Assembly: GCA_037128175.1 (NCBI GenBank)
Contig: JBAXWY010000042.1
Location: forward strand, 1 to 25,925
Direction: 5' to 3'
Length of the DNA: 25,925 bases
DNA from: Methanothrix sp.
Lineage (GTDB): Archaea; Halobacteriota; Methanosarcinia; Methanotrichales; Methanotrichaceae
The notes under the pieces are model-generated. The model saw nothing but the letters and a program-made list of their open reading frames with translations, ran no database searches and had not been told where the DNA came from. This document shows, piece by piece, positions 1-25,925 of this stretch; the first letter of the stretch is position 1; every line of letters starts with the position of its first letter. The translations under genes were made by a program, and so were the position numbers.

Positions 1-18
1 AGACGGTTTCCTGTCCAT

Positions 19-38
19 CCCCGCAGCAAGCTGCGGGG
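19..38. mobile_element. GC-rich palindrome, probable IS200/IS605-type subterminal hairpin or REP-like element
   Basis: CCCCGCAGC-AA-GCTGCGGGG is a perfect 9-bp stem at the window edge. It resembles HUH-transposon end hairpins, but no transposase is visible. Confidence 0.45.
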
Positions 39-213
39 TATTCATTAAAAATAAAGCCCTGCCAAGCCCACAAACGGCTGCCCGCATGGGCACAAGTGCA
101 CCCGCATGAGCGCACGCATGGCTCCCACTGCGTTCCTGCAATTGCTCCGATTCCAACAATTGGCGGCCACTGAAAGCTTCGCCAATGGATTCGTTCTTGC
201 AGCACAAAACACG

Positions 214-230
214 GCAAACTGTTTATATAA
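214..230 (+). promoter_or_regulatory. Archaeal BRE/TATA promoter
   Basis: gCAAACTg-TTTATATA (TATA at 222-229) upstream of the 347..568 ORF. Confidence 0.5.
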
Positions 231-346
231 TCATTATAGATAAGGGGCGGTTGGAGGTTGGAGGGAAAGGCTATTAGAGCATCGTCCACCACCTGGGAAG
301 GCTCGGCCAAAGACACCTGGCCTGGCCGATGGAGCTCTGAAAAAAA

Positions 347-568
347 TTGGCTAAAAAAGCTAAGCATAGTGATGCCATCATGACCGGCATTCTCGTTACC
401 AAATTCAAAATGGGCCAGATCGATGTCGAGGACCTGGTGCAGATGGCAGCCGATGCCACCAAGGTGGAGAGGTGCTCGGCGGCAAAGAAGGTTCTGGAAG
501 CGGTGAGGGACTCGCCCGACTTTCTGCGCCAAGAAGCCCTGCTGGCAAACCGAGAGGAATTAATTTGA
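347..568 (+). CDS. Small hypothetical protein (73 aa)
   Basis: TTG start, coding-like codon usage, upstream TATA box, fills the gap convergent with the IorA-like gene. Confidence 0.55.
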   Translation: MAKKAKHSDAIMTGILVTKFKMGQIDVEDLVQMAADATKVERCSAAKKVLEAVRDSPDFLRQEALLANREELI

Positions 569-642
569 GAACCGCGATAGGCAGCCATATCTGAAGAATT
601 GCAAATGAGAAAGCCTTCCACCAGCGAAACGCCTTCTCTATA

Positions 643-2103
643 CTATTTCTTGGTTGCTTGCTTCGTGCACTTCCCCAATGCCACCAAGACCAAAATCCCT
701 GGTCTCTTCAGTCCTTCCCTGAGCACCTGCTCCACCTCTTCCTCAGAAACGGGCAGCTCCAGGCGGCGCGTCGGCACCAGCGCCTCCACCAGCTTTGTCA
801 GGTCAGGCGCTTCCTGCCCGCCTGTCATGGCCGCCACATCGTTCTTGAGGACGATGACGAGAACATCGCGCTTCTGCCAGATGGCATTGATCAGCCCCAG
901 CAGGCCCGAGTGGGCCAGAGCGTAGTCACCCACCACGGCTATGCCCTTTTTGGCAAAACCCGAGGCGACTGCAATGGACGAGCCCAGACCGTAGACCACG
1001 TCCACCGATTGGTAGGGCTCGCGTGTGGCGCGGATAGCGCAGCCCGCATCCCCGGCTACGGTGACATCTACTTTGCCCAGCGCCCGGAAAAGGGATATGA
1101 AAGGACAGCCCTCACAAACGCCCACGTAGCCCCTTTCTGCCAGGCTCTCGTAGACCTCTGGCTTTTTCTCCGGCGTCTCTTCCAGACCATCCAGCGCCCG
1201 GATGATGTCTGCCCTCTCCAGCGGCCCGCGGGGCAGATGGCCGGTGAGCTTTCCTCGCACTTTAGGGCTCAACGCCATCTGCGACTCAATGAAGGGCTCC
1301 GGCTCCTCTGCCACCAGGATAAGACGATGACCATCTATGAAGCGGCGCAGGAGCTTTGCAGGCAGAGGATTGCTGTAGCCTAAAGAGAGCAGCGAGACTC
1401 CCAGGCCTTCGGCCAGAGCCGCCGGGCGGCCGCCGGCGATGATGCCCACATCACCGAAGATCTCCAGCTTATTCAGGGTCGTGGACTCCGACGCATCCTC
1501 GGCAAAGGCCAGGATTCTGTCATGATGTCTCTCATGCCGCCCGCGCATGGTCAAATCCCAGCCTTCCCTCTCGAACTGCTGGGCTGCACCTTTGCTGGGC
1601 TGAGGCTGAGGCAGAATTTCCGATCCTTTGTCGGCCAGAAGACTCCAGGTGACCCTGACGATGACCGGGATCTTCAGCCGCTCAGAGAGTGTGTAGCCTT
1701 CCAGAATAGATGCGTGCAAGGCGGCCGGGCTGCTGGGATCGAGCACAGGCAGCTCTGTAAGCGGACCGTAGAATCTGCTGTCCATCTCTGCCTGAGAGCC
1801 CCTGGGGCCCAGATCATCTCCGGCGATGATTACCAGCCCCGATCCGATGGTATGCGTGGCAGAGATGACCAGCGGATCAGCCAGAAGATTCATGCCCACC
1901 TGCTTGACGATGACCAGGGCACGCAGGCCCGTAGCTGACGCCCCCAGGGCTATCTCCATGGCCACCTTTTCATTAACTGAGATCTCGGCCCCGAGCGCAG
2001 CCGCCAGATCGGTAATAGGATAGCCGGGAACGTAGGTTCGAATTTCGACACATGCATCCTTGGCCGCCAAAACCAACGCATGCAGGCCGTTCATGGACTT
2101 CAT
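643..2103 (-). CDS. ThDP-dependent enzyme, indolepyruvate:ferredoxin oxidoreductase alpha (IorA)-like
   Basis: YVPGYP, NEKVAMEIALGAS, KQVGMNLLADPL, GDD..SQ.E.D, CEGCP, GDAGC and the ThDP motif GDYALAHSG...N. No C-terminal ferredoxin motif. Confidence 0.85.
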   Translation of the reverse strand: MKSMNGLHALVLAAKDACVEIRTYVPGYPITDLAAALGAEISVNEKVAMEIALGASATGLRALVIVKQVGMNLLADPLVISATHTIGSGLVIIAGDDLGPRGSQAEMDSRFYGPLTELPVLDPSSPAALHASILEGYTLSERLKIPVIVRVTWSLLADKGSEILPQPQPSKGAAQQFEREGWDLTMRGRHERHHDRILAFAEDASESTTLNKLEIFGDVGIIAGGRPAALAEGLGVSLLSLGYSNPLPAKLLRRFIDGHRLILVAEEPEPFIESQMALSPKVRGKLTGHLPRGPLERADIIRALDGLEETPEKKPEVYESLAERGYVGVCEGCPFISLFRALGKVDVTVAGDAGCAIRATREPYQSVDVVYGLGSSIAVASGFAKKGIAVVGDYALAHSGLLGLINAIWQKRDVLVIVLKNDVAAMTGGQEAPDLTKLVEALVPTRRLELPVSEEEVEQVLREGLKRPGILVLVALGKCTKQATKK

Positions 2104-2999
2104 AGAATTGCTGGCACAATGGACTCATCCGGCTGGGCGCAAAAAGGCAATGCCGCCACAGCTCCAATCAATCCCTGGCCGTTCATTATGATCTGAACTC
2201 CATTCTCCCGCGCCGCATCCAGAGCATCCTCGTACTGCACCCTCTCTTTCTTGCACCTTCGGCCAAAGGCCAGAAGCGAGGAAGGATCAAAGTCCCGGAA
2301 GACAGCCATGCCCGTCTGCTCGGAGACGGAGTACTTCCTTAGCAGTGCTTTGAAATCAGAGAGCATGGCTTCTGCTTGGCCGGGCAGGCAGGCGAACTCT
2401 ACTACCGTGGAGACGCAGTTCTGGGTCTTTGTCGGCACGGGAAAGAGCTGTACCAGGGAATGAGACATATAGCGTGCCATAGGTCGATCAACCTTCCGAG
2501 AGATGTTGTGAATAAGGGACCATGTCGCTCCTTCAGTTTTGGAATCAGTATCATCAACTCCAATGATCAGCCTCTCTCTTCTGGGTAAAACTATGGTGCC
2601 GCGGGCGACACGCCCTCCGCCGCACTCCGTTACATCATAGCGCAAGACGTCCTCCGCCTTTGCACGAGAGAGGGTAGCGCCAACGCCGCCCCCGCCTAGA
2701 CCGGCATAAGTCACCTCCACCTCCTTGCTGTTGACTATTACCGACTCGATGCCCGCCGATCTCTTGGAGGAGACAAGATCCAAATCGACCTTGCCAGGTG
2801 TTATCATATATCGGAACCATTCGCCCAAATTGCGGGAGTTTTTCACCAAAGGACCATTCGAGTAATGGTATCTGGCCCAGGCCGATCCACCATAGCAACT
2901 GGAGCGCTCCATGAGTTCCACCCGGCTTCCCTCATCATCAACTACAGCGTGGATCTGCTTGTAGACCACAACGTACGGATCTTCTAATTCAAGCGGCAA
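2100..2999 (-). CDS. mmp11: Methanogenesis marker protein 11 (DUF1743/TiaS-related C-terminal domain)
   Basis: SCYGGSAW, TYAGLGGGGVGA, IGVDDTDS.TEGATW, VQLFPVPTKTQNC and GLIGAVAALPF motifs. Stop overlaps the next start (ATGA). Confidence 0.85.
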   Translation of the reverse strand: MPLELEDPYVVVYKQIHAVVDDEGSRVELMERSSCYGGSAWARYHYSNGPLVKNSRNLGEWFRYMITPGKVDLDLVSSKRSAGIESVIVNSKEVEVTYAGLGGGGVGATLSRAKAEDVLRYDVTECGGGRVARGTIVLPRRERLIIGVDDTDSKTEGATWSLIHNISRKVDRPMARYMSHSLVQLFPVPTKTQNCVSTVVEFACLPGQAEAMLSDFKALLRKYSVSEQTGMAVFRDFDPSSLLAFGRRCKKERVQYEDALDAARENGVQIIMNGQGLIGAVAALPFCAQPDESIVPAIL

Positions 3000-3026
3000 G
3001 TTTCATTCCTCGGCTAAATTCTTAAA

Positions 3027-4316
3027 TTAACTCTTGATTACATCGAGGCTCTTCATATACTCTCTCAATACTACTGTGGCATAGCTTCCTTTGGGCAGAA
3101 CGAACTGCAGCTCTGCTCGGTTTTCCTCTACAGTGATTTGCGGTTTGACAGGGCATTGGGCAGCGCGCCTTGTGCCTCTTGAGCCCAGGTCCAAATTTTC
3201 CGGAATATTAAAATTCTCAGGTGAAATGCCTTCTGCCCTGAGGATAGACCTCTCTATTTCACCCTGTGTGCCTTCCGCCAAAATTGTCTCAAATCCGATA
3301 AGAGGAAGAGTGAGAAATGCTCTGCCCCTCCCGGCCAGCCGGTCTATGGCTTCCAGGTTTTCAGTGGTTACTTTCTGCACTTTATCCATATTAGGCATGC
3401 CGTCTTTGGCAAAGCAGACCACATCGCCCACCAATGCCCGATGCAACGGCATTGCAGCAGCCAGACGGCAACTGAGAATCCGATTGAAGAGATAGGACTG
3501 GTAAGCATGTACAAAGAGTCGCTTTAGATTGACGGAAAGAACATCAAAAGAATGAGCATAATCGCCAGGATGTTCCACCAAAAAGTTTAGCATGGCCACC
3601 TCGTAATGCAGGTACTCTGGGAACTCCTTTAGGGCAGCAGGAATGTCTCGATTGACCCAAAGCTTTTCCCGGGCCTCTCTCGTCCTATCCAGCTCGCCGG
3701 GAAAAGGCAGAGCCAGATAGATAAAGACCGCTTCTTCGATATTGCCTCTTGCCAGAGCCTCGCCTACTTTATGGGTGACTGGCCTGATGTCCCCGAACCT
3801 CTGCACACCGAAGTAGTTGGGAACGCCCCTTTGCTTCTCGATCTCCTCGGTGATGCCAGTCATTCGGACGGCAGGATCTGGGCAACCTAGCTCTCTAATC
3901 GTGATGCGAAAACTATTGCCCAGTAGATCTCCCAGGCCCACGGCCCGGTTTGTCCTGCCGAGCACCTTTATTTTCAGATCAGGCAAGTTAATCTTTGTGA
4001 GCTCCGACTCATCCAGGTTCATGATGCTGATGCGCTGGCTTGTTACCGCCCTTTTGTCTTTGGTGCCGGCCCAGCCGAATCTCTTCTGGCTGATACGAAG
4101 CTTTCTGGCCATCTCCCGGATGAGGTGATGCATATCCCAGTTGGTCTTCTCCACATCTAAGACCAGATACCTTCCGCCTTCGTAGCCCAACTCTTCGAAT
4201 ACCTCAGAAACTTGGAAGTCCTCCGCACAGCTCTTGAGGACACCCCCACAGCCAGAGCTGTCTGTGATGTAATAATCCATGCCCAAGGCACGGTCCCGAT
4301 CACTTGCCGAAATCAT
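3027..4316 (-). CDS. truD: tRNA pseudouridine(13) synthase TruD
   Basis: EDFQVSE, WAGTKDKRAVTSQ (catalytic Asp), GNSFRITIR, PNYFGVQRFG, HAYQSYLFN, FVLPKGSYATVVLRE. Confidence 0.96.
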   Translation of the reverse strand: MISASDRDRALGMDYYITDSSGCGGVLKSCAEDFQVSEVFEELGYEGGRYLVLDVEKTNWDMHHLIREMARKLRISQKRFGWAGTKDKRAVTSQRISIMNLDESELTKINLPDLKIKVLGRTNRAVGLGDLLGNSFRITIRELGCPDPAVRMTGITEEIEKQRGVPNYFGVQRFGDIRPVTHKVGEALARGNIEEAVFIYLALPFPGELDRTREAREKLWVNRDIPAALKEFPEYLHYEVAMLNFLVEHPGDYAHSFDVLSVNLKRLFVHAYQSYLFNRILSCRLAAAMPLHRALVGDVVCFAKDGMPNMDKVQKVTTENLEAIDRLAGRGRAFLTLPLIGFETILAEGTQGEIERSILRAEGISPENFNIPENLDLGSRGTRRAAQCPVKPQITVEENRAELQFVLPKGSYATVVLREYMKSLDVIKS

Positions 4317-4350
4317 TCACGCCTCGGAGATCAAAATGTCATCATGCGCA

Positions 4351-4704
4351 TCAGACAAGCTTGAGCTTGCTCGTCACTTTGTCCATCAACTTTCCGCGAG
4401 CCGGACCCAGGCCCAATGCAGTTATGGTACCGGCAGGAATCTCGGTCAGCCCGGCATCGGCAACAATGGCACAGGCTATCCCCGCCCTCTCTGCGTCCTC
4501 TCGCAATCGGAAAAGGTCGGGCACTCCCGGTACCTTCAGGACAACCTTTTTTTGGCCCTCGGCCTTCCATTCCGAGACAGTAGACCGGTCCATTTTTTCA
4601 GCTCTTTCCACTGCCATAACTGCAGCATGGGCCACCTGCACTGCCAGCTTTCCCGCCGAGAGCTTCAGATCCTCTCTAATCACAATGCATTGCTTGAACT
4701 CCAT
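4351..4704 (-). CDS. pth2: Peptidyl-tRNA hydrolase Pth2
   Basis: KQCIVIREDLKLSAGKLAVQVAHA, GQKKVVLKV, DAGLTEIPAGTITALGLGP. ATG at 4704 chosen because of the upstream GAGGT SD. Confidence 0.95.
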   Translation of the reverse strand: MEFKQCIVIREDLKLSAGKLAVQVAHAAVMAVERAEKMDRSTVSEWKAEGQKKVVLKVPGVPDLFRLREDAERAGIACAIVADAGLTEIPAGTITALGLGPARGKLMDKVTSKLKLV

Positions 4705-4763
4705 AAGATGTAACCTCACTTACAAAAATGTGCTAAAAAGGTGAAGGAAAAGAGGCGAGAATG

Positions 4764-6089
4764 CTACGCCTCTTTGGTTAGAACCTTAACGCAGGAAGGG
4801 CTCTTGGCAATATTTCCCATCTTGGCGCCGATGAGATATTCCAGGCCCTTATCCGCAGCTATGTCTAAGATGCGCTGCGTTACGACTCCATCGAAGATCA
4901 CGCCGTTCACGTCCCCATTTGTTTCCTTCAGCTCTCTGGCCAGATCTCTTACTGCTACTTCCCGGAGGACATTTTGATTCCGATCCATTATCCTGGCACA
5001 AAGAGTTCCATCCAGTTCATCTACATGCTGTCGGAACCATTCTCTCTGTGGCTCGGGCTCAGGAACCGGTTCAGGAGCCGCTACAATTACTTCTTCAATT
5101 ACTGGGACAGGGACGGATTTGGGCACGACTTCGCGAGGCACGACCCGACGCGGCGCGATAGCCTCGGCCCTCTCCGCCGTGTTTCGCACGCAGAAGGGCT
5201 TCTCGCGAATGAGGCTCTTTCTCTTGGTGGTGATCTCACGCCTTTTCTTTGGTTGGTTTTTGATCTTATATTGATCCAGCACCTGCTCCACAGGGATCTT
5301 CTGGCGCAGCGCCCGGACAATCTCTTTTTGGGTCATGTCCTCTACGCTCTTTCCCTCCGGAGCCCTGGCCACAAAGTCGATGTCTGCTACCTGAAGAAGC
5401 TCTTTAATGATCAGCTCTCCGCCCCGGTCGCCATCAGTGAAAGCGGTAACGACCTTCTTAGCACACAGATCGGCGATGGTTGGCGGCACATTGGTTCCGC
5501 CCACAGCCACGGCATTCTTGATGCCGTACTTGAGCAGATTAAGCACATCCGCCCTGCCCTCAACCACAAGAATGGCATCGGAGTCCAGTACATTGGGACC
5601 GGCAGGCAAGTTGTCTTTGCCCAGGTGAGTTATCTCCTCCACGCGAACGGACTGCTTTATCTCCTCGGTGATCTCTTCCGTCTCCAGGATGTTCTCGTCG
5701 AACATCTCCACCAGGATGCGCTTGGCCCGTTCTATGACATATCTCCTCTTGGCGGCGCGCACATCTTCGATGCGATTTACAGCGATGCGAGCGATGCAGG
5801 GTCCCACTCGGTCTATGGTCTCCAGGGCAGCAGCCAATATGGCCGTCTCGACCTTATCAAAGCTGGAAGGAATGGAGATGGTGCCGCTGGACTTTCCGCC
5901 GCTGGATGTAATCTGGACGTCGATCCTGCCTAACCTTCCCGTTTTTTGGAGATCCCTTAGATCGAGGTCGCTTCCCAGAAGGCCCTCGGTCTGGCCGAAG
6001 ATGGCGCCAACCACGTCCGGCCGCTCCACTATCCCCTCCGCCGTTATATCCGCATAAATAACATATTTAGTTGTATCAACATTTTGCAT
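4764..6089 (-). CDS. dnaG: Archaeal DnaG (TOPRIM primase-like, exosome-associated)
   Basis: [50 protein letters not shown] at 6089 has a GAGGTG SD. Confidence 0.95.
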
Positions 6090-6499
6090 ATAAGACACCT
6101 CTTATTTTAAAATAGATAGATAAAATTCACACTCAAACCCAAAGAGCCAAAGCTATCTGCGGCCTACCGAGGCCAATTCGCGACTCATTGTCGCAATTGT
6201 AGCCATGCCGTATTACAGGCAGGCAGTAAGCAGTGAATGATGGTGAATATGAGGTTCATCTAACTATTTCAGTGTCCATTTACCAATATCATGGAGCATC
6301 TGATAGAAATGCCCACACATGAGCCATTTTATCCCCACTTAGCTGGCATCTCATCGCCCAAAGTTCCACTCAGGGCTTAATTATCATGTGATTTGTTGCT
6401 CAAATGCGTGCTTCTACCACTTAAAATTGTACGAAACTAGTTTAAGAACCTTGTGGTGGATATAGAGTCTGCAAACTTAATCCCGATAGAAAAAAGTTA

Positions 6500-7537
6500 C
6501 TACAAGACTATGAATCCATCCGCTGTTCTTACTACCTTTACCTCTTCTCCGGGCTCAACCTGCAAATCCCTGGGACGAGCCGCGAAAGCTGTCCTGTAAG
6601 TCTCCGGGTCCATGATCTCCAGAACGTCATCATCTTTGGATATCACAGTCGCTGCTATAGCATCAGCAATATTACCCAAAATCGCTACAGTCTCTGAATC
6701 CTCCTCGTTCATGGAAGACCTGCGGCGCTCTCGAAGGGAGGAGATGAGCGTCGCTTTGCCGTCAAAGCCGGCCACAGAGAAGAACGATCCCCGGAAAGAT
6801 ACAATGTCACCTCGCTTAAGTCTTGGGAACCTGATCAACAGGGTAGAGCGGTACACATTGCGGCTGTCCTTTTTGCCCACCAGCTTGGCAGTTTCCAGGA
6901 GCCTGCCGCCAAAGCGCTCGACAAATGCACGGGCCATGCGTCTGCCTAGCTGCGTTGAGCCCAGGATGATATCCAGGCCGCCTTTGACCTCCTTCATCTC
7001 CTGGATAAAGGATAGATGATCTCCTCCGCGATAGCCGGAGTCGGCCATATCCTGGGCAGTCTTCTTGCCCTCTTCAATCTGTCTCTCTGTCATGGATCGG
7101 ACGGTATTTCCGCGTAGCTGGACTGTGGACTGAAAGTACTTGCCTGCCATGCGGCTACAGCGATCGCAGGCCATCAGTTTAATGCGGACAGGAATTTCGC
7201 ATTGCTCGCTTACGCTCTGGCCCATGAAACTGCCGTTGATATTGATTTTTGCCAGATATCGGGTGGCTCCAACTTTTCGGAGGTCAAGCTCAATCTGCGG
7301 CTCTGCCAGCTCTTTATGAAGGCAAAGTGCATCTATTGCCGCTTGATGGGCCTGCTCCTCCACAGAGCGGCTGTCTGGAAGCTGCCACCTGGCTTTTGCC
7401 TGCCGGGCGCCGCAAACGGAACAGATGACCACCTCGACCTGGTCGGGACAGATAACCATCTTTGCTTTTTCCAGGGTGCATTGTCGGCAGAGCCCTTCAT
7501 CAGTTGGCAGGCCGCACCGGTGACAGATGGCTTGCAT
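6500..7537 (-). CDS. nmd3: NMD3 family ribosome biogenesis protein
   Basis: Four CxxC pairs (CHRC, CRQC, CSVC, CDRC), YFQSTVQLRG, GGLDIILGS. Start ATG 7537 overlaps the DUF424 stop. Confidence 0.9.
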   Translation of the reverse strand: MQAICHRCGLPTDEGLCRQCTLEKAKMVICPDQVEVVICSVCGARQAKARWQLPDSRSVEEQAHQAAIDALCLHKELAEPQIELDLRKVGATRYLAKININGSFMGQSVSEQCEIPVRIKLMACDRCSRMAGKYFQSTVQLRGNTVRSMTERQIEEGKKTAQDMADSGYRGGDHLSFIQEMKEVKGGLDIILGSTQLGRRMARAFVERFGGRLLETAKLVGKKDSRNVYRSTLLIRFPRLKRGDIVSFRGSFFSVAGFDGKATLISSLRERRRSSMNEEDSETVAILGNIADAIAATVISKDDDVLEIMDPETYRTAFAARPRDLQVEPGEEVKVVRTADGFIVL

Positions 7538-7827
7538 CACATTCTCACCATCTGAGCGTAAAGAACTCCATTGATGGAGAGGACACAATCTCTCTCCACG
7601 TAGCCCAGGGAGATGGCATGCTCGACTGTTTTGCAGCCCACGAAGTTGGCCATTGTTGCCGCAGCGAGTGCCGCTTCAACCTCGGTACTAGAGGCCTTTT
7701 CGCCTCCAAAAAAATCAGGGCTGACATCTATGCACAAATGGCCCTCGGAAAATTTCTTTCCCATGATATCGCAGTCACAGACTGCAATGAGGGTATGTGC
7801 TCCATGTTGGTGGCTTTTCAAATACAT
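7537..7827 (-). CDS. DUF424 family protein
   Basis: LIAVCDCDIMGKKF...FFGG...ANFVG...VEHAISLGYV. Start probably ATG 7827 (alternatives up to 7872). Confidence 0.88.
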   Translation of the reverse strand: MYLKSHQHGAHTLIAVCDCDIMGKKFSEGHLCIDVSPDFFGGEKASSTEVEAALAAATMANFVGCKTVEHAISLGYVERDCVLSINGVLYAQMVRM

Positions 7828-7954
7828 CTCTTTCCTTTCCGTCTCTTCAGGCATATCGGACATGGCAATCATGATGAATTAGTTTATTGGCTCTTATTTG
7901 CCGTTTTTTAGTTTCCGGCTCTATGAGATACCACGATCATTCCTTTGCTTGTAT

Positions 7955-10534
7955 TTAAGGCAGCTTCAGCATTCCCGGCCTGGGCTCAAATACATCCCCA
8001 TCTCTTCTCATGCGGTCTATGATCTCTTCCGCTTTAGCTCTTTCTATGCCCAGCTCCACGGCTCGATCCAGGACGGCGTCCCTGGGGGCCGGGCCCTGTT
8101 GCTCACGGCTCACATCCCTTATGATGTCGATCACCGATTTAGTTCTATCTCTGGTGCTCTTGGTGGTGCCTGAGGCAATGATGTCCGCATCCAAAAAGCC
8201 AGTCTCCGGATCGACGCCAACTTTCCGCAGACATGCTTCCAGGATCTTGACTACCCGCTTGGCATCATCCAGGGTGACTTTATCGGAGAGGCGAAGGCGA
8301 GCGCTGGCCTCACCCAGGCGTATGAGAGCCTCCAGTTGCCGGGCGGTGACGGGCACCGGCTTGTTGGAGTCCTGGCCCTGGCTCCGCAGACCGACGTAGT
8401 ACTTGAGGAAGTAATCTTTGGCCCCATCACTCAAGGTTGGGAATATGTTCTTTCGGGCATAGGCCACATACTTTCGCAGCATCTCCGGATCAATGACCGG
8501 CATTATCACCGTCAGGGCGTTGTCGATGTCTTCTTGAGAGATATCCGGGTTCCAGGCGGCTTGGGTGGCCAGCTCGCCCGCATAGTTGCTCTTCAGGATG
8601 TGTTGAGCGATGGCCGAATCCCTCTTGGTGTCCGGATCGTCAGTCAAAACGAAGATCAGATCGAAACGGGACATGAGTGCGGGGGTGAGGTTGATCTGGG
8701 GGGCGATGGGCTCGAACTTGTCGAAGCGGCCAAGCTTGGGATTGGCGGCGGCGAGCAGTGAGCAGCGCGACTTGAGGGTGGCCATGACACCGGCCTTGGC
8801 GACGCTGATAGTGTTATGGAGAACAAGGCCCTGGGAGATGAAGGTATGGGTGGGCTCGACGGTTACATCATAAACATAATCGGTGAAGTGCTCGCCCTGG
8901 TTAGGGACGACTTTCGCATCAATGATTTTCAGAGATCCGATCTCATTTGATTTCAATGCAGGGACGATATCTCCGGATTTTATCTGACAGGCTGGGATGC
9001 AAGCAATCCCATCTTTAGCGACATAAACGGGGTGTTCAGGGGTAACTAAGATCTCTTTGCCGTTGGAGAAGGCGATGGCAATGAAATGGTCTGGAGCCCG
9101 GTGCCTGCTCACTCGATCAACCGGCAGATCGAAGATGCGGCTCATGTCGGTGCTTTTTATTTTAACATCCTCATGGAGCGGCAGTATCTCGCAGTCCTTT
9201 CCAGGAATTATATCTAAAGGCCGGTCCGCCATCATCCGGTCTACAAACTCGCCGATACGCACCTTTCGCCCGTCGGCTAGCTGGATCTCTGTTAGAGGAT
9301 GATAGCTCTGCTGCTCCATCGCCTCGTGCAGCGCGCTCTTGTCCTCGTTGTCCATCTTGTCCATCTCGTCTATGGCGGCGATGCCCTTGTCCGCCAGAAC
9401 CAGTGCTCCGGCCTCGATGGTCCATCGGCCGTCGCCCAGCTCATCCTTGACCGCGGTGGCTGTCAGGCCGGCGGAGGTGGAGCTCTTGCCCGAAGTGTAG
9501 ATGCCGCGAGGCGAGATCTTGATCATGTAACGCAAAAGCTGAGATTTGGCAATCCCTGGATCGCCCACCAGCAGGATGTGGATGTCGCCGCGGATGCGCG
9601 CTCCGTCTGGCAGGTGCTTTTCGAAGCCCGAGACCAGCTGCAGCGCTAACGCCTCTTTCACATCGTCGTAGCCGTAGATGGATGGAGCGATGGATCCCCT
9701 GATCTTCTCATAGATCTCCGGATCACAGGACATCTCCATGATCTGCCTCTCCTCCTCGGGATCGATCTCAATATCCTCGAACTCCTGCTCCGTCATCTCC
9801 ACACTGATGCCTTTGTGAACGAGGTCGAAGTAGGTGCTCTTGCCCTGCTGAGGAGATGAGCGCTGATAGGACCGGAGTATGCCGTTGACGATAACACGGT
9901 CGCCGGGAAAGATCCTGCCGGCCAGGTCGTCCTCCAGCTCGACGTCCAGCGTCTGCGGCTGCGCTCCGCCACGCAGGTCCTCAGGGGACTCCTGCACCCT
10001 GATCTTCTGGGCATCCACGAACTTGGACTGGGCCAGCAAGAGCTTGAAGGGCCCGCCCCGGTCACAGGCCTGGTTCATGCACTTGAGGCTCTGGTCCTCA
10101 AATTTGTTGCCCGCCTGCTCCTTGAAGAAGGTGAAGCCGCACCTCTGGCACTGGAAAGCGGCAGAGATGATCTTGGGCCGGACCTCGGTGGCGGTGCGCA
10201 CCAGCCCGTCGATGGCCAGCAATTTGCCGATGTGATCGCTTCTTAGCTCGCGGGTTTTGAAATGGCGGGGCAACTCGGCGATGCGCACATGGGCCCGGTC
10301 CATGTAAACATCCATGGGCAGGTCCAGCTCCAGTAGGGCAGCATGGGCCGCTTCCAGGATCTGCTCCGGGTTTTCCAGCAGCTCCTCGGCGAATTCGGAA
10401 TCGAACCTGTCAATGTCTGAGAAGCGAATCTTCAGGCTGCGCTCGTCGGGGTAGGAGTCAGCCAGCTTCAGCAGCTCATCCCAGTAACGGGAGCGGAGGA
10501 ACTCCGCCCATTTGGCAACAGGATCGGCGGGCAT
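7955..10534 (-). CDS. mcm: Replicative helicase MCM, containing a mini-intein
   Basis: Zn finger (CQRC...C..C), Walker A GDPGIAKS, GLTATAVKD, Walker B IDEMDKM, AAANP, SRFDLIF, TARQLEALIRL, C-terminal winged helix. Confidence 0.97.
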   Translation of the reverse strand: MPADPVAKWAEFLRSRYWDELLKLADSYPDERSLKIRFSDIDRFDSEFAEELLENPEQILEAAHAALLELDLPMDVYMDRAHVRIAELPRHFKTRELRSDHIGKLLAIDGLVRTATEVRPKIISAAFQCQRCGFTFFKEQAGNKFEDQSLKCMNQACDRGGPFKLLLAQSKFVDAQKIRVQESPEDLRGGAQPQTLDVELEDDLAGRIFPGDRVIVNGILRSYQRSSPQQGKSTYFDLVHKGISVEMTEQEFEDIEIDPEEERQIMEMSCDPEIYEKIRGSIAPSIYGYDDVKEALALQLVSGFEKHLPDGARIRGDIHILLVGDPGIAKSQLLRYMIKISPRGIYTSGKSSTSAGLTATAVKDELGDGRWTIEAGALVLADKGIAAIDEMDKMDNEDKSALHEAMEQQSYHPLTEIQLADGRKVRIGEFVDRMMADRPLDIIPGKDCEILPLHEDVKIKSTDMSRIFDLPVDRVSRHRAPDHFIAIAFSNGKEILVTPEHPVYVAKDGIACIPACQIKSGDIVPALKSNEIGSLKIIDAKVVPNQGEHFTDYVYDVTVEPTHTFISQGLVLHNTISVAKAGVMATLKSRCSLLAAANPKLGRFDKFEPIAPQINLTPALMSRFDLIFVLTDDPDTKRDSAIAQHILKSNYAGELATQAAWNPDISQEDIDNALTVIMPVIDPEMLRKYVAYARKNIFPTLSDGAKDYFLKYYVGLRSQGQDSNKPVPVTARQLEALIRLGEASARLRLSDKVTLDDAKRVVKILEACLRKVGVDPETGFLDADIIASGTTKSTRDRTKSVIDIIRDVSREQQGPAPRDAVLDRAVELGIERAKAEEIIDRMRRDGDVFEPRPGMLKLP
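8813..9307 (-). mobile_element. Mini-intein (165 aa, MCM residues 410-574), no homing endonuclease
   Basis: Interrupts the conserved EAMEQQ|TISVAKAG. Block A SYHPLTEI, block B VTPEHPV, block F YVYDVTV, block G HN|T. Confidence 0.93.
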
Positions 10535-10739
10535 TATCAGAGAAGAGGTAAGAAGACAAAGTATCTAAAGCTATGCGGTGCGGGGCGAAGGTAATATGTG
10601 GAGCATTGGATTGGTCTTTAGCTTAACTTTCAGCCTTGATCAATAGCCATAACCTCTTGCTCCAGCCTGCCTTTGACATCTGCTCCCGACCTCGGAATTA
10701 GTCAGGAGACAGGCGGCGCGGTCCGCTCCCCACGCCACT

Positions 10740-11684
10740 TTACCCGCTCCCCAATATCTCCCGGATCGCCCTCTGGCTCTCCTCCGGCGTCCCCTTTGTG
10801 TTGACCTCATGCACCTTTGTTCGGGCGAAGAGCGCCTGGAAGAAGTGGCTTCGCAGCCCTCTCTTGAAGTCGCTCTTCACCAGCAAATGAGGATTATAGT
10901 AGCCGTTTGCCTCCAGTATGGCCAGCGCCTCCTGGCCGTTAAGCTCCCGCACAGTCTCCTCCTGGCCGGGATCGCGCCTCAGCAGGATCACATTCTCCAG
11001 CGTCGTCAGTGGCAGGATGCGACCCTTGCCGATTACCCAGCGTAGATCCACCACCGCCCTCCCCAACTCATCGAAGACGGCTTTATCGACCAGCCCGGAA
11101 AATTCCTTCCAGATATCGGCCAGATCGGCACGAATGTAGAAGTTCTTCTCCGATCCGTAGGCTAAGATCTCCTCCCCAAAAATTCGGGCAAAGAACCAGT
11201 CATCGGAGACGACGCGCGCTTTGGGGCTTCTCAGCAGCCCGTAGGTGTGGGTGGTCTTGCCCGCCCCAGATCCACCTAAAATGCAGACTCCCTGGCCCCG
11301 TATATCCAGACAGGCACCATGAACGGAGTAGATGCCGTGATTGTCCTCCAGGATGTCTCCGGCCACGGAGAGCGCCAGGGACTTTATCCATCCGTAATAG
11401 TCCATATTGAATAAAAAGCAGCTCTTGGAATGAGGATCGTAGTAAACCTGGTTCAAACCAACCGTTCCGTCCACCAGAACATAAAGCCGCCCGTGGGAGC
11501 GAACGTTCTGGGAGTCAAAATAAAAGCTCTCCTCCCAGGCATTCTTGACGGAAGAACTGCCCGTGAGAAGCTTGATGCAGCATCCGTAAATCTCCGACTT
11601 GATCTCGTAGAGCACCTGATTGCCGTATTGCTCAACTAACTTTTCCTTTTGTTCCATAGATATGATCTCTACTGCATAAGCCAT
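10740..11684 (-). CDS. HPr kinase/PEPCK-fold P-loop kinase-like protein
   Basis: VHGACL...GVCILGGSGAGKTT...VVSDDW, the HprK-type His / Walker A / DD signature. Confidence 0.7.
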   Translation of the reverse strand: MAYAVEIISMEQKEKLVEQYGNQVLYEIKSEIYGCCIKLLTGSSSVKNAWEESFYFDSQNVRSHGRLYVLVDGTVGLNQVYYDPHSKSCFLFNMDYYGWIKSLALSVAGDILEDNHGIYSVHGACLDIRGQGVCILGGSGAGKTTHTYGLLRSPKARVVSDDWFFARIFGEEILAYGSEKNFYIRADLADIWKEFSGLVDKAVFDELGRAVVDLRWVIGKGRILPLTTLENVILLRRDPGQEETVRELNGQEALAILEANGYYNPHLLVKSDFKRGLRSHFFQALFARTKVHEVNTKGTPEESQRAIREILGSG

Positions 11685-11809
11685 TCCCCAACACTCCTTA
11701 AAAATTCCCTCTGCGTTCGTTCTCCGTGCGCTCTGTGACCCTGTGGTTTAATTCCGTGGTCGTAGTTTGGTTATCGCCGGAATCTCCGAAAAACCACGTT
11801 TGGTCGTTC

Positions 11810-12529
11810 TTATTCTTCTTTTTTCCCACCAGTTTGCAGGCTTCCCAGATATCTGCGGCAAACGATGCGCATCTGATCATCCAGCTCGTAGACCAGGGGC
11901 TTCCCCGTGGCGATCTCCACCCCCTCGATCTCCTGATCAGAGATGTTTTCCAGATGCTTGACCAGGGCGCGAATGGTGTTGCCGTGCGAGACCACCAGCA
12001 CGTTCTTGCCCTTCTCCAGCTCCGGGGCAATCAGGGCCCGCCAGAAGGGCAGCACGCGCTCCTGCGTGTCCTGCAGGGACTCGGTTTTAGGCAGCAGGCT
12101 CTCCTGCACATCCCTGTAACGATTCTCCCTGCCAGGATAGCGATCGTCATCGAGGGCAACAGCCGGCGGCCTCTCCAAAAAACTTCGCCTCCAGCTCTGC
12201 ACCTGCGCCATCCCATACCGCTCCTCCGTCTCCTGCTTGCTCTTGCCCTGCAGCTCTCCATAAAAGCGCTCATTGAGCCGCCAGCAGGGCAGAGCTGGAA
12301 TCCACATCAGATCCATTTCATCCAGCACAATCCACAGCGTCCGGATGGCGCGCTTCAGAACTGAGGTGAAAGCGATATCGAAGGACAAACCGGAACTCTT
12401 CATGAGCCAGCCGGCCTCCCCGGCCTCCCTTCTGCCCCTCTCCGACAGATCAATATCCAGCCAGCCTGTGAACCTGCCCCCCAGGTTGAAGAGGCTCTGG
12501 CCGTGCCGCAGCAATACCAGTTTCGCCAT
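11810..12529 (-). CDS. gpmA: 2,3-bisphosphoglycerate-dependent phosphoglycerate mutase
   Basis: LVLLRHGQS, FTGWLDIDLS, TSVLKRAIRT, LNERFYGELQG, WRRS, ESLQDT, SHGNTIRAL. Confidence 0.94.
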   Translation of the reverse strand: MAKLVLLRHGQSLFNLGGRFTGWLDIDLSERGRREAGEAGWLMKSSGLSFDIAFTSVLKRAIRTLWIVLDEMDLMWIPALPCWRLNERFYGELQGKSKQETEERYGMAQVQSWRRSFLERPPAVALDDDRYPGRENRYRDVQESLLPKTESLQDTQERVLPFWRALIAPELEKGKNVLVVSHGNTIRALVKHLENISDQEIEGVEIATGKPLVYELDDQMRIVCRRYLGSLQTGGKKEE

Positions 12530-12648
12530 TTTTTCGTTATTCCCTAACTAAGTCTTCCTGCATTGCTCACACTGATTCAAGATATCAGATCCTAGTGCAA
12601 CGAGACAGAAAATCTTCGCGCCTTCGCGTGAAACCGGAACCTGCTGTA

Positions 12649-13560
12649 CTAGTCACCCCGGTAGATCTTGTAGGCCTCATCCACGCCGGCATTCTCCACG
12701 GTTATAGCGTAAATGGCGTTGCACAGACGCACTGCTTCAGCCAGTGGCCTCTGGTGGATGTTTCGGCCCGTGGCATTTCCTGACGCGCCGCTGATGTGGA
12801 TCTGGTCATGAAGCCTCTGCAAAAATAGTCTAGCATCGGTGCTCTCCCCTCCGGCGCAGACCACCCTGGTGCGGCCCGCCGCCAGCACTGCCTCCCGGAA
12901 AATCTGGGCAGAATCCATGCCTGCTTTCTCAGGATAGTTGACCTTGACAAAGTCGGAGCCAAGTGTGGCAGCAACACCGGCCGCACCGGCGATGAGGTGG
13001 GGATCTTTCTCGTTCTTCACAGCAATGCCACGGGGGTAGATCCAGAGCACCGTAACCAGTCCCGCCTGATGGGCCTGGAAGACCAGTTGTGCCGCCTCGC
13101 GCAACATCGCCCCTTCGTGCTCACTTCCTAAGTAGATGGTATAGCCCACGCCCAGAATGTTGAGGCGGCTGCTCTCCTTAAAATCGACAACCTGGGAAAT
13201 ATCGATCCACTGCGGACTGACGGGCTCAGCCTGGGCCGTCTTCACCAGATTGGTCTTGGAGTTGAGCTTCACCAGGTAAGGCACATGGGAATAGTCCATG
13301 CCAAAGCGAGCCATGAGGCCGAGTTGAGCGGCAAAAACGCCGACGTTGGCTTTGGCCGCGATGCGGAAGAGATGCTCGGGATCATTATCTTGCGGGTCTA
13401 TCTTTGGCCCGAAAAAATCGTCATTGAGATGCTCTGCTTTCTGATCTCCGGCAAAGAGCATCAACCGTCCGCTGCCTTTGGTGATCTGGAGATAGTTATC
13501 CCTGTATTTGGAGCGGCATTCTTCCGGCACATCCAGAGGGACTATGATATTAACTGCCAT
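12649..13560 (-). CDS. Class I fructose-bisphosphate aldolase (DhnA/archaeal-type family)
   Basis: LFAGDQKAEHL, YLVKLNSKT, GYTIYLGSEHE, WIYPRG, Schiff-base Lys in DFVKVNYP, ATGRNIHQ. Start moved to ATG 13560, just after the pfkB stop. Confidence 0.88.
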   Translation of the reverse strand: MAVNIIVPLDVPEECRSKYRDNYLQITKGSGRLMLFAGDQKAEHLNDDFFGPKIDPQDNDPEHLFRIAAKANVGVFAAQLGLMARFGMDYSHVPYLVKLNSKTNLVKTAQAEPVSPQWIDISQVVDFKESSRLNILGVGYTIYLGSEHEGAMLREAAQLVFQAHQAGLVTVLWIYPRGIAVKNEKDPHLIAGAAGVAATLGSDFVKVNYPEKAGMDSAQIFREAVLAAGRTRVVCAGGESTDARLFLQRLHDQIHISGASGNATGRNIHQRPLAEAVRLCNAIYAITVENAGVDEAYKIYRGD

Positions 13561-13571
13561 TTTCACGCACC

Positions 13572-14510
13572 TTATGCCCTCTCGGAGAGTACAGTCAGCT
13601 TCACCTGTGGCACCAACCGCTCGAAATCGTCCTTTTGGGCCAGGGCCGTACCCTGATGTAGAGTGGTAGCCGTTCCGGCTGCGGCGGCATAGACCAGGCA
13701 TTCCTTCAGACTCTTGCCCTGCATCAGGCCGCTTATGAAGCCTGCCACGGAGGAGTCTCCCGCTCCAATGGTGCTCTGCACATCCACATTGGGCGGCACG
13801 GCCAGATACTCATGACCTTCCGAGACCAGCAGGATGCCTTTTCCCCCCATGGATACGAGAACGATTCTTACGCCCTGCCGGTTGATCTCTCGGGCGGCAG
13901 CGCAAATCTCATCCAGCCCCTTAAGCTCTCGGCCCACCAGCTCGGACAGCTCATGAATATTGGGTTTGATGACATCAGGTCGGGCCAAAATTCCGGCGCG
14001 AAGGGCAACGCCATCCACATCCAGCACCACGGTGGACTGGCACCTCTTTACTATTGTTATTATCTTTCTGTAAATCTCAGGGGTGACGCCCAGAGGAAGG
14101 CTGCCTCCGATGGCCACCAGATCGCTGCAAGGCAGCCTTTCCAGCAGCTCCACGAACTCCATAAGCTCGGACGCCTTTATCTCCGGGCCGCGAGCATTAA
14201 AGGCCAGTTGTTTTCCCGTCTCCTTCTCGTGGATAATGATGTTGGTGCGCGTCTCGCCTGAGACATGAACAAAATCCGTCTGAATGCCCTCGTTGAGCAA
14301 TCTACCCTCCAACTCCCGGCCGGCGAACCCTCCCACGAATCCTAACGCTATGTTGTCCACGCCCAGATTCTTGAGCACTTTAGAGACATCAACGCTTTTG
14401 CCTCCTGCGAAACTCTTCTCCTCCAAGATACGATTGGATACATCGTCGCGTACCTTCTGGATCCAGAGGGTGCGGTCCAGCGCCGGGTTGAGAGTAATCG
14501 TGTAGATCAT
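13572..14510 (-). CDS. pfkB: 1-phosphofructokinase/LacC family hexose kinase (PfkB)
   Basis: MIYTITLNPALD, AGGKSVDVS, ETRTNI, GGSLPLG, IKPNIHEL, VSMGGKG, STIGAGDS. Confidence 0.92.
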   Translation of the reverse strand: MIYTITLNPALDRTLWIQKVRDDVSNRILEEKSFAGGKSVDVSKVLKNLGVDNIALGFVGGFAGRELEGRLLNEGIQTDFVHVSGETRTNIIIHEKETGKQLAFNARGPEIKASELMEFVELLERLPCSDLVAIGGSLPLGVTPEIYRKIITIVKRCQSTVVLDVDGVALRAGILARPDVIKPNIHELSELVGRELKGLDEICAAAREINRQGVRIVLVSMGGKGILLVSEGHEYLAVPPNVDVQSTIGAGDSSVAGFISGLMQGKSLKECLVYAAAAGTATTLHQGTALAQKDDFERLVPQVKLTVLSERA

Positions 14511-14599
14511 GATTGACTATCTCTGCGGCAAATGTATTGACTCTTTTGCCTGATTTGAGAGCTTTTGGAACGCCAGATGCAAGAAAGACTTTTTCAGAC

Positions 14600-14617
14600 C
14601 GATAATCTTATATTCGT
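14600..14617 (+). promoter_or_regulatory. BRE/TATA promoter of repeat unit 1
   Basis: cGATAATc-TTATATTC, about 30 nt upstream of the hairpin start. Confidence 0.6.
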
Positions 14618-14637
14618 TTAATGTCGTTATGATTTTA

Positions 14638-14698
14638 AGCAAAGGTCGAAAGATCACAATCCCTCCCAAGGATTCGACTTTTGCTCCCTCCCATTATT
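14638..14698 (+). ncRNA. Candidate sRNA 1: hairpin with CU-rich anti-SD loop
   Basis: Stem GCAAAGGTCGAA (14639-14650) / TTCGACTTTTGC (14673-14684), loop containing ATCCCTCCC, 3' tail TCCCTCCCATTATT. Ends are approximate. Confidence 0.6.
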
Positions 14699-14719
14699 AA
14701 CCACGTTGATCGCCTAAGG

Positions 14720-14737
14720 CGAAAAGCTTATATTCGT
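14720..14737 (+). promoter_or_regulatory. BRE/TATA promoter of repeat unit 2
   Basis: cGAAAAGc-TTATATTC. CTTATATTCGT is identical to unit 1, exactly 120 bp downstream. Confidence 0.6.
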
Positions 14738-14757
14738 CAGGCGTCGTAACCAATATT

Positions 14758-14817
14758 GGCAAAAGTCAAGCATTTTATTCCCTCCTACATCATTGGCTTT
14801 TGCTGTTCCTCTTTATT
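14758..14817 (+). ncRNA. Candidate sRNA 2: paralogous hairpin with anti-SD loop
   Basis: Stem GCAAAAGTCAA (14759-14769) / TTGGCTTTTGC (14793-14803), loop containing TTCCCTCCT, tail GTTCCTCTTTATT. Ends are approximate. Confidence 0.6.
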
Positions 14818-14970
14818 CGCCAGTTTTTAATATCGCAGGCAATGTAGCCACCTTTTTAGGACGGGTCTTTTCTCCCGGCATTAGAGAGCGGAGCCTCTGG
14901 CATAGGCAGTGCCGCCAGACGGCAAAGATCCTGGAGCCGTTTCTGCCCGGCACCCTGGGGCGCGGGTTAG

Positions 14971-15531
14971 ATCAGATGCCTGGAGATCTTGAACGGCAAC
15001 GCCAATAACGCGCCCCTCAACTATGCCGCAGGCCTCGATCTTGGCCAGTACGAAGAGGTGCTGGCCGTTCTGGGCCTGAAGGGGGACCTTAAGCGCTGGT
15101 ATCGCGATCAAAGCTACTGCATTGAGATCGCGGCCATAAATTTCAGCAAGAAATATCTGGCCCTTCCCTGGACGAGGGATCTAAATGCCGTAGAGGATGT
15201 GCTGGTAGAGTTCTTCTCAACTCGCACCCACATACCGGGAAAGGCGATAAGAGCGCTGGCATAGCAGCGCCCTGGATGCCTGATCCTGTGCATCACCGAC
15301 ACGCACATCCAGAACCTCTACCAGGAATGGGATGACATCAAAAAAGCCTCGGAAGCGGGCAATTTCGTGCTCTTCTGCATCGACCAGGCCTACAAAGATA
15401 AGCATGTGGAGGAAGCGCTGGCCAGCCTGGGCCGCGTCTACTACATCAACCGCCTGGAGGATCTTATTTCTCTGGTGGTGGATGTCACAGGACGAGCCTA
15501 CTGCGGGGAAAGTTTTATCTCCTCGCAGTAG
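14971..15531 (+). pseudogene. Interrupted gene fragment, VWA-domain C-terminal-like
   Basis: The frame continues past TAG 15262-15264 (QRPGCLILCITDTHIQN...FVLFCID...LGRVYYINRLEDLISLV) to TAG 15529-15531. AINFS and hydrophobic-strand+TD motifs are VWA-like. No good start, and no N-terminal DxSxS motif. Confidence 0.6.
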
Positions 15532-15547
15532 ACTGCCATTGTGGCGT

Positions 15548-15619
15548 GCCGGGATAGGGTAGTGGTTATCCTGAGGGACTGTGGATCCCTCGAGCTGGGT
15601 TCGAATCCCGGTCCCGGCC
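15548..15619 (+). tRNA. tRNA-His(GUG)
   Basis: Acceptor GCCGGGA/TCCCGGC, anticodon arm AGGGA-CTGTGGA-TCCCT with GTG at 15581-15583, T loop TTCGAAT, discriminator C. TATA-like TTTTATCT at 15513-15520. Confidence 0.96.
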
Positions 15620-15775
15620 CCTATTTTGCAAATAGATCACCACTTGGCCATCGTTTCCTGAACCACTGCGGTCTGGCCTGCCGGAAATAGAAACTCGTAA
15701 CCTATTACTATTTTTAGCACCCTTATGAAGTCCGAGCACTTCATTGTAAATCCTCGAATTCGATTTTGCTTCTCA

Positions 15776-15964
15776 TTTGCACGTCATATTTTGCCAAATA
15801 TGTCGCACAAACCAATTTGTGCGTCACGGATGACGCGCAAATTCACTCCAGGCAGCAATTCTCGCCTGCCCCTCCCGCAGATCACGAAACAATGATTTGT
15901 GTCGCGTGTATGAGATGAAGATGTCTTTGTTTTGCACAGACTAACCATCTATGCGACACAAATC
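15776..15964. repeat. Three inverted pairs of an 11-bp TTTGYRY... motif
   Basis: Copies at 15776-15786, 15801-15811 (rc), 15816-15826, 15831-15841 (rc), 15896-15906 and 15952-15962 (rc). Confidence 0.6.
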
Positions 15965-15984
15965 CTGGCCAAATAATCCCCAAA

Positions 15985-17109
15985 CTACCCACCCTTTTCA
16001 GTGATGTCGATCAGCTCGGAGAACATGTATATTGCGGAAATTTGCCCTCGTCCTTCACGTAGCACAGTCAGGAGACCTCTATCTCTGAGCGCTTGTACTA
16101 TTCTGGGGGCAGTTTTTTCCGGAATCCTGGATATCTTCGCAAAATATTTTGACTTGAATATAGGCCGAGTGAATATAGCATCCACTGCCCGGATTGAGTA
16201 TTGAGAATGTAAGATCTCTGGAACTTGCAGTTTCATCCGGTTGTACAGCTCCAGGATAGCTCTTGCTTTCTTGCTGTTTTCCTCCGATTGCAGGACGAGA
16301 GCCTCCAGGAAAAACGATATCCATCCATTCCAGTCACCATCTCTGGATATTGCCAGCAGCCGCTCGTAGTAAACGTCCCGATTCCTTTCCAGGTAGGAGC
16401 TGATGTAAAACATGGGCTGGGAGAGTATTTTCTTGTGATACAGAATTATAGGCACGAGCATCCTGCCGATGCGGCCATTTCCATCCCGGAAGGGGTGGAT
16501 CAATTCAAACTGGGCTTTGAGTATGGCCAACTGAACAAGTGGATCTCTTTCTGTGAAGTAGAGGTAATCTTCCCAGTTGGAAAGGGCATCCATTATTACC
16601 TCCGGAGAGGGCGGAATGAATGTTGCCTGATCAATGGGCGTTCCAGGCGACGCGATAAAATTCTGGATACGCCGGATCTCGCCGGGGTCCTTGTAGCGGC
16701 CTCTGACGCCTGTTAGTAGTATTCTATGAAGCTCTCGTATGGTATTGATGCCAAATGGCCGGCCAGCCATCTTCTCGACAGCAGTTCCCATGGCCTTCCT
16801 GTAATTGATGATCTCATGAATGTCGCGAACCTGCGGGCTGTCTGGCGGAACCTGGTTCTTTTCCGGGTCTCCAACATCGGCCTCGTACTGCAAGACCTCC
16901 TCCAGAGATGCCTGAGTTCCTTCGATTCGCGATGACAAGACTGCCTCGCGCGTGGTCTGCGGCGAGAGCAGCACCTCTGGATTGACCATGCCCAGCAGAA
17001 TTCCGTCGTATCGAGCGAAGGCAGCGTTGGCCTTGCCAATGAGGGTTACGTGCCTCTCCCAGTCGATGTTCTTCAACGGCAAGGTATCAGGAATATGGGG
17101 CTTTATCAT
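15985..17109 (-). CDS. Fic family protein (Fic_N + Fido domain + C-terminal HTH-like region)
   Basis: Canonical HPFRDGNGRIGR, N-terminal inhibitory motif SSRIEG, AAGGAGG SD before the ATG. Confidence 0.94.
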   Translation of the reverse strand: MIKPHIPDTLPLKNIDWERHVTLIGKANAAFARYDGILLGMVNPEVLLSPQTTREAVLSSRIEGTQASLEEVLQYEADVGDPEKNQVPPDSPQVRDIHEIINYRKAMGTAVEKMAGRPFGINTIRELHRILLTGVRGRYKDPGEIRRIQNFIASPGTPIDQATFIPPSPEVIMDALSNWEDYLYFTERDPLVQLAILKAQFELIHPFRDGNGRIGRMLVPIILYHKKILSQPMFYISSYLERNRDVYYERLLAISRDGDWNGWISFFLEALVLQSEENSKKARAILELYNRMKLQVPEILHSQYSIRAVDAIFTRPIFKSKYFAKISRIPEKTAPRIVQALRDRGLLTVLREGRGQISAIYMFSELIDITEKGG

Positions 17110-17458
17110 GATGCCTCCTTATCAGGAATGTTCCCTTGGGCATCGAAGTAACCCATCATCTTTCTGCAGTGAATGCTGAATTATTCTTATTTGTAGGCGT
17201 CGCTATTAGAATTCTTTTTTTTCCTCTTGCATATAACTGTGCATAATTCCCGCCCCCTCGTGGAGCCGTCCAGCTCGCGCACCCTGGCCACGGCCTCCTC
17301 ACAGCCACACGAATCCGCCGCCCACACACGCGCGGGCGGGGCCGCATGGCGCCGGCATCGCTTGATTTTGGCTCATGCCTTTAGCGCCACTTCTCCCGCC
17401 GCTAGAAGCTTTGCCAGGAGCTTTCCAGCGAAAAAATCCTCCATAACATCATCCTGCT

Positions 17459-17851
17459 TCACCTGCTCACCGCTTTCTCGAAGGTCACATTCTCCCCCGG
17501 CCCCCGTCGCATTTTGATGTCCTGCCATTTGGCCAAGTACCGGGCCAGCTCGTCCCAGAAAACAGCCAGCCATTCCCGCCGCTCGTGATCGCTCCCGCTC
17601 TCTGCGCAGCCGCCCTGCTCGCAGGCCCTGGCCAGGGCCAGTCCTTCCATCTGCTCCAGGGGCAGGATGATCTGCACCACCAGACCGTCCCCGTTTTCAT
17701 CCTCAGCCACCATCAGATCGAATTCTCTGATCCGTATGATCTGGTTGGGGGCAATTCTGGCCGCCCGGGCCTTTAATGCGGCATAAGCCAGGGCCTGGAA
17801 GACCTCATCTTGAGAGGCCTTCGCCGCCGCCTTGCTGATCAGCTCGTCCAT
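17459..17851 (-). CDS. Hypothetical protein (130 aa)
   Basis: ATG preceded by GGAGTGA, GC3-rich host-like codon usage. Confidence 0.75.
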   Translation of the reverse strand: MDELISKAAAKASQDEVFQALAYAALKARAARIAPNQIIRIREFDLMVAEDENGDGLVVQIILPLEQMEGLALARACEQGGCAESGSDHERREWLAVFWDELARYLAKWQDIKMRRGPGENVTFEKAVSR

Positions 17852-17962
17852 CTCATCACTCCAGGATAGCAGGCATTTTTGTTCTCGAATTTATTGGATT
17901 TTAGAAACTAATATAAATAATAGCCGCGAATAAAGGCCATAGGACAGGGGAGACGATAGTAT

Positions 17963-18064
17963 ATGGGCTGCTTTGAAGACTACATGCAGTTTCGCGATGA
18001 AGTGGATGAGGTTAGAAAGAAGAAGAAGGAAGAAGAAATCAGCAAGACTAAAGCCAAAGTCTGA
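17963..18064 (+). CDS. Putative 33-aa small charged protein MGCFEDYMQFRDEVDEVRKKKKEEEISKTKAKV
   Basis: Below the ORF-track cutoff. AT-rich TATA-like element near 17909-17920 and a GGGGAG purine tract upstream. Confidence 0.45.
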   Translation: MGCFEDYMQFRDEVDEVRKKKKEEEISKTKAKV

Positions 18065-18094
18065 AGAAAGGTAGCTGCTTCGGCATTTTGCAGT

Positions 18095-19072
18095 TTATTT
18101 TCGACCGGCAAAATTGGCCCTGGCCAGGTACACTGCATCTTCTGCCGGATTCAATCCTTCTTGAGACACATTCACCCAAAGATGCAGATCCCGGTAAGAG
18201 CTGGTGAAGTTTCCTTCCTTGTAGAGCAAAAACTCCAGCTTTTGCAGGTCGCCGGTATGATTGAGAACGTAAGATACCGGCTTTTCCCAGGTCTCGTTGT
18301 GGGCAAGGGTCAGATTCATGCTCAGTATTGGATAGATGAAGAGAAAATCGTCCCTGAAATTGTCTTCAAGTGTAGTGTTATTCACAGGCGTGTTGTTCAG
18401 GGAAATGCTCATGGTGTAGTTAACCGGCGCATATTCGTGATTTACCACGCCCACAATCACAGTGCTGCTATTTCCTGCCAGAACGCTTGTCGGGTAGTCG
18501 TAGGCTTTGCCGCCCGGCCCCAGGATATAAAACTCCGTGAACTTCTCGCCCTGCTTGGGGGTCACTATCACATAAACCAGGGCGGCAATGGATAAAAATA
18601 TGGTTATTATTAATATTACCGTCAGGGCTTTGTCCAGCCGGCTTTTTTCGTCTGCCAGAATTTCCGTTTTCCAGGTGCCAATCGTCTCGCGAAATTGTAT
18701 GGAAAACCGCTCCCCGGCAGGCAGACTCATGCGCCGCCAGTAGGCCGCTGCCGCCATAGCGATGGTGAATATGGCCAGAGATACGACCACCGGAGTCAGC
18801 CTGATTCCCCAGGGTGTGTAGTTGAGGCCAAGGCCAATGAGCGGCACCACGGCAATGGATAGCCCAAAAGCGAGAGCCGTCCTCTCGATTCCTTCCAGAT
18901 CCGCCTTCTTGGGAAAAAGGGCGGCAATGAGTGTGTAGCCCGGCACAAAAAGCACCATTACCAGGCCCAGGGGTATGCGCACCGGAAGAACGGAGAGCGG
19001 CGTCAGAGTAAAGAGCAGTGTGGCTAACGCTACAATTACGGCTGTTAACAGGTCGGACGGGATCTTCATCAT
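18095..19072 (-). CDS. DUF1616 domain membrane protein
   Basis: LFVPGYTLIAALFP, ERTALAFGLSIAVVPLIGLGLNYTPWGI, EKFTEFYILG..GKA.DYP, VGVVNHE, YRDLHLWVNV. Start ATG 19072 just after the upstream stop. Confidence 0.9.
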   Translation of the reverse strand: MMKIPSDLLTAVIVALATLLFTLTPLSVLPVRIPLGLVMVLFVPGYTLIAALFPKKADLEGIERTALAFGLSIAVVPLIGLGLNYTPWGIRLTPVVVSLAIFTIAMAAAAYWRRMSLPAGERFSIQFRETIGTWKTEILADEKSRLDKALTVILIITIFLSIAALVYVIVTPKQGEKFTEFYILGPGGKAYDYPTSVLAGNSSTVIVGVVNHEYAPVNYTMSISLNNTPVNNTTLEDNFRDDFLFIYPILSMNLTLAHNETWEKPVSYVLNHTGDLQKLEFLLYKEGNFTSSYRDLHLWVNVSQEGLNPAEDAVYLARANFAGRK

Positions 19073-19086
19073 CTTATCTATATCTT

Positions 19087-19875
19087 TCACAGCCTCAAGA
19101 GTAGCATGCCCAGTAGCCCCCCAATCCAATTTGCGACCGTGCTTAAAAAGCCGCTACCTGGATCGGGCTTTCCGGACTGTGATGAATTCTGGTTGCCGGA
19201 GAGCAGAGGAAGACCGGTCTCGCTTCCGCTCTCTTGCGGGTAAGACTGACCACCGTTTAAGATTATGTCTTTCTCTCGGCAGACATCACAGGCATCAATG
19301 GAAGGCGATGCTGACGAAGAGCCGCCACCTAGACGAATGGTCTTTACGTCTCCAGCCCCTTGTATGCGGTAATCTCCCGCCGGTATGCCCTTGGTGTCGA
19401 TAGCCAGTTTATATGTGCCCGCAGAGTCTGCTTTGACCTGCGTCTGGGCCTCGATGTTTACAGGAACCTCTGTTGATCCGGGCAGAGCTTTGCCAAACAT
19501 CTTCAAATTATATCTGCCGGGCGGCACATCTGCCTGGGAGAGGCGGATCGTTCCACCGCTGACCTGGAAGCTCTTGGTGATCCAGATGCCGAACTTCACA
19601 CCGGCATAAAAGTCCTGCACGTTATTAGCCGATACCGTGAAGCGATTGGGTTTTTGAGGAACCAGGATCGTTGTCTCATATCCATACTCACCACCAGTAA
19701 CCGGCAGATTCATAGTGAAGCTGGACTGAAAAGAGAGCTCTTCCCCTGGTTTTCCCGTTCCTGTCAAGGTCACCTCTTGACCAGGCGCCGGATTTTCCGG
19801 CGACAACTCAAAGGCCAGACCAACTGGTATGACCACATAAATAATGATAGCAATTAGAGCAAAGATCTGCTTCAT
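19087..19875 (-). CDS. Secreted beta-sandwich protein with G/S-rich linker and C-terminal hydrophobic/amphipathic tail
   Basis: Signal peptide MKQIFALIAIIIYVVIPVGLA (ATG 19875), Ig-like strands, CDVC in the linker, tail GFLSTVANWIGGLLGMLLLRL. Confidence 0.8.
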   Translation of the reverse strand: MKQIFALIAIIIYVVIPVGLAFELSPENPAPGQEVTLTGTGKPGEELSFQSSFTMNLPVTGGEYGYETTILVPQKPNRFTVSANNVQDFYAGVKFGIWITKSFQVSGGTIRLSQADVPPGRYNLKMFGKALPGSTEVPVNIEAQTQVKADSAGTYKLAIDTKGIPAGDYRIQGAGDVKTIRLGGGSSSASPSIDACDVCREKDIILNGGQSYPQESGSETGLPLLSGNQNSSQSGKPDPGSGFLSTVANWIGGLLGMLLLRL

Positions 19876-20098
19876 GGTTTCAAATCCATCTCTTCTCTCC
19901 AACTTATTTCTCTTTTTCGGCAAAGGCATTGCACACAGGAAAAGTTTTTTATACGTTGATTGAGAAACTATATCTATGCATCTCACGAGAGAGATTGCAG
20001 TAATGATAATATGATATCTGCCAGCTAATTGCGCCTATTACTACTGGTTTAGGAGATTGGTGCACCAAGGGTCCGATCTGGCATAGGTGATGAAGGTT

Positions 20099-20506
20099 AT
20101 GATTGTGAAATTGAGACAAAAGGGTAAGACAATCCGGCAAATATCCATTGTTCTAATAGTGGTGCTATTGATTGTCTTCCTGGCGGCTCCTGCTAGTGCG
20201 GTAACTTGTGTGCCCAAATACTCGGCATATAAAAAGGTCATTACAAACGTTGGTACCGAAACAAAAGAAACCCTGGTCCTTACCTACAGAATACCGGGAA
20301 TCAAACCTGCGGTAACGCTTAGATTATATATTAAATACCAACGAACCGTCACAAAGTGGCAAATGGAGAGGACCAAGACCACATATACCTATTGCACCAA
20401 GACCAAGAAATGTGAGATAAGCGGAACCCCAACAATCCAAGTAGGAACGAAAGGTACAACGTACGGCACTTGGGTGGCAATAAGTTACAGGACCACGATT
20501 ACTTGA
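20099..20506 (+). CDS. Secreted small cationic Thr/Lys-rich beta protein
   Basis: SD AGGTGA 8 nt before ATG 20099 (alternatives 20087/20090/20105), signal peptide ending APASA, 101-aa mature region. Confidence 0.75.
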   Translation: MIVKLRQKGKTIRQISIVLIVVLLIVFLAAPASAVTCVPKYSAYKKVITNVGTETKETLVLTYRIPGIKPAVTLRLYIKYQRTVTKWQMERTKTTYTYCTKTKKCEISGTPTIQVGTKGTTYGTWVAISYRTTIT

Positions 20507-20525
20507 TTAAGAGATGTGATAAATA

Positions 20526-21038
20526 ATGAGATCTCTAAGATTGATGTTATTTGCATTAGCTCTTGTGGTCAGCAATTTATCTATTTCTATTGCTTCAGAT
20601 CTAGTTAAAGACGGATCGGAAATGCCCGCATATATTCCGGAATACGGACAGATACATGCCACCGAGAGTGTGCTGTTGAACACAACCATTGGCACTAATT
20701 TATCATCGTTTTCATTTATCCTGACCTGGATTAATGCCACAAGCAACCTGGAAGCGATCCTTACCTCGCCTGGTGGCGCTAAGATAGATTCGACGGCTCA
20801 ACTGCCGATTATCTATGGAACGAATAAGAGCCTGATTTTCTATATCTTGCCAAATCCTGAGGCAGGAAAATGGACCGCGACAATCACAGCGAAAAATGTT
20901 CCGGACGTGGGAGAGTTTTATTGGGCCCTATTTAATACTACACCGGTGGATGAACACTCGGAACAAGTCCTAATTAATGAAGAGATGGATCTGGAGAACA
21001 CTATCGGAGAGTGCGAAAACTGCATGGAACAGAGTTAA
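20526..21038 (+). CDS. Secreted Ig/PPC-like domain protein with acidic CxxC tail
   Basis: Signal peptide, FILTW...LTSPGG...PNPEAGKWTATI, C-terminal GECENC. Confidence 0.8.
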   Translation: MRSLRLMLFALALVVSNLSISIASDLVKDGSEMPAYIPEYGQIHATESVLLNTTIGTNLSSFSFILTWINATSNLEAILTSPGGAKIDSTAQLPIIYGTNKSLIFYILPNPEAGKWTATITAKNVPDVGEFYWALFNTTPVDEHSEQVLINEEMDLENTIGECENCMEQS

Positions 21039-21069
21039 GCTTTTATATCTAGCATCTTGCTAAAGATAT

Positions 21070-22827
21070 ATGAACTCCAGGATCATATCATCGGGTTTGG
21101 TTTTCTTTTTTTCTTTATTTTTTATACTGACAGCTTCTGCAAACGAGGATATAGAGCCAGGCGTTCCAGCTTGCGGTATGCTGGCCAGTTCCGAGGCTTT
21201 GACTTACGCAGTTAATATCGGACCGGATATATCTATGGCCAGCTTTGCTCTCAAATGGAGAAATGCTGCGAGCAAAATCGATCTTAACCTTCAGACGCCA
21301 GACGGCGAATGGATGAGACCCGAGAACGATTCATTTGTAGCCTACAAAGAGAGCAATACATCCAAGACCTATTCGATAGAAAGACCCGCAGCCGGTAGAT
21401 GGGTCGCCAAGGTAGGCCCTGGAAATCAACAAACGGAGCATGAAGACTATTGCATCACCGCAAATCTTGTAACCACAAAGAGCGGGGATCAATACCCAGC
21501 AAAATTTAGCGGACTTTTCAAAGACTATGCGACTGATGACGATAAAGATGGTATCGTAGACTACATAACTATTGAGGCAAGCGTCAGCGTTAAGGCGGCA
21601 GGAAACTATTCTTCAGAAGGAGTTCTCTACAACATGCAAAATGGTGAAAATATCTCCATTAACAATGCGGCATTCTTGAATTTTGGATCCCATAAGATCC
21701 GGTTCGACCTCTATGATTTGAAATCGCCCGGGCCATATCGCATCGAAAGGCTAGCTCTTTATGATGAAAATGGAGATAAGATCGACACATCGAAAGAAAA
21801 ATATATAACTAGAACATATGATATTAAACCAGATATTAATATGGTGCAACGCCAGTCGGCCAAGCTCACGGGCAGCTATTCCGATTACGGGTCCGATATA
21901 AATGGCGACGGGCTCTACGAATACCTGACAGTGGATGTCGGAGTTATGGTTTACGATCCCGGGAACTATAGCGTGATCGGATATCTGTACGACGGTAACG
22001 GCAAGAATGTGGTCTGGTCCATAGGATCTGGATTGCTGCCGATAGGGTCCAGCAGATTGCATATGGATTTTGACGGCAAGACCATTGAACGGCACAGGTT
22101 CAATGGGACTTACCATCTCAAAGAGCTGGAACTGATAAGAGGGGACTCCGTCATAGAGAACCTATCGACGGAGGATCTTTTGATGGATGCAACAGTTACC
22201 CATCCCTATAATTATAGAGAATTCGTAGATCCAACATGGCCGGAGAAGAGGCTTTCAGGGGACGGGAAGGGAGAGATACTGCTTACAATCCAGGTTAATA
22301 GCATACTCCCGGTCTTCAATGGCAGATACAGCATGGATATCGTAGGAGCCAATATGCCGCCAATATCCTCTAACTGGAAGGTCACGGGAACTGAGAATGG
22401 GTACAGCTATGATCTTCCTGGAATCCATATGCCGGGCAAACCCAACGACTTTACAGTACTGGCGAGCAAAGTGAAGAACCTGAATGTGGGCGTGAAAAAG
22501 GATCCTGTGCAAGGCGGTGCTAATTTTACCAGAACCTGGATTTCAACTCGTGCCACGGCTGGCGAGGATGGAACGGCGAAAATTGAAAGCGATTTGATTT
22601 CACCAGGAAGATATCAATTCAAGATATTTGGAGAGACAATTGATAATGCCACAGAGGTCTCTCTGGAGATGAAAGTGGTCAAGAAGCTGTTGATCAACGG
22701 CAAATTTGATCTGGCCTTGAACACAAGCGGATTTCCCTCCAGCAACTATTCAATTAATGCCAAAGCGATCAACGAATCCGTTCGCTTCGACGAGATCAAT
22801 CTGGAGGGGCCATCCAGCGGTTTCTAA
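21070..22827 (+). CDS. Secreted multidomain surface protein (PPC-like domain, two DxDxDG repeats, C-terminal beta domain)
   Basis: Signal peptide ending ASA, LQTPDG...RPAAGRW, tandem repeats DYATDDDKDGIVDYITI / DYGSDINGDGLYEYLTV. Confidence 0.85.
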   Translation: MNSRIISSGLVFFFSLFFILTASANEDIEPGVPACGMLASSEALTYAVNIGPDISMASFALKWRNAASKIDLNLQTPDGEWMRPENDSFVAYKESNTSKTYSIERPAAGRWVAKVGPGNQQTEHEDYCITANLVTTKSGDQYPAKFSGLFKDYATDDDKDGIVDYITIEASVSVKAAGNYSSEGVLYNMQNGENISINNAAFLNFGSHKIRFDLYDLKSPGPYRIERLALYDENGDKIDTSKEKYITRTYDIKPDINMVQRQSAKLTGSYSDYGSDINGDGLYEYLTVDVGVMVYDPGNYSVIGYLYDGNGKNVVWSIGSGLLPIGSSRLHMDFDGKTIERHRFNGTYHLKELELIRGDSVIENLSTEDLLMDATVTHPYNYREFVDPTWPEKRLSGDGKGEILLTIQVNSILPVFNGRYSMDIVGANMPPISSNWKVTGTENGYSYDLPGIHMPGKPNDFTVLASKVKNLNVGVKKDPVQGGANFTRTWISTRATAGEDGTAKIESDLISPGRYQFKIFGETIDNATEVSLEMKVVKKLLINGKFDLALNTSGFPSSNYSINAKAINESVRFDEINLEGPSSGF

Positions 22828-22841
22828 TCAATTGATATGTC

Positions 22842-23747
22842 TCAAATTATCTCGACCTCGCCCTGCTTTATGCCCAGCAAGCCCTTTCCTGGTGAATATA
22901 TACCACCCGTCAATATATATTCACCCTTCTCCCAGGATTTATCCGGCAATAGGATAAGATCGACTCCCGGTTCTGTTGATTCCTGCAGGCCCACGGCACT
23001 GTTTGCGGGCAGAAGGGGCAGCAGATTCATGAGAAGCTCGGAGGAGATCTTAGGCGGGCCCTGTATCTGCAGAGATTTTGAGCACAGGGAAAGAGTAAGA
23101 TCAAAGCTGTTTGTGGTCTTATTTTTGGCTATGCGAAGGCTTGCGTTTTCATAATCTTTTCGAGATATCATAATCGCCGCAAAGATTTTGCTCTGATTGC
23201 CTGGCACGGTTGTATTCATCTTCACCTGAATAAACGGCTCATCCGCCGTTACAATGCTTGGCATCTGCAGAACGGTTTGTCCCTCTGTTATCAGCAAAGG
23301 CATAGACATGAGCACATTTGATTTATTTTCAAAATTCAGTGAATACATGCCGCTGCTGCTACTCGATAGCTGGAATGATGTGCCATTGTTAGTCTTAGCG
23401 CATTCTTTTCCACTAAAGCCACGTGTCCCCCGATCGCCGGAGAGGTAGGATGAGAGATCAAATGGAGATATGCACACAGAGATATTAGACGCCCCCGCTT
23501 GATGGGTAAAGAGAAAAGAGCCAATAATTGATTGGTTGCGAGAATAAACAGGAATACTGTAAAAAAAATCCACCATAATATCTCCATCTGGAAAGCCCAT
23601 CTTCGGCATTAATAGCGTATCATTTCCTTCAAGGCTAATTGCACCCATCCCAGGAGAGTTGCTGGAAAAGGTCAATGAAGAGTTACTTAATGCCGTCACA
23701 CTAATGGGAAATATAAGGAGCAAAAGCAGAATATTTTTTCCTCTCAT
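22842..23747 (-). CDS. Secreted protein, probable TIGR04279 methanogen extracellular domain
   Basis: Signal peptide, many N-x-S/T sequons, IPVYS, FAAIMIS..DY, GEYIL..GIYS...GIKQ.EVEI resemble this family from memory. Start ATG 23747 or GTG 23753. Confidence 0.65.
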   Translation of the reverse strand: MRGKNILLLLLIFPISVTALSNSSLTFSSNSPGMGAISLEGNDTLLMPKMGFPDGDIMVDFFYSIPVYSRNQSIIGSFLFTHQAGASNISVCISPFDLSSYLSGDRGTRGFSGKECAKTNNGTSFQLSSSSSGMYSLNFENKSNVLMSMPLLITEGQTVLQMPSIVTADEPFIQVKMNTTVPGNQSKIFAAIMISRKDYENASLRIAKNKTTNSFDLTLSLCSKSLQIQGPPKISSELLMNLLPLLPANSAVGLQESTEPGVDLILLPDKSWEKGEYILTGGIYSPGKGLLGIKQGEVEII

Positions 23748-23857
23748 CGCCACAAAAGAGATTAGGAAAGTATATATGGCTTTTTATGTCTTCGACAGAG
23801 GTTTAGATATATGAGGGGAAGCTATTAAGTCTGCCAAGAGAACGAATAAGGATTAAG

Positions 23858-24706
23858 ATGAACGCAAAGGATATTACAAGATATAACCTTGATCTTATAT
23901 TTCCCGTATTTTTAATTCTTCTGGCTGAACTCCTCATCTTTCTAGGCAAACCCAATGCTGCGATGCCTATCCATGCCCTGAATTTAATTTTGCTGATCTT
24001 ATCTTCAATTTATATAAATAATCGTATATATCCTGCACTTATGCTCTTGCCCCTTTTCCGGCTTTTAAATGTCGCCATGCCCGTGTTTTTCGATTTAACT
24101 CTGTACTCCTATTCCATGGTTTACGCGCCCATGTACATACCCATTTACTTTCTAGTGAAGGACGGTTTTGTGGGCCGCTCGGAAGCAGGATTAACCATTA
24201 AAGGTTTTTTGTTTTATTTTCCCCTGGCCATTTCTGTGGGCTTTGCCCTGGGTTGGGGCGAATATAATGTGATACATCCCCAACTGCTGACACCGGGCGC
24301 CAATATCAAAGATGTCTTGATCCTAGCTGTGACCATGATCTTCTTTGTAGGAATTGTGGAGGAATTCATCTTCAGATCGTCACTGCAAACTGTACTGGAA
24401 GAGAGGCTGGGTTCAATTGCGGGACTTCTGCTGGCAAGCGTAATATTCGGATTCATGCATAGCGGCTACCAATTGCCACAGGAGCTTCTTTACGTCTCTT
24501 TCGCCGGCGTCATCTTCGGGCTGCTCTTCTGGCTGACAAAGAGTCTGCCCATTATCGCTCTGGCGCACGGCGTTACTAATATCTCTTTATTTCTGGTGGT
24601 ACCTCTGGAACCCGAGATCTTGATTTATTTTATCTTGGTCCCTGCCCTAATATTTGCGTCCTACGTCTACGTTTTCAAGTGGAAATCCGGCGTAGGTGGG
24701 AACTAA
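23858..24706 (+). CDS. CPBP (Abi/Rce1, type II CAAX) family intramembrane glutamic endopeptidase
   Basis: Polytopic membrane protein with EEFIFRS, FGFMH and AHGVTN motifs. Confidence 0.92.
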   Translation: MNAKDITRYNLDLIFPVFLILLAELLIFLGKPNAAMPIHALNLILLILSSIYINNRIYPALMLLPLFRLLNVAMPVFFDLTLYSYSMVYAPMYIPIYFLVKDGFVGRSEAGLTIKGFLFYFPLAISVGFALGWGEYNVIHPQLLTPGANIKDVLILAVTMIFFVGIVEEFIFRSSLQTVLEERLGSIAGLLLASVIFGFMHSGYQLPQELLYVSFAGVIFGLLFWLTKSLPIIALAHGVTNISLFLVVPLEPEILIYFILVPALIFASYVYVFKWKSGVGGN

Positions 24707-24768
24707 AAGCCGCAAAATGGAAATCGGTAGTACCAGTTTTTTAAAAACCAATTGGGAATCGGAAGCAC

Positions 24769-25059
24769 TTATGTGCCTACAACATCTATTACTTTGTAGC
24801 TCACAATCAGGAAGAATGTGAGTACCATTGGCACAATGGCCAGATTCAACATGGTTGATAGACGCTTATTCCATTGTGATGACGCGGACAGAATTTCTGA
24901 GGCACTGAGCAGAATAATAAGGCAGATGACACTTATAACGCTGATTTCAGAAACGCCAACCGTGGCAAAAGTGGTGACAACTGATGTAGTACTGGCTGCG
25001 CTCATGGTGCTGGCCGCGCTCATGGTGCTGCTTACCGTACTCAACATGGATGATAGCAT
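24769..25059 (-). CDS. Small membrane protein with Ser/Thr/Met-rich N-terminus and two hydrophobic helices
   Basis: MLSSMLSTVSSTMSAASTMSAASTTSVVTT, then TM1 ending SEIL, loop QWNKRL, TM2 LAIVPMVLTFFLIVSYKV. ATG at 25059. Confidence 0.78.
   Translation of the reverse strand: MLSSMLSTVSSTMSAASTMSAASTTSVVTTFATVGVSEISVISVICLIILLSASEILSASSQWNKRLSTMLNLAIVPMVLTFFLIVSYKVIDVVGT
24992..25030. repeat. 18-bp tandem duplication encoding (MSAAST)2
   Basis: CTGGCTGCGCTCATGGTG followed by CTGGCCGCGCTCATGGTG, one mismatch. Confidence 0.85.
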
Positions 25060-25364
25060 AATCGATCCCAATAATTGATATCAGATCAGTATCTAGGCTA
25101 ATCCTCAATAACTTTGTTTCTATCTTCTCATCCTTCGTATTTATAGATATCCCACATGGAATTTGGATATTATTATAAATAATACCTATAAATACATATA
25201 TATCTAATCATATCGATATTGGATTGATAATTGAGCTGAAAGTTAACTTGCGCAACGGGCCAATCGGAGTATGGAATGGCGCCATCTCCTTTCTTTCTCC
25301 AATTCTTGCGTCAGCATTATAGAAGGGACGGCCCCGGGCTTCCCTTGCCGCCTGGACCCATCCG

Positions 25365-25700
25365 CTAGTGGTAGAATTGCTTGAAAGGCTTTCTGTACTC
25401 ATCTAAGAGCTCGTATTTTATTACCATCTTATCTGGCATAATTTGAATCTCTCTTACCGACTGGGTGAAAAGATACCAGATAAAGCCTCTGTCAGGAAGC
25501 CTGTACCGATCCGGCAAGGTAGTGGTAAACTCAGATTCGCCCATGATGTAAGTTCTGAGCAGCTCGCTTCCTGAGGCAAAGAGGAAGGGAAAGCTTACGT
25601 TTTCTATCTCACGCTGGCAGTAGCCCTGCAGACGCAGGCGCTGGGCCAGGAACTCCAGGTAATCTTCTTTGGTTACTACCAGCTCTTTGTACTCGCTCAT
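25365..25700 (-). CDS. Hypothetical protein (about 111 aa)
   Basis: Globular-looking composition, ATG 25700 (or GTG 25709), BRE/TATA-like CGATAAC-TTTTATCT near 25733-25747. Confidence 0.75.
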   Translation of the reverse strand: MSEYKELVVTKEDYLEFLAQRLRLQGYCQREIENVSFPFLFASGSELLRTYIMGESEFTTTLPDRYRLPDRGFIWYLFTQSVREIQIMPDKMVIKYELLDEYRKPFKQFYH

Positions 25701-25750
25701 TGCAATCACACGCGATAAACTGGCAGAGGGTGAGATAAAAGTTATCGTCG

Positions 25751-25893
25751 GTGACTACTCCCACGACTGAAGTCGCAGGCATCTAGGCTTTCGCCACAGA
25801 CTGTAGTCCCAGTCGGAGAATATTTTTTGAAGCATTAAGGTCTCTGTCCATTATCAAGCCACATTTCAGGCAGTGTACGTGTTTAGCTCTCGC
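25751..25893 (-). mobile_element. IS200/IS605-family remnant: tnpB 3' end plus right end
   Basis: 25893..25783 translates to ARAKHVHCLKCGLIMDRDLNASKNILRLGLQSVAKA* (TnpB Zn-ribbon/RuvC-III signature). It is followed by the hairpin CCTGCGACTTCAGTCGTGGG and terminal TCAC at 25751. An in-frame TAG lies at 25894-25896. Confidence 0.85.
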
Positions 25894-25925
25894 CTAAATT
25901 TTTAAAATTTCCATCAAAATTCATT

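Follow-up and report, generated by a model that had tools for sequence, protein, structure and literature searches.

A tandem pair of predicted small RNA genes in Methanothrix and a multi-copy family of hairpin RNAs with anti-Shine-Dalgarno loops in the Methanosarcinia

Methanothrix is the main acetate-using methanogen and a major source of biogenic methane; to our knowledge, gene regulation in this genus has been little studied, and the target or mechanism is known for only a few regulatory RNAs of archaea. A contig from a Methanothrix genome (hereafter the window, meaning the whole stretch of 25,925 nucleotides that was analysed) carries two similar hairpin-bearing units in tandem, which an earlier note, made from the sequence alone, had read as self-contained small RNA (sRNA) genes whose products block ribosome-binding sites. 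The names that close protein relatives bear in public sources agree with an assignment of the organism to Methanothrix. The locus raises the questions of whether these units are genes in their own right, how far their relatives extend, and with what their RNAs might pair.

Architecture, conservation and expression of the tandem pair

The 5' neighbour of the pair is a divergent PfkB-type kinase gene (13572-14510, - strand), and a tRNA-His gene (Rfam tRNA match 15548-15619) lies approximately 700 nt downstream. The TATA box CTTATATTCGT occurs at 14607-14617 and again at 14727-14737, giving an exact 120-bp period, with a purine-rich BRE-like run ahead of each copy and GTCGT behind it (14623-14627 in unit 1, 14743-14747 in unit 2). 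In both units a hairpin begins about 31 nt past the start of the TATA box. Stem 1 joins 14639-14650 to 14673-14684 through 12 bp, one of them G-U, and closes a 22-nt loop (14651-14672) with TCCCTCC at 14660-14666. Stem 2, found independently as inverted repeat I11, joins 14758/14759-14769 to 14793-14803/14804 through 11-12 bp, one of them U-G, and closes a 23-nt loop (14770-14792) with TCCCTCC at 14779-14785, within the loop segment UCCCUCCUACAUC (14779-14791). On the 3' side of each stem follows a C/U-rich tail ending in TTATT, at ~14698 in unit 1 (tail UCCCUCCCAUUAUU, 14685-14698) and at ~14817 in unit 2 (tail 14805-14817); a T5 run lies beyond the latter, at 14824-14828, and an oligo-T run is absent behind unit 1. 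The elements listed in the earlier note are all present in the sequence, and the reverse complement of loop 2, described there as a complete Shine-Dalgarno, spacer and start codon, reads AGGAGGGAATAAAATG.

Aligned with each other, the two units are identical in 71 of 121 columns. The + strand of unit 1 reaches a folding energy of -17.7 kcal/mol (z -4.17, with none of 200 shuffles as good) and that of unit 2 one of -13.5 kcal/mol (z -2.46, with 2 of 200 shuffles as good), while the corresponding z values on the - strand (-0.75 and +0.18) are no better than those of shuffles. Both units are found in the same arrangement in nine other species of the genus, and in the alignment of the 10 orthologous loci each promoter and an RNA of about 62 nt are nearly invariant, in agreement with the length of about 60 nt claimed earlier.

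The purine-rich BRE-like stretch and TATA box of unit 1 (ACCGATAATCTTATATTCGT, 14598..14617, + strand) are invariant in 10/10 orthologous loci except at 2-3 columns, and in the segment between this promoter and the predicted start, which comprises the promoter-proximal box TTAATGTCGTT and a variable stretch (14618..14634, + strand), the orthologues keep TTTAATGTCGTT invariant and vary in the next 8 nt. The unit 2 promoter, composed of the BRE-like GGCGAAAAG and the TATA box CTTATATTCGT (14718..14737, + strand), is likewise kept in 10/10 orthologous loci and stands at the family-typical distance from its stem; in the segment that follows (box CAGGCGTCGTAA and variable stretch, 14738..14754, + strand), GCGTCGTA is invariant and the next 7-8 nt vary. 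At the other boundary, conservation of unit 1 stops right after CATTATT, where insertions of up to ~50 nt are seen, and that of unit 2 stops right after TTTATT (~14817).

In archaea, an RNA usually starts approximately 25-30 nt downstream of the BRE and TATA box. From this spacing and the TATA distance, transcription is predicted to start 2-4 nt before the stem, at ~14635-14637 for the unit 1 RNA (14635..14702, + strand) and at ~14755 for the unit 2 RNA (14755..14821, + strand), which match the covariance model of the family described below with 60.5 bits (E 3e-13) and 67.0 bits (E 6e-15), respectively. Two neighbouring genes with separate promoters make up the region; they specify sibling RNAs of about 60-65 nt, whose transcription and ends are predicted.

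The available expression data are assembled metatranscriptome contigs, which carry no information on ends, strand or level and may include DNA carry-over. Eight RNA runs were listed, all with small shares, and four of them were examined, their uncovered parts being uninformative. A 166-nt contig from one study corresponds to 14648-14813 with 0 mismatches at a depth of 5.9, a contig from a second study extends over 14590-14816 with 11 differences, and the flanking genes are covered by contigs at a depth similar to that of the pair. These RNA-library contigs are a weak hint that the pair is expressed, and one contig suggests that transcription runs from unit 1 into unit 2. Since unit 1 is not followed by an oligo-T terminator and a contig spans both units, it is possible that the primary transcripts are not 60 nt long.

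A family of paralogous RNA genes in the Methanosarcinia

Copies of the units elsewhere in the window's own genome were located by BLAST of the pair, which returned partial matches, followed by a pattern search and nhmmer. Nine full copies were identified, two of them in the window and the other seven distributed singly over contigs C28, C4, C6, C1, C67, C70 and C27, together with two half copies at the extreme ends of contigs C93 and C65. A first covariance model (R1), built from eight copies of this genome with a 12-bp stem, gave 9 matches in this genome and, when run on 61 genomes, was positive in all 36 of the same genus, with 4-17 matches per genome. A second model (R2), to which four distant members were added, was applied to 151 genomes of the class, which with one exception have a completeness of 90% or more and no more than 5% contamination, and 107 of the 151 had a match. 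Every one of the 64 genomes of its own family, the Methanotrichaceae, was positive (2-18 matches each), as were 35/76 genomes of family f3 (one of the 35 false), 4/6 of f4 and 3/3 of f5, and the single genome of f2 had no match (0/1). The match in one genome of genus g6 (f3) was rejected as a false positive that lies inside the coding start of a signal-peptide protein. In one large-genome genus of the class, 20 of 21 genomes had no match and the one match found was false. Most matching genomes outside the Methanotrichaceae hold a single copy, and further tandem clusters of two or three copies exist (e.g. loci L073 and L076).

The family is widespread in the Methanosarcinia and greatly expanded in the Methanotrichaceae. 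Because the same architecture has nine occurrences in this genome and hundreds in its relatives, the pair is beyond chance. The earlier proposal of a family of paralogous archaeal RNA genes is borne out by the nine copies in this genome and the 36/36 positive genomes of the genus; its range is wider than had been assumed, reaching four families of the class. Its members share a conserved stem sequence, GGCRAARGUC pairing with GACUUUUGCC, and a loop of 22-45 nt carrying the C/U-rich anti-Shine-Dalgarno motif UCCCUCC, and those of the Methanotrichaceae bear a second C/U copy, CUCCCUCC, in the single-stranded 3' tail.

In an alignment of 40 members, 92.7% of the 480 stem cells pair, compared to 33-55% when the partner is slid by 1-3 columns. 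Double-sided changes affect 4 of the 12 stem pairs, each in a single sequence, a level reached by 1 of 500 shuffles. One stem pair is G-U in 18 members, A-U in 16, G-C in 5 and C-G in 1, and one pair of stem 2 varies between U-G, C-G and U-A among orthologues. The stem covariation noted earlier between the two units is therefore real, and modest. Across 62 members, the 744 stem cells comprise 614 Watson-Crick pairs, 78 G-U, 12 A-C and 40 other combinations. That G-U is so much commoner than A-C is consistent with an RNA transcribed in the direction of the promoter, upholding, together with the folding scores seen on the + strand only, the orientation assigned at the outset. Pairing statistics of this kind are only moderate evidence because the members share ancestry and their alignment was fitted to the model; the preservation of hairpin pairing across homologues, with a G-U strand bias, argues moderately for a structured RNA. 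The stem sequence is, moreover, more conserved than a helix alone needs, even between families.

Some features of the family would also suit a DNA-level element, be it a MITE-like mobile repeat or a palindromic binding site, that is not a functional RNA: it is multi-copy, with a copy number between 2 and 18 in different genomes, two contigs of this assembly break inside copies, and some copies lie inside longer repeats. A DNA palindrome, however, does not predict the 78 G-U against 12 A-C combinations in the stem, nor does such an element account for a loop that is conserved along with the arms. Each copy also has its own TATA box and BRE at a fixed distance, and orthologous positions are kept across species, which speaks against the MITE that the earlier note had itself named as an alternative. 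We consider a DNA-level element highly unlikely.

The promoters were surveyed in the 62 aligned members, after one reverse-strand duplicate had been dropped. An AT-rich TATA-like octamer is found 31 to 21 nt upstream of the model start in 58 of the 62, and a BRE-like purine run precedes it in 56. By sequence, BRE and TATA box at a fixed distance define an independent archaeal transcription unit, and the claim that each unit has its own promoter is thus sustained across the family. The stretch from the TATA box to the start is also conserved, reading TTGACGTAT in most copies and ATGTCGTT or GCGTCGTA in the window, and may be a candidate binding site for a regulator.

The genomic settings of the copies bear on a further possibility, namely that the pair acts in cis, as a 5' leader or attenuator of the reading frame at 14989-15528 and tRNA-His. 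The two units point towards this frame and the tRNA, and the contig suggestive of read-through from unit 1 into unit 2 would fit such a role. Yet several other copies precede a convergent gene (those on C4, C1 and C67 in this genome, and loci L057, L061 and L078-L080 elsewhere), and the distant single-copy members of three genera are flanked by a divergent DUF2117 gene on one side and a convergent sodium:solute symporter gene on the other; distant members in two other families have different gene neighbourhoods. The convergent neighbours and the DUF2117/symporter setting therefore indicate a stand-alone gene and not a 5' leader. In addition, conservation collapses directly after unit 2, and no contig from the four runs bridges 14817-15016, although contigs cannot show absence. 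A leader function of the pair is, in our assessment, very improbable.

Equally little probability attaches to the reading that the commonest subtype, to which the window units do not belong, codes for a small, hydrophobic peptide some 21 residues long or acts as a dual-function RNA. It draws on the 31 of the 62 members whose RNA has an AUG within nt 11-22, 19 of which give peptides beginning MAIFPSYIQLTFASLL. The remaining 31 members, both window units included, have no such AUG, and among the 31 that do, 1- and 2-nt indels spread the C-rich motif over three frames (19, 5 and 7 members), so that start codon and frame are not kept across the family. No Shine-Dalgarno sequence precedes the AUG, and the peptide sequence follows from the conserved RNA motifs. 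Antisense small reading frames, which might lie behind the Shine-Dalgarno-start reading of the loop, were inspected by eye; they run in different frames relative to the stem, and no conserved peptide emerged.

Candidate targets and proposed mode of action

The UCCCUCC loop and the CUCCCUCC tail are complementary to Shine-Dalgarno sequences of the GGAGGG type. On the mechanism proposed for these RNAs, a single hairpin would hold open a loop carrying the anti-Shine-Dalgarno UCCCUCC; this C/U-rich loop, together with sibling-specific bases on its 5' side, would pair with the region of an mRNA from the Shine-Dalgarno sequence to the start codon; and this pairing would keep the small ribosomal subunit off the mRNA, so that translation would be blocked.

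Among 2713 crude gene starts of this genome, ~417 have GGAGG and 75 have GGAGGG; the 3' end of 16S rRNA was not recognisable in this assembly. A duplex-energy scan over the same 2713 starts showed that starts bind better than gene interiors, and it is uninformative because composition-matched shuffled RNAs score the same as the real ones. A CAU triplet (anti-AUG) lies 3-9 nt on the 5' side of CCUCC in 15 of 39 distinct loops, compared to 16% in shuffles; unit 2 is among the loops with CAU (CAUUUUAUUCCCUCC), and unit 1 has CAC (anti-GUG).

Individual sites were sought in this genome with 22-nt probes complementary to the 5' half of the loop of eight copies, allowing up to 4 mismatches. Only the copy on C1 gave a convincing site. 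For units 1 and 2 and the copies on C67 and C27, no site in this genome matched at least 18 of the 22 positions, and for the window units and five other copies taken together no such site was obtained in this genome either, the single matches of three others lying at the 4-mismatch limit. A 15-nt match of unit 2 to a Liv-type permease gene (C69:3906, PF02653) was reached by 12 of 900 shuffles and was rejected as a conserved target; the gene is found in only 3 of 9 unit 2-bearing genomes, and the pairing decays there. This permease gene is the one match of the complete Shine-Dalgarno-start sequence read from loop 2.

The C1 sibling (G000:C1:136308-136378) presents a different picture. Its loop segment CUCAUUUCUUUCCCUCC is complementary, over 17 nt and with no mismatch, to GGAGGGAAAGAAAUGAG / AGGAGGGAAAGAAAUGAG at the start of the gene at C46:1133-1900, a stretch that takes in the Shine-Dalgarno sequence, spacer and AUG plus two further bases. 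When the nine sRNAs were subjected to mononucleotide shuffling, 1 of 900 shuffles attained a complementarity of 17 nt, and the next paralogue of C46:1133 has 14 nt complementary to the C1 sibling. When C1 orthologues from 19 other species were included, the 17-mer was exact in 16/20 loci and a 13-nt core was present in 20/20, and the 3' side of the loop was free in length and sequence. This conservation pattern is what would be predicted for a seed region.

The product of C46:1133-1900 has 256 residues and a signal peptide and is called hypothetical by the sources; it matched no Pfam or NCBIfam family. MspA sheath protein was considered as its identity and set aside on a size comparison only, the abstract giving 60.9 kDa for MspA against 256 aa. 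Genes of the C46 type are present in 59/59 genomes of the genus, with 2-24 matches each. A search with their N-terminus pattern yielded 32 starts in 18 of the 30 loci examined, and the 14-nt core GGGAAAGAAAUGAG is present at 24 of these 32 starts, in 14 of the 30 loci. The complementary start regions have the form GGAGG(G/U)GGGAAAGAAAUGAG; the full 17-mer complement occurs at two starts, and most read GGAGGUGGGAAAGAAAUGAG, with one U-U mismatch in 17. Compensatory changes are not seen because both partners are invariant.

With moderate confidence, we propose that the sibling RNAs act in trans by blocking the ribosome-binding sites of mRNAs. This appears to be the best-supported explanation, and it draws on one conserved pair of sibling and target and on analogy with known RNAs. 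The corresponding claim in the earlier note gains support from the C1 sibling, complementary to a conserved stretch from Shine-Dalgarno sequence to AUG; for the window units no conserved target emerged, and shuffled RNAs pair with start regions equally well. The same division applies to the idea that variable loop flanks confer target specificity, which gains a plausible instance in the 17-nt segment of the C1 sibling and none in the window units, for which no specific target was obtained.

Conservation of the stem and of UACAUCC beyond what an anti-Shine-Dalgarno function needs is at odds with ribosome-binding-site blocking as the whole explanation. The conserved UCCCUCCUACAUCC has no exact site in trans outside sRNA genes in this genome, and in three near-complete genomes (one or two contigs each) the matches with 0-1 mismatches that were compared all fall in sRNA genes, in a comparison that omitted four 1-mismatch matches in genome G005 and one each in G027. 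Matches with 2 mismatches were approximately as frequent in the same three genomes as those of the reversed pattern.

As a separate observation, UACAUCC in some families may form a short inner helix, as judged from one fold and by eye.

The excess conservation leads to the possibility that the RNAs are made and act mainly through a protein, with the stem and the CCUCCUACAUCC loop serving as its binding site, the RNA as a decoy, sponge or scaffold, and the likeness to an anti-Shine-Dalgarno sequence being secondary. It would explain why the stem GGCAAAAGUCGA is nearly unchanged across four families of the class without covarying, and why UACAUCC, or UAUAUCCC, is kept beside the C-rich motif in three families when no complementary site in trans accounts for it; a high copy number would also suit titration. 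We nevertheless regard it as unlikely. A protein site does not predict that a 17-nt segment of the C1 loop, kept in 16 of 20 species, should be complementary to a conserved gene start, nor that the 5' loop flanks should differ between siblings and be conserved within orthologues, and no candidate protein was identified.

Relation to known regulatory RNAs and significance

A search of the whole window against Rfam 15 at the gathering score returned only the tRNA at 15548-15619, and in 14400-15100, with E values up to 10, the only hit was SNORD46, which scored 14.1 bits where the cut-off is 40 (E 6.3) and lay on the opposite strand. The family had been put forward as undescribed, and no Rfam family, cuckoo and C/D-box sRNAs included, matches it.

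The likeness to alphaproteobacterial cuckoo RNAs suggested in the earlier note concerns design only. Cuckoo (CcsR) RNAs form tandem hairpins with anti-Shine-Dalgarno-like CCUCC loops, occur in multiple copies per genome, and are co-transcribed with a small protein gene. In contrast, the present RNAs carry UCCCUCC(UACAUCC) and not CCUCCUCCC in the loop and come from an archaeal host with a BRE/TATA promoter for each unit; since no Rfam model matches them, they are not members of the cuckoo family. Another counterpart in design is found in the LhrC1-5 RNAs of Listeria, which are multi-copy, partly tandem and redundant siblings whose UCCC motifs, in a loop and a single-stranded stretch, pair with AG-rich Shine-Dalgarno sequences; LhrC is, however, bacterial, has other promoters and terminators, and shares no sequence or structural homology with the present family. 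RoxS and RsaE of Firmicutes likewise use C-rich motifs in unpaired regions to target Shine-Dalgarno sequences, although these RNAs are bacterial, single-copy and unrelated in sequence.

No description of such RNAs was found in the literature searched on Methanothrix/Methanosaeta sRNAs. A dRNA-seq study of Methanolobus psychrophilus reports, in the part of the article available to us, 195 sRNAs, nine of them conserved and cold-induced, and its text lists no sequences; compared by description only, these may overlap with the RNAs described here. We conclude that the pair belongs to a real sRNA family that is not described in the literature searched. According to the reviews consulted, about three methanogen regulatory RNAs have a named target or mechanism, all from one Methanosarcina strain (PMC5867862, PMC6560208), and Methanosarcina mazei sRNA41 and sRNA154 (the latter through its loop 2) mask ribosome-binding sites (PMC5867862, PMC6560208, PMC9170634). 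As far as these sources describe them, the M. mazei RNAs resemble the present ones in coming from a methanogen of the same class, in being intergenic with their own promoter, and in their proposed occlusion of the ribosome-binding site with translational repression (PMC5867862, PMC6560208). Compared by description only, the present family differs from sRNA41 in being multi-copy, with up to 18 siblings on one conserved hairpin scaffold, and it is known from sequence whereas sRNA41 has been tested experimentally.

A broader picture, possible but tentative, is that Methanothrix possesses a programmable set of up to ~18 siblings built on one ancient hairpin scaffold kept throughout the Methanosarcinia, each with its own guide of 13-17 nt directed at one particular stretch from Shine-Dalgarno sequence to start codon, which would together exert genome-wide translational control. 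One sibling might then silence a multi-copy family of exported proteins, and the stem and UACAUCC might recruit an archaeal RNA chaperone or nuclease, a functional counterpart of Hfq.

A covariance model of the family would annotate hundreds of loci, and the family offers a simple, recognisable architecture and one defined sRNA whose match to a start region can be put to the test. Its strongly conserved stem may point to an archaeal sRNA-binding protein. If the siblings do act as guides, they would constitute a layer of control over translation that spans the genome of the main acetate-using methanogen.

Sequence surrounding sRNA copies

Around one of the sRNA copies in the window's own genome (G000), a segment of approximately 1.6 kb (contig C28, 12200-13800) is repeated on contigs C65, C93, C6, C8 and C55 with 76-93% identity, and no convincing reading frame was found within it. 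In the commonest sRNA subtype, which is represented by neither of the two window units, the 60 nt located 3' of the sRNA are conserved across species, suggesting that its transcript may be longer than 70 nt. Many copies of this subtype, such as those at loci L002 and L004, also present a conserved block (GGTGGAGAAAGGTCTTTTCTAACTTGAAG) directly 5' of the BRE, and a similar sequence (GGGTCTTTTCTCC) lies 3' of window unit 2, at 14856-14868. Two G000 contigs end within sRNA copies (C93, 1-51; C65, 10815-10865), indicating that this repeat family breaks the assembly, and the true number of copies in the genome is probably higher than nine.

Interrupted reading frame downstream of the window units

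Between the sRNA pair and the tRNA-His gene (15548-15621), which begins 20 nt past the end of the frame, the window harbors a gene-like reading frame of about 180 codons (14989-15528, + strand) containing a single in-frame TAG (15262-15264). A Pfam search returned no family for either of the halves flanking this codon, and much of the frame is covered by contigs from RNA libraries. The frame could correspond to a pseudogene, to a gene expressed through read-through, or to two genes. The window also encodes a Fic/DOC-family protein with Fic_N and Fic domains (15985-17109, - strand).

Exported-protein and DUF1699 genes

Near-identical genes encoding exported proteins form a tandem array on contig C46 (1-5000; locus L096), with a further site on C15 (32195-32974). 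Their Cys-rich products (250-280 residues, N-terminus MRKLIAVLV) match no family in Pfam or NCBIfam, and matches to them are present in all 59 of the 59 genomes of the genus, at 2-24 per genome, and their translation start region, complementary to the loop of an sRNA sibling on C1, shows unusually strong cross-species conservation.

Two sRNA copies lie 325-692 nt downstream, on the same strand, of genes encoding 144-aa DUF1699 proteins (C28, 13829-14263, and C4, 92610-93044, both on the - strand). The promoter of a third DUF1699 paralogue (C39, about 18534-18977) closely resembles that of window unit 1 (TTTATATACGTTAAATGTCGTTAT). This could indicate that DUF1699 genes and the sRNAs are co-regulated.
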